A stretch of 64,000 bases of DNA. Source: Epithemia pelagica (taxonomy: Eukaryota > Protista > Bacillariophyta). The stretch covers positions 2,852,001 to 2,916,000 of the forward strand of contig OX337234.1 in assembly GCA_946965045.2 (NCBI GenBank), in the 5' to 3' direction. Under the pieces are notes generated by a model, which made no database searches, was not told the DNA's origin, and saw only the letters and a program-made list of their open reading frames with translations. Shown piece by piece: positions 1-64,000 of this stretch (within the stretch, counting starts at the first letter, position 1; each line of letters starts with the position of its first letter). The position numbers and the translations under genes are program-made.

Positions 1-815
1 ATATTTTTCTTCGCACAAGCAACATGTAGTGCCCTGGCTCGTGCCAATGACCCGCCTTGGCCCATCAATCGAGCAATATCTGCTTGGTACAAATTAGGGT
101 TGCCATTGGAAGAATATTGACCTGGCCGATCAATGATCTCGCGTATCTGGGCATCCACTCCAGTTGGAGGTGACGTTTCCGGGGCCTCCAGAAATGGTAT
201 TGTCGCAGCTTCATCATGAGACTTCAACGGTTGTCTCCAATGACCATGAGCCGCCACCAGGAATCGGTCACCACCTTCACTTACAAGGGCACTATCCTGG
301 AAGAAACCGTTGCGGAGAAACTGAATCGCATGGTTTCTAGTCTCCGCATGCTTTGATTCCAAGATGAATATACACGAAGAAGTGCTCCATGCACCATACC
401 GGGAAGCGTTTCCCCTGATAAAAGGATGATGCAGCAACTTTCTCAAGGCATACGTCCCCACATTGGAAGATCCATTGGCTCTGAACTCTTGATTTACATC
501 AAGCGAGCTGATGTAAAGAAAGTCAAACTCCATGTCATCACCTTCCTGCACAAGAGATACAAGCTTGCTCCTGCCGTAACGAGGTTCAAAGAGACTCACG
601 GCGACATATTGCATGTCGGCGCTATGGTCATCCATCACAGAGTAAAAGCATCGCTCGGGGATTTTATTTCGGTCGACAATTGTCCCCCTTACGTTTCCAG
701 CAGCTTTCCCATTTACGAAAATGTCAACATTAATTGCCGTCATGGAATCGTACTCTCCATCAGAGTCAAGCTCATGCTTAAGGCTGATGGTGACATCTTG
801 TTCTGCGATATTCAT
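1..815 (-). CDS. Hypothetical protein, 3'-truncated by the window edge, possibly running into ankyrin repeats
   Basis: Hand-translated open frame from ATG at 815 (MNIAEQDVTISLKHELDSDGEYDSMTAINVDIF...) to the window start with no stop. It ends in ...SLARARALHVACAKKN, an ankyrin-like ALHxAC motif. It is absent from the ORF track because its stop lies outside the window. Confidence 0.65.
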   Translation of the reverse strand, partial: MNIAEQDVTISLKHELDSDGEYDSMTAINVDIFVNGKAAGNVRGTIVDRNKIPERCFYSVMDDHSADMQYVAVSLFEPRYGRSKLVSLVQEGDDMEFDFLYISSLDVNQEFRANGSSNVGTYALRKLLHHPFIRGNASRYGAWSTSSCIFILESKHAETRNHAIQFLRNGFFQDSALVSEGGDRFLVAAHGHWRQPLKSHDEAATIPFLEAPETSPPTGVDAQIREIIDRPGQYSSNGNPNLYQADIARLMGQGGSLARARALHVACAKKN

Positions 816-1078
816 GTCGCAACTCAGCAATATGACCAGAGAAAAGAATAGGTCTAAGGTTAGATATGACGACACGGATACGCGCATGCAGCCGCAAAGG
901 AAACGCGACTAAGTGGATCCATGGCATTGTAGATGGAGCTCAGCTGGTATCGAAGGCCAATGACGACGAAAAGCGCCTTTTGGGCCTCAACAAACGCGTC
1001 TATTTCATACTCCTAGTATTTGCATTCCAATATCCCTCCTTTCTCGCTTACTTTAGTTATCTCTCGCACCGAATCACT

Positions 1079-1831
1079 ATGGAGGATTCCTTTTGGACAG
1101 TGGTGTGGCGTGTGTCGATGTGGTTTCTGTTGGTGGTGGTCTTTCAAGTGGCCGTGGCACAGGTCTCAATCTTCCAAAATCAGAGCAAGGAAGCCAAACG
1201 TCGTTGGCAACATGCCATTACCGGTCATTTGTTGGTTCAAATATCCTACATTTTGCCATTAAGCATCTCGATTGGTGCCTTGTTGGTGGGTGCCAGTGGC
1301 ATTGCCTACCTGTGCTACTGTCAGCCCACCGTCTATTTGCAACACTTTGGACCACTGCTGCGGGCTGAAGAAACTACGGCGACAACAACGACAAAATCCT
1401 CGAAAAATCAAGGTGTCCCTATTACAGGACGATTGAGGCTTCCAGGAGCGTTTTATTTTTTAATTGGAACCGCCCTCACAGCCTGGATGTGTCCACTCAT
1501 GGAAGCTCGATATGCGGTGGAATGTTTGGCCTTGGCCGATCCCATGGCGGCCTGGATGGGACAAGTCATTGAGTCTCCCAAATTTCATGCCAAGGCGTCA
1601 TGGAGTGGATGTACAGCCTGTTTTGTGACAGCCTATGTGACCGGACTATTGTTTCTAAACGACCAGGATAGTGACAAGGATGAAACGCGTTTCTTCTATA
1701 CCACGTTTTTGCGACCCATGGTGGGAGCCTTGGCCTGTACCATTGCCGAAGCCATGCCCTGGGGAAACGACAATTTACTCATTCCGCTCATCACGGGAGC
1801 CGCGGTGACCTTTGTCGTACCGAGAAACTAG
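1079..1831 (+). CDS. Phytol/farnesol/dolichol kinase-like membrane protein (cytidylyltransferase/CTP_transf_1 superfamily)
   Basis: Multi-TM ORF (track 866..1831; likely ATG 1079) with ALADPMAAWMG, KASWSGCTACF and AEAMPWGNDNLLIPL motifs typical of polyprenol kinases. Confidence 0.75.
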   Translation: MEDSFWTVVWRVSMWFLLVVVFQVAVAQVSIFQNQSKEAKRRWQHAITGHLLVQISYILPLSISIGALLVGASGIAYLCYCQPTVYLQHFGPLLRAEETTATTTTKSSKNQGVPITGRLRLPGAFYFLIGTALTAWMCPLMEARYAVECLALADPMAAWMGQVIESPKFHAKASWSGCTACFVTAYVTGLLFLNDQDSDKDETRFFYTTFLRPMVGALACTIAEAMPWGNDNLLIPLITGAAVTFVVPRN

Positions 1832-2124
1832 GATTGTCTGTTTGCTTCGCCGGGTCGCACTGAGCATGACAGAATCCACAACATTTTTCCCTGCCAAGGG
1901 TCCAGGAAGACACACCAAATACCAATAGCATCCAGGGAATAGGTCGCTGCAAGGTATGCCAAAAAATCTTGCTTTGGTGCCTCTTTATCATGATTGTTCA
2001 GCACTGGAACCAACCAAGAAAAAATGGAATAACTTTCATGACCATCATCACCCGTATTTCTCTCCTTTGAAGAATGCTTCCAGTATCCATGTTACGGCAC
2101 TGGAGAGTTGTCATCCAACGCCAG

Positions 2125-2676
2125 CTATACGGATTTTTTGTGAAAACATTGACCTGCTCCCATTCGCAAGACCGCTTCGGCACCTCCCAAACTTTGCAGC
2201 ATTCCACGAGGCAAAAATCCAGTTTCACAGACGCATCTCCATTGTGTTGGACGATTGTCTTCACTGCTGCTGTTGCTATTATTGGGGATAAAGACGTTGA
2301 AGTTTGGGCTGTTCTTGGTTTGCAAGAGTTCTTGTTGGAGTGCGGCAATCCGTTGCGAGGCGTCTTGTGTTTCAGGGATTGTTGTTGTACGGGTAGACTT
2401 GGACGATTGGATCGAAACAGAGGGCGTAATATCGTCCTCTGGTTGGGCAACAACAACCTCTTTGGACGAAGCGGGAGGGTCGTCGTTGCGTTTCTGTCCT
2501 TCGTCCGATGCGAAGGTGTCGTCGTCGTTGGGCTTCAATAGTGTTTGGGAGGACGATGCCTTTTCCACTTCTTTCGGCGGCAGAGAGGATGAGCCACCAT
2601 TCCACCACAAGGCCGAGAACAGCCGTGGTAGAACCAATACAAGGAACGCCACAACCACAAGCCAATGGCCGTCCAT
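2125..2676 (-). CDS. Hypothetical protein with N-terminal signal/TM segment
   Basis: Hydrophobic N-terminus (WLVVVAFLVLVLP), low-complexity middle, and a compact C-terminal motif WRCVCETGFLPRGMLQSLGGAEAVLRMGAGQCFH. Confidence 0.55.
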   Translation of the reverse strand: MDGHWLVVVAFLVLVLPRLFSALWWNGGSSSLPPKEVEKASSSQTLLKPNDDDTFASDEGQKRNDDPPASSKEVVVAQPEDDITPSVSIQSSKSTRTTTIPETQDASQRIAALQQELLQTKNSPNFNVFIPNNSNSSSEDNRPTQWRCVCETGFLPRGMLQSLGGAEAVLRMGAGQCFHKKSV

Positions 2677-2828
2677 CGTCGCTACTCAATATTGCAGCAC
2701 TATGACGTCGAAAATGCGGTCGTATTTTTGGCGAATCATTGGTCGCCTTAAGGTCGTTCAATCTGTTCAGTCGCATACTATTAGACTGGATCTTTCGGCA
2801 ACAAGGAAAAGATCTTTCAGCAACAACG

Positions 2829-3953
2829 ATGTCGACTCTCCCATGCATCGGTCGCCATCCTGATGGCTTTTGCTGCTCATTGAAAAGGCTAGCATCAAAT
2901 GCCGCTGTCATTTTATGGCTCTTTTCTTTCACAATCACCGTACAAGGAACGATCGCATCCACCAAGGATTCCTCACAACCAAAACAACAAACACGCATTC
3001 ATGGAACGCTTTTGTCGCATCATCGTCCGACACGAGATCGTGTTTCGCAATGGTTTGGAAGCGAGTTTTCTGCGGTATTCAATCATGCCACGGCGGGTAT
3101 GACGCATCCATTATCGTTGCATCCTCCCCAGGAACGCCACGATGGAGGAGGCGGGAGACCAACCACCAACCGCACATGGTTACCACTGGATGATGATGAT
3201 GATAATGAAGCAATGCATTCTCTGTGGTGGCCACGTAAACCGCCCGTTTCGTCGTCGTGGAGAGTCTTGTGCTATCGTCAACGTGTGGGATATGGACGTC
3301 AGTGTTATCAGAAAGTAAAGCGAGCCGTTCTCAATATGGAATTTTCCAATAAACACCAGAGCAAAGGCATGGTGGCCGTCGTTCCTGACGACAAGAAGAA
3401 CAACCATGAGACTCACCGTAGTAAAAGCCCTGCACAATGGCCCTTGTGGTGGTCGAGAAGGAACCGGCCTTTGCAAAACCCTTCCTTTCATCCGCTTTGT
3501 CGCATGGCAACCTATGCTCGCCTTGGACCCACGCCTGGATGCTGTCTCTACGTGGTGAATCCGGGTGCCCTCGTGTACCAAGTGGTGGATTATCATCCGG
3601 GCGACCATCGCCCACGACAACGACAAGAGACGAAACAAGAACAGAAAAGACCGGTTGTCTTGGTGACCTCCTCTGCCTTTGCCACACTGGCAGGACATTG
3701 GTTGTGTGGAGAAGAACGAGTTTCTGTCCTCTTGCGACATCCATCGACTCAACGACGGCTCGTTCGATGGATTTTGGGGCAAAACCAACAACAAGACGAT
3801 GACTACGATGCCGTCGATGTCGAGGTGTTGAGTGTTTCTCGGGCTGCGACCGATACGGTATGGGGCAGGATTGCTTGGCCCTTTATCGGTCCCATGCAAG
3901 ATTCGTTTTTTCAGCAACAACTGACGGCCTTGCAACGTGCGGCTGTAGCATAA
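2829..3953 (+). CDS. DUF1990 (UPF0548) domain protein
   Basis: Motifs RVGYGRQCYQKVKRAV, YATLAGHWLCGEERVSV (seen as FATLAGHWLCGEERVSV), VEVLSVSRA and AWPFIGPMQDSFF. The start codon is uncertain. Confidence 0.7.
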   Translation: MSTLPCIGRHPDGFCCSLKRLASNAAVILWLFSFTITVQGTIASTKDSSQPKQQTRIHGTLLSHHRPTRDRVSQWFGSEFSAVFNHATAGMTHPLSLHPPQERHDGGGGRPTTNRTWLPLDDDDDNEAMHSLWWPRKPPVSSSWRVLCYRQRVGYGRQCYQKVKRAVLNMEFSNKHQSKGMVAVVPDDKKNNHETHRSKSPAQWPLWWSRRNRPLQNPSFHPLCRMATYARLGPTPGCCLYVVNPGALVYQVVDYHPGDHRPRQRQETKQEQKRPVVLVTSSAFATLAGHWLCGEERVSVLLRHPSTQRRLVRWILGQNQQQDDDYDAVDVEVLSVSRAATDTVWGRIAWPFIGPMQDSFFQQQLTALQRAAVA

Positions 3954-4072
3954 TATCATGTCTTTGTACAGTCATATCCTGTATTTTCTATACCAAATAC
4001 CTAAAAAACTGGACTGGCATTCTTATCATTAACTTCGGTAGGCTGTGATGAATGAAAGTGCAAAGGGACCCC

Positions 4073-7000
4073 TCATCTTTGCACGGCTGTTTTGTCGGTA
4101 GAACCTCTCAAGTTTGTTTTCACCGCGGCATCGCTTTTAACTGATGCATCATCCTTATTGCCTTCCTCATCCTCTAATGGTGGTGGTTCGTGATGTGGCT
4201 CCACCTTTTCGGTGTCTCCATCCTCCGTCACAGACTTTTTGCTATCATCTTGTTGTTCAACAGTCTTGGACTCTGTCTGTTCCGCGGAATTGGCACCAGT
4301 GGTTTTCGTTTTGTCCGTGGCGGTGTTGGCCTCTGCTTGTTTAGTGGTGTCCTCTTCTGCTGTAGTCATTATTTTAGTATCGTCTTTGACCGCCTTTGAC
4401 GCTCCTTGTTTGTTTGCGTCATCAGCTGTAGTCTTTTTGGTTTCATCTTCGGCGGTCTTTAACTCAACCACCTTTGTCGTGTCTTCAGTCGGAGTCTTTT
4501 TGGTTTCATCTTCGGCGGCCTTCGACTCAACCGCCTTTGTCGTGTCTTCAGTCGGTGTCTTTTTGGTTTCATCTTCGGCAGTCTTTGACTCAACCACTTT
4601 TGTCCTGTCTTCAGTCGGTGTCTTTTTGGTTTCGTCTTCGTCTTTGGCAGTCTTTGACTCAACAACCTTTGTCGTGTCTTCAGTCGGTGTCTTTTTGGTT
4701 TCGTCTTCGTCTTTAGCAGTCTTTGACTCAACAACCTTTGCCGTGTCTTCAGTCGGTGTCTTTTTGGTTTCGTCTCCGGCGGTCATTGACTCAACCACTT
4801 TTGTCGTGTCTTCAGTTGGTGTCTTTTTGGTTTCGTCTTCGTCTTTAGCAGTCTTTGACTCAACAACCTTTGCCGTGTCTTCCGTCGGTGTCTTTTTGGT
4901 TTCGTCTCCGGCGGTCATTGACTCAACCACTTTTGTCGTGTCTTCAGTCGGTGTCTTTTTGGTTTCGTCTTCGTCTTTAGCAGTCTTTGACTCAACAACC
5001 TTTGTCGTGTCTTCAGTCGGTGTCTTTTTGGTTCCATCTTCGGCGGTTGTTGACTCAACCTCCTTTGTCGTGTCTTCAGTCAGTGTCTTTTTGGTTCCAT
5101 CTTCGGCGGTTGTTGACTCAACCACCTTTGTCGTGTCTTCAGTCGATGTCTTTTTGGTTTCATCTTTGGTTTCATCTTCGGCGGTCTGTGTCTTTTTAGT
5201 TTCATCTTCGGCGGTCATTGACTCAACCACTTTTGTCGTGTCTTCAGTCGGTGTCTTTTTGGTTTCGTCTTCGTCTTTGGCAGTCTTTGACTCAACAACC
5301 TTTGCCGTGTCTTCCGTCGGTGTCTTTTTGGTTTCGTCTTCGGCGGTCTTTGACTCAACCACTTTTGTCGTGTCTTCAGTTGGTGTCTTTTTGGTTTCGT
5401 CTTCGTCTTTAGCAGTCTTTGACTCAACAACCTTTGTCGTGTCTTCAGTCGGCGTCTTTTTGGTTTCATCTTCGGCGGTCTTTGACTCAACCACCTTTGT
5501 CGTGTCTTCAATTGTGGTCTCTTTGGTGTCGTCTTTGACTGTCTTTGACGCAACCGCATTTGTCGTGTCTTCAATTGTGGTCTCTTTGGTGTCGGCATTG
5601 ATTGTATTGGACTCAACCACTTTCTTTGTTTCATCTTCGGTAGTCTTTTTGGTTTCATCAACAGCGTTTGTCTTGACCTCAGACACAGTTGTATTGTCAC
5701 TATGAACATCAACATCTTTTTTTGTTGTATGGACAGCCGTTTCGGTGGTTTCTTTTGTCGACTCTCCATCTTGTGTGGATCCTTCGCCCGTGGTCTTCTT
5801 GTCGTCGTTTTCTTTCAAGGCATCAGGCACTGTGAGCTTGGAACGACTGGTTTCACCCAGTTCCTTGGAAGATTCGACAATCGTTTTGGGATCATTCTCA
5901 TCTGCCACAGTACTACCTTTTTTCGGTTTGTCCTCGCCACCGACAGGCACTTCCTTTTTGGGATCGTCCTCATTATCGCCAGGTCCGATATTTTTCAGTC
6001 CATTATCATCCTCTACAAGAATGAGTTTATCCGGTTTGTCCTTGGTCTGAACAGTCATCTGCCCGGCATCGTCTGGTTGGACCAAGGAGTTGGTCGTTGT
6101 TTGTTTCGTTTCGTCATCCTCCTCTTCTTGCTTCTTTGGGACAGTTTGAATCTCGTTGGGATCCTTTCTAGTGTCATCGACAGGGATCCTTTTCCTGTTC
6201 AAAACTTCAACGACATCTGGATCTTCGTCTTTTCCATCTGGATCGTTCTCTGGATCGTCCTTTTCAAGTTTCTCTGGATCTTCTTTTTCAAGTTTTACTG
6301 GATCGTCTTTTTCATCTTTCTCTGGATCGTCTTTTTCATCTTTCTCTGGATCTTCTTTTTCAAGTTTCTCTGGATCTTCTTTTTCAAGTTTCTCTGGATC
6401 TTCTTTTTCATCTTTCTCTGGATCGTCTTTTTCATCTTTCTCTGGATCGTCTTTTTCATCCTTCTCTGGATCGTCTTTTTCAAGTTTCTCTGGATCGTCC
6501 TTTTCATCTTTCTCTGGATCGTCTTTTTCAATTTTCTCTGGATCGTCTTTTTCAATTTTCTCTGGGTCTTCTTTTTCAATTTTCTCTGGATCTTCTTTTT
6601 CATCTTTCTCTGGGTCGTCTTTTTCATCCTTCTCTGGGTCGTCTTTTTCAAGTTTCTCTTGATCGTCTTTTTCATCTTTCTCTGGATCGTCCTTTTCATC
6701 TTTCTCTGGATCGTCCTTTTCATCTCTCTCTGGATCGTCTTTTTCATCTCTCTCTGGATCGTCTCTTCCTTTTCTAAAGGGACTGTCTAGTTGGTTGTCT
6801 GGATCGTCCTTGGTATCGTCGGGTGTTGGTTCGTCCAGGTCTTGCTCGGCATGTTTCTGGCCGGGCGGTCTTACGAGGAACGAGGCTTGATTTTCGTGGA
6901 GTGCACTCGTTTGGGAACTGTCCTGGGGGGATTGGGAGGAAGATTTTCCACTCCTTGTGGTATCCTCTGTTTTGGTCTTGGTCGAAGACGACGGCGGACT

Positions 7001-7294
7001 CTTTTGCGATTGCGACAGTAAGGACGACGACGAGGCGAGGGTGGTGGGAGTGGGTGGTGGGCCCGCAAACAGGGCATTGTACAAGACAACCACAGCAATA
7101 AACGCCAGGACTGCCAAAAAGGTTGAGGTCACCTTTTTGCCTCCGCCATTCATGCCATTGGGTCGTCGAGGAGACGCCGATCGATATCGGGGATCGGAAT
7201 ATCTCACTTGATGACGCTTTGCTCCCATTGACGACCGTCCCGAGAAGGGATTGTTGGGAATGGTCCGACGAGCACCGCGATGATTCGTCACCAT
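4073..7294 (-). CDS. Type II membrane / signal-anchored protein with long acidic Lys/Thr-rich tandem repeats
   Basis: ~1070-aa ORF: basic N-terminus, one TM (FLAVLAFIAVVVLYNALF), (EKDDP/EKEDP)n array, then a (TTKVVESKTAEDETKKTPTED)n array, ending NLRGS. Confidence 0.8.
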   Translation of the reverse strand: MVTNHRGARRTIPNNPFSGRSSMGAKRHQVRYSDPRYRSASPRRPNGMNGGGKKVTSTFLAVLAFIAVVVLYNALFAGPPPTPTTLASSSSLLSQSQKSPPSSSTKTKTEDTTRSGKSSSQSPQDSSQTSALHENQASFLVRPPGQKHAEQDLDEPTPDDTKDDPDNQLDSPFRKGRDDPERDEKDDPERDEKDDPEKDEKDDPEKDEKDDQEKLEKDDPEKDEKDDPEKDEKEDPEKIEKEDPEKIEKDDPEKIEKDDPEKDEKDDPEKLEKDDPEKDEKDDPEKDEKDDPEKDEKEDPEKLEKEDPEKLEKEDPEKDEKDDPEKDEKDDPVKLEKEDPEKLEKDDPENDPDGKDEDPDVVEVLNRKRIPVDDTRKDPNEIQTVPKKQEEEDDETKQTTTNSLVQPDDAGQMTVQTKDKPDKLILVEDDNGLKNIGPGDNEDDPKKEVPVGGEDKPKKGSTVADENDPKTIVESSKELGETSRSKLTVPDALKENDDKKTTGEGSTQDGESTKETTETAVHTTKKDVDVHSDNTTVSEVKTNAVDETKKTTEDETKKVVESNTINADTKETTIEDTTNAVASKTVKDDTKETTIEDTTKVVESKTAEDETKKTPTEDTTKVVESKTAKDEDETKKTPTEDTTKVVESKTAEDETKKTPTEDTAKVVESKTAKDEDETKKTPTEDTTKVVESMTAEDETKKTQTAEDETKDETKKTSTEDTTKVVESTTAEDGTKKTLTEDTTKEVESTTAEDGTKKTPTEDTTKVVESKTAKDEDETKKTPTEDTTKVVESMTAGDETKKTPTEDTAKVVESKTAKDEDETKKTPTEDTTKVVESMTAGDETKKTPTEDTAKVVESKTAKDEDETKKTPTEDTTKVVESKTAKDEDETKKTPTEDRTKVVESKTAEDETKKTPTEDTTKAVESKAAEDETKKTPTEDTTKVVELKTAEDETKKTTADDANKQGASKAVKDDTKIMTTAEEDTTKQAEANTATDKTKTTGANSAEQTESKTVEQQDDSKKSVTEDGDTEKVEPHHEPPPLEDEEGNKDDASVKSDAAVKTNLRGSTDKTAVQR
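4430..5620. repeat. Coding minisatellite of 63/69-bp units with 132-bp higher-order repeat
   Basis: Recurring TTGACTCAACC...GTCGTGTCTTCAGTCGGTGTCTTTTTGGTTTC. 21-aa and 23-aa units alternate (e.g. identical starts at 4787 and 4919). Confidence 0.9.
6240..6770. repeat. Coding 15-bp tandem repeat (EKDDP-type pentapeptide)
   Basis: ~35 copies of TCTCTGGATCGTCTT/TTTCATCTT-type 15-mers. Confidence 0.9.
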
Positions 7295-7442
7295 AGTAAT
7301 TGATGGAATTGCTGTTTGACTGACACAAACACAAGAGTGCAATTCGAAAGGGTAACTTCAGGAACTGCTCTCTATCGACAGAGGGTACGACGACGACGGC
7401 AATGATGCGCGCATGGAAAAGTCTTTTTTGGTTCGGGGCTTT

Positions 7443-7595
7443 TAAGAAAGTATGTATGTCGTACGTATGAAAATCGAGAAGATAGGGAGTAGTGACTCTG
7501 TAACCTATATTTTAGTTCACTTCTTTGTTTGGAATGACTTTTGTACCCGTGCACCCATGACGGTGCTCCGTATGCTCAACGGACGGGTTTTCTTA
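7443..7595 (+). repeat. 5' LTR (153 bp)
   Basis: TAAGAAAG...TTTTCTTA; identical by eye to 14708-14860; 7-bp terminal inverted repeat TAAGAAA/TTTCTTA. Confidence 0.95.
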
Positions 7596-9002
7596 CAAGC
7601 TGAGTTCAGGGAGTGTGTTCCTGTCGTAGACTCCTGTAGAATTTGTACCAGAGGAGTAATCCTGGAAAGCGTTCTGCGTTATTAGTGTCCGACTAGCGAC
7701 TTCCTAGTGGCTGAAATAAATATTTTATTAACTTTAGTGTAATGTGTGATTTCTTCCGAACGCTAGAATTTCATCAAAAATTACGAAAAAACAGTCGACT
7801 GTGTTGACCATGGTGGAGGGCCATCCCAACCGCAAACGATGTTGCCGAGCTGCATCCATCTCCCTCAGGGTGTTGTTGGACCACCACCAATGGGGCAACA
7901 TCGTTCTCGGTTGGCATCATCCACAACAACATGATCATCGGACGCACCCAACGCACGATAGTCTCGTACAAAACGAAGTTTTTCGGGGGGAACGCGAGAT
8001 TGTCGAGTTTCGGAAGCACTTTGCACAACAGAGGCATAATTATAAGGGCTATATTAACAAAGATGGCTGGCGCGTATTACGTAGATTTCCTACTGGAGCG
8101 CTACGACAGGAACATTCTGTCTGAACTCAGCTTGTAGTTTATCAGACCCAAACCGGTCGATAACATGGAAGTAGACGGTCCAATGCCTGGACAGATGGCT
8201 GCGACCGTTGGCGTAATGCCCCAAGCCTATAAGGCAAACCGACAGATATAACCCAACTGTCGGGGCTCATTGGTTGACCTATTGCACCTGTGAATGGGCT
8301 CGTGCAGGCACAATGATAATGGTACCTTACTATTGTTTGGCGCTACCGTTGTCTGCGAAAAGGTGCGCAGATTGGGGGAATGGCGACGGTCTTCCCTACT
8401 GGATCCATCCCAGTGAACCAGATCCGCCATGGTTGCGGAATTCGAAATCAGAACGCATCCCAAAACCAGTTATATGTGTGATTTGCATTTTACCCTGGGA
8501 AAATGGTCCGGAGAATATTCCTGGGACCAGTCTTCATGTGGATGAAATGGGGGCATGTGTCCGAAACAGCCTTCTCAACGGAAGGGGGGTACTCATTGTT
8601 GCACAGTGCTGAATTTTGGAATAAGTACAGTGTCGCACCGCAACCGTTTGGGACTTGTCTCACATTTTGCGGTTTGTTATCCCTCTGGCCAAGAGCACAT
8701 GAGCTTAGCTCCATGTGAGGCCTTCCACTGCAGGACAAAATATACCTAGACGTGGTCCGGGTGTCTTGTGGAACCGACGAAAAGACTTTTCCGGGCTCCT
8801 AAATGGATCTAGCCAATTAGGGCCAAGATCATGTGGGTTAGGTCTGGCACGACCAATTTTGAGCAACAATCAAGGATTGTGTGCAACCCAGTAGTGGTTC
8901 TACGTAGGTAATGGATTAAAATCATGGCAAAACTCGTCTTGGAAAGCTCACTTTTGAGGAAGTGTTTCAAGAAGTTACGAGTTGATTGTTGTTTTGATTA
9001 CC

Positions 9003-10511
9003 ATGGCCGCTCCAGCTGCAATGCGCCAGGCGTTCATCCGCCTCCAGTTCTCCAACCCGGCATCCCAGTACCTTGTGGACCGCCAAGGACTCTCCTCGAT
9101 CGAAGATCTCCGCGACTTGGACGACGACGGCGTCACCAATCTCTGTAAGGCCGTCCGTCGCCCCGGTGGTGTCCAAGCTCCTCCTGCCGCTGCGGCAGGA
9201 GTGGCAGCTCCGCCGCCTGTCCCTAATCCAGGCTTTGAGGTTTCTATCCTAGCCGAGACGAATCTCAAGTTGGCATGTTACTTTGTCCGCCACCGTATCC
9301 GCATCGATCGGGCCACCACGCCGAACGATTTGACGATGGCGAACATTCGCCCTATGCGAGACCTCAAAGAATATGAGACCATGCACGATGATCCGGAAGC
9401 ACCCGAGCTCGACAATCGTGACTGGCCGCGGAACATCGAGTTGATTAAGGAGTACTTTGCCGAGTGCCGAGGCACGTCCGGTATACCTTTGGCGTACGTG
9501 ATCCGGACGGACGAATTCCCCGGAGCTGACCCGCAAGGCGGATTTGAGTCCGACGAGGCCGAGATGATTGCACGCGCTCGTCACCATGTTGGAAACGGAC
9601 CGAACGACGGTTTTACCCGTCAGTACTTGCAGGATCGAGCCAAGGTTTGGATCCGTTTGTCCGCTATGTGCGAACGGATGGATTGTTCCACCTACATCGG
9701 CAAGGCGAGCCGAAATCGCGACGGGCGAGCGGCTTATCAAGCCTTGTTTGACCATTACTTAGGGCCGAACAACGCAAATAATTTGGCCAACGAAGCTGAA
9801 CGGAAACTTATGAACACGAGTTACAACGGTGAACATAAGCGGTTCAACTTCGAGAAATACTGTAAGATTCACGTGAATCAACACGCAATCTTGGAAGGAT
9901 TACGCCAGCAGGGCGTACATCCTGGCATCGATGACCGTTCTAAGGTTCGGCATCTGATGGACGGAATCAAGACCGACCAATTTCAAGCGGTGAAGACGCG
10001 AATCATGTCGGATGATTCTCTACAAGCCGATTTCACCCGTGCCGTCTCCTTGTTTAAGGATTTCTTAGCACAGCGCCCATCGGCTAGTCAGTCTCAAGTA
10101 TCGAGTATCAGTACCAAGACTGATTCTAATTCTGGTAAGACTAAGTCTGGGGGGAAGGCTAGTGGCGGTGTAGAAGACCGATATTATAAGAAAGACGAAT
10201 ATCAGAAGCTTTCTCACGCCCAGCGCAAGAAGTTGAAGGAAATGCGGGAGAATCGCACGGGCAAGGGCGATTCCAGCAAGCCCAAAGAGATGAAGTTCTT
10301 TTCCAAGAAGTTTCAGAGGAACATCGCTGCCCTGTCCGTTCTCGCGAAGAATTCAATGAGCTTGCCCCCATTGCGCGATCCACCTCGAGCCAGCGGCAAT
10401 GACTCATCGTCGGATAGTTCTGATGATGATGCCAAGCCTGCGGGAAAGCGCAAGCCCGAGTCGAATCGCGACAATCCGGCGCTAACCCGCCAGAAGAAAT
10501 CACGGAAATGA
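9003..10511 (+). CDS. gag: Gag-like protein of CoDi retrotransposon
   Basis: ATG at 9003; motifs GIPLAYVIR, GRAAYQALFDHYLG, FNFEKYCKIH, KVRHLMDGI and YYKKDEYQKLSHAQRKKL typical of diatom copia Gag. Confidence 0.85.
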   Translation: MAAPAAMRQAFIRLQFSNPASQYLVDRQGLSSIEDLRDLDDDGVTNLCKAVRRPGGVQAPPAAAAGVAAPPPVPNPGFEVSILAETNLKLACYFVRHRIRIDRATTPNDLTMANIRPMRDLKEYETMHDDPEAPELDNRDWPRNIELIKEYFAECRGTSGIPLAYVIRTDEFPGADPQGGFESDEAEMIARARHHVGNGPNDGFTRQYLQDRAKVWIRLSAMCERMDCSTYIGKASRNRDGRAAYQALFDHYLGPNNANNLANEAERKLMNTSYNGEHKRFNFEKYCKIHVNQHAILEGLRQQGVHPGIDDRSKVRHLMDGIKTDQFQAVKTRIMSDDSLQADFTRAVSLFKDFLAQRPSASQSQVSSISTKTDSNSGKTKSGGKASGGVEDRYYKKDEYQKLSHAQRKKLKEMRENRTGKGDSSKPKEMKFFSKKFQRNIAALSVLAKNSMSLPPLRDPPRASGNDSSSDSSDDDAKPAGKRKPESNRDNPALTRQKKSRK

Positions 10512-13500
10512 GCGGTGGTCCGCTCAGTGCGTGTCGGTGCGGTTGACACGTCCGACGAGGGCGAGTCTCGTACCGAGCTTGATAGTCATGCGGACACGTG
10601 TGTTGTTGGAAGGTCTGCGATGGTTGTACAGGACTATGGCCGCCCTGTGGATGTCAAGGGATATGATTTTTCTCAGGGTGTGGTTCACAAGAGTTGCAAG
10701 ACTATAGGTGCGGCTCTAGCTTACGATTGCCCCGATACCAGAGAAGTCTTGATCCTAATCGTGAACCAGGCCATTTATATACCATCGCTTACTCACAACC
10801 TCCTGTGCCCTATGCAGTTGTGGATGAATGACGTGCAAGTTTCGGACCAACCGAAATTCTTGACCGATAATCCCGACAATAAGACACACGCACTGGTCCT
10901 GAAAGATCAGGACGATGAGGATTTTGTGATACCCCTTGATTTATGTGGTGTCACTTCCTATTTCCCTACAAGGACCCCCACTTCCGACGAATATGCCTCA
11001 TGTCGTCGCTTTGATTTGACTAGTCCCGACCCGCCGTGGGACCCCCAAAATGACTCTTTCGCTCGGGATGAAATGTCGGCCCGAGCGGCCCTCCAACGAT
11101 CGATTTCCACCGTTCGCTCAAGGGGACCCAATGACCCTTTCACGACTTTGCTTTCTGATTCGCGACCGTCGGAAACCGCATGCTTCGCGACTGCTCTGCA
11201 AGCACGCGTGGCGACTCTTTCCGTTACACAAACTACCCCTTCTGGAAAAGCTATCGATGCCAAGACTTTGGCACGTCGATGGGGATGTGGATTGGAACGT
11301 GCAGCGGATACCCTTCGAGTGACGGCGCAACGTGGTCTACGTACCACATTGAGCCCTCTGAACAAGAGGTTCACGACGAACGACCGGTTTCACCGATACC
11401 GGCCATTGCCTCATGCCATATTCACGGACACTATGTTTTCGAAGGTGAAGTCTAGGCTGGGTAATACTTGTGCCCAAGTCTTCACGGCAAGGAATGGATG
11501 GACTAGAGCGTACCCTCTGGCCTCGAATGGCGATGCACACGAAGCTTTGTCGTTGTTGCTCCAGAGGGAAGGCCGTCCACCGGAACTTATCATGGATGGT
11601 GCCGCGGAACAGGTCAAGGGCAAGTTCAGGAAGAAGTCTAGAGAGGCTGGTTGTCGAGTGAAACAGTTGGAGCCCTATACTCCATGGGCAAATGCGGCTG
11701 AGAGTGCAATTAGGGAGTTGAAGCGTGGTACCGGACGGAAAATGGTCTCAACTAAATCTCCCAAGGTATTGTGGGATCATTGCCTCGAGTTGGAAGCCTA
11801 TATCAGATCGGCTACATGTCATAGTAATTTCGAGCTGTCAGGTCAAGTCCCGGAAACGGCAATGTACGGGGAGACCTTCGACATTTCACTCTTGGCTGGA
11901 TATGGGTGGTACGACTGGGTTTATTACTACGACTCAGCGGCCAACTACCCGGAAGACAAGGAGAAACTGGGTAGGTACCTAGGTCCTGCGACGGACATGG
12001 GACCCGCACATGCAATTAAGATCCTAGCCGAGTCAGGAATGATCAAGATTCGCTCGACCTACCGACATCTGACGGACGACGAAATCCGTGACCCGACTGA
12101 AATAGAGAAGAGAAAAGACTACACGAGCAAGGTCAACGAGAAGTTAGGCAGTGTAGCTAAAGTCGAAGACTACGATGGTCTAGTTGATGTGGAAACGCCG
12201 ACCTACGAGGCGTATGAAGACGATGATGACCCCAAGCCACCGATTGCACCCGACATTGACGACATCACACCAGACACCTACGACAACTACTTTGGAGCCG
12301 ACGTCTTGTTGCCGAAGGGTGATGCAATGGTGACCGGCAAGGTGAAAAGACGGTCCAAGACCAGCGATGGCCGTCTCAAGGGGACGTCGTCCCACAACCC
12401 GATTCTAGACTCGAGAGTTTATGTTGTTGAGTTTCCAGACGGCGAGACGTCTGAGTATGCCGCGAATGTCATCGCGGAAAATATGTATGCGCAGTGCGAT
12501 GCCGAGGGAAACCAATTCTTGCTGTTGGACAGCATTGTTGACCATCGCAAGACCAAAGCCGCTGTCGACCACGATAACCGCCACGTTGTCGTCCGAGGAC
12601 GGAAGCACAAGAAGAAGACGACGAAAGGGTGGGAGTTGTGCGTCCAGTGGCGTGACGGATCAACGTCCTGGGAGCGCCTGGCCGGACTGAAGGAATCAAA
12701 TCCGATTGAAGTGGCGGAGTACGCCATCGCAAAGCAGATTGAAAACGAGCCAGCGTTTGATTGGTGGGTGAGTAAGTTCCTCCGACGACGAGATCGGATA
12801 CTCGCCGCCGTCAACAGCCGCTACCACAAGCGGACGCACAAGTTTGGGATCGAAATCCCCAAGACTGTTGCCGAAGCATACAAACTGGACAGAAGGAACG
12901 GCAACGACTTGTGGCGAAAGGCCATCGAGAAAGAGATGGAAGCTGTTCGAGTGGCGTTCAAGTTGATGGAAGACGACGAGAAACCAGCTCCTGGCTTCCA
13001 GGAGATCCGATGCCACATGGTTTTCGACGTAAAAATGGAAGATTTCAGGAGAAAAGCACGGTTTGTAGCGGGCGGACACACAACAGAGGCACCAGCAACA
13101 TTGACTTATGCCAGTGTTGTATCTCGAGAAAGTGTTCGTATTGCCCTCACTATTGCCGCTCTCAACGACCTAGAGGTCAAAACGTCCGACATCAAGAATG
13201 CTTATTTAACTGCGCCGAACAGTGAGAAAATCTGGACTGTACTGGGCCCCGAGTTCGGGTCCAACGCTGGGAAGCGTGCATATATTGTACGAGCATTGTA
13301 TGGGTTAAAGAGTGCCGGTGCAAGTTTCCGCAACCACCTTGCGAGTTGTATGAGAACTCTTGGGTACGATCCGTGCTTGGGTGCTGATCGAGACTTGTGG
13401 ATGAAGCCTATGACACGTCCGAGTGACGGTCACAAGTACTATGCCTATGTATTGTTGTACGTAGACGATGTCTTGGCCATATCGCACGATGCGACTGCGA

Positions 13501-13847
13501 TGTTACACGAGTTAGATCATTTCTTCCCTATGAAGCCGGGCTCGATTGGAAATCCTGACATGTACCTTGGAGGGAAGCTTAAGCCCATGACCATGCCCAA
13601 TTCCGTTGTCAGTTGGGCTATAAGTTCGAGCAAGTATGTACAAGAAGCTGTTTTGAATGTTGAGACGTATTTGGAACGCGAGTGTGGCGGTCGCAAGCTC
13701 GCAAAACGCGCGGCGACTCCGTTCCCATCAGAATATGACCCAGTTCTGGACGTGACGGATCAACTGAATGAAGACGAGGTGTCGTTCTACCAGCCTAGAT
13801 TGGCGTCCTCAGATGGATGGTTGAACTGGGAAGGGTGGATATCATGA
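10512..13847 (+). CDS. pol: Pol polyprotein (protease, integrase, chromo-like segment, RT), interrupted by a frameshift near 13795
   Basis: ELDSHADTCV (PR); FTDTMFS / IMDGAAEQ / NAAESAIRELK (IN DDE); RKARFVAGGH, DIKNAYL, ALYGLKSAG, LYVDD (RT). In frame with gag after a single TGA. Confidence 0.9.
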   Translation, partial: AVVRSVRVGAVDTSDEGESRTELDSHADTCVVGRSAMVVQDYGRPVDVKGYDFSQGVVHKSCKTIGAALAYDCPDTREVLILIVNQAIYIPSLTHNLLCPMQLWMNDVQVSDQPKFLTDNPDNKTHALVLKDQDDEDFVIPLDLCGVTSYFPTRTPTSDEYASCRRFDLTSPDPPWDPQNDSFARDEMSARAALQRSISTVRSRGPNDPFTTLLSDSRPSETACFATALQARVATLSVTQTTPSGKAIDAKTLARRWGCGLERAADTLRVTAQRGLRTTLSPLNKRFTTNDRFHRYRPLPHAIFTDTMFSKVKSRLGNTCAQVFTARNGWTRAYPLASNGDAHEALSLLLQREGRPPELIMDGAAEQVKGKFRKKSREAGCRVKQLEPYTPWANAAESAIRELKRGTGRKMVSTKSPKVLWDHCLELEAYIRSATCHSNFELSGQVPETAMYGETFDISLLAGYGWYDWVYYYDSAANYPEDKEKLGRYLGPATDMGPAHAIKILAESGMIKIRSTYRHLTDDEIRDPTEIEKRKDYTSKVNEKLGSVAKVEDYDGLVDVETPTYEAYEDDDDPKPPIAPDIDDITPDTYDNYFGADVLLPKGDAMVTGKVKRRSKTSDGRLKGTSSHNPILDSRVYVVEFPDGETSEYAANVIAENMYAQCDAEGNQFLLLDSIVDHRKTKAAVDHDNRHVVVRGRKHKKKTTKGWELCVQWRDGSTSWERLAGLKESNPIEVAEYAIAKQIENEPAFDWWVSKFLRRRDRILAAVNSRYHKRTHKFGIEIPKTVAEAYKLDRRNGNDLWRKAIEKEMEAVRVAFKLMEDDEKPAPGFQEIRCHMVFDVKMEDFRRKARFVAGGHTTEAPATLTYASVVSRESVRIALTIAALNDLEVKTSDIKNAYLTAPNSEKIWTVLGPEFGSNAGKRAYIVRALYGLKSAGASFRNHLASCMRTLGYDPCLGADRDLWMKPMTRPSDGHKYYAYVLLYVDDVLAISHDATAMLHELDHFFPMKPGSIGNPDMYLGGKLKPMTMPNSVVSWAISSSKYVQEAVLNVETYLERECGGRKLAKRAATPFPSEYDPVLDVTDQLNEDEVSFYQPRLASSDGWLNWEGWIS

Positions 13848-14578
13848 CCGAAACATCATTGTTAGCATCCCAAGTGGCAAGTCCACGACAAGGACATTTG
13901 GAAGCAGTGTTCCATATGTATTCCTATTTGAAAATCAAGCACAATGCCAGAATGGCATTTGATCCGACCTATCCCGAGATAGACCTCCGAGAATTTCGTG
14001 AAGATTGCAATTGGAAGGAGTTCTACGGTGATGTAAAGGAGGCAGTTCCACCGAATGCACCAAAGGCACGTGGTAAAGAAGTGGATCTGCGACTGTATGT
14101 TGACTCGGATCATGCTGGTGACAAGATGGTACGGCGATCTAGAACTGGATTCTTCATCTTTATGAATATGGCACCTATCATGTGGTATACCAAGCGACAA
14201 GCGACCATCGAAACATCCGTTTTTGGAGCTGAGTTTGTCGCAATGAAGACGGGCATGGAGGCCGTCAGGGGACTACGCTACAAATTACGGATGATGGGAG
14301 TGCCGTTGTCTGGTCCTACCTATGTTTATGGTGATAACATGTCCGTGATTCATAATACATCGAAGCCGGAATCATCGCTGAAGAAGAAGTCCAATTCTTT
14401 TTGCTATCATGCTGTCAGAGAAGCCGTTGCCATGGGTGAATTGTTGACTACACATATTCCCACGCAGCATAATCCAGCCGATTTGGCCACCAAGGTGATT
14501 CCAGGAGGACAGAAACGCAATCATTTGTTGAGTCTGGTCCTTTGGGATATTACTGATGATCATGGATCCCCAGAGTGA
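13799..14578 (+). CDS. pol: Pol C-terminal part (end of RT + RNase H) in shifted frame
   Basis: IGVLRWMVELGRVDI, YVDSDHAGD...RRSRTG, ETSVFGAEF, GDNMSV and ADLATK RNase H motifs. Confidence 0.9.
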   Translation: MGVLRWMVELGRVDIMTETSLLASQVASPRQGHLEAVFHMYSYLKIKHNARMAFDPTYPEIDLREFREDCNWKEFYGDVKEAVPPNAPKARGKEVDLRLYVDSDHAGDKMVRRSRTGFFIFMNMAPIMWYTKRQATIETSVFGAEFVAMKTGMEAVRGLRYKLRMMGVPLSGPTYVYGDNMSVIHNTSKPESSLKKKSNSFCYHAVREAVAMGELLTTHIPTQHNPADLATKVIPGGQKRNHLLSLVLWDITDDHGSPE

Positions 14579-14699
14579 GTCCTTTCCTCATCATTGTTTA
14601 TGAGGTTTTGTGCAGGTCTTGAGGTTTCCTGGGCCAGTTGGCCCGAATATACTTACTACTGGGATCGCAAACAGTTCTCAATTGGATCGAGTACTGTTT

Positions 14700-14706
14700 G
14701 AGGGGA
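14700..14706 (+). promoter_or_regulatory. Polypurine tract of the retrotransposon
   Basis: GAGGGGA, one base before the 3' LTR. Confidence 0.7.
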
Positions 14707-14707
14707 C

Positions 14708-14860
14708 TAAGAAAGTATGTATGTCGTACGTATGAAAATCGAGAAGATAGGGAGTAGTGACTCTGTAACCTATATTTTAGTTCACTTCTTTGTTTGGAAT
14801 GACTTTTGTACCCGTGCACCCATGACGGTGCTCCGTATGCTCAACGGACGGGTTTTCTTA
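14708..14860 (+). repeat. 3' LTR (153 bp)
   Basis: Direct repeat of 7443-7595. Confidence 0.95.
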
Positions 14861-15268
14861 CTATATGGGGGGCTGTGCGACTTTTTGTTGTGACTCCCTA
14901 TCTGTGCTCTTTAAACGAATGACCTCTCGCGTATTATTAGAAGCATTATATTCTTTTTTGACGCGCTAGGGCGTGATGGCCAAACCCGAAGTGCCTTTCC
15001 CATGTCGTGACTACCTAGCTCTCTAGCTAGAGTAGGTAGTCCTAATACCTCTAGCTCGATGCCCAATACCAGCATTCTGATTTTATAGGAAGCAGATCAA
15101 TATATACGCAAGAGCGCTCTCTAGATAGATCCAAGATGTGGTTATGTTGCTAGATGTAATAGAAGTGGGAAGACGCACCCACGTGGATGACCGACGTTGG
15201 CAATGCCAACGAGCATTCCTTCCCTTTTCCCCCGCCGTGTCGTCGCTCCATCTCATCCTGTTCGGTGC

Positions 15269-16455
15269 TTACGCACCTTTTGGTCGTGTGGAGAGAGCGG
15301 CCAGAACCTCACTCCAAACACCATCCATCCCTTGGTTGGCATTGACCGTTCGGACAATTCCACCGGGAGCGTAATGTTTCAAAATGGGAACCGTTTCCTT
15401 ATGGTAGGCTTGCAATCGCTTCACCAAGGCTGCCGCTGTGTCATCTTTGCGCTGCATTAACAAATCGCCCGTCTCATCATCTTTCATGGACGAGGCAATC
15501 GGTTGCTTGGTTGTTTCATCCAACTTCATGGAAGCGGGTGGAGCATACTTGACATGATAGGATCGTCCCGACGCTTTGTGAATCCATCGTCCACAAATCC
15601 GTTCTTCCAAGACGGAATCCGGCACTTGCAATTCCACCACTTTGGTCACCGAGGCTCCTTCCTTGGCCAACATTTCGTCCAAGGCTTTGGCTTGTTTCAA
15701 GGTCCGAGGAAAGCCATCCAAAATGAATCCAAATCGGCAATCGTCTTGTTGGATGCGATCTTTGATGATTCCCACCACAATATCATCACTCACCAATCCA
15801 CCCGCTTTCATGACGGCTTCGGCGCGTTGGCCCACTTCGGTTTGGGCCGACACGGCCGCGCGCAACATGTCGCCCGTCGACAATTGGGGAATGCCCAACA
15901 AGTCCACAATTTTGGGAGCATGGGTGCCCTTGCCGGCACCGGGAGGTCCAAACAAAATCATGATATTGCGAGGCCAATAGGAACCAAACTTGTCCTCGAC
16001 GGCCTGGACAGCCTCTTCGGTCGAGGATCCAAAGAAACTGGCGGTCGTCGTCGGAGCCAACAAGGGACTGACCAAAGAGGACAATTGACGCTGTAATATA
16101 GCAATGAACAAACAAGGAACACAATACGACAAGAGTCAAGGAAAAGAAGTGGAGAACAATTCCATGAGAAGACATCACCCACAACTCAGTTGGTGCATGC
16201 CAACGAGATGATCATGATTTGGAACCGAGATGCACGTACCTCGCGTTCGATACGAACTTGTGGATCAGCCGACGAGTGGACATAGGCAGCGGCTGACAAC
16301 CCAACTACGGCGGTACAGCCGGCCCATCCCGCCCAAGACGATGACGACGACGACGAAGCGGCGGCAGTGGTCGTTGCCGCCGATCGACGGACTGTGTTGT
16401 TACCAGTCGATCGCAAGGTCGATCGAACCGCAAGACGAGACGAGGATGACAACAT
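15269..16455 (-). CDS. ADK: Adenylate kinase, probably mitochondrial; 2 exons (16455-16240, 16090-15269)
   Basis: P-loop GPPGAGKGT, LSTGDMLR, GFILDGFPRT, LID region, RLQAYH. Exon 1 encodes an Arg/Ser-rich presequence; intron GTACGT...TACAG at 16239-16091 joins in frame. Confidence 0.9.
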
Positions 16456-16917
16456 GATGATGATGGTGAAAGACTGGTAGTAGCAGGACTTGTGAACAAA
16501 TGGAAACACCACTTCTAACGACGCCAAGGACTATTGGATAGATCCATTTGTGATGACCACAGTATCCATAGTGCGTTGCCGAGAAAGGCGACAGGCAAAT
16601 GTCCTTTTCAAGCGCTGAGGCGTGAGATTTTGAACGAATCGTACTATGTGCGAAGTACCACAACTCCGCGTGACTTAGGACGCTTACGTCATCGTTGGGT
16701 CTCGCTCATTTCTCGCTGTCTAAAGAGCGACCAAAGAGGTCACTCAAATCTTTTCGATCGCGGATCTTTGGGAAGATTCCTGCCAACCGTTCATCCTCTG
16801 TTCCGAGAAAGACACCATGAGCAACACCCGTGATCGTTCTATCCTGTAACGTTCTATCCATCCATCACTTGCCTGTCACCACCATCTCCATTCCCTCCTT
16901 CTCTATTCATCACCACC

Positions 16918-18585
16918 ATGAAACGTTTCTTCTCGACAGCCATGAAAGCAGCGTCGTCGTCGCAAGCAGGACGAGGCCGATGGGCCGTGGAAAAGATCTC
17001 GGCCCGTGTCTTTTGTCCTCATCAAGACGATGGTTCGGGTGGACATGCCATTACTGTATTTGCCTGTGATCATGATGAGGATGACCAAGAAGAAGCCGAA
17101 GAACATGGATCTCCATCCATAATGTTGTCGGCCAAAACACGGCAACGATTGGCCCAATCCAGCAACGGTCCCAGTGTCATGGTCTATCCCAACCGAGCAG
17201 CAAGTGACAACGATCGCAGCAGTAGCAGTGACTCCCTCTTGTCCTTTTATCTTCCATCAGGACAAGAAACAACTGTGAGTGCCCATGCGGCCATGGCAGG
17301 AGCCATTCGTGTGGCGGAAGAAACCGACCAGGCAACGCCGTTGGAGTGTACAGTTCCTCCCCGTTCCTCGTCTCAACCAGCCACTGATCCGACAATCTTT
17401 AACCCATTCAAGAAAGCACCCAAAGCAGAGGAGGAGAACAAAGAGTCGTCAGCAGACTCGTCCTTGTCACCGCTCCCCGTGACGGCCGTGGTTCATGAGG
17501 ATGACATTGTATCGTTGCAGTTTGAAAAGGCCACCTTTCGACAAGAAAAAATGATGGAAGAGGAGGAGGCCTCCATGTATCGGTTTATGCGTGACTTTTG
17601 TTCCTTTCAATTGACGACCATTCCCCGTCAAATCAATGTTTCGGCGGATCGTGGCACGGGAGGATTGCCCACCATGATGCGAACCACGTTGGAACTGCCC
17701 AGCACCACCACCCCGCATTCTTTGGTGACCAACAACAACGACGACGACGACCAACCACCATTGCAACCAAAGGACGGCAGCAGCAGCAGCAGTCGTACCG
17801 AAGGACTGGTCTTGAATTTTGGACTGGTCTATGTCATGAACATTGAAACCTTGATGGAAACCTGTCAAGCTCCCGCGATCAACACCAGCAAGAGATGGTC
17901 CTTTTTTCAACGAGCCTGTCGCAATTTAAAGATTGACCAGGGTGTCATTGTGTATACCAATCATCCCGAGCAAGACGGTACCTGGATCTGTCGACATTTT
18001 GCCCCACCGACTGGACCCTTTCCCACCACCACCACCAACACGACGGACTCGGACTCGGACTCGGATTCGACACCTCCCCCAACGTCCGAAGTGGCCTCGT
18101 CAGGGATTGGCATGGCCGCCTTGGCCGCCGCGATTCAAATGGGACAACAAACAGAAATTGATTTGCCCTTTTACAAATTTCAACAAGGACAAGCCATGGG
18201 TCATCCAAGTTTGGTCATGGTGGAAAACATTCAAGTCTTGAGAGATTATGTGGCGGAACGATTGGAAAAAGAGGCCGAAGAAGAATTCGCTCGCCATCAA
18301 GCCATGTCTGTAAAAGAAAAAGAAGAAAAAGAAAAAAAAGAAGCATCCAAGAATCTCAAAACCAACCACAACAAAAATGAGGAGGAGGAGGAAGAAGAAG
18401 AAGATGACGACGAAGCAGCAGAGGCGGAACGAAACCGACTCGCCCGTGAGGCGGAATTGGATGATCCCCAGTATTACGAGATCCACGCCAAGATTAACTT
18501 TACAATCATGGGAAAGATTGAAATTGACGAAACACAAGAAATGGAAATTGAAAATGAGGACACGGACAAAGAGGTGGCTCGATGA
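16918..18585 (+). CDS. PhzF/PhzC-like (diaminopimelate-epimerase fold) protein, divergent
   Basis: Degenerate PhzF blocks: VFC...GGHAITV, FYLPSGQETTVSAHAAMA, CRHFAP...EVASSGIG and FQQGQAMGHPSLV. Presequence-like N-terminus and acidic C-terminus. Confidence 0.55.
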   Translation: MKRFFSTAMKAASSSQAGRGRWAVEKISARVFCPHQDDGSGGHAITVFACDHDEDDQEEAEEHGSPSIMLSAKTRQRLAQSSNGPSVMVYPNRAASDNDRSSSSDSLLSFYLPSGQETTVSAHAAMAGAIRVAEETDQATPLECTVPPRSSSQPATDPTIFNPFKKAPKAEEENKESSADSSLSPLPVTAVVHEDDIVSLQFEKATFRQEKMMEEEEASMYRFMRDFCSFQLTTIPRQINVSADRGTGGLPTMMRTTLELPSTTTPHSLVTNNNDDDDQPPLQPKDGSSSSSRTEGLVLNFGLVYVMNIETLMETCQAPAINTSKRWSFFQRACRNLKIDQGVIVYTNHPEQDGTWICRHFAPPTGPFPTTTTNTTDSDSDSDSTPPPTSEVASSGIGMAALAAAIQMGQQTEIDLPFYKFQQGQAMGHPSLVMVENIQVLRDYVAERLEKEAEEEFARHQAMSVKEKEEKEKKEASKNLKTNHNKNEEEEEEEEDDDEAAEAERNRLAREAELDDPQYYEIHAKINFTIMGKIEIDETQEMEIENEDTDKEVAR

Positions 18586-18867
18586 TTGTACGGACACAAA
18601 TTAGAAACTAACATGTAAGGTGTATGTGAGTAAGTAGGTTGCCAAGATTCCTCATCTCGTTATGTTTCGGATGATGAAGAAGAGCGCGCTTGCTAACATC
18701 TTACACCTGTGAGGTCTCACGTAGACCAAAATACCTACACTGCTGGGTTGATCCAACAAAAAGTGAACATTCTATTACAACAGATCATACTCTTACTTGG
18801 ACTAAGGGGGCGACTGGAATGCCATGCCACTCAGCAAGAGCATGTCGTGAGGGGTAGAAGATCAACG

Positions 18868-19648
18868 TTACAAGGTGACTGTGATAACGCCGTTGGTTGT
18901 ATCATCATGTATCTCAGAAGCAAGAAATTGAAGATGATCATGAATCCACTTGTGGATGGAATCGTCTGAAGCTCTGGGTTGTTCTTCATCATCAACGTCA
19001 ACCACGCTGCCAACAAGGACAGCAGATGATGATTCGCCACCAGGGCAAGGTTGTTGTCTCTGGCAGATAACATCATTGTTGTATTCTGGGCCATCGTAGC
19101 ATTTCGTCGGGTCGCCAATCACATAACGAGGTTTGCTGCAGCAACAACGTTGGAAGAACACTGTAATATGAAACTTGCCTTCCAAGTCACAATACATATC
19201 CTTGTACGCGTTGGCATATTCCGAATCTTCGGGGCTCTTCACTGCAGCACAAAAAAGAAGAAGATGTGAAGAAGAGGACAGGATCATGGTTCAGCAAGGA
19301 GAGGAATGCAATCGTTGTGTTAGGAGGCATGAAGGATACGATTGCATGACGTGACGGACGGTCCGTCACCGCGCAATTGTTATTCTCACCACATGGACTT
19401 CCTGGCTCGGAATACGTAGGTGTGTACGTGATCTTTTCGGGAGTACCGATGCATTTGTCGTTGTCGGGCTTGTAGAGCTCAATGAGAAGGCAAGAATCTT
19501 GATCGACACCATCTGTATTTGCTGCATGAGGATCGCTATTGCTGCTCTTGCGAAGGAAATCGATGCTACTAGAAGAGGCCGCCACCACTGGGGAAATCGT
19601 CGTCAGCAGTAATAGCAATACCATAAAAGCAACGAGCTGTTTCATCAT
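18868..19648 (-). CDS. Secreted Cys-rich hypothetical protein; 2 exons (19648-19390, 19241-18868)
   Basis: Signal peptide (MKQLVAFMVLLLLLTTISPVVA). A 148-nt GTGAGA...TGCAG intron joins ORFs 19187-19666 and 18868-19287 in frame (GSPC-VKSPED). Confidence 0.6.
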
Positions 19649-20084
19649 TGGTTTCCAGCAAACCATGGTTCAAATCGCTCTGCTCTTTTTTCAAAAGTGG
19701 TGTCAATGAAAAAATCCATCAGATATCTTCTTGGAGAGATCTTTTTTCTCCTTTTTGCTCTCTCTCTCTACTACTACTACTGAGCTCGAACGGCCTGATC
19801 ATCACTTTCGCGAGTTTCGAGAGAATACTCGTATAGATACTCATATCGCGGCCATTCCAGGCCCATAGAATGGCCTTCTGCTTGTCAATTCACGAAGCCC
19901 GTTGAGGCTCTTGCTCTTGGGGTCGGCTATCCCGCCAAAACACTTGGCTTTGAAACTACCATGGTCACGTGGTGTGCATGTTCAAACCTACGAAAATGAA
20001 AGGGATTTTCCCGGTAGGACTACGTTGCAGCGATGGTAGCAACGTATTCATTACTAATAGGAGTTCTGATTTAGCTTGTGGATC

Positions 20085-20400
20085 TAGGTTAATCTGGTGA
20101 GGTGGGAGTTGTTTCTAATAGTAGCAACTGTTGGGTCAAATACTCAAAGCATTTCTTTCTCCTACTTCATGGAGAACAGTTGTACTAGTCCCCCTTGAGA
20201 GATCGTCAATTAAAGGACAGGCACTTCGAACATTAGCACGGGCTTCCGCCGTGCTACGACTGACTTGAGTAGATGTACTAGAACGATTTTTACCGACGCT
20301 GACGGTCCCGCAGAATTGCCTCGGTCATCTGCATCCATCAAGCTATATGTTCATAGTTCTAGTTGTTGACTGTTGAGCAGGAAGCGGGCACTTACACTTG
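20085..20400. repeat. Duplicated 3' flank shared by paralogs 1 and 2 (second copy ~23648-23900)
   Basis: TTAATCTGGT(G/C)AGGTGGGAGTTGTTTCT...ACCGACGCTGACGGTCCCGCAGAATTGCCT is present in both places. Confidence 0.85.
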
Positions 20401-20408
20401 TGGCATGG

Positions 20409-21821
20409 TCATCGTCTACGACGAGAATGAGGGGTGGAGGTTTTTGGTTTTGCTTTCGATTGCTGGTTCGTAAGATTATTATTCTTGTAGAAATGCAGGA
20501 TTGTGTCAGAACTGACCGGTTGTGGCATGCCCGGTCTCGTCACCATGGAAGCAACTGTATTCCAAGAGACTGGACCATCCGTTTCTTGTAGAGTTTTTTG
20601 GATTTCGGGTAGCAGAGAATCCCCTTGTTCCATCCATTGATCTAATATAGCTTGGTAGGGAGCCTGTGCCTTTTTGTCTCCTTCAATCGCTTTCCATGCG
20701 TTTGACGCCTCGGCTGAACCAGCGCCAGGATGTTTGGAATGATAGTCCTTGATAAACACAAATCGTACGGTCCACATGGATTTGCGCTTCTTCTTCGAAT
20801 TCAAAATAGTCGTGCCCTTATCAGATCGTGTTTGTCGTTGCTTGGGTAGAGGATTTTGGGCAAAGTCCTTAAACCATCTATTAAGTGTTGTACGGTTAAC
20901 TCCCCACGCATGTGCGAGATAACGGACCTTGTAATCGTGAGGTAGGAAGGCAACATTGAGCATACAAGCCAGTTGTTTTTCTGAAGGAGAAAGATGAGGC
21001 TGCCTATTGCTGGACGATGGCTTGTAATTGGACACAAAGGTGTCATTCTTGTTCGTTTCATACTCGAGCTTTCTCAACCAACCGTAGTCATTTGTCTTGT
21101 ATAGGGTTTCAAATTTCGCAAAGGCCTCATCATGTCTATACCTGTTACAAAGATCGAGAAAGTATACTGTAGAATTCTCTGGAAGTCTAGGGGACGACGA
21201 CGGAGGCGAAGCAGTGGACTTTTTCGATGCCGAAGTACCATTTTGTCGTTGCTGTGACTTTTGATGTGGAGGGTCTTGATTCTTTTTCTTTGTCGGAGTG
21301 GTGGACTCTTTCGATGCTGCATCCATCACTCCTTCTCGCTTTTGGTCTAGTTGATGAGGTGGAGTTGCTGGATTCTTCATTTTCTTTGTCGGAGAAGTCA
21401 ACTCTTTCGATGACGTAGTCTTCAAACCATCATGTTGTTGTTGCTGATGTGGCGGTGGTGGTGGTAGTGACTTTTGATTCTTTGTCTTCTTCTTTTTGGT
21501 GGTGGTAGTGGGAATTAGGTCCTCCTCCACATGGCGTCCACGAGCCGTCGTCATTGTTTCAATCCTTACCGGGGTTTGTGGTGAATCATGATGTGGAGAT
21601 TCTTGTCCATGGTCATAGCACGAGACATGGGTGTCCTTTCCATCTGTTGTTCGGGGCATCGTTCCCGCCGCATTCTTGGTGTCTGGTGCTCGCTGTCGTT
21701 TCTGGTGTTTCGGTACGATTTCATCACCCCATTTCTCACGCGATGGAACATTGTCCACCGACAAGTGGTTTCGTTTCCTTTTCTTGAGATGAGCACTGGA
21801 GGACATACTTGTACTTTGCAT
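20409..21821 (-). CDS. HTH / HMG-like / HTH DNA-binding protein, paralog 1 (transposase-derived?)
   Basis: 470-aa ORF: LAHAWGVNRTTLNRWF (HTH), RQTRSDKG, FVFIKDYHSKHPG...AWKAIEGDKKAQAPYQA (HMG-like) and SWNTVASMV...VSSDTI (second HTH-like). Confidence 0.7.
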   Translation of the reverse strand: MQSTSMSSSAHLKKRKRNHLSVDNVPSREKWGDEIVPKHQKRQRAPDTKNAAGTMPRTTDGKDTHVSCYDHGQESPHHDSPQTPVRIETMTTARGRHVEEDLIPTTTTKKKKTKNQKSLPPPPPHQQQQHDGLKTTSSKELTSPTKKMKNPATPPHQLDQKREGVMDAASKESTTPTKKKNQDPPHQKSQQRQNGTSASKKSTASPPSSSPRLPENSTVYFLDLCNRYRHDEAFAKFETLYKTNDYGWLRKLEYETNKNDTFVSNYKPSSSNRQPHLSPSEKQLACMLNVAFLPHDYKVRYLAHAWGVNRTTLNRWFKDFAQNPLPKQRQTRSDKGTTILNSKKKRKSMWTVRFVFIKDYHSKHPGAGSAEASNAWKAIEGDKKAQAPYQAILDQWMEQGDSLLPEIQKTLQETDGPVSWNTVASMVTRPGMPQPVSSDTILHFYKNNNLTNQQSKAKPKTSTPHSRRRR

Positions 21822-22049
21822 GTATGGGCATGGATTGGATGTCTTTTGTGTTGTCTTCCTTGATGCAGACTTTTGGAGGGAGGAAAATGAGCAGGAGTGT
21901 CGGTTAATGTCCGTCCGTTGTCTGTTGTCTGTTGCATACTGCTACATCCTCAAAAAATGTGAGTTTACTTGGGCTAATGTCACACCTCATATTCTTGTCT
22001 TGTTTAGTTACGCATGATTTTGGTTGCGTTTAGAAAAGGAGCATGCCAA

Positions 22050-23470
22050 GACTTGCTTTTAACAGAGACATATTTCGATGTCGATTGGACTCTCACCTTG
22101 AACGGGCAGTGTCAATCAATCCAATCGGGAAGGTTGACAAGCAAATCTTCCGACTCGAACATGAGATTGAGAAAATCCTTGACGGTGGCGTCGTTATTCT
22201 CCTCCTTGGAACACCAATTGAATAGCTCACGGATAAACAGTGGTTCCATTGTACTGCTCGATGCTGAAGAGTCATCGCAGAAGCACGGCGCATTTTCGAA
22301 TGCAGCCACAAAAGTGTCGTTGGTGGCTGCTACTTTCCATATTGCTCGCTTTCCTAGTTCCTCGTCTAGAATCAAGCCACCGTCACCATTTTTTTACAGA
22401 ACAAAGTCCGACATTGAGCAAATCTTCGTCAAATTCTTCTGCAGCAAAAGACACAGTGCCACCCCAATAACAAGCTTGCCTAAACTTACAGGAAGTGGTT
22501 TCTTCAACATGAAAGGATCTTGGGCTTCAAGAAAAGAGTCCTTGATCCGTTCCACAAGTCCTTGGAGCACCCCCTCGTAGTGCTCATTTATCGCCATCTC
22601 TAATACTTCTTCCTTTGACAAGCTGGAATTTTCGTGCTCCAGTCTAGCCAGCCTGGTGAACAACCACACCCGCCAGCATCCAAAGGTTCGGCACATTTTC
22701 CAAAGCAACATCTTCAAGGTTGAGTGCCTGCTTCAGCTTCTCCGGAATCTCCTCCAGACAAACCATTGGGAAGTCAACTATGTCATGGGTCTGCTGGGGT
22801 TTTCCAAGGTCACTCTTGCAGGAAGCAGCACCGCCCAAGGCTCAACGCAGTTCCGGTAACGACCACACATTTGTTGCTTAGAGACAGCCTGCGTAAAAAC
22901 GGAGAGCCCATACCCCTTGTCTTTTCTGAGTCTTTGCTGCTGTGCCAGGACCCAGTATCAAGGACCTTGTAGGCCTCCCGAGCTCTATCGAATACAAAAA
23001 AGAAGTCCAACGTTGTCTCTATCTCCAATCGTAGCTTTTCCAACATGTCAAGTTTCCGTTTCTTCGGAGCCTGATACAGATATCTTGTCATCAGAACCAG
23101 TTCCGCAGACAGCTGGTAGGTGAGCCATAGAACTGGGGCGTCATTGTTTATTCCCACTCTTTTTCGGTGAAACGCATAGAGAATCATCGTCCGCGTCACA
23201 ACAAATGCATCAAGTGCTCTATCACATTTCCAGTTCTTCTCCGTGTTATTGATGTCTTCATTCAATATGGCATTGAGATCACCAACGAGATTGGTGAAGG
23301 AAGCATCCAACCCTCCTAGATCACGAAAGGTTGTCATGCCTTCGGGTTTTTGCGGATTCGAAGCGGTGATCAGAATGCAATAGCTTTTGCGGGCGGCGTC
23401 AAAGAAAGCTGAGGTCTTGCCACAACGGCTCACTCCCATCAAAATGTAGTTGTGACCGACTTTCTGACCC
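22050..23470 (-). pseudogene. Degraded P-loop NTPase gene resembling Crinkler-associated NTPases
   Basis: Collinear fragments in different frames: YILMGVSRCGKT (Walker A), FFFVFDRA (Walker B-like), VVVTGTALS, DIVDFP and TMEPLF. Several stops and frameshifts. Confidence 0.45.
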
Positions 23471-23895
23471 GACTTCCTGGAAAGTTCTTAACCCGCTGGC
23501 GTGGGGTTAGGTAGTGCAGGGCAGTAGGGACGAGTAAAACTGGTTTCGAGTGTGCCCCATGACTGCACGGCTGAACCATCCCAATTTCGGAGCCCAGAAC
23601 GGGAAAGATTTGTACGTGGCGATTGCACGACCCAGAACTGGTCCTGCTTAATCTGGTCAGGTGGGAGTTGTTTCTTATAGTAGCAACTGTTGGGTCAAAT
23701 ACGCATAGCATTTCTTTCTCCCACGTCATGGAGAACAGTTGTACTAGTCCTCCTTGAGAGATCGTCCATTAGAGGACAGGCACTTCGAACATTAGCACGG
23801 GCTTCCGCCGTGCTACGACTGACTTGAGTAGATGTACTAGAATGATTTTTACCGACGCTGACGGTCCCGCAGAATTGCCTTCGTCATCTACATGG

Positions 23896-24731
23896 TCATC
23901 GTCTACGACGAGAATGAGGGGTGGAGGTTTTTGGTTTTGTTTTCGATTGTTGGTTCGCAAGATTATTCTTCTGGCAGAACTGGCGGATTGCCTCAGAACT
24001 GACCGGTTGCGGCATGCCCTGTCTTGTCACCATGGAAGCAACTGTATTCCAAGAGACTGGACCATCCGTTTCTTGTAGAGTCTTTTGGATTTCGGGTAAC
24101 AGAGAATCCCCTTGTTCCATCCATTGATCTAATAAAGCTTGGTAGGGAGCCTGTGCCTTTTTGTCTCCTTAGCCAGTGGTAAAGCGTTTTGGGGGTAGTT
24201 CCCCATGCATGAGCAAGATAACGGACCTTGTAACAGTGAGGTAGGAAGGCAACGTTCAGCATACAAGCCAGTTGTTTTTCTGAAGGAGAATGCAGAGGCT
24301 GCCTATTGCAGGATGATGGCTTGTAATAGGACACAAAGGTGTCATTCTTGTTCGTTTCAAACTCGAGCTTTCTCAACCAACCGTAGTCATTTGTCTTGTA
24401 TAGGGTTTCAAATTTCGCAAAGGCCTCATCCTGTCTATACCTGTTGCACAGATCGATAAAGTACACTGTAGAATTCTCTGGAAGTTTGGGCGACGACGAC
24501 GGAGCCGAAGCAGTGGACTTTTTCGATGCCGCAGCACTAGTTTGTTGTTGCTGTGACTTTTGATGTGGAGGGTCTTGATTCTTTTTCTTTGTCGGATTGG
24601 TGGACTCTTTCGATGCTGCATCCATCACTCCATCTCGCTTTTGGTCTAGTTGATGAGGTGGAGTTGTTGGATTCTTCATCTTCTTTGTCGGAGAAGTCAA
24701 ATCTTTCGATGACGCAGTCTTCAGGCCATCA

Positions 24732-24764
<33 letters not shown>

Positions 24765-25153
24765 GGTGGTGTTGGTGGTGGTGGTAGTGACTTTTGATTC
24801 TTTGTCTTCTTCTTTTTGGTGGTGGTAGTGGGAATTAGGTCCTCCTCCACGTGGCGTCCACGAGACGTCGTCATTGTTTCAATCCTTGCCGGGGTTTGTG
24901 GTGAATCATGATATGGAGATTCTTGTCCATGGTCATAGCGCGAGACATGGAAGTCTTGTCCATTTGTTGTTCGGGGCATTGTTACCGCTGCATTCTCGGT
25001 GTCTGGTGCTCGCTGTCGTTTCTGGTGTTTCGGTACGATTTCATCACCCCATTTCTCGCGCGATGGAACATTGTCCACCGAAAAGTGGTTTCGTTTCCTT
25101 TTCTTGTGATGAGGACTGGAGGACATGCTTATACTTTGCATGCATTTATGCAT
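23896..25153 (-). pseudogene. HTH / HMG-like paralog 2, frameshifted by internal deletion
   Basis: Collinear with paralog 1 to LYHWL, then jumps directly to GGAGACAAAAAGG (~188 nt missing relative to paralog 4). The C-terminal part continues in ORF 23896..24120. Confidence 0.8.
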
Positions 25154-25724
25154 GGATTGGAGCTATTGGAGTTCTTCCTTCACTTGTTACTTACGATGCA
25201 GAGAGGGAGGAAAATGAGCAGAAGTGTCGGTTAATGTTCGTCCGATGTCTGTTGTCGGTTGTCGGTTGTCTGTTGCCGGTTAGGAGTACGAGTACCCCGA
25301 ACTACGAATAGGAATGGTATTGGTAGGGAATCCTGGACTCATTCTGCCCTCAGTGAATTATATATATCGATTGCAGTCTACAAGCATCAGACCCGGTGAC
25401 AAAAGTCCCGAACGTTCAACGGCAACCAAGGAACAACACTGAAGCTCCGCGACGGATCTAATCATTTTGTGGGACGATGCAACTCGGCGGGCGTGTGATT
25501 GGCGCTTGAGTCACATGGAGCGAAAGCCCTATGTAGTCAATTTCTGAAAGTCGGCATGCATGTGGAAAGCCAGCCGAGCTCAACAGAAGGTCCCTTTGTA
25601 AGCTTCCTTTGAAATCAATGATCGATGGTTTACACATACAAACAAGGCAGGCCCCAAAAAAGTGACACAAAGCCAACAACAAGACGAGCGATATCACGAT
25701 CAAGACCCGACTGCACACAGTAGC

Positions 25725-28052
25725 ATGACCCGTAGTAGTTTGCGCCGAACGAGTAGCACCCGCGACTATTATTGCCATCCCCCTTCTGCTTCATCCTCCT
25801 ACTCATCATCGTTATTGTGGCAGGAAGGTTCCCATCTCACTCGACAACAACAACATCCACAAACACCGTTGATTCCTGCTATTCAACCCTCTTCATCTTC
25901 CTTGACCTCTGCATCATCTTCCTCTTCTTCTTGGTCATCCTCGTTGCGTTTGATTCGAAGCTGCACCAGTGGAGAAAGTATCAAACAACAAGTTCACACC
26001 ACCACCAGCAGTCCTCCCTATTCCTATCACTACCACCCCGACGATAAGGAGAATCAGAATGACCCTAGTCGCCATCGCAATGGTGCTTCAATGTTAAACC
26101 ACCACCAAGACAAGAGAGAGAACAACAAAGTGAAGAGTTTCAAGCAGCAGCCGAAGAAGATAAAGAACCGATTGTCGAGTGGCAGTGGTGGTTCCAGTAC
26201 TAGTCGTGGAAGGATTCTTCAAAAAATGTTTGAAGCACGTAAAAGTTCCACCAACGATCGGCACAGTGATGATCATCCTCAAGGGTTGGTGATACTCTCT
26301 CCTGACCCAAGGCCATCGAACCAGCGTCTTCCTCGTGGAAACACGGTGGAACAAGATGACGATACAGTCGTTGTGCAAAATTTGCATCACCGCCAAGATG
26401 ACGATCATGAACAAAATCCAACGACAGCCAGGAGACCATCGAAAGAATCTGACGTTCCAATCGAACCCATGAACTTTGCTTCATGGCCAGTCTTATCGTC
26501 CCAGCAGGCATCCACGACTGCCATGGAATCGACTACCGAGTTCCAACAGCAACAACAAGAACCAGCACAGCCAAAACCAGCGAAGCAACCACAACAACCC
26601 CTTCCCCGTGTGAATTCATCCATGACACTGGCTCAACTCTACCAAGAAGCTGCTTGTCGAGGCGTTACCGTGCCTCAAGACTACCGTGAACCAGAACCGT
26701 CCGACACACAGAAGCAGAAACAACAACAAGACTTTCTGCTCCAACTCTTGATTCCTGGATCCATTCGGATTAGTGCCACACAAGTGGGAAAAGAGTATCA
26801 AGAGCTCCTTCACCAAATGCAACAGGAAACTGTCTTGCTTCAAACAACACAACAAGGCCAAGAAAAGGACCACCTTGCAGTACCTCCTGTCCCGATCCAA
26901 CCAGCGTTGGACCGCAAACGAAAGCAAGAATCGGATGGACCACTTCTGGATCAAAATCATCACCACCAACAACAGGAAGGTCAAGAGGAGAGACAGCGCC
27001 AGTCCATATCGTCGTATCGATGGGATCCACCAAGTACCTTCAAAAAACATATCATCTTTCCGGCCGATCCCAACACGCATCCGGATGGATCGCAGGGAAA
27101 AGGATATACCGTGTGGTGTTCCTTTGCCCCCGGAACTTCTACGGCACCCTTGCTAGAATTTGATTCTACATGGTCCAGTCCTCACGATGCCGCCACACGA
27201 GCTCGCTATCTCTACCATTGGAAAAATTGTTGGGGCTTTCCCAGTCAACCTCCTGTAGAAAGAGTGTTTGAAAAATCGCAGCGCTATGGAGTGCATCGTC
27301 CCTCGCACTCTTCGTCATGTTGGAGGGTGGGAGTTGTTACGGATGCCGAATTCGATAAGCTTCCCCACGCCACACGGAAACGACATATCTTTGACTTGTA
27401 TTCCGATAGTGAATTGGAAAAGCAAGAACAACAACAGGTAGACGAACACGAAGAAACAGAAAAGGATCACCAGACGACACGGGAACAAGAACAACAACAA
27501 GGAGAACAGTCCGTCGATTCAGTCTCATTCGAAACCAAGCAAGAACAAGAACGACAGACCAAATGGGATGCGACCAAACAATTTGAACCAGAAATCATGT
27601 TTCTCAGTGAAACGAATTTGCGTCTGGATGGCAATCAGGGAAATGGGTATACGGTTTGGTATACATTTGGCTTTGCCGATGACGACGATTGGGGCCTCGA
27701 GGAGGACGACCAGAATACGGCGGCAATAGAACTTAAACGAGAATTCGATTCGACATGGCCAACGGTAGAACAAGCCAATGCCAGGGCCCGCTTTTTGTTT
27801 TATTGGAAAAATTGTTGGGGATTGGAACCACACGAGTTGGAAGACATTTCGGCCAAGGGAGACAATATGGTGTTGGAATCGTCGACTCGCAATGGATTAT
27901 TATTGTACAGTATTCAATTTGAAGGAATGGATTGTTGGACGGTCGGTGTCGTGGAAGACCAAGAGTATCCCAAGCTCGAAGAGGATCGGAAAAAGAAGCG
28001 CAACAGCAGTAACAACACTGTTCCGGCCTGCTATACCCTGTCGTCGATATGA
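25725..28052 (+). CDS. Hypothetical protein with low-complexity N-terminus and two copies of an uncharacterised C-terminal domain
   Basis: Repeated DGxQGxGYTVW...EFDSTW...A..RAR.L..WKNCWG...CWxVGVV at about aa 470-565 and 655-765 of the track ORF. Confidence 0.7.
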   Translation: MTRSSLRRTSSTRDYYCHPPSASSSYSSSLLWQEGSHLTRQQQHPQTPLIPAIQPSSSSLTSASSSSSSWSSSLRLIRSCTSGESIKQQVHTTTSSPPYSYHYHPDDKENQNDPSRHRNGASMLNHHQDKRENNKVKSFKQQPKKIKNRLSSGSGGSSTSRGRILQKMFEARKSSTNDRHSDDHPQGLVILSPDPRPSNQRLPRGNTVEQDDDTVVVQNLHHRQDDDHEQNPTTARRPSKESDVPIEPMNFASWPVLSSQQASTTAMESTTEFQQQQQEPAQPKPAKQPQQPLPRVNSSMTLAQLYQEAACRGVTVPQDYREPEPSDTQKQKQQQDFLLQLLIPGSIRISATQVGKEYQELLHQMQQETVLLQTTQQGQEKDHLAVPPVPIQPALDRKRKQESDGPLLDQNHHHQQQEGQEERQRQSISSYRWDPPSTFKKHIIFPADPNTHPDGSQGKGYTVWCSFAPGTSTAPLLEFDSTWSSPHDAATRARYLYHWKNCWGFPSQPPVERVFEKSQRYGVHRPSHSSSCWRVGVVTDAEFDKLPHATRKRHIFDLYSDSELEKQEQQQVDEHEETEKDHQTTREQEQQQGEQSVDSVSFETKQEQERQTKWDATKQFEPEIMFLSETNLRLDGNQGNGYTVWYTFGFADDDDWGLEEDDQNTAAIELKREFDSTWPTVEQANARARFLFYWKNCWGLEPHELEDISAKGDNMVLESSTRNGLLLYSIQFEGMDCWTVGVVEDQEYPKLEEDRKKKRNSSNNTVPACYTLSSI

Positions 28053-28486
28053 AACGCCGTGCACTAAAGAACACAAACAGGCAGAGGTGGCCGTACGACT
28101 ATGGGCATCGGTCCACTAAAACAAACAGGGAACAACCCGAAAATGGGGAAAAAGGACAAAATGTTTCGTTAAACGTTACCAGTATAAATGTCATGTTGTA
28201 CAGATAGTCTTTTTGTTGTTGTTTCGAAGTGACGCAACGAGCAATCGTGCGGTTCCTATACAATTCGATGTGAACCATAAGCTGGGAACTCGACAGATAA
28301 ACAAACTAGGCAGTCAGAGAATACAGATCGGAGTATCGGTCATTGACGCCACTACGCTCGTAATGCTTTTATCGATCAGCAGAGTGGCCGAAAGAAAGAA
28401 TCCACAGTCAGTGTATCCTTTTATCCTCCTTGAGGACTCGCGACGCATCAGAATCCATTTGGGTGACAGTATCCAGCGTGTCACCG

Positions 28487-30211
28487 TCACTCCTCGCTGT
28501 CCGACGTGGTTCCCTTGGAAGCTCCATTGGGTTTGTCGTCGTTGTTGGATCCCAGTCGATTCCCAATCTGTCCCATCAGTCTCCTCGTGACTCGTGGAAC
28601 GGCACGAAGAGCTTTTTTGAATCGTTGGACCACTACCACCGTTTGGGAACGAGCTTGTTGCAAAAGGAGCTTGAGATTGGGAAATTGAATGGCCCCCGTT
28701 TCCAGTCCCTGTTGAATGAGACCGGCCACAAAGCCCAAGACCGCGCCAGCCAAAATGAGGGTCAGTTCATCCTCTTCAAAAATGGGATGAAGGACCCGTT
28801 CAAATTGCTCACTCGTCATGAGTTCCATCCGTTCCCGCAAGGTTTTTTCCAATCCCAAGGCTTGGTCCATGTAGGGATAAATCACTGGCACATGATTGGG
28901 CAATTTGGTCAAGGCCTTTTCGGCCGCCCGACGAATGACTTCGGGATTGGCGTACATGTGAAAACTGTTGGAAACTTTGGTGGCAAAGTTGGTAAAGTGT
29001 TGTCGAAACAGTTGTCCAAAGGCGGGTGAGGTTTCCGGGTCGGTCAAGAGGGACGTCCACAATCGTTCCGACGTAAGAATGTTGTTGGCAAAAAATTTGG
29101 AAAATTCGGCACTGACCGCCACTTGTCGTTTGAGAAATTGTCCCTGCAACACAAAGGGACCAATCGGTGTCGGATTGACGGGACAAAAGATCCATTTCAA
29201 GGCCAACCAATTGGTGGCCCAACCGACAATGGCACCACCGATAGACAAGGTCCAAGGATTTTCCCAAAAGAGGGCGACAATCATTTGAAGAATGCCCAAT
29301 AAAAAGCCAAACCACAAACCACTGTTGGTCAAAAAGTCTAGTTCGGCTTGACCACATTTGCGAAAGAGTTGTCCCAGCACAGCTCGATCTTGCATCATTT
29401 GACTCACGACACAATTTTGCAAACTAAAGATTTGGTCCACATTGGATTGCATCGACTTGACCAAATCTTGTAGAAATTGCGTATTCATGGATTGCAACGC
29501 CTTTTGTCCAGCGGCATCCATACCGGCATAGACAGCTCCCGGAATATCGGCCACAAACTTTTGTGGGACCAAATCTTGAACCACTTCCTTGACCAACTGC
29601 GGGACACGTGGTGCCAGTAATTTGGCCAGAACCTTGGGGTCCAAACGTCCAAAGACTTCTTGGACCGTCATGAGTTGAGAGGTGACCATGTGGACCATGG
29701 CCCGACTCATTTTGCGAGTTTTGCAGGGAACAATACCCTGCCATCCCAAAAAGCCCAAGGGTACTTCGTCGGCTCGCCAGAGCGAAATGCCACGATATTG
29801 AATGGGATAAAAGATCATTTGCACTGCCATGTAATTGGTAATCCATCCCACACAGGCCGCAATACAAGGAATGAGCAAATAGGTACCCGGACGTTTGCGA
29901 AATTTGGCCACAGCACGTCGAAAGGGGCCTGTCCAACCTCGATATGGTCCATCGACCGTGTCGTCTGGGCTGTTGGTGGTGGTCAAGGGAACATGATGCG
30001 TCGTCCTTCGCCGCTGTCGTTGTCGACGCTGTGGCTCGTCCATGGTGAGCCTCTGAAAGCTACCAGGTAAGTCTTGTCTTGTAAAGAAAGATGAAGAGTG
30101 TGACACCGGAACCAGAAATGAATGAGTGGGGCCCACAAAGCCTGTTACTGGCCATGCATAGCAGAGAGTAGCCACTACCATCCAAACGAGACGACCAGGT
30201 ATTGTCGTCAT
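28487..30211 (-). CDS. DUF445/UPF0754 family membrane protein, probably plastid-targeted
   Basis: VGWITNYMAVQMIFYP, LGWQGIVP, VGWATNWLALKWIF, FERVLHPIFEEDELTLILAGAVLG. Signal peptide followed by G-F-V-G (ASAFAP-like). Confidence 0.8.
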   Translation of the reverse strand: MTTIPGRLVWMVVATLCYAWPVTGFVGPTHSFLVPVSHSSSFFTRQDLPGSFQRLTMDEPQRRQRQRRRTTHHVPLTTTNSPDDTVDGPYRGWTGPFRRAVAKFRKRPGTYLLIPCIAACVGWITNYMAVQMIFYPIQYRGISLWRADEVPLGFLGWQGIVPCKTRKMSRAMVHMVTSQLMTVQEVFGRLDPKVLAKLLAPRVPQLVKEVVQDLVPQKFVADIPGAVYAGMDAAGQKALQSMNTQFLQDLVKSMQSNVDQIFSLQNCVVSQMMQDRAVLGQLFRKCGQAELDFLTNSGLWFGFLLGILQMIVALFWENPWTLSIGGAIVGWATNWLALKWIFCPVNPTPIGPFVLQGQFLKRQVAVSAEFSKFFANNILTSERLWTSLLTDPETSPAFGQLFRQHFTNFATKVSNSFHMYANPEVIRRAAEKALTKLPNHVPVIYPYMDQALGLEKTLRERMELMTSEQFERVLHPIFEEDELTLILAGAVLGFVAGLIQQGLETGAIQFPNLKLLLQQARSQTVVVVQRFKKALRAVPRVTRRLMGQIGNRLGSNNDDKPNGASKGTTSDSEE

Positions 30212-30686
30212 GGTAGTTCTTGCTGTGGCTCTGGGTATTCTCATTCTGACAAATGGCATCCACACAAGGCTCGTTTGTATTGTGAGTAATGGGTCCACAA
30301 TTCTGTTCAATTTCGAGAGGATGGATGTCGAACAATGTGATAGGAAAGATCAAAGGGATCGCTTTTGTGGTCCACCATTGGCAATATTGGCACATGTGTT
30401 GGTGGTGTCTTCCGCGTTCCGACTTCCGACTTCCGACATCCATCCGAGACATCACCGCACGTGACTCCAAGTACGTACATCCCGTCGGGACACAGCTACC
30501 CCTTTCGATTTGCCTCCAGCTTCCAGCTACCCTACTGCGCCTAGAGCACCCCCGACAACAGACAACGGACGAAAATTCACCGACACTTCGTCTGCCTTTT
30601 CTTCCAAAACCACAGTGTGACCACATTATGAGTTATGAGGTCACCGGAAGAAAGGGAAACACAACATTCATTCCATCCATACATGC

Positions 30687-32090
30687 ATGCTAAGTTTAAA
30701 TATGTCCTCCAGAATTCATCACAAGACAAAGAAACGAAACCGCTTTTCGGTGGACAATGTTCCATCGAACGAGAAATGGGGTAGCGAAATCGTACCGAAA
30801 CACCAGAAACGACAGCGAACACCAGACATCGAGGGTGCCGAGGTAACGATCCCCCGAACAACAAATGGAAAGGACTCCCATGTCTCGCGCTCTGACCATG
30901 GACAAGAATCTCCACATCATAGTTCAACACAAACCCCTACAACGATTGAGACATTGACAGCGGCTCGTCGACGCCCGGTGGAATCTCCCCCCACCACCAC
31001 CAAAAAGAAGAAGACAAAGAATCAGAAGCCACCACCACAACATCAACAACAACGTGATGGTCTGAAGACTGCGTCATCGAAAGATTTGACTTCTCCGACA
31101 AAGAAAATGAAGAATCCGGCAACTCCACCACAACAACTAGACCAAAAGCGAGATGGAGTGATGGATGCAGCATCAAAAGAGTCCACCACCACTCCGACGG
31201 AGAAAAAGAATCAGGACCCTCCACATCAAAAGTCACAGCAACGACAAAATGGTGCTACGGCATCGAAAGAGTCCACTGCTTCGCTTCCGTCTTCATCTTC
31301 CAAACTTCCAGAGAATTCTACAGTGTACTTTATCGATCTTTGTAACAGGTATAGACAGGATGAGGCCTTTGCGAAATTTGAAACCCTATACAAGACAAAT
31401 GACTACGGTTGGCTGAGAAAGCTCGAGTATGAAACGAACAAGAGTGATTCCTTCGTGTCTAATTACAAGCCATCGTCCAGCAATAGGCAGCCTATGCATT
31501 CTCCCTCAGAAAAACAACTGGCTTGTATGTTGAACGTTGCCTTCCCACCTCACGATTACAAGATCCGTTATCTTGCGCATGCATGGGGAGCCACCGCAAT
31601 CACGCTTCGCACCTGGTTTAAAAAGTTTGCCCAAAATCCTTTACACGTCCCAAGAAAGTCACGATCTGATAAGGGTATTACTCTCTTGACTTCGGAAAAG
31701 AAGCGCAAATCAACATGGACCGTACGATTTGTGTTTATGAAGGACTATCATTCCAAACATCCTGGTGCTGGTGCAGACGAGGCGTCAAACGCATGGAAAG
31801 CGATTGAAGGAGACAAAAAGGCACAGGCTCCCTATCAAGCTATATTAGACCAATGGATGGAACAAGGGAATTCTCTGCTACCCGAAATCCAAAAGACTCT
31901 ACAAGAGACGGATGGTCAAGTCTCGTGGAATGCAGTTGCTTCCATGGTGACGAGACCGGGCATGCCGCAACTGGTCAGTTCTGACACAATCCGTCAGTTC
32001 TACCAGAAGAATAATCTGACGCACCAGCAATCGAAAACGAAAACAAAAGCCAAGACCCTTTGTGGATCTCGTTCCCATGACAAGCGATGA
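30687..32090 (+). CDS. HTH / HMG-like / HTH DNA-binding protein, paralog 3
   Basis: 467-aa ORF collinear with paralog 1; HTH is LAHAWGATAITLRTWF. Confidence 0.7.
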   Translation: MLSLNMSSRIHHKTKKRNRFSVDNVPSNEKWGSEIVPKHQKRQRTPDIEGAEVTIPRTTNGKDSHVSRSDHGQESPHHSSTQTPTTIETLTAARRRPVESPPTTTKKKKTKNQKPPPQHQQQRDGLKTASSKDLTSPTKKMKNPATPPQQLDQKRDGVMDAASKESTTTPTEKKNQDPPHQKSQQRQNGATASKESTASLPSSSSKLPENSTVYFIDLCNRYRQDEAFAKFETLYKTNDYGWLRKLEYETNKSDSFVSNYKPSSSNRQPMHSPSEKQLACMLNVAFPPHDYKIRYLAHAWGATAITLRTWFKKFAQNPLHVPRKSRSDKGITLLTSEKKRKSTWTVRFVFMKDYHSKHPGAGADEASNAWKAIEGDKKAQAPYQAILDQWMEQGNSLLPEIQKTLQETDGQVSWNAVASMVTRPGMPQLVSSDTIRQFYQKNNLTHQQSKTKTKAKTLCGSRSHDKR

Positions 32091-32809
32091 CGATGCCACA
32101 GTTGGAAGTGCGTTTGTTTACCTGAATTTTCAACATGACTTTGGTCCTTAGTTGTCTATCAGAGAAAGCGTCTCATTTCTGCCCGTACTGGCCGTATAGA
32201 GGATCGGAGCGTTGCCCAATTAGCAAGCAACATCGAGATGAACTGAATCAAAAGTAGCATAGAGTGAGATTCGTCGTACTGTTCCGATGACATCTGTTTA
32301 TTTAGAATATGTGGGGTTCTGTGGGTCCTTACGCACGGCAGAAGAGGAACATTGATCTCGAGGCGGGTCTTGTCAAATTTATGCCCTCACGATCGAGCGC
32401 TACAAACCAATGATATTACTCCGGAAAGCAGGTATGGATATATCAAGTGATGCTTCGAGGTTTGCTTTTCATCTGCCGCTGAAGGGTCTCCCTGTTGCGG
32501 TCTTGGTGTGTCTGAAGGCATGACTCAAACGTTATACGTGCTTGCAGTTCCTTTGGTCCTGCTCTTTTCCTTTTGTTCTTCCTCTGTTCCTGCTTCTAGA
32601 AAAATGAGAAAAGTGCCCAAAAATGAGTTTTTTTGATATAGTTTGTGAGAATCATACGGATATTCCTCTAGCTATGTGCTAGTATCGATAGCTAGCGGAG
32701 TATATTGTCGGACGGACATAGCAGCATGAAATTCAAAACTGACAATGGACGAAAATACTAAACGACACATTCAAGGAAGAAACACAACATTCAATCCATC
32801 CATACATGC

Positions 32810-34240
32810 ATGCTAAGTATAAATATGTCCTCCAGAATTCATCACAAGCACAAGCAAAAGAAACGAAACCGCTGTTCGGTGGACAATGTTCCATCGACCG
32901 AGAAATGGAATGTTGAAATCGTACCGAAACACCAGAAACGACAGCGAACACCAGACACCGAGAATGCGGCGGTAACGATGCCCCGAACATTAAATGGAAA
33001 GTACTCCCATGTCTCGCGCTCTGACCATGGACAAGAATCTCCATATCATGATTCACCACAAACCCCTACAACGATTGAGACATTGACAGCGGCTCGTCGA
33101 CGCCCGGTGGAGGATGAGGATATCACAATAATTCCAACCACCAACAAAAAGAAGAAGACAAAGAATGCGAAGCCACTACCACCACCACCACAACAACAAC
33201 AACGACGTGATGGTCTGAAGACTGCGTCATCGAAAGATTTGACTTCTCCGACAAAGAAGATGAAGAATCCAGCAACTCCACCTCATCAACTAGACCAAAA
33301 GCGAGATGGAGTGATGGATGCAGCATCAAAAGAGTCCACCACCACTTCGACAGAGAAAAAGAATCATTACCCTCCACATGAAAAGTCACAGCAACGACAA
33401 AATGGTGCTGCGGCATCGAAAGAGTCCACTTCGCCGGCTCCTTCGTCGTCCAGACTTCGAGAGAATTCTACAGTGTACTTTATGGATCTTTGTAACAGGT
33501 ATAGACAGGATGAGGCCTTTGCGAAATTTGAAACCCTATACAAGACAAATGACTACGGTTGGCTGAGAAAGCTCGAGTATGAAACTAACAAGAGTGACTC
33601 CTTCGTGTCTAATTACAAGCCATCGTCCAGCAATAGGCAGCCTCTGCATTCTCCTTCAGAAAAACAGCTGGCTTGTATGTTGAACGTTGCCTTCCCACCT
33701 CACGATTACAAGATCCGTTATCTTGCGCATGCATGGGGAGCCGCCCGACAAACGCTTTGCAACTGGCTAAAAAGCTTTGCCCAAAATCCTTTACACATCC
33801 CACGAAAGTCACGATCTGATAAGGGTATTACTCTGTTGACTTCGGAAAAGAAGCGCCAATCAACATGGACCGTACGATTTGTGTTTATGAAGGACTATCA
33901 TTCCAAACATCCTGGTGCTGGTGCAGACGAGGCGTCAAACGCATGGAAAGCGATTGAAGGAGACAAAAAGGCACAGGCTCCCTACCAAGCTATATTAGAC
34001 CAATGGATGGAACAAGGGAATTCTCTGCTACCCGAAATCCAAAAGACTCTACAAGACACGGATGGTCAAGTCTCGTGGAATGCAGTTGCTTCCATGGTGA
34101 CGAGACAGGGCATGCCGCAACCGGTCAGTTCTGAGGCAATCCGCCAGTTCTGCCAGAAGAATAATCTTACGAACCAGCAATCGGAAACAAAAACTAAAGC
34201 CAAGACCCCTTGTGGATCTCGTTCCCATGGCAAGCGATGA
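32810..34240 (+). CDS. HTH / HMG-like / HTH DNA-binding protein, paralog 4
   Basis: 476-aa ORF collinear with paralog 3; HTH is LAHAWGAARQTLCNWL. Confidence 0.7.
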   Translation: MLSINMSSRIHHKHKQKKRNRCSVDNVPSTEKWNVEIVPKHQKRQRTPDTENAAVTMPRTLNGKYSHVSRSDHGQESPYHDSPQTPTTIETLTAARRRPVEDEDITIIPTTNKKKKTKNAKPLPPPPQQQQRRDGLKTASSKDLTSPTKKMKNPATPPHQLDQKRDGVMDAASKESTTTSTEKKNHYPPHEKSQQRQNGAAASKESTSPAPSSSRLRENSTVYFMDLCNRYRQDEAFAKFETLYKTNDYGWLRKLEYETNKSDSFVSNYKPSSSNRQPLHSPSEKQLACMLNVAFPPHDYKIRYLAHAWGAARQTLCNWLKSFAQNPLHIPRKSRSDKGITLLTSEKKRQSTWTVRFVFMKDYHSKHPGAGADEASNAWKAIEGDKKAQAPYQAILDQWMEQGNSLLPEIQKTLQDTDGQVSWNAVASMVTRQGMPQPVSSEAIRQFCQKNNLTNQQSETKTKAKTPCGSRSHGKR

Positions 34241-34620
34241 CCATGCCACAATTGGAAGTGCGTTTGTGTACTTGACATGACTTTGGTCCTTTGTTGTCTA
34301 TCAAAGGATGACCTTGATATAAAGCAGCGTCTCATTTCTGCCCCTTCTGGCTGTATAGAGGATGAAAGCGTTGCCCAAACAACAAGCAACATCGAGATGA
34401 CCTGAATCCAGAGTAGACGCGAGTGATATTCTTCCTACTGTTCCAATGATGTTTGTTTACTTAGAATACGTGGGTTTCTGTTGGTCCTTACGCATGGCTG
34501 AAGAGCTTTTGATTTGTAGGTGGGAACATTGATCGCGAGGCGGGTCTTGTCAAGTTTATGCCCTCGCGATCGAGCGCTCTAAACCAATGATATTACTGCA
34601 GAAAGCAGGTATGGATATAA

Positions 34621-36101
34621 TTAGGTGATTCTACGCTTCGAGGTTTTGCTTTTCATCTGCCGCTGAAGGATCTTCTTGTTGCGGTCTTGGTGTGTCTGAA
34701 GGCATGACTCAAATGTTTCACGAGCTAGCTGTTCCATCTCTCCCTCCTGCTCGAATGTCACCTCACCCAGTTCTTCGAGCTGTTTGTCACTGATCGGAAG
34801 CATTTCATCCCAATTGACTTCCCGGAAGCAAAAGATGTTCAGATCCCGTGTACCATTATTCGGGCACTCTCGATCTTTGCCTGCATCGTTCCTTCTTCCT
34901 GGGCCTTTGCTTCTTTAACTTGTGTCCGATTCATAAGCAAATTTACGATCCCTTGGGCGAAATACCGTACGCCTTCCATCACGAACCGAAGAGAAAATTC
35001 ATCGTTGTTTTCATGAAACTCAACTTCAATTCCTCCTGTGTCCTTTTGCTCTTCGGCAGCAGGGACTTGACCGGACCCTCCACAGCGAGCTATGTGCGAA
35101 CATCCAGAAACCTTCACGTATATGGCATCGCAGTACTTGCATTTTCTATACATGTTTCTCGGGTCACGGGGATCAGTCACATCCCACGTCAAGAGCTTGT
35201 TCGTTGTCTTGATGAAATCTTGAAGCTTCAGAGACAAGTGCACCCCTGCCTTACCATATACCAGGTTCTTTTGTGAATCAGAAGCAAGGTTTTCGTAAGC
35301 ATCACGGAAAATGGTGGTCTTTTCTTCTTCAACCATCTTACGGGTCTTGGCTTGGGTCACGACGATACACACATCGGATTCATAAGTCTTTCCATTTTTA
35401 ACAACACTGTGGCAAGCATCACTCGCAGCCTGAAGCTTGGCAAGGACCTTGTTTATGGGTTTGTTGTACTTTCTGATGCCAGACAATGACGAGACTGTGG
35501 CAAGCTGGGATGGGGTCACTTCATAATTGCGGGGTGCTTGAAGCGTGGATGCGATAAACGTCACAATTTCCTCTCCATTCGTGTCTTTTCCAACCATGGT
35601 AATGTGATTGTTCGGAATTCCGAGGTATTTGGTCAGTGCGGTGACAAATTGAGCTTCATCATAGCCGTCTTCTGGATTTGCTTGATCAATGTGGGTCACG
35701 ATAACCCGAACATCATCGCTCCCGAGAAAGTCCATGATAAGTTCAACATTCTTTCCCACATTGTCAGCACGACTCTCGTATTTGACCACTGCATATACTC
35801 CGGATAATGCTGTGTCTTCCAATGCCAGTTTTTGTGCCCCAAGATGCTCAGCAACACATTCAGACGAACCAAAACCAGGAGTACCAATAACGAAAAGATT
35901 ATGCCGCTCGTTGGAGCCAGACTCAATCGCTCTTGTACAACTCGAGGCTCCCGCGCCTGATGCATGTTTCGTTCCACACACTTTGTTGAGCACACGGCTT
36001 TTTCCATGACCCAAAGGGCCGAGAAAAGCAACGACACGGAAAGCAGCCGTCATGCTTCGACAAGTCTTGAACGTGATAAAACAAGCACCCACTTTATGCA
36101 T
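34621..36101 (-). pseudogene. AIG1/MMR_HSR1-like P-loop GTPase with C-terminal Cys cluster; probably disrupted
   Basis: G1 GPLGHGKS, G2 SCTR, G3 appears as GTPG (expected DTPG), G4-like VTHID, then CKYCDAIYVKVSGCSHIARCG. The C-terminal part (ECPNN...VNWDEMLP...) is in a different frame after ~34880. Confidence 0.55.
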
Positions 36102-36978
36102 AGAAAGAGAGAGTTGTCAGAAGCGGTCATCAATAAGTCGATACCACGAAATTTCTGAACAAGCTCGTCAATAGTCGTAACTCACCTCTCTATTTGAGCG
36201 GTCAATGCTCGATTAAGAAAAGTATGATCTATCGAATCAAGCAGAACCAAATCCACGGCTCGAGATCCATGAATGGAACAGAGCGGAGCTCAAATTATGC
36301 AGTGAAACAATCTTTGGGACTTGGAACTCCCTATACCTGAGACGATTGGATATGGCTCCTGGGGGAACCACCATGCAATCAGAACATTTTCAAAATCCAA
36401 CTGTTGGTGTGAAACATGTCTGCTTGACATGAAGTGGACGATTGGATTTGGCTAGGTATTGGAAGAACCGATCAGAACATTTCAGAGTTCCTATTGAAGG
36501 ATCATTTTGATTTTCAACCAATAAGGTAAGGCTACAAAACTTGATGCTTTGCTGTGAAATCTTGCTGTTGTCGGTTCCGTCAATGAGACAATATGAAACG
36601 AACCAGTCTCTTGACAAAAGAGAATCGAAAAAGATACGGAAGTTACTTCAGATTTTGCTGTGAAGTCTAAGGCCTACCGTATGATTCTCGAAGTGGTCGT
36701 GAGGGGTGTCTATCCCATCCCATGATCTACGCACCTAAGTGTAAGACTCTGCAAACCCACCAAGACCAAGCATATCAATCTTGCGACACGCACGTTGGCG
36801 TTGAGTGGGACAAAACTTCTTGGAGTACATAGGGTTTCCGGTGAACACAGAGCCCGTTGAGACACAAGATTTGTGTCCATCCTAATGACCGACCATTCAC
36901 TCTATATGATAATACTTAATACTTCACCGTTCGGTGTTTCCTCGTTGGTTCATGCCTTAATACTGAAGCGAATCCTAC

Positions 36979-39900
36979 CTAGGATGAGCTTTTCCTCGCC
37001 ATTGGGTGTTGCGCGGCCGGTCGTCGAACCTTTTCCCGCAGAACTTGCATCAAGGATTGGACCGGGGCAATAATGGCCACACTCAATTCCCCGACTGTGT
37101 GTCGATAAACATTGCAAAAGGCATACAGTACCTTTTGTAAAAATCGTAGTTTGCTCGTGTACATGCTTCCCGGCAATTCGTCCAATATTTTGCCTTCCAA
37201 AATGGCCGCGTCTTCAAAGTCGCGTCGTCGATTTTTAGATGAATGAGTCAAAGGTCCGACCAACAAGTACGCCAAAAAGACAAACCCATTCCCCGCCAAC
37301 AAGAGATTATCTCGATCTTGTTCCTTCAAGGTGCCTTCATCCATCTCCTTGTCCGACTGGGAACCAAAGGCCGACTCTGCTGAATTATCTTCACCCTCCG
37401 TAAGTAGGTCGTCTTGAAAAGAAGCCGTGAGGTCAACCAAGTGCCTGACCAGCCATGCGACAAAAGATACATTTTGAGGCTTTTCTTGTTTCTTGTCCAT
37501 CACCTTTAATTGAGCAACGATCGAGGAATAGCTTTTGTCGTTTGTTGGTTCTGTGGACGCGGACGACTCCACTAGATTGGCCAAGGTGTTGAGAGCAAAT
37601 ATGGCTAAATCGTCGTGACGATCGGGAAGTGAAATGACTTGCCCGTGAGCATAGAGGATTTGAGCCAAAATTTGCCATCCCTCGGCACGTGTCACTATGG
37701 AGACTGCTTCGTTATTTTCGTGTGTCAAACTTGTCAAGGTTTTGAGGACTTCCAGAGACACTCCACCGATCCATGATACCGAGCCACAAAACAAAGTGTC
37801 CTTGTCAAGATCGAACGCAGCTTTCAAAAAGTCAAGCAAATAAGGAATCAAAGATTGGGTCTTTTTCCCTTTGACGGTGTTTCGGTTCTCATATAAAGCA
37901 CTGCAAAAGGATTGCCGATTGCCATCGTGAAAAAGGCAGGCACCATCAATCACAGAAGCCAAAATAGTAATGCGCTCGTGTAAGGCTTCAATACAAAGGT
38001 CACTACTGTTGCTCTTATCTTCATTCAATCGAACCTTGGTTGAGGCTTGGGAGACTGTTTGTGCCATGGCTTCTGCAAGTAGTTCAATGACTGTTTCATT
38101 CTCGGCCAAGATTCGGTTGGTTATGATAAGAGGATTGTCGGATTCATCATCTTCAACCATTGTAGGATTATGTCCTTTGTCATTGGACTCGTCCAAGCAA
38201 GACTTTTCGTGACCCTCCAACCGACCTGTCAAGATTCGCTGAAGTGCCAAGAGAGTCAGATTCGACGGCAGTTGTGAACTCTGAGAGACTGAGCCGGGAT
38301 TATGAGTCGCTTGAAGCGTTGCTGTGTCATTTCGTGACGGAATACTCATGGAAAACGTCGCAGCCGACATTTGTTGTTGATTCTTGTATTCTTTGCTCAT
38401 TGTACTCAAAGATCGTTTGAGAACTGTGCTCCATTGTTCCTGTAGAATAGCCTGTTTTGTCGACGCATCTCGACCGTGGTTTTCGCTTCCTCGCCTCGAA
38501 TGTCGAGAGGAGAGAGACGAGGTGAAGCTCAGCTCTTTTAATTCCTTCTCCGTCACTCTCGGTAGCTCCGCTGCTTGTTCTTGGGTAATCGCTCGATCCT
38601 GTGGAATGACAAAGAGGGAGGAGGGGGGCGGCATCAACTCCCGCTCCGACAAACCATCTCGAGCACGGAGACGTCGTCGCTTTCGACCCGCAACGGTCGG
38701 ATCATTCGATAGAAGAGACGTTTGGGAAAGATACGATTGAGGACTGGACAAATCTGCGTCGCATGTTGCAGTTTCTTCAACTTTGCGGCGTTGTGAAACC
38801 AACAAGGCGTCTTCTTCTCGTTTCTTCCCGTTGATAGTGGAAGGCGGCGGCTCACGTTTCGAACCACGTCCTCGAGTACGATTTTGTCGACGGTATTCCC
38901 TTCCTGCAACGGTAGGGTCTGCCGACACAGCAGAGATAAGGGACGATTGAGATTCTGGACTAGTGATGGGATCTGTTGGTGATTCTTGTTTCAATTTCAA
39001 TGCTACATGGTCGACCATCGGACGTTTCTGGACGGGCGACAAGGTCGAATCCATGTCCGGCGCGTCCCGTGTGGTGAGATTGTCCAGGGGACGGACCAGG
39101 GTTCTCTGCTGGAACAGGGCCAGTCGAACGAGGCCGGCCAATGCCTTTGGATGGGACAGAATGGCCAATCGAAGAGATCTTGCCCGCTCGGCAGCAATGG
39201 GTGACAATGCCTGAGTACATTCCAAGGAGAGAAAATGCCACACCACTTCTGCGACGAGTTGCAACGACAAGTTGTTTCGATTCGGTACTCCATCGGATGT
39301 CGTTTCACAAGACAGGGGAAGCAGGGCATCCTCCGGAGTATTGGTCAGAAGGGATGGTTCTTGTTTCGGTTGTTGGTGGTGAAGGAGCGTTACCGGCAAT
39401 TGCCCCATCAAATCCAAAATAGCTTGAAGCGCCGGTCCATCGGCGGCAGCAGCAGCAGCAACAGCCGACGGTTCCTCCTCCTCATGGTGGGACTTGCATA
39501 AGAGTTTCCGGTTGCGTTCCAGACTCAAGAGCCAGGCCAATTCTAGGATGGATCCAGATTGTATATTTTCCCAGAATCCCTCACACAAAAAAGTAACTTC
39601 GTCCGTCAAGAGTTGCAGTTGACCATCGTCTTGCAAATCGTAGACATTGACCCCCACGCCACCATTGGTGGTATTTGTGGACGTGGACAGTCGTTTACCA
39701 TGGCTTGGTCCTGTGGGCGACTCGGCCATGCTTTCGTCGTCGTTATCGTCGGCCATTGCTTCCTCCACGGGTCCGGCAGTTTTGGATCGCAACCGTCTCG
39801 TCGTCGGGGCATTGACATAGCGCCGTCGCGTCGTCCGTCGACTCCGAGACATTGTGTACGAGGAGGTGGAGGAAAGGGACGAATAGGACGGAACGGGACT

Positions 39901-40046
39901 GCTGCTGTTCGATTCCTTGGTGGTAGCATTCACGGTCCAACTTTGGTCATCGTCACACGAGGCAGTCCACAACCCTCTCCGTGACTGGTGGGGAAGGCCA
40001 TTCGGATCGTCGTCGTCATTCGGGTGCTGTGGGTCTTTTTGGTTCG

Positions 40047-40078
<32 letters not shown>

Positions 40079-41832
40079 AGCTCTTGTTCTTGTTGTCGTC
40101 GCAGTTTGAGTCGAGCACTTTTGGTACGTCCCAATACAAAGGGTGCCACGCCCCATCGACCACTGTCCGTGACAGTACTACTACTACCACAACTTGGATC
40201 GCCATTGTGCGGTGAGGACGACGACAAGGTCAAAGAGGCACTGGTAGACGTTGTGCTGCCATCGTGTTGCTGTTGTTGTTGTGGTGGCCCGTTTTGACGT
40301 GGGCTTTGGGAACTGGTTGCCAAACTGTCCTTCTCGATTGCGGTGGTCGTACTTTCTTCCTCTCCACCGTGTGATGACGAGGACATGGACAAGGAGCCAT
40401 TGCTCCGACCCGTCACATCATGTTCGAGAGGCCTTTGTTGTTGTTTTTGTTGTTGTCTGGTAGAACCTGAATCGGTGGTAGCGGTTTGATCGTCGCCCGT
40501 GTCATGATCCTTTTTGTTGGGTTGGAATTGTAATGCCATCTTTTTTTTCTTCTTCTCTTTCTTGGAACGTGACGACGACGACAAGACAGACGTTTCGTCC
40601 CTCGACGATGCACTTTGATGGTCGTCCTGTTGTGTGGTGTCGGTCGGAATCGTCGAGTGCTTCTTCTTGTTGTTGTTGTGGTTTTGGGCGGTGGATGCCA
40701 AAAAGAGTCGTGGTCGAAAGCCCTTTTTGGACGCCAAAAGTTGAGCCTCGTAGTCTTCGTCATAGTCCAATTCATCCCAGGTTGTTGCTGTTGTCGCGGG
40801 TTTGGCTTGAAGGATCCGTGTGGAGTGAGTAGTGTCGTGTGATGCATTCACAGCCGGTTGTTGGGGATGGCCTCGACTGCTGGGTCGAGAGGAGCTGTCC
40901 TCTTTGGTACCCGAGGAATTCCCTAATCCGTGTTTGCGTTGCCCCATCGACGACAAGACGGTTGTTGATGATGTTGAAGACGATGACAAGACTGTGGACG
41001 ACGATTGCGAGGATTCGTGGGACGAGGCAACCACTGTGGTGGTGGTGGTCTTTGCCTTGTTGCGGGAGGGGGATGGCAATCGTTGTGGCACCAGTGTGCC
41101 TCGCGAGGACGATTCATCTTCATCGTCGTCATCAAAGTCCAACTCATCTCGAACCGTCAGTTTCTCGTCCATTCTCTTCTTGGGAGGCGCACCCAAACTT
41201 GCAGTGTGTTTGTTGTGTGTTTGTTGTTGTTGTTTCCTGGTTTCTGTTGGGAGTGGTTCCCGACGACTGGTTGTGGTTCGTTGGGAAGATTTGCGAGGAG
41301 ATTTCTTGGACGAATTCTGCTTGGCCACTCGTTTCGTGTCATTTTCGTCATGGTGAATTGGGGCGGTACTACTACTCGTCATCTTCTTCTTCTTGTTCCT
41401 TCGAGGCACAGTAGCAGCAGTAATAGTTTTCTCATGTTGGTTGCTCGATGCACTACCCGAATTTTGGGAGAGATTCTGTTGGAGTAGATCGGTTGTAGAG
41501 TGTGGTTTTGTGGTTCCATCCGTGATCTCTGAGGACGAAGAGCTCTGGCTTGAATTCGATGGCGTCGTGCTGGTGATGACATGCTGGTTGGCCGGTGGCG
41601 ACGGCTGCTTGTTTGGTGTGGGAGGAGTGGAATCGCTGTCCTCTTCCTCCTCCTGTCTGGATCGTTTTCCTCCCATATCCCCTTTGGTACTACTACCCCG
41701 TTTCCTTGTTTGGCGTTGCGGCGGCCGTGGTGAAAACAGAAACACTTGGCGATTTTGGAGATGATCAATGCGCCCCCAAGGAACATTTGTATAGGACTCC
41801 AGAGTACTTACAATCGACTCATTAGCGACCAC
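36979..41832 (-). CDS. WAPL: WAPL-like (wings apart-like cohesin release factor) protein
   Basis: Long disordered N-terminus (poly-Q, Ser-rich) and helical C-terminal domain with LKTLTSLTHEN, FALNTLANLVE and LYAFCNVY, resembling the WAPL domain. Confidence 0.6.
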
Positions 41833-42335
41833 ATCATGTCTGAAGAGGTCGCGTTTGAGTCTTGTTAAAGGGCATCAGTCGCGCGGTCTAACGACGACCA
41901 ATGACACACGCCGCAAAAATGTATGGCGTGACGCGAGAGTGTTTTGCTTCCTGGAAGTTGCTTTTGTCATGTCAGGGAACGAACGATGGAGACTTTGGGG
42001 ACAACTCATGTTCTTCCGCTGATCCGAGTGTGTCTCGTTCCTGTGGGCGTAAAGAGAGAGAGAGACTCGGACCACGCCGACGACGTGGATCCAATAACCT
42101 TCCCAATGACATCAGACGTTTGGTAGTTGGAGTTTGACCAGAAGAACAAGAAACATACGGAGAAGCCAAGCAATGAGTCACAGTCGGACGCAAACTGAGC
42201 TTGGTGTTGGTTGGTGGACAAGGGCTCCTTCTTTGGTAGGATGAAAGGCCAAACCCCCAAACAATGATGAATCCACGATGAAAGGCACGAAAAAACTTGT
42301 GTGCGTCCGGTCACCCAAGACACAACACACGACAA

Positions 42336-44207
42336 CTAGAACAGCGCCTTGGAGGAGAAAACCCTTTGTGCATTCGGATGCAGTTTGTTCAATGCGTAGT
42401 AGTACGAAACAAGATGCAAAGGACCATACAACGGATAAAAGGACGTTTTCAAGTCAAGAGGATGGAGCACATCACATCTTGGTGAATTTCTGGGCCGTTG
42501 ATTCATCGTCAAGGAATGGATGAAAGCTCTCTCAAGTTCACCTTTCCTCTCTCCATGCCAAGGAGCGCAATTTCGGTTCCCATCAACGAGGCATGACTGG
42601 AACACAAACCTTGTTATTTCACATGTGCTACCAATGCAATCGTCCATGGACAGGCACTAATAACTTCTGGTACTATCACAATACTTGTGGCTTTGGAAAA
42701 CACAAGAACGAAATGGGGGCCATTGGCGGTACGACGGATTCCTCGGCATGACTGGAACACAAACCTTTTTATTTCACATGTGCTACCAATGCGATCGTCC
42801 ATGAACACGTACAAAGTAACGTCACCCTTTGGTACTATATTACAATACATGTGGTGTTGGAAAACACAAGGTTGAAATGGGGGCCATTGACGGTGCGATG
42901 GATTCCGAGGCATTGGCAAACACAATGGTGCTGCTGATCGATTCCTCCGCATCGGCAAACTGGGATGCCGACGAAATGGAACGACTACTTGTGGCAAGTG
43001 CTGCCGGAGCCTGCGGTTCCGAAACAATGGTCATGGATTGCGATGCGGCAGTTGCCCTGTCCTGCGTGCCACTTGGAGGACGAGGCATTGGTTCCGAGAC
43101 AATGGTCATGGGTTCCGATGCGGGAGTTGCCCTGTCCTGCATGCCGCTTGGAGGACGATACATTGGTTCCGAGACAATGGTCATGGGTTCCGATGCGGGA
43201 GTTGCCCTGTCCTGCGTGCCACTTGGAGGAAGATGCATTGTCCTCAACTCGAGTTCCAGTTCCTTCCGTGGATCAGCATTGGGTTGTTCGAATCTAGGAT
43301 TTGGATCATGGTCTTCATTATGTTTGTCTGGAACCAGAGTGACTTGAAATCGAGCTCGTCCTCTCATGAATGTTTGCCATTCCGTGTCAGAACTACAACT
43401 ATTCTCCAAGGTCTCATTGTGCACCAGTACCCGTGGCGAATGACCATAGCCTTCCCCCGGTGTGGAAGTTCCCATGTCCTGCGTGCCACTTGGAGAACGT
43501 TGCATTGTCCTCAATTCGAGTTCCAGTTCCTTCCGTGGATCAGCTTGTGGTTGTTCGAATCTAGGATTGGGATCATGGTTTGCGTTATGTTTGTCTGGAA
43601 CCAGAGTAACTTGAAATCGAGCTCGTCCTCTCATGAATGTTTGCCATTCCGTGTAAGAATTACAAACATCCTCCAAGGTCTCATTGTGAACCAGTACCCG
43701 CGGCGAATGACCATAGCCTTCCCTGCTAAGGTATATATGGACCGTTTCAAAGGCTAGCTCATTCGGGTCTGGAAAGTATTTTTCGGCTATCCTTTCCCAT
43801 CCAAACCAATGGACGTCCATTTCAATCACTGTACCCGCATTCGGCTGGCTTGGAGTTGCCGCAACCCCGCTGGACCGTGGGCTGTTTGCTTCTCGTTTCT
43901 TTGACTCCTCCTGCAAGAATTGCTGTACGATTCGAATATTCTCCCGAGCGATTGTGCATTCCGGACATGTATCGACTATGTTCTGGTAGCAGAGGAGTGC
44001 TTGTTTCAATCGTCCTTGTTCTTGCAACCGTTCGGCTTTCACAAAAAGACTCTCAACCGTGAGATCCATGTTCCATTCGTTGGTGAGATACTCCATGTAT
44101 TGTACTTGAGACGAGGATTGGGAAAGTTGCAACACGGTAGTATGGACGGGGTCGATATATTGATTGATTGATTGATTTTTTCTGGCGCGAAAGGTGGAAG
44201 ATTTCAA
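42336..44207 (-). CDS. TPR-containing hypothetical protein with multiple internal duplications; 3' part frame-disrupted
   Basis: TPR-like LFVKAERLQEQGRLKQALLCYQNIV; 89-aa duplicated domain; three 25-aa repeats; further repeated segments in other frames at 42336-42910. Confidence 0.45.
43015..43240. repeat. 75-bp tandem repeat x3
   Basis: GGTTCCGA(A/G)ACAATGGTCATGG... starts at 43015, 43090 and 43165. Confidence 0.9.
43205..43723. repeat. 267-bp direct duplication
   Basis: CCTGCGTGCCACTTGGAG at 43211 and 43478; GAATGACCATAGCCTTCCC at 43438 and 43705. Confidence 0.9.
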
Positions 44208-44884
44208 CGATTGTACGTCTCACAAAGGCTGCATCGCCCCCAACCATGGCCCGCGCGCGGTAAAATTTCTACGGAAGGATGCATTGGTCAAGTCGAGTTC
44301 CGACTTTCATGTATGGACCCTGCCCAATGCAACGCTTTCCATGGAGAAACACCTTCGAATAGAGGTCGCTGCTAGAAAGTATGGTCTTTCTATTACACAC
44401 CGTCATGTTCACTGAAAAACCTGATTTCCATTCTGGCGTAACCAGCGGCAACAATGAATGTGAAAGGTTTCGATTGGTGACAAACACGCAGCCAATTTGG
44501 TAAGGACTATGCGTGGGGCTCTATGCTTGTGGTTCACAGATGGCGCCGTCTACGAGATGGGCACAGTTTCTCAACGAGAGGAGCATCACACGAAAGACAC
44601 CCGCAACAAGCAAACCCTGAAATGGTTACAGTAAGTCCAATTCATCAACACGACCATCAAACAACGGAGCACCCAGTCCAGTATCATCGGTCCATAATGA
44701 GTGCACCAACCGCCCGACGTGCTGACGCGGCTTTCCGACTCGGACAAGACTTACAGGTGAAAGCCTGAACAGGTGTACGTTCTGTTCACCGGAAACCCCC
44801 AGTTTCATTGGCCAACCAAAGGGCGCCGTAAATTATCTCAAAGTGGGTATTGACTGTTTGAAGCCTGTCACTTTCACCTTTACC

Positions 44885-47368
44885 ATGGCGGATTCTCAAT
44901 GGAAGAGCGGCGAGATTGCATCGCTGGAGGAACGACTTCGGGAAGCCATCCCTAGCGATGAATTGAACGGTATTATGGGAATGGTCCGAGATGCAGCCAA
45001 AGCTGCTGACCAACGACCCCCTCCCGTTTACTCCACGCATCTTCCGCCAGCGGCTTACGTAAGGGCCCACTATATTGCTGGGAAAGAATATAACACCCTC
45101 AAGGAAACAACTGGTAAATGCAAAGTCATTCGTCAAAGTATACGACCCAGCATGGAACATGGGCATACTCCCGATCCCGAAAGTTTGTCTCCTATTACTC
45201 TACAAGAAGTAGCCAAGAAAGTCAACTACATTCACAATGACCGTATTCTTTACTTAAAGACAACATACGATGCTGGAGTGGTAGTTGGCGCTTCTGTTCT
45301 TACTGAAGATGACAATGGGGACAATATCCTTCTTTCTCTCTATAACTTTCTTGCAGAAGGTGAGGACCCCAATGAAAGGCTAGGGCCCGGCACCTATCTT
45401 GCACTACTCGCACCCTATATGAAAAATCAACGAGACAACAGAGAACACGACTTAATGCTGCGTTGTGATAACCCACAATGTGTGATTCTGTACGATACCA
45501 AGGAAGAATGGCTAGCGGCTAAAACGGGGAAACCCGTTAAAGTTCGATCGCGTGAACCATCAAGGCTCAGGGCTCTTGGGAATGCGGCTTTTCGGGACAA
45601 ACTTCTATCGAAAGCATCACGGCTCTATTCAATGGCGTTAAAAAGTCCATCAATTTCACAGGAAGACAAAATTGCGTGTCTGGCAAACCGTGCTGAAGTT
45701 TCCCTTCGCCAAGGGTTCTGGGAAAGGGTTATTGAAGATTCAACCACAGTTCTTGAACTGGACCCTTCTCACATCAAGGCAACATTTCGGCTTGCCAAGG
45801 CGAAGCTCCGACTTGGACTGGCTTCGGATGCCCTATGTCTGGCGCTGACTCTGTCGTCTACAGCAACATGCATAAAGGATATCGATGATACCATAGCAGA
45901 TTGCGAACGCGTTGTGCACGAGCAGAGTACGGGAAAGTTTGATCTTGTCGAAATGCGGAAGGATGCATCGTCGACAAATGGCATGACAAACCCCGCCAAA
46001 TTGAAGTTTTACGGTGATTTCGCGGCTACTTCAGTCGTTGATTTTGGCGTGGAGATTAAAAGTGCGGTGTCTACCTCCAGCACGTATCGCGGTTGTCTGG
46101 CCAAAAAGAAGCTTCCCCAGGATTTTTTGATTTGTGCATCGAAAGCATTGGTTTGTATTCCACGTACTCCTCATAAAGATTCGTTTATGCTCCAGTACTC
46201 TACTACTGGCAGAAGAATTGAGGCCGAATCGGCAATTCAAGTTGTCAGTTGTATCGTACAAATGATTCACACCCGTCCTGATGTCGGGAAAAGGTTCTAT
46301 TCTCTTTCGGCAGGGAACAGGACGAAGGCATCCAGTGACAACTTTAACCCTGCCAAGGTGGATCTCGCCCTGATTCGTGACATTGTGTCAACAAATGCAT
46401 TTGGCATCGACGGGAGAACTTGGAACGAAGAACTATGGTGGATATGGGAAACGGAAAGGAAGAAAAGAGAAGGGCCTCTCAAATCCTTCGACTCCGATAC
46501 TCCAGAACAGGATATGGAGAATCATCATCGTTTCACTCGTGGCAACGGTATATGGCTGCGAGAGTTATTGTTCAATCATTCCTGCACCCCCAATTGCACC
46601 TGGGCAATAGTAGGAGATCACATGTTTATTCGCACGACACGGCCTGTTGAAGAGGGAGAAGAGCTTTGTATTTCCTATGTCGCACAAAACCAATCCTTCG
46701 ATGAGCGAACGAGACTCTTTGAAAGGTGGACAGGACCTGGCAACGGTTTTGAGTGCCGATGTCAATGGTGTTGCGCCATTCGTGCCGACGATAGGCTAAA
46801 GGATATCGAGTCTGAAGTTGCGGGAGCCCACAGAAAGGCTGAAGAGCTCTTCGCATCGGGACGAATGGGAATGAGAGAAGCTGCAGGAAGGGCACTTTCT
46901 AAAACCAAACGCCGGAAATACCTCGAGTACCTGGAAGCAACGTACCCCAAGGAGATTCAGCATTTGACAGGTCACATCCTGAATCTTTGGCAGGGGTACA
47001 GTTTGTCTGAATCTCCTGAGAGCAAACTGGCTGCTCTGACATCATTTCAAAAGGCTGCCGATATTGGCTTGGCTAGGAAAGGCAAAGGTATGGAAAGTGC
47101 CATGGACAGTTGGCGACTTGTATGGGCAGCCCTTATGTGCAATGATCAAACTCGCGCTCTGCAAAATCTTCGAGATATTTGGAAGGGGTGCCAATTTGAA
47201 AGCTTTATGCCCAAGAGTGATGCCCAGGAATGCTTCAGATTTTTTACGGTACGCCACGCATTGCCCTGGTGGTGGGATCCAAGAGTTCAGAGTGAACGCT
47301 ATGGCAAGGAATTTGCTGTCTTTTCGAAAATTCTTGTCCATCTTGCGACGCTTGTTTGCGAAGAATAG
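44885..47368 (+). CDS. TPR + SET domain protein (SMYD/SET-TPR-like lysine methyltransferase)
   Basis: TPR (ACLANRAEVSL...HIKATFRLAKA); SET motifs TNAFG, LFNHSCTPNC, GEELCISYV; post-SET FECRCQWC. Confidence 0.85.
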   Translation: MADSQWKSGEIASLEERLREAIPSDELNGIMGMVRDAAKAADQRPPPVYSTHLPPAAYVRAHYIAGKEYNTLKETTGKCKVIRQSIRPSMEHGHTPDPESLSPITLQEVAKKVNYIHNDRILYLKTTYDAGVVVGASVLTEDDNGDNILLSLYNFLAEGEDPNERLGPGTYLALLAPYMKNQRDNREHDLMLRCDNPQCVILYDTKEEWLAAKTGKPVKVRSREPSRLRALGNAAFRDKLLSKASRLYSMALKSPSISQEDKIACLANRAEVSLRQGFWERVIEDSTTVLELDPSHIKATFRLAKAKLRLGLASDALCLALTLSSTATCIKDIDDTIADCERVVHEQSTGKFDLVEMRKDASSTNGMTNPAKLKFYGDFAATSVVDFGVEIKSAVSTSSTYRGCLAKKKLPQDFLICASKALVCIPRTPHKDSFMLQYSTTGRRIEAESAIQVVSCIVQMIHTRPDVGKRFYSLSAGNRTKASSDNFNPAKVDLALIRDIVSTNAFGIDGRTWNEELWWIWETERKKREGPLKSFDSDTPEQDMENHHRFTRGNGIWLRELLFNHSCTPNCTWAIVGDHMFIRTTRPVEEGEELCISYVAQNQSFDERTRLFERWTGPGNGFECRCQWCCAIRADDRLKDIESEVAGAHRKAEELFASGRMGMREAAGRALSKTKRRKYLEYLEATYPKEIQHLTGHILNLWQGYSLSESPESKLAALTSFQKAADIGLARKGKGMESAMDSWRLVWAALMCNDQTRALQNLRDIWKGCQFESFMPKSDAQECFRFFTVRHALPWWWDPRVQSERYGKEFAVFSKILVHLATLVCEE

Positions 47369-47648
47369 GTTCTACAGAGTCAATGTAAAAGAATAGATGG
47401 ACCACTTGTAGTGAAAACGCATAACTCTGAATAACACTCAGCAGCACGGGGACAGTTGCGTCGGTTTCTTCCATTTCCCGAATATGTTTTTACAAAGATG
47501 CACTTTTAAGCAACATGTGTAACATGGGGCATTGTATTGACGGGTTCATCATTCGGTAGCAGTACTGCCATACGACTAGGTTATGGGAAGGGGGGATTTT
47601 TTGACAAGAACATTGCTTGCTCGCAGCTTGTCAAATCCATTGCATGTT

Positions 47649-49016
47649 TCACACGTATTGATCGAGGGAGGCATATTCCGGAACAAAACGTTTCAAAGCC
47701 TTCCAGGCATCGTCGTCATAATACTCATTGGCATATTCGCTCGTTTCGACAAGGGCATGATTGCAATTCGAGTGCTGCAGAGAGGACTCTTGCGATTGAT
47801 CTTGGTTCTTTTTCTTTCTGGGTACAATATCGATGGGTCTTCCACGCCAACAAGCCTTGATAAACCATTCCTCGACCGACTTGAGCCAATAATGATGAAC
47901 CGCGGCCACTTGACTGGATTGACTACGTACGTCATTGGTGGTATTGAACTTCTGGTTCAAATCGTGGCCGAGAATATTGTGTTGCGTGATTGCCTGATTT
48001 GGTAGCGTCCTAGTTTGTGACTTGTTCACTTTCATAAAATGAAGGTCCACCTTGGTAATATCTGATAGTTTACCAATGCTTTTGTAATGTTGATCTGGCA
48101 ATTGGAAGCGATACCGAAAGCGTTGCGCCAAGGGGAAGGGACGATATCTTGTTTCATAGGCATGGCCATACACATACCAATAGAGAGACAAGGCCCCTGA
48201 CTGACAGTGTTCCTCCAAAAGATCAACAACATGATCATGTTTGTACATAACCAACATTTCATCCGTATCGAAAACGCCCATCCAGGTGTGATTTCGTTCT
48301 TGACTTGTCTTCGTACACTGGCGATAGGCCGGAACTTGTTTCCTCATACCAGGAAAATGTGTCACTAGTACTCGTCCTCCTGTTTCCTGTTGTTTGTAGG
48401 TTGCCCAATCTTTCAAATTGAAATCTACCGAATTGTCGTAAATCAATATTTCGTCGAAGCCAACTCGCAAATGATAATCGACGTATTCATTCACGTACAA
48501 GTGTTCATTTTTTATAAACAAACACAGGGATGCTGTTCGTTTTGATTTGGTTTTTGGAGGAATGCGACGTTGTTGTCGAACGGGTCGAACGTGCATCAAG
48601 ACATTGCAAATTGATGGGAAGGATGACGACTGTGCTGTTGTACTGGTCGGTTCGTCACTGTATTCGTTGGCTTGCAAACATGGCAAATACATGTGTTCTG
48701 GGTGGGGAGTTGTCAGATTGCCTTCGTTCACATAGTCGAGCCAACTCTGCCGCTTTTTCTGACGAATATCAAGCACATCTTCGTTAGCGCCGAAAAATGT
48801 GGTTCCCAACATGGTCGTCAGGGAGGACGACGAGGTTGTAATGGAACTGTGAGCAGGAATCGATTGCAAACATAGCTGTGTCTGTAAGAGGAAAGACACT
48901 ACGCCGAACAAGAACAGTCCTATCAACCAAAACTCCATGGAAAACCTTCCCCTGGGGATTCCTGATCCTTTGAAGGATCCATGAGAAAAGAACGAGGTAC
49001 TTTTCATCTTCGGCAT
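47649..49016 (-). CDS. Glycosyltransferase family 92 / DUF23-like type II membrane protein
   Basis: N-terminal TM; LCLFIKNEHLYVNEYVDYHLRVGFDEILIYDNS, QVPAYRQC, WMGVFDTDEM and AAVHHY. Confidence 0.8.
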   Translation of the reverse strand: MPKMKSTSFFSHGSFKGSGIPRGRFSMEFWLIGLFLFGVVSFLLQTQLCLQSIPAHSSITTSSSSLTTMLGTTFFGANEDVLDIRQKKRQSWLDYVNEGNLTTPHPEHMYLPCLQANEYSDEPTSTTAQSSSFPSICNVLMHVRPVRQQRRIPPKTKSKRTASLCLFIKNEHLYVNEYVDYHLRVGFDEILIYDNSVDFNLKDWATYKQQETGGRVLVTHFPGMRKQVPAYRQCTKTSQERNHTWMGVFDTDEMLVMYKHDHVVDLLEEHCQSGALSLYWYVYGHAYETRYRPFPLAQRFRYRFQLPDQHYKSIGKLSDITKVDLHFMKVNKSQTRTLPNQAITQHNILGHDLNQKFNTTNDVRSQSSQVAAVHHYWLKSVEEWFIKACWRGRPIDIVPRKKKNQDQSQESSLQHSNCNHALVETSEYANEYYDDDAWKALKRFVPEYASLDQYV

Positions 49017-49349
49017 TGTTGGTTTTGGGAGTTCGTCATGTTGGAGTTTTAGTAGGAGTAGGTTTATCAGGGACTACTCTACCCATGGATTCCTTCTTGG
49101 AGCCTGGATGGAGTTCGGTGCATAGCATGAGATAATTGTGCACAAAACTCCATGGAAAACCTTCCCCTTAGCATTCCTGATCCTTTGAAGGATCCATGAG
49201 AAAAGAACGAGGTACTTTTCATCTTCGGCATTGTTGGTTTTGGGATTTCTTCATGTTGGAGTTTTAGTAGGAGTAGGAGTAGGTTTATCAGGGTCTGCTC
49301 TACCCATGGATTCCTTCTTGGAGCCTGGATGGAGGTCGGTGCATAGCAT
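48928..49349. repeat. 215-bp tandem duplication of the GT92 gene 5' end
   Basis: CAAAACTCCATGGAAAACCTTCCC...GTGCATAGCAT at 48928-49128 and 49143-49349. Confidence 0.9.
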
Positions 49350-50099
49350 CACCCCTAGCGGGGGTGGCTAAGAGGGTTTAATTTCGTGTAGCCACCCCCA
49401 TCTCTCTGGTGTCCGTGTCCGGTCTAGTCGGCGGGCATATCTCATTTTCACAACCACGATAACAACACGACAATCAAACTTTGTTGTTGCTGGTGACCTC
49501 CTATGATCACCCCATCATGATCCGACCATCGTGTGATTCATATTGGTACCATGGTAGTGCATTGTGAGCGGCACAGTGCATGAGGGTCACTCTAGGCAAG
49601 GATGAAAATAGTGGCCCAGCCTTATGGCACGACACGAGACCATGATGGCCCCAAAACCACATGGGAATAGAGGTCCTGCTGTCGATACACTCCGTTACTA
49701 CTGTTATGTATATTGTGTACCATTAGGTGTCGAAACAATGAATGATAAGAGCCATACATCCCTCGGAGATGCTTCGCTCGAAATGGTGAGGCGTTGCTTC
49801 CGTATGACAGTGCCACGAGGCATGGTGCCTGTGAACCAGCTCCACAATAGACTCAACCTTCATATTTTGGCAATGCAGATGTATCCTACGCTATTGGTTA
49901 GAGGCATATGACTCGCCCGACAGGTACCAAGTGTCAAAATAGGTGCACAACAACAGGTGCAACACCGAGGTCCGTGTTGTTATCGCGATGGATGGAATGA
50001 GATATGCCTGCCGACTAGAAACAGGTTATTTTTCTACCAGAGAGATGGGGGTGTTTCAACGAAATTACAACCTCAAAAACACCCCCGCTAGGAGGGGTG
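49350..50099. mobile_element. Non-autonomous DNA transposon with ~120-bp imperfect TIRs (MULE-like/MITE)
   Basis: TIR blocks: CCTAGCGGGGGTG 49354-49366/50080-50092; CACCCCCATCTCTCTGGT 49393-49410/50036-50053; TCTAGTCGGC(G/A)GGCATATCTCATT; CGATAACAACACG 49457-49469/49973-49985. Flanks GCATAGCAT / GAATAGCAT (8/9 TSD). Confidence 0.85.
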
Positions 50100-50615
50100 G
50101 AATAGCATGAGAAAATAGTGCAGAACTCCCCAGAGTTTCATTCATATTTTACACTGGATATTAATATTTATCATCCATATTTAACCGCTTGCGTTTCTAT
50201 GGAAAGTGGAAAAGTACCCGGAGACGCCGTGGGTTCGCAACAAGAAGATTTTGATGTGATGATGCAGTGGCGATATCAACAATCAACATCATACCGAGTG
50301 GTACCAGTGAAGGTTCCCTTTTATCCGTTTCCGTAAAGATTTCTCTTGTTGTAGTTGCGCTGGGAAAGTAGGGAAAGATACGGTGGTCCTCTGGTTGAAA
50401 GGCTGGTGCAAATGAGGTACGCGTGGTTCCTTCTTGTCCTTTACCCACTATCTATAGCCACTTGATGTCATTAATCACCTCGAGATACGTGTTCCTCACA
50501 TTTTGTTTTTACGAATCTCCTCTGTATCTCCGTTCCTTTTCCTTCCAATTTTTCCAGCCCAGAGAGTCTTTCATCGCCCACCGGGAACGATGCAGAGGGC
50601 GATGTCGTTCCTGCC

Positions 50616-51593
50616 GTGAATCTGACCAACACCACGTCACCAAACGAAGATGAACGTGAAGCAGCGACAGATGACCACCATCCGACGTTGTTACGTGCCA
50701 CTCCTTTAATGTGTTTTCATTGTTTCGAGGCGTTAATTCAAAATCTACGTTTATCCTTTCCTCAATTGTCCAATCACATGATTGCAAATCCTGTCACAAT
50801 GCAGAATACCAATGGGAAACCTCCTCCTTTTTGGAATGATTTACCCAATCAACGAACACAATGTCCCTTATTTGTCACGTGGGAGAAACAACAGCAACGT
50901 CGCTCCATGGCCGCCACTCGTTTCTTTTCTTCCATGTCCCATCCTCACCAAAAGCCTACGCCTCCTGGCACCTATGAACTGCGCGGATGCATTGGCTCCC
51001 TTTCACCCATGCCGGTTGCGACTGGTTTGACCAAATATGCGCTCATGAGTGGTCTTCGAGATCAACGATTTACTCCCATTCATCCATCGGAAGTTCCTCA
51101 TCTTCGGGTGGCTGTCTCGCTCTTGGTACAATACGAAGAATGTCAACATGTCTACGATTGGCAAGTTGGTACTCATGGAATTGTAATCAAGTTTTCCGTG
51201 GAAAAGCAGCCACATCAACATTCACTCGCGCCGTCCTTTCAGAGCAACAGCAATCTGCAACAACAATACTCGGCAACCTACCTCCCTGAAGTTGCCAAGG
51301 AACAAGGATGGGACCAAGCCACAGCAGTGGCCTCTTTGATACGCAAAGCAGGTTACACAAAGGATATCACTGAAGCCTTGCTACAAAGGATTCACTGCAC
51401 TAGATACCAATCCTCCAAATTAAAAATGACGTTTGAGGAATATTTACACATGAATGGGAGTATCCAACACCAGGAAAATCTTCCCACTCCATTTTCCTCC
51501 TCATCGACCACAACGTCAGCGGAACCAATAACGAGCTATGCGTACAAACCAGCTGCCCAACATTCCTCACACAACAACTGTAACATACTGTAA
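50616..51593 (+). CDS. AMMECR1: AMMECR1 domain protein
   Basis: CPLFVTW, LRGCIGS, DQRFTPI, VSLL, WQVGTHGI, ATYLPEVAKEQGW, LIRKAGY and RYQSSK. The first ATG is at 50709. Confidence 0.9.
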   Translation: MNLTNTTSPNEDEREAATDDHHPTLLRATPLMCFHCFEALIQNLRLSFPQLSNHMIANPVTMQNTNGKPPPFWNDLPNQRTQCPLFVTWEKQQQRRSMAATRFFSSMSHPHQKPTPPGTYELRGCIGSLSPMPVATGLTKYALMSGLRDQRFTPIHPSEVPHLRVAVSLLVQYEECQHVYDWQVGTHGIVIKFSVEKQPHQHSLAPSFQSNSNLQQQYSATYLPEVAKEQGWDQATAVASLIRKAGYTKDITEALLQRIHCTRYQSSKLKMTFEEYLHMNGSIQHQENLPTPFSSSSTTTSAEPITSYAYKPAAQHSSHNNCNIL

Positions 51594-51787
51594 TGCGCAA
51601 TTCAATTTTGAAACTGTTATCAAGAAGTTGTCAACCATGTTCTAGTTGCACGATGAAGCGTCTTTTGTGATTGTCCGCCTTATGTTGTTGATTTCGTGAC
51701 CCGAAACTCTAAAGGAGCAAAATAGACTTCTGATGTCCTACTCTTTTCGATCGACATGCATTTGATTGTGTTATCGCTTACGAGTTA

Positions 51788-53695
51788 CTATTGCGATTCA
51801 AGCAGTGATGTGGCAATTACCCGGCATTGTTCTGCAAACTCTTCGTGCGCCACTGCGTCAAGTTCTTCCTCCTTATGGATCCTTTTTTGCACAGAACGGA
51901 TTGCTTCCACACCAGTAGTAGCTTGGTCTTCTCCCTCCTCGGACAATTCTTCGGTAAAGTCAAACAAGATTTGATACGCCACTTCCACCAAACTCACTTC
52001 CCCCTTCCCTGCACATGTGATCATATCGGTTAACAGAACTCGTTTTTGTCGCGGGGAAATGGCCCCCATTGCATGTAACTTTCGGAGTGTTGCCACACAG
52101 GATTGTCGAATTTCAAGCGCTTGCTCATGAGCAGATGCCTCATCGTCTTCCCCACGTTCATCCACTTCATCAAACTCATCCATCATCTCTTGCGCGAAAT
52201 CCCCAAAATCGAACGCGTTGCTATTGTTCTGGTTACCATTTTTCGACAAAGATGACTTATCAATTCGTATAATAGCTTTTCCAAAGGCATTGCCCGGGCC
52301 CCCACCCCCAGCAAGACCCCCAAGACCAGATGCGGGCCCGAAAATGTCAATGGATCGTACGTTGTTGGGAGGCTTTTTGAATTTCCCATTCTTACCATCG
52401 CCTTCTCCAATGAGGGGACCGAAATTCTGGATCCCCAGTATACCATCGACTGCATGAGGGTCGTCACTCTCTTCTTCATCTACATCGTGCTCATTATTAA
52501 AGTAATCCTCCTCCTGCGCGTCTAAACCCAAGCCACCCAAAAGCTGCTCGCCGATCCAGTGCTGAAAGGCTGCTTCCTCATTGATGGGTTGTTTGCCTCC
52601 ACCTTGAGACGGGTTATTGTTCTTGCTGCTGCGTCTGGATCCACTCACACCACCTCCTCTACCACGTACAGCCAGGGCTTGTTTGGCAGCATCCGAATCG
52701 GAATGCCATGACGCATGATGATAGGTCAAGAACCATTTCCCTTGACATTTGCGAAAAATGTTGGTAGCCACCAACTTGTTGACGACTTCCGTTTCCCTAC
52801 GTTTACCTCGGATGAAGCGTCTGGCATAGACATGTTCATCGCAAGTTAGAACGGCTGTCGTAGCCCCCTTGACGCTCAGATGAATATTGTGTGGCTCCAT
52901 CCAAGATTTCTGAAAGGCGCCGTTCGACGATTCAAACATGCGTTTCCACGAGTGCAAGATAGCCTTGCTACCCACCAAGGCTTGTTGCGAAGGATGTATA
53001 CACACGGCTGTTCCATCTTTCAGCCACAGTGCTTGCATATCGGCGTACTGCTTTGTCGAGAAGGCTCGGTAGTAGTTTGCATTCACCTGTAAGACGGCTC
53101 CGCAATCGTCAATGTGCATTTTTGAGATCTCTTCCTCCGCTGCTGCAGCAGTTACAAAGTCCTGTCGCATCACTGCCTTTTCCACTTCGTCTTCCAATTG
53201 CATGACCCGTTCTTCGGCACGCACATCGACAGGCCTGAGAAATTGAGTGGGCGGGGAAGGTGGAGCGATACTTGTCACTTTTTTCATTTCAGTTTCAATA
53301 TCGAAAGGAGGATCAGGTCCACTTAAGAGAAGTTCGATTTTGTTACGAACGTTTAATATTCGTTTTTGTCGCTCGTCATCATAGGCAGCCGTCATGTTTT
53401 TGCCATCGCCATCAGAAGGCCACACGCTGCTGAAATCATCGCTCTTCTGCATTTCGTCACTTCCGTCTTCTGATGACAGAAAATCATTTCGGTCTCCCTT
53501 ACTGGAACGTAACCCCCACGGAGAAACTTGCTGTGTCTCATACTTTTGGCGCGGGGAAGAGAGGGCTTGGCGGAGAGGTACGGAGGATATTCTTGCGACG
53601 TTCCATGCCAGTACATTAGCAGAATGGAGGAAAAGGAAAGCAAGACAAGATGTCGCCACGAGACGCTCTGACGAACGACGTGGAATCGATTTCAT
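51788..53695 (-). CDS. UVR + SnoaL-like (NTF2 fold) domain protein, probably plastid-targeted
   Basis: Signal peptide + AW motif; UVR-like LEDEVEKAVMRQDFVTAA; SnoaL VLQVNANYYRAF...CIHP...ILHSW...ATNIFRKCQGKWFLTYHHAS. Confidence 0.7.
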   Translation of the reverse strand: MKSIPRRSSERLVATSCLAFLFLHSANVLAWNVARISSVPLRQALSSPRQKYETQQVSPWGLRSSKGDRNDFLSSEDGSDEMQKSDDFSSVWPSDGDGKNMTAAYDDERQKRILNVRNKIELLLSGPDPPFDIETEMKKVTSIAPPSPPTQFLRPVDVRAEERVMQLEDEVEKAVMRQDFVTAAAAEEEISKMHIDDCGAVLQVNANYYRAFSTKQYADMQALWLKDGTAVCIHPSQQALVGSKAILHSWKRMFESSNGAFQKSWMEPHNIHLSVKGATTAVLTCDEHVYARRFIRGKRRETEVVNKLVATNIFRKCQGKWFLTYHHASWHSDSDAAKQALAVRGRGGGVSGSRRSSKNNNPSQGGGKQPINEEAAFQHWIGEQLLGGLGLDAQEEDYFNNEHDVDEEESDDPHAVDGILGIQNFGPLIGEGDGKNGKFKKPPNNVRSIDIFGPASGLGGLAGGGGPGNAFGKAIIRIDKSSLSKNGNQNNSNAFDFGDFAQEMMDEFDEVDERGEDDEASAHEQALEIRQSCVATLRKLHAMGAISPRQKRVLLTDMITCAGKGEVSLVEVAYQILFDFTEELSEEGEDQATTGVEAIRSVQKRIHKEEELDAVAHEEFAEQCRVIATSLLESQ

Positions 53696-54252
53696 TTCGG
53701 ATGAGGATGTGACAAGAAGCAGGGGTGGTTGGTACCAGTTTATCCTTTGGATGTATCTATTCTTTATTCGTTCCCCAGAATAGATCCGGGGAGGTTGCAA
53801 AAGAAGAGTGGACAACGTCAATCGCGATGTCGTGATTCGTGATGCGTGTTGATGGGATGATGGGCAAAGCGGTCGGCGTACTGACGTTTTTATCGAAGAA
53901 CCACCCATCAAAGAAAAGATTCCAGATTCTTCATGATCCGTGACTGCAAACGAGAACTATCAAGACTGAGCTAGGGCCTTTAGGGCCTATCGATATCACG
54001 AGAGAAGGAGTACTCGAAGTACTCCTCTGGGAGTACGTTTTGTGCTTCAATCCCCAAGACATTTTCAAGATATCACGAAGTTCTACAAATGAAGCCAGGT
54101 CAACAATGAAGACGTTTAGACCTTAACCTTGCACTCCCTTCTGATACTTGACGGTAGGACACCTCATAGCCCCAATGAAACCCCCCACAGTAGTTTATGT
54201 ACCAAGCAATTCCATGATCTTTTCATCTTCTCGCGCAGAAGCTTGTCTCTTG

Positions 54253-55017
54253 TCATGCCATTGGTGCAGCTCGTGATGATAAGTTCTCATTGTGTTCGGC
54301 ATTGAGAAAGAAGCATGTAAGATTGGTAGGTAGAGGTTCCTCACCACATTCTGTAATGTCATCAAAGATGAGTCGCATCTGATCCAAGCTTGATTCCGCC
54401 GATGTAGAATCGAACAAAGTTTGATAGATGTAACCACTGTTGTTCAATAGGGCAAGCTCTAAAAGAACAAGTGATGAGTCTTCAGATCTGCCCAAAAGAC
54501 CCAAAGCTGCTTCGTAGGACACCAATGACTTGCTCCAACACTTTTCTTTACCAAGAGACAAGGCAGAGAACTGGAAGCACAAGCCAAGGTTATAGAACAT
54601 GATGCAGGCAAGCAGTGACTGTTCATCTTCCGTCTGAAATAGTTCGGAGTTTCCCTGTTCATCATGTGGCAAATCGAGAACAAGCGCCTTCCAATAAGGC
54701 AAGTAGGAGCTCAAGCTTGTGCACTTGTCAATGGTTTGAGGAACTGGAATGGGGATCGCACGGATTCTGACTTTCGAAGGAAGGCGACTTGCACGAAAAG
54801 GGAGTTCTAGGTCCATGCAGTCACACCCATCATCTCCTGGTTCTTCACCCTCGTCCATCCCATCTTCGAGTGAAAAGGCTTGGACATCCGAAATTGCCCG
54901 ATTCAACAGTTTTGCCGCCAACCTCAGACGCATGTCCATGAGTAAAGATACAGCTGCGTTGTTAGCCTGTACGATGGCCATGACTCTATTATCGTGGTAT
55001 GTGTTGATGGACATCAT
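54253..55017 (-). CDS. Diatom-type hypothetical helical protein (TPR-like, C-terminal AAxxA family)
   Basis: NNAAVSLL, IMFYNLGLCFQ, ALLNNSGYIY and FFLN...AAPMA pattern of a widely expanded diatom family. Confidence 0.65.
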   Translation of the reverse strand: MMSINTYHDNRVMAIVQANNAAVSLLMDMRLRLAAKLLNRAISDVQAFSLEDGMDEGEEPGDDGCDCMDLELPFRASRLPSKVRIRAIPIPVPQTIDKCTSLSSYLPYWKALVLDLPHDEQGNSELFQTEDEQSLLACIMFYNLGLCFQFSALSLGKEKCWSKSLVSYEAALGLLGRSEDSSLVLLELALLNNSGYIYQTLFDSTSAESSLDQMRLIFDDITECGEEPLPTNLTCFFLNAEHNENLSSRAAPMA

Positions 55018-57011
55018 TGAAAGCGATCAACAGGTGCTTAATCTTGGGTTTTGTATTTGTGAACCGCCCAGCAGCGTCGCAAAAATAGGCAACATGATGC
55101 GTACGTTCTTAGAGGATGCCTTTGAACTTCCGGCATCAGCATGGCATTCCAGTTGTTCTGATTGCTGTTTTCGAAAATATTATAATTATTCTGGCGGACA
55201 TACTGTCATCATTCGGAATTTGTTCTGTAGGATGATACCCCCTATATTTTCCCCCAAATTAGTATATGTCTCATGGTCACTTTTACCTATCACTCATCAC
55301 TCTCCACTCTCCATCAGTCCACCAAATTACTGGGGAGTAATCATTGATGACCTTATTCATCTTGTATTACTCCTATTGAAGCATCGCGGGTTAGGGATTG
55401 TCAACTGAATTTTTGCCCCTAGAGGTAGTTCCCCCAATTTTGTTTCCTCTTTTCTCTCTTTTCAATTAGCGGAATGAAAAATTACGCATTGCGCGTTTAG
55501 CGAACAAAGAAGTAGAATTGCTTCCCGCACACTCTTTGCTGTTTTCGATCTGTGATAATTCATTTAACTCTCATCTCTCATCTCTTCCTAATTCGCAATT
55601 CCTTATGCCTAATGCCCATTGCCCTTGTCCACGTCCACGTCCATCGTTCATGTCCATTGTCATTCGCCATTATTTCCCCTCCATATTGGTTAGGCGGCCA
55701 GACCAAACTCGGTCGCGTTTCGTGGACACGTGCTAGGGAAAGCTTTTGCTCTCAAATGGGGTGGCTTTGCCAGCTCTTCAACTGCCAGCAAGCGGCCCTG
55801 CGTGGATGACGGTTGGTTGTTTCATAATTCATAATACCGGACAAGCACACAATCCTTTTCTCTTGCCAAAGCACATCGTATCAATGACATTCCAGGTGAG
55901 CTTGATCCATTGAGGATTGCCATGACAATTACATTGCTCATGCTCACTCACACTTGTCACTTTTGCTTGCTCTGCTCATGGGACGAGAGTCTGCTCATCT
56001 GCTGTGTCTCTGGCTCAGCAGCTCATTACTTGCCATTGTTCATTTCTGTCGAAATGATACCCATAACTTCCATTGCATTTATCCACAGACTATAGACCTC
56101 CTTTTCTTTATTAACTAGAAATAGAACTCAAGTGCTAGCCATCCATAGAGTTTAGTGCCTTCTGTATTCGTGTAGTACATCAGTTTTCTGTTTTGAGCAC
56201 GTCAATGACCCTCAGTTTCACCATGAACACACGACAGAGCAGCTCTTACACGCTTGTACAGCTACAAATTGAATCATTCGCTGTTTGACTCTAGCTCTAG
56301 GAGCTGATAATTCGAAAGTAGGGTGTGGCAAGTGGCAAGAGCAAGATCGAGCCATCTACTTGAAGCAAAAACAACAAAATTTTCGGTCGTTGAGAAATGA
56401 TTGACAATGATACTATGAATAGTGAATCATCTATCCTACAGGAAACATGAAAGTAACCAACCAGCCAACAATCAAACGACAAAAGAATTACAAGAAGGGG
56501 AAAGGGAAGGATATTCCACTTGACCACAAGCAGCTTACACCCAGTCTACTCGTACAACATGAGACAAATCCAAAGGATCATGCAAGAACAAAAGGAAGGA
56601 TTGCAGCAGTGATGAGTAAGAAGAAAGAAAAGGAGACGACAAGATTAGAAACAAGCAGCAGTAGTGAGAAGTTAAATGCGATTCAGCCCAGCATGATCCG
56701 TCCATGGTTCTTACCTCACGTCATGGTCAAGCATTTGCCTCGGTTTTGGGTTTTGTGACAGACGAGAACAAGAGGGTTGCCCAAATTTATGAGCATTCAG
56801 AAACCACTGGACGCAAGCCGACCTGTATGAAACGGTGTTGGCAATTAGAGATACTTAGAGCTACCTGGAGCAGTGGCGGGCGATATTAAAAAAAGATAGG
56901 GTTGGGGATATGTCTGGCCGCCTCACCAATATGGAGGGGAAATAATGGCGAATTTCATGATCAGATATCAGATATCAGATCATCGATCATACGAGTAATG
57001 ACGCCCATCAT

Positions 57012-57075
57012 GAATCATGACCGATGATGAATGATGAGATCACGAATCATGACCGATGATGAATGATGAGATCAC
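57012..57075. repeat. 32-bp perfect tandem duplication
   Basis: GAATCATGACCGATGATGAATGATGAGATCAC x2. Confidence 0.9.
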
Positions 57076-58853
57076 ACTGGGACCTGGGACCCTTATTCTG
57101 ATTTCTGATCTTTGGCTTGCCCTTTGTCGTTTGTCGGTTGCCGCGAGATAACGTAAACGTACAAGTCGTATGGAAATAATAATGATCTTATAATAACACC
57201 CTATACCCTGTCTTTTGTCCCACCATTTTCAATTATCGTATTTCATTAATTTCTAATTTCGTCTTTACTCGTATTGTCATACACGAACTTTATTCTTTCT
57301 ACGTTCAACTTTCAAATGCCTAGGTTCGGAGATGGACAAAAATGCGTAGACACTATTGTAAGGCTGTGTCCAGGGAATAACACCGATTTCTTCTTTCTCC
57401 CTTCTAGACAAGCTAGGACACCCAGGGGTAGCTAATACTTACTTCTGGCGTGAGGAGTACGAGTAGAGAGGGAGTAGAGAGTTAGTCCACTCTACTCCTA
57501 GTAGAAAAGAGGCAGTACGAATTAAGGTAGGGTGATTAGTAGTAGGTATTAGGTATACTCCTATTTATGAGTATTCACTTCCGGACAATCTAAAACATCC
57601 GCCTCTTCTAGCTAGTAGAGGAGTACTTACTCCTACTCCTAGAGCTAGAGATCCTAGAGGATAGAGGATGCTAGAGCTTCTCTTCAATCTTAAGTCTACC
57701 CTATCAATTTTTCATGCCCGCTTTTTTGCCCAGCCCCAACCAAGAACTAACAGTATTGGGAATTGGGATTATTATAATAAATGACAGGAGGCGGCGTCAA
57801 CTCGTGACTCTTTGCGTGAACGTGAACTGCTAGGTCAGAGTGGGTAGTGGGCAGTGGACGTGTGGAACAATCTCGAACGTCAAAAGCGATTTTGTCGTTT
57901 GATTGATTGGTCTTTTATCTGATATGTGACATGTCCTTCTCCTCTACTACAGGCTACAGGAGGTCCTCTTTCGAGGGGGGCTAGTATAGAGTATAGGACA
58001 TCCCAATTCCCAATCTCAAAGTAGAGGCTTGCTAAAATTGAACAGTTTCCCCGCATGATCCTTATTTCTTGTTTGGTTGTTGTGGCTTTGGGCCGTACTA
58101 GTAGTTATCCTTCTTTCGGCGAACACAAGAGAATGTAGCGACGAGTAGAGAAAGTACATCATCCACTATTCAAAGTCCTTTTGAGTTATAAAAAGACGAC
58201 GGAGCCAATAGCCAAGTGTCACATTCTCGGCAAGGGAAGGGATCGCCAAGCGACACGTTACTGTCCGGAATAGTATTGCACGATTGGGAACAACGTTCAT
58301 CGTTCACCTGGCATGCCGAATACCATCCTGAGTTGTTAACAGCGAGTAGCGGCAAGATTGCGAACAAAGCCCCTCGTTCACCTGACATATCGAAAATCAT
58401 CACGCTACTTCGACAGACAGTAGTTTTAGGGTTAGGGAGGTTGCTTCATCCTTCATAGAGAGTCTTCAGTGCTCAACTTAACCGCTGGCATGGAAACGAA
58501 AGATGCATCAAACACTTTCATCAAAAGCAAGAGTTACGCGGAAAGGCCGACGACCTGCAGATCATTCTGGATGACACGCCGATGCCCTGCCAAAGGGGAA
58601 TGTACAACGCAAAAACAATGAGTGCGATATAGTAAACAACTGCGGCCATTGTGCGAAGCTTTGTTGAGTTTTCTTTAGCACGGAGCCGATTGCCAAATGC
58701 TAACACATCAGACTGTGTTCATGGCTGCCCAGAGGACCCGTGCATTCTCATGTGGTACACACAAATCGACTTACCTGACAAGAGACAACTTGACCAAGGG
58801 AAGAAGAAAAAGACCGAGTCCGTGTTGACTCGGACAAAAAGGGCCCGTATTTT

Positions 58854-60763
58854 TCAAAATGAGAATGCAAAAGTAAATGAGGCATCGTTTGGTTCTGTCT
58901 CGGTGGTGACTTTCGCCCGAGACATAACGCTGGAGGTACGGGGGCTTGCAGAAGACACTGACTCTTCTTGTGCTGACGATTTGGCCAAACCTTTCGTCAT
59001 TATTGATCCTGATTGTTCTCTAGATACCACGTCTTCACCAGCAGTTTGACTGCCTTTCATAGCCAATGTATTTTTCGGTGAAGACCATGCTCGGCATGTC
59101 CAATCACGTTCCGCAAGGGCCTCTTCCAGCCAATCATTGTGTTGACACTTTAAGTGATCCACAAATGCCCCGTATAGCTCCTGGACTCCGCACGATCCCT
59201 ACAGCCAGAGATTTGGTCCTCTTTCTGGTCCAGAAATTTCAAGACATTGGATAGGTTCGATTGACTGACGTAGTTGTGTGTGATGGCAATGTTCAGACCA
59301 TCATCCAGATTGATCACCATATGCCACCATCCATGCGGGACAAAGACGACATCCCCTGGAAAAGCAGTGCATTCGAGTGGTCGTTGATCGGGAGGAGCAT
59401 GCAGCAGTCGGTCCACATGATCGGGCCAAAACTGAAATATCCATTCGCCGACCGTCAGCGGCAAGGCCACGGAATCGGCATCGGCCGAAGGGTGTACACC
59501 AGGTGGTGCGACTCCAGGTGGATAAAAGATCCACCTCTTACGACCACGAATCGCTGCATTCCAGGCATGGGTAGCGTTTGGATCCATGTGGAACACAGAT
59601 CCACTTCGCTTCGGGCCCATAATCACTTTGTGAGAAAGAACAACACAACAATGTTAGCATAGATATTCAAAGATAATAAGAGAAGGAATCAATGACTCAG
59701 TAGCACCATACTTACACCATGTATGATCAGGCCTTCGACCCTCCCCTAACAGCGAAAACAAGTCGTGCTGTGGACACTGGGTGGAGTCCCAATAGGGACA
59801 AGACTCTTGCATATCCGGATGAAAGTCCTCCCACAAAACACTGTGAGGATTCAAGGCTGTGCGATCAAACAAGTACAGCGGCGCTTCTTCCAAGACGGTG
59901 GGATCCCAGTGGCAGTACTTGCGATAGGCAGGAAAGGTGAATTGTGCTGACAGGGGAGCCGCACCGCTTGTGGCACGAAAATCTCGTCCGTCCATGTGCT
60001 CGGACAAATAGCAGTCGTCCTGTCCCACGTTCCAACTCTGGCATGCCTTCCAATTCGATGCCGCTTGACTGACAATCACAGGCCGGTTCATTTGCTCATA
60101 GTCTTGGTAAAAACGTTCCGGTGTCATCTCTCTCCATGGAATCCGTGAGACGGAGAAGGGTGGTAATTCTTCGGGTTGTTCCAGCCATTGCTTGGGGATG
60201 CAGAATGTTCGACAAGAATGCAAGCGATAAAAGTAATCGCTGTAAACTCCCGACACAGGTATTGGTCGATGAGGCACAATGGGAGCTCCTTGAATGAGCT
60301 GTACATAGGTATCTTTCCATGTGGGTTAGAGGAACGTCAGAACATGGGCATTGTTTGTTGTAGATTCGGACGAAAGCCTTTGTCGTTTGTTTTGTGACTC
60401 CAAATGTCGAAGGACCAAGTCTCTCCATAGCTCGAGTTGATGACAGGCTGCATATAAAAACCGTGAACACTGGGAAACTCGCGCCAAATCGCGTCCATCG
60501 CAAAAGGACAAAATGTGATGACACACTTCCTCGTACTTGGAGAGCAGAGAATTGGACGACGTTCCACCTATGGTGACCCCGTAATGATTCGTCGTCGTAA
60601 ACTGATTGCCTCCCGGTAAGATTCCATATGGGTGAGATACCTCCAAATCCATAAACTCTTCCAAACGAGGTAATCGTTGCCGACGCCGCCCTCGTTTCTG
60701 AGTCTGCTCGTCCTTCTTTAACGCTGGTGCATCGAACCTCGTTCTCTTCTCTGTCACGACCAT
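58854..60763 (-). pseudogene. F-box + JmjC (JMJD6/JMJ22-like) gene with in-frame stop and frameshift
   Basis: F-box (CHHILSFCDGRDLARVSQCSRFLY...LWRDL); TAA at 60328-60326 just before PTWKDTY; intron 59715-59626; JmjC GSVFHMDP...HGWWHMVIN; frame change at ~59180. Confidence 0.75.
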
Positions 60764-61154
60764 GGTGTCTCCTTTCTCAACTATACCTATCTGTAAAAAG
60801 ATACATATATCTTCCTGCATGCGATCCCATCGGACTTCATTGCTTCCGTTGCGAACTCTCACCGGCCATTTTTGCTTGGCTTCGAAGTGAGCGTCTGTAC
60901 GTCGACCGGCCGCATGAAAGCTATGTGAGCTATGACTATGTGAGCTATGAATGAGCCCGCCACCCGCCATGAAGATGGCGAGAGAATGAAAGGATCACGC
61001 CATTTTTTGGTTTAGGAAGTATGGCATTCCCTTCAAAACCTCTTGAAGGGAGAGAAGCTATGTCATGAAAAGACGGCAACCTCAATTCAGGACCTGAAAA
61101 GAAGAGAACGACAATGCGATCTCAAGTGCATCATCTGAACCTCAGGCAACTTTA

Positions 61155-63674
61155 CTAAATTCGATTTCTGGAATTGTAGATTCTCAACGAATGAGGATTG
61201 GTGGCACCCCCACCAGTCGTGGCGACCAAAAGCCATTCTTCCGATGGGTGTAGGGCTAAAGCAGAAACCGTCCAGGAGGGCTGGGGTTGCTTCTTTTTCG
61301 TGTTGGTGACCAAAGGGATCGAGTGCACTCGACCAGTACTTCGATGGCAAAGCATCAAGCTAGGCGCATCTTCGTTGTCCTCATCTCGTACAAATCGTTG
61401 CAACACCGAACTACTCGTAGCCACGCCATTCCCCACCAATACTCGTTGATCCTGCGGTGGCAAATACTGCGAAACGGCTGGCACTTTGGTCCATACGAGC
61501 GATTGTGTGGATCCCGTGCCCGTTACAGAGCCCGAGGCTGGCAAACTCCAGTCAGTTGTGGTCATGTTGGCAACGACTTGGCCACGGTCATTGTAGGAAA
61601 CAATTTTGGGTGTCGCATAGAGAACCTCCACCTCTCGGGCACGCAAGGCATGTTTGGTTCCACTACTCGTCGTCGTCGTCGTCGATGACAATGGCAATCG
61701 CGCCTGGACGGCCCATCCACCGGGTGTATGCCACGACACGTGCAGAATGGGTCCACTCAAGGCTGCGGGCACGAGATGGACAATGCCCATGGCACCGACC
61801 GACTTGGGATGGGCAAAGGCTGTGAGGGTCGACCATTGTCGCACAATGGTGGGCATGGGAGACACGGAAAAGGCCGCTTGTTGTTGCTGTGTCCAGTCCA
61901 AGAGCGTCAAGTGACCGTGTTGGGAGCCTAGCAGGACCGTGTTGTGCGAGACTGATACCATGCTGGTAATGGGTTGACCGGACCAGGTCCATTTCCACAA
62001 GAGTTTGGCCTTTTGCGGAGGACGGATGGCATAACAAGCCACGTGGTTTCCCACACTTACCAGCAAGTGCTCAGGACTGACAAATAAGAGATTTCCTAGG
62101 GCACTGCCACAACGACACATGGAAGAATCCAGCAACACGGTTTGTTTGGGAGGACCATGCTGAGGCACATTTGACCACGAGGATTGAGTGGGTCCTTTCT
62201 CCTCCATCCACGCCATGACATGTCCCAAATCGTAAATGAGAACATGGCCATTTCTGAATTATAGTGATATGAAACATGAAACGTCACAAGTGTAAGGAAT
62301 CAGATAATAATCCAGAGATTGATTGGGCAATCTTGTAGCAACTTACAGATGCAACAAGGCTATGATATCGGGATTGTGAGCATTCCAATTGAGGGCAAGG
62401 TATCCAAGGCTGGATGTCGAATCTCCCGTTGGCAAAGAGATGGGAACCATCATTGTGGGAGACACGTGAAAACAACCCGAGGCGCGAGCTTGATTGCTGG
62501 TCGAACGATTGCGTTCACTGGTAGTTGTAGTGCTGGCAGTGGCCTCCGTGGTATTGCGATCCGTAGTATTGTTTGTTTTGTCGTTGGTAGGGGGTGCACC
62601 TTGTGCTGTCGTTCTTGACGTGTCGTCCTTGTCTGCACACGAACGCAAATGACGACGACGACGACGCTCTTGTTGCAGAATCGACTTTTGTTGACCGTAC
62701 CGATTCCGTCCTTGTCGATCCGCGGCAATGACGCTGTCCCAATCGTAAATGACCAAGGTCGAAGTGACCAAGACGGCCAACAATACTCCGTCCGGATCCC
62801 ATTGCACATGACGAATGGGATGTCGGTGATGGTTATGCAAAGGTGTGGAGAGTTGCAACCAGGGTGCAACCTTCCACGGTGGAGGTTGAATAGGAGGAAC
62901 TGCTTGTTGTTGTAGGCAGTACTGGTGGGGTCCATGAGTCGCACGATGATTCAACCAGTGCACAATCCCAGAACTTGGAGACGCAGCCGTCGTTCCATCG
63001 TTTGACTTTGACGAGACATTGGTAGTTTCGGCAAGGTCTGACTTGGTGATGATTGTTTCCGTGGAAGGTGGATTGACAAGATGTGGTTGGTAGTTTGCCA
63101 TCATTTGTGTCGATAGTTTTGTGGATTGGGAACTCGAAGTTTTCTCATCTTGAACAGCTGCATTTTCTAGCCGATGTTGTCCACGTGCGTTGGATCTTGG
63201 TTTCGCCGTTTGTTTCTTCGTACTTGACAACGGTGTTTGAAGAGAGGCGCCTTGTTCCTTTTTCGTTTTTTTGGAACTGGAGGCCGCACGTGGTTGCAAA
63301 AAGCTGGACAAGTTGCCTTGTCGAAGGGTCGAATCTTTTGCTTTTGTGGTCTTTGGCCTTGATCGTTCATTGGTTTGGCCTGGAGTCTGACGGTTCGCGA
63401 TTGTTCGCGTTGTTGCACACGGCTTTTTGGAGGACAGAAAAGACGTGGCTGGTCGTTCTCGCTTTGAACCTGTGGTCGGACCTCGTAGTAGGGAATTTGT
63501 ACCAGAGGATGCCGTTGGTTTGCTGAGCGGTTTTGACGAATGGTTCCGTGAGCCCTTGGTTGTGCTCCGCTCTTTGCTAAGTCCCTTTTGGTCGTCTTTG
63601 TTGTTGGATAAGCGACGTAGCACGTTCTTGCTTCGGTCGTCGTTGGTCATGCTTCTTCTGTCGTCGATGGTCAT
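61155..63674 (-). CDS. Hypothetical protein with disordered N-terminus and degenerate WD40-like repeats (at least 2 exons)
   Basis: ORFs 62343-63674 and 61155-62228 on the same strand, separated by an AT-rich gap. WD-like blocks IRHVQWDPDGVLLAV, ITSMVSV..LLGSQHGHLTLLDW and VSALALHPSEEWLLV. Confidence 0.5.
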
Positions 63675-64000
63675 GCTTGTTTTCTGAGTTGATACCTGTT
63701 ATCATGGGAGTCCTCCCAATCTCAAATCTCAATTCCAGCAGCAATCGGTTTGTTGGAGTTGGAGGCACTCATCCGAAAAGGCGGGGGAAGTCATGCGCGT
63801 TTGTGTGTTCGCCATACGCGAAAAAAAGACTTCCAGTCGCGGTAATTTATGGCGCGCTGAATTGCGCCACCACAAGTATTCTAGCGTGGTATGTGGACTC
63901 TAGTAGCCTAGCTCCTCTATTCTACGGAATTGACGAACTTGTCCAAGAACAAAATAGGAGTACATCATGAGACATCAAAAGCCACCAACGAGCATCCAGT

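Follow-up and report, generated by a model that had tools for sequence, protein, structure and literature searches.

The window, i.e., the whole stretch of 64,000 nucleotides of Epithemia pelagica DNA analyzed here (contig OX337234.1), carries three intact genes and one pseudogene (copy 2), arranged in a four-copy cluster that is fixed and flanked by host genes in two haplotypes; its neighbors include DUF445 and GTPase genes. The copies and the duplication blocks that hold them are located as follows:

20089 to 21934 and 23648 to 25261: inverted counterpart blocks, with copies 1 and 2.
20409 to 21821, minus strand: copy 1, intact open reading frame of 470 amino acids, a transposase derivative with the DNA-binding domain only; its allele in L011 (second haplotype or assembly) is nearly identical.
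23896 to 25153, minus strand: copy 2, pseudogene with a frameshifting deletion of 188 nt (junction 24171/24170).
30656 to 32551 and 32779 to 34735, plus strand: tandem duplication blocks with copies 3 and 4, 89% identical.
30687 to 32090, plus strand: copy 3, intact open reading frame of 467 amino acids; allele P0016 is 96% identical.
32810 to 34240, plus strand: copy 4, intact open reading frame of 476 amino acids.

The open reading frames of copies 1, 3, and 4 (467-476 aa) are intact in two haplotypes. An earlier reading of this DNA, made without database searches (hereafter the sequence-only reading), had counted four paralogs; four copies are indeed present, but copy 2 is frameshifted, and its 188-nt deletion, found also in the second haplotype, starts directly 3' of the variable patch described below, with loss of the linker and the HMG-like module. 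In the product of each gene, about 200 N-terminal residues rich in lysine, proline, and glutamine precede a complete transposase DNA-binding domain, in the order helical bundle, HTH1, basic linker, HMG-box-like module, and HTH2. Nothing else in the genome matches the N-terminal ~200 residues, which are of low complexity and diverge freely between copies (dN/dS 0.9-1.4); NLS-like basic runs occur in this new region. In Pfam, the four proteins gave no match above threshold, and the protein collections searched yielded no ortholog of the short form from any other species, so that the family is young. Furthermore, a few short contigs from poly-A RNA libraries, which may contain DNA, match 33951-34204 in copy 4 and 31491-31750 in copy 3 exactly or almost exactly.

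Residues 165-440 of the cluster proteins are 50-58% identical to open reading frames of 800-830 aa in the same genome, which sit in elements (T5, T6, and T7) with TIRs of 44-51 bp and a TA target duplication. The TIRs of T7 are perfect (44-46 bp) and those of T6 measure 48-51 bp. Three T7 copies, each bordered by TA at either end and each in a context of its own, share at least 99.5% identity, which indicates that the parent family is active in this genome, where about 108 TIR matches were counted (vs. 2 in the control), with at least seven core subfamilies. Three aspartates (D422, D584, and D623) are invariant across 10 transposases, giving DD39D; a profile of 49 sequences had the Mos1 mariner transposase as its top match in the PDB (E 0.02), with all three D motifs aligned, and single-sequence and 10-sequence profiles against the PDB were blank or gave a chance match. 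DDE_3 is carried by 78 of the 100 nearest named Atlas clusters, one member of the parent family matches HTH_Tnp_Tc3_2 at E 0.003, and on the parent proteins the Pfam transposase models remained below threshold. With 10 sequences as input, AlphaFold modeled the full 800-aa transposase at a mean pLDDT of 53, the catalytic half being of low confidence. Altogether, the parents constitute a large Tc1/mariner-like family, not recognized by Pfam and represented by at least 1888 sequence clusters, in which an HMG-box-like module is apparently part of the DNA-binding domain; literature searches on diatom mariner-like elements, DD39D, HMG-box transposases, and domesticated diatom transposases found nothing specific.

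The cluster genes have no catalytic domain, homology stopping just after HTH2; a full 800-aa transposase query matches at the cluster through its residues 126-373 only, and DNA homology to the transposons covers about 600 bp, all in the DNA-binding domain. No TIR with up to one mismatch was detected in the window, where only short matches at chance level occurred. A candidate TIR relic, located about 165 nt 3' of copies 1 and 2, was rejected, since the match to the inner motif covers 11 nt, is at chance level, and does not have the orientation of a 3' end. Judging from these sequence comparisons, the window genes are evidently DNA-binding-domain-only derivatives of Tc1/mariner-like transposases, and not ordinary transcription factors. 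Their transposase origin had been missed in the sequence-only reading, as had the gene conversion behind the identity of the flanks, the saturated synonymous divergence of the copy 1 patch, and the pseudogene status of one copy.

Within the DNA-binding domain, an invariant YLAHAWG precedes a short patch that is different in each of the four copies, and the four stretches that had been reported translate exactly as given, in place and in sequence:

20865 to 20900, minus strand: copy 1 patch, VNRTTLNRWFKD, predicted turn and recognition helix of HTH1.
24167 to 24199, minus strand: copy 2 patch, TTPKTLYHWLR, the last residue being created by the deletion junction.
31590 to 31625, plus strand: copy 3 patch, ATAITLRTWFKK, model residues 103-114.
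33740 to 33775, plus strand: copy 4 patch, AARQTLCNWLKS, by translation.

Between copies 3 and 4, the patch differs at 12 of 36 nt and in 7 of 12 codons (10.5 non-synonymous and 1.5 synonymous differences by Nei-Gojobori), vs. 5 of 240 nt before the patch and 5 of 240 nt after it, in agreement with the contrast first described. The 12-codon patch thereby holds 7 of the 21 amino-acid differences found over 259 transposase-homologous codons (permutation p = 0.0004; p = 0.02 for the same clustering test over the whole gene). The changes involve all bases and are not base-restricted. A compensated frameshift as source of the copy 3/4 differences, judged from alignment by eye, is possible for the last three codons (A5 run) and is no more parsimonious than substitutions. 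A second, smaller cluster of paralog differences falls in the third helix of HTH2 and in the basic linker. The surroundings had been described as near-identical, which holds for copies 3 and 4 but not throughout the family, since the flanks of copy 1 are 89-100% identical to both and the N-terminal regions are free to diverge.

The AlphaFold model of the DNA-binding domain (ma404de3bf13b; mean pLDDT 89.2, about 97 at the patch) predicts the following units in copy 3:

31503 to 31634, plus strand: HTH1, three helices, model residues 74-117.
31674 to 31901, plus strand: HMG-box-like module between the HTHs, model residues about 131-206.
31869 to 32042, plus strand: HTH2, model residues about 196-253, whose third helix differs between paralogs.

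In the model, the helices of HTH1 span residues 74-86, 93-101, and 105-117, helix 2 ends at AHAW, and the turn is G-x-x. The patch corresponds to this turn and helix 3, with the variable residues on one face: fixed T107, L108, W111, and F115 follow the i, i+1, i+4, i+8 spacing of a buried face, and variable positions 105, 106, 109, 110, and 114 have the periodicity expected of a recognition helix. The model thus predicts, with high local confidence, that the patch is an HTH recognition helix, and the sequence-only reading had anticipated both this assignment and the division between fixed structural and variable exposed residues. The domain comprises two three-helix HTH units (pLDDT 89), with structural matches that include CENP-B and transposase HTHs; HTH1 aligns with CENP-B domain 1 at Z 4.7 (rmsd 2.6 over 57 residues). 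For the HMG-like module, a 42-sequence profile against the PDB recovered about 25 HMG-box chains at E 0.003-1 (the better ones 0.003-0.04), and about 22 of the top 50 structural matches were HMG boxes at VIA Z of only 4.3-5.5, while single sequences matched HMG in Pfam at E 0.016-0.05 only. Foldseek with the whole DNA-binding-domain model against the PDB returned no match below E 0.7, probably because the domain consists of several small helical domains, and an Atlas shape search with the model was weak (TM up to 0.33), with transposase HTH clusters among the matches.

Purifying selection acts on the framework of these genes (pN/pS 0.33-0.43; Fisher p = 0.034 to 1e-5). Relative to the framework, the patch of copies 3 and 4 has an excess of non-synonymous differences (p = 1.8e-9) with synonymous differences not elevated (p = 0.11); its dN/dS of 2.65, which comes from 12 differences, is not significant by itself. 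When copy 1 is compared with copies 3 and 4, patch pS is saturated (0.77-0.81, vs. 0.17-0.19 in the framework; p < 0.001), so that the patch represents old, retained divergence, and the raised synonymous divergence continues for about 35 codons downstream. Moreover, the paralogs do not differ at those positions of helices 1 and 2 whose entropy across the family exceeds 3.3 bits.

Outside the patch, the genes are kept similar by ongoing gene conversion from copy to copy, which is the cause of the near-identical flanks. Among the allelic differences of copy 3, 25 of 30 match another paralog and are arranged in tracts. The flanks provide 33 informative sites for the tree (1,2)(3,4), vs. 5 and 2 for the alternatives; within the patch, copy 2 is nearest to copy 4. 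L011 carries the same four patches except for one F>L change in copy 3 and one G>V change in the pseudogene, while the flanks carry many allelic differences between haplotypes. Rather than mutating fast, the patch has retained an older divergence, as an island in its surroundings, and the term "hypervariable", applied to it at first, is a misnomer, since the second haplotype or assembly has the same paralog-specific patches.

A family whose members have differing recognition helices suggests host genes that would recognize transposon ends. In the reading that we favor, with somewhat better than even confidence, the recognition helices are kept distinct by selection and the proteins probably read different transposon-end cores, acting as competitor or regulator. 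Selection would hold four (now three) distinct recognition helices against homogenization, presumably because every protein has a DNA site of its own to read. Among candidate sites, the variable cores of the transposon terminal repeats, with their at least seven subfamilies, would be the most likely; proteins without the catalytic domain could occupy transposon ends and, once bound there, compete with or regulate the transposase. Another outcome might be transcription factors acting at dispersed transposon-end relics. The idea of anti-transposon repressors, raised in the sequence-only reading, can now be put in more concrete terms, because the genes derive from the DNA-binding domain of a transposase family that is active in this genome. 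Mariner transposases bind their ends via two N-terminal HTHs, and end-binding competition regulates transposition (PMC3687335). Counted against the favored reading are a young, species-restricted family, one pseudogene, a neutral N-terminal half, and sparse RNA contigs.

Decaying fragments of a captured transposase, in which the mismatch density of the patch blocks conversion tracts and selection is unneeded, would account for a copy 2 that is a pseudogene in both haplotypes, for the dN/dS of about 1 in the N-terminal 200 residues, for protein collections without orthologs from other taxa, and for the thin RNA evidence. We consider such neutral relics unlikely, since three reading frames of 467-476 aa are intact in two haplotypes, the framework pN/pS of 0.33-0.43 is significant, the differences are placed only on the exposed face of helix 3 while the equally family-variable surface of helices 1 and 2 is unchanged, and the patch of copies 3 and 4 combines a non-synonymous excess with no synonymous one. 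Domestication as transcription factors unrelated to transposon control, regulating host genes through paralogs sub-functionalized to different promoters, would rest on the same origin and selection data as the favored reading; CENP-B and the PAX paired domain are precedents for co-opted transposase domains, and the new N-terminal region with its NLS-like runs could be an effector region. However, this region is without constraint, the family is very young and species-restricted, and parent transposons coexist with many matching TIRs, so that the ancestral targets remain; host-gene regulation of this kind therefore seems improbable to us.

The divergence could also have been made in the transposons, each patch being a short conversion tract from a different diverged element. 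The saturated patch pS of copy 1 against copies 3 and 4, raised for some 35 codons downstream, fits such a history, as do the nucleotide identity of the copy 1 patch to T5 (71-73%, vs. 60-64% to copies 3 and 4) and the K-x-L-Y-x-W pattern common to copy 2 and T7. Nevertheless, four different donors would be required, a search of the 60.5-Mb assembly found nothing that beats the other paralogs (72-89%) for any patch region, a recent tract should be more alike than 71-73% over 45 nt, and the copy 3/4 patch difference is almost wholly non-synonymous; we give little credence to this account. Targeted hypermutation of the helix, DGR-like or other, has the dense local clustering of the changes in its favor and nothing else, and is almost certainly not at work, given a second haplotype with the same patches despite many allelic differences in the flanks, a eukaryotic genome in which no template repeat was noticed, and changes that are not base-restricted. 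A DGR mechanism had already been regarded as unsupported, and these alleles now exclude it.

Together with the favored reading of selection-kept recognition helices, a "decoy" cluster may be envisaged, which we regard as possible though doubtful. It would have been copied from the transposase, each helix being tuned to a different TIR-core subfamily of the active family, including transposase-less subfamilies, with the scaffold renewed by conversion and the specificity helix protected by selection. If true, this would be a transposon-derived, sequence-specific anti-transposon defence evolving like an arms race. Transposase DNA-binding domains have repeatedly been turned into host proteins (e.g., CENP-B, PAX paired domain, and THAP proteins); to our knowledge, nearly all known transposase-derived host proteins are ancient, and consequently the early steps of domestication are not visible in them. 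In this context, one 60-Mb genome holds the derived genes, which as paralogs diverge almost exclusively in the predicted DNA-reading helix, their still mobile parents, and about 108 matching ends in several variants. This makes it testable whether a DNA-binding protein recently derived from a transposase works against the parent element, and how binding specificity stays distinct under gene conversion.

With Tc1/mariner elements (Mos1, Hsmar1), T5, T6, and T7 share the TA duplication, TIRs, and an N-terminal bipartite HTH domain, and the parent transposases probably share with Mos1 the DDD triad, the D-E-K-W, D-x-A-x-x-H, and S-P-x-x-N-x-x-D motifs being aligned. They differ in size (about 800 aa, twice that of Mos1), in spacing (162 residues for D1-D2, 39 for D2-D3), and, with respect to both Mos1 and Hsmar1, in having a further, beta-rich domain at the N-terminus and an HMG-box-like module that separates the HTHs, whereas the window genes lack the whole catalytic half of Tc1/mariner transposases. 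Like the KP and 66-kDa proteins of the P-element and dominant-negative mariner copies, the window genes have a putative end-binding domain without catalysis and could compete for transposon ends (PMC3687335). Those repressors are element-encoded, internally deleted copies or splice variants with TIRs; in contrast, the window genes, set among host genes as a fixed group of four copies, have no TIRs, carry a new N-terminal region, and are distinguished from one another by the recognition helix.

KRAB zinc-finger clusters track transposable-element families, their DNA-contacting residues diverging on a conserved scaffold. The cluster described here resembles them in its tandem paralogs, conserved scaffold, divergent residues at the predicted DNA contacts, and presumed transposable-element targets, and differs in having an HTH and not a zinc finger, in owing this domain to the transposase of the target itself, in numbering just four copies, and in the lack of a recognized effector domain. 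CENP-B, the fission-yeast Abp1/Cbh proteins, and the PAX paired domain are host genes from a transposase bipartite HTH domain that are ancient, of single specificity, and widely conserved. HTH1 of the window genes superposes on CENP-B domain 1 (Z 4.7); unlike these proteins, however, the cluster is young and species-restricted, has a diversified recognition helix, and shares its genome with parents that are still active.

The variable stretch that follows the invariant YLAHAWG, 12 residues long and hereafter the patch, differs among four clustered paralogous genes (copies 1 to 4; protein identity 78-90%), which lie beside two neighbouring host genes:

20409-21821, minus strand: copy 1, ORF of 470 aa
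23993-25153, minus strand: copy 2, ORF of 386 aa, with a detached tail ORF at 23896-24120
28487-30310, minus strand: DUF445 membrane-type protein, neighbouring host gene
30687-32090, plus strand: copy 3, ORF of 467 aa
32810-34240, plus strand: copy 4, ORF of 476 aa
34839-36101, minus strand: MMR_HSR1-type GTPase, neighbouring host gene

The four patch translations agreed exactly with those of the sequence-only reading, and its claim that the differences between copies 3 and 4 are concentrated in the patch was borne out (12/36 nt in the patch; 5/240 nt on each side). Seven of the 21 amino-acid differences between these copies fall inside one 12-codon window among the 259 transposase-homologous codons, a clustering with permutation p of 0.0004 over these codons and 0.02 over the whole gene. 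The reading frame of copy 2 is shifted by a 188-nt deletion that begins directly behind the patch (junction 24171/24170), which leaves this copy broken. Between the two gene pairs lies a 796-aa ORF (25662-28052, plus strand) that had no Pfam match and shows a two-fold internal repeat ending in W-K-N-C-W-G, together with long Q-, S- and H-rich stretches. The DUF445 and GTPase genes are both syntenic in the second assembly and are useful anchors for locating the cluster in sister species.

Pfam recognised no family in the four window genes; a six-frame search of the species' own 60.5-Mb, 23-contig genome returned five more distant relatives, 50-58% identical across residues 165-440 and embedded in ORFs of 800-830 aa that are part of DNA transposons. 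One of these parent elements, T7 (4.29 kb), is present in three copies at least 99.5% identical, two of them 100%, with perfect terminal inverted repeats (TIRs) of 44-46 bp and a TA duplication at 3/3 insertion sites; the TIRs of another, T6, measure 48-51 bp. Aspartates 422, 584 and 623 (T6 numbering) are invariant among 10 aligned full-length proteins, one of them named as a protein of the diatom Epithemia, giving a DD39D triad within the motifs H-M-D-E-K-W, Q-x-D-x-A-G-P-H and N-S-P-x-x-N-x-x-D. Searched against the PDB, a 49-sequence profile of the catalytic half matched the Mos1 mariner transposase best (E 0.02, three motifs aligned) and Sleeping Beauty at E 1.3, while DDE_3 was found on 78/100 of the nearest named ESM-Atlas clusters; the parent transposase family comprises 1888 clusters at E ≤ 1e-3, and a 10-sequence model of the transposase was poor for the catalytic fold. 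From these similarities, the parent elements are read as a probable divergent family of Tc1/mariner type, unrecognised by Pfam.

The two identical T7 copies on contig 2 (L015:2083-6383 and L016:4052-8352) have a common frameshift that leaves ORFs of 554 and 359 aa, and therefore a broken copy moved recently, presumably mobilised in trans; the contig-6 copy (L014:3588-7879) retains an intact transposase of 809 aa. The transposases carry an extra beta-rich N-terminal domain, modelled as residues 1-80 of the one at L006:1114-3516 (model mee4f242aaa03, pLDDT 60-75; strands 10-13, 23-33, 56-63 and 69-74) and absent from the window genes.

Homology of the window genes to the transposase begins near residue 165-205 and stops just past the second helix-turn-helix (HTH2), with DNA homology of about 600 bp. 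The catalytic segment was not found at the cluster with the full-length transposase as query, nor were terminal repeats found in the window, and of the transposase the four genes contain the DNA-binding part only. Their first ~200 residues are K/P/Q/T-rich with basic NLS-like runs and had no match in the rest of the genome.

Copy 3 residues 200-467, folded with a 42-sequence domain alignment (A3), gave a model of mean pLDDT 89.2 with the following elements:

Model residues 13-51: short helical bundle
Model residues 74-86, 93-101 and 105-117: helices of the first helix-turn-helix (HTH1)
Basic linker: family-invariant R-K-x-R-x-D-x-G
Model residues 138-208: four helices
Model residues 215-222 and 233-253: HTH2

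YLAHAWG occupies model residues 96-102 and the patch 103-114, from the close of the turn through the tenth residue of helix 3. The fixed T107, L108, W111 and F115 are interleaved with the variable positions 105, 106, 109, 110 and 114, as would be expected for the buried and exposed faces of a helix; the model thus supports the proposal that the patch is an HTH recognition helix, predicted here as helix 3 of HTH1. HTH1 superposes on domain 1 of CENP-B, a DNA reader derived from a transposase (Z 4.7, rmsd 2.6 Å, 57 residues), and also on a bacterial transposase HTH. The linker and the third helix of HTH2 hold further clusters of paralog differences; the HTH2 helix type is common to copies 2 and 4 and unlike that of copies 1 and 3. 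The middle module matched about 25 HMG-box chains by sequence profile (best E 0.003), and about 22 of the top 50 matches of a shape search were HMG boxes (Z 4.3-5.5); because these lines of evidence, though independent, are each weak alone, we call the module only HMG-box-like. It spans model residues about 131-206 (window 31674-31901 in copy 3, alignment A3) and lies between the two HTHs throughout the transposase family; we found no description in the literature of a Tc1/mariner-type transposase with this fusion. In P0013, an internally deleted transposase of another contig, the deletion begins inside HTH1 helix 3, at a point similar to the start of the copy 2 deletion (24170-24171), which may be coincidence or a common fragile site.

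The second assembly, or haplotype, carries the entire cluster in unchanged order (L011, on an ENA contig) and the same four patches, apart from single substitutions in copy 3 (F>L) and the pseudogene (G>V); the patch, earlier described as hypervariable, is therefore not a mutating spot. In the flanks, allelic differences are clustered and copy other paralogs (25/30 match another paralog in copy 3, 15/26 in copy 4 and 7/9 in copy 1), with conversion-like tracts at codons 1-56 and 88-93 of copy 3 matching copies 1 and 2. Gene conversion among the copies, inverted pairs included, is ongoing. Copies 3 and 4 are about 7 kb apart in L011 (11405-18454) versus 0.7 kb in the window, and ORFs of 282, 906 and 588 aa, for which a Pfam search returned no matches, lie in the additional sequence.

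Flank informative sites support the tree (1,2)(3,4) at 33 positions versus 5 and 2 for the alternatives, and the patch of copy 2 is closest to that of copy 4 (8/30 nt vs 14/30 to copy 1). The patches could be conversion tracts from a diverged donor, a less probable counter-explanation that the sequence-only reading tied to matching synonymous divergence. Such divergence is present for copy 1: between copy 1 and copies 3 and 4, synonymous divergence is saturated in the patch (0.77-0.81, versus 0.17-0.19 in the framework outside it; p < 0.001), and patch nucleotide identity (60-64%) is as low as to the transposons. However, a search across the assembly yielded no better donor for any of the four patches, four donors would be needed, and the difference between copies 3 and 4 runs counter to this model, its excess in the patch being of non-synonymous change only (pN 0.38 in patch versus 0.019 in framework, p = 1.8e-9; pS 0.18 versus 0.057, p = 0.11). 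On the most economical reading, the genes are kept alike by conversion, and the recognition helix would be an island where divergence was retained, in part by selection.

In both haplotypes three of the ORFs remain intact, and across the framework (221 codons, patch excluded) pN/pS is 0.33-0.43 (Fisher p 0.034 to 1e-5), the differences postdating acquisition of the copies' common truncated form. Where the transposon family is highly variable in helices 1 and 2 (entropy above 3.3 bits), the paralogs are all identical, which speaks against constraint having simply been relaxed. In poly-A RNA libraries, one contig of 254 nt matched copy 4 exactly and others of 138-152 nt lay across the copy 3 patch; these contigs are only suggestive of expression of the two copies. 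Against function count the dead copy 2, the N-terminal half without constraint and an ortholog search outside this species that found none.

Mariner-type transposases read their ends through two N-terminal HTHs, and the rate of transposition is governed by competition for end binding (PMC3687335). Genome-wide, ends of the DD39D family gave about 108 matches versus 2 for a reversed-pattern control; their TIRs combine conserved outer and inner boxes with a variable core of ~20 bp, of which there are at least seven subfamilies. Two example loci with terminal repeats are:

L014:3588-7879
L012:3561-7209

Most ends form inverted pairs 1.3-1.7 kb apart, that is, non-autonomous elements. For two core subfamilies, of about 12 and about 10 ends, the assembly contains no autonomous copy with a transposase. 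Each of the three transposase lineages has a TIR core and a helix 3 of its own, and proteins that only bind DNA, with three or four helices among them, would therefore be expected to sit on differing ends and leave them uncut. There they would compete with the transposase or regulate transposition; alternatively, they would serve as transcription factors at end relics. We place the binding of transposon ends by the window proteins at slightly short of an even chance, and the narrower case of a specific repressor, or of an arms race, somewhat lower.

The parent elements work like Tc1/mariner and are filed there, with a catalytic-fold assignment that is putative. The window genes, which have no catalytic domain, are not themselves transposases; they also differ from KP-type element-encoded repressors in lacking terminal repeats, in their fixed host locus and in their new N-terminus. 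They are similar to CENP-B and the paired domain, domesticated transposase DNA-binding domains, and the cluster is alike in logic to those of KRAB zinc-finger genes; compared with all of these, the window genes are young, clustered and diversified in the recognition helix, with their parents active in the same genome.
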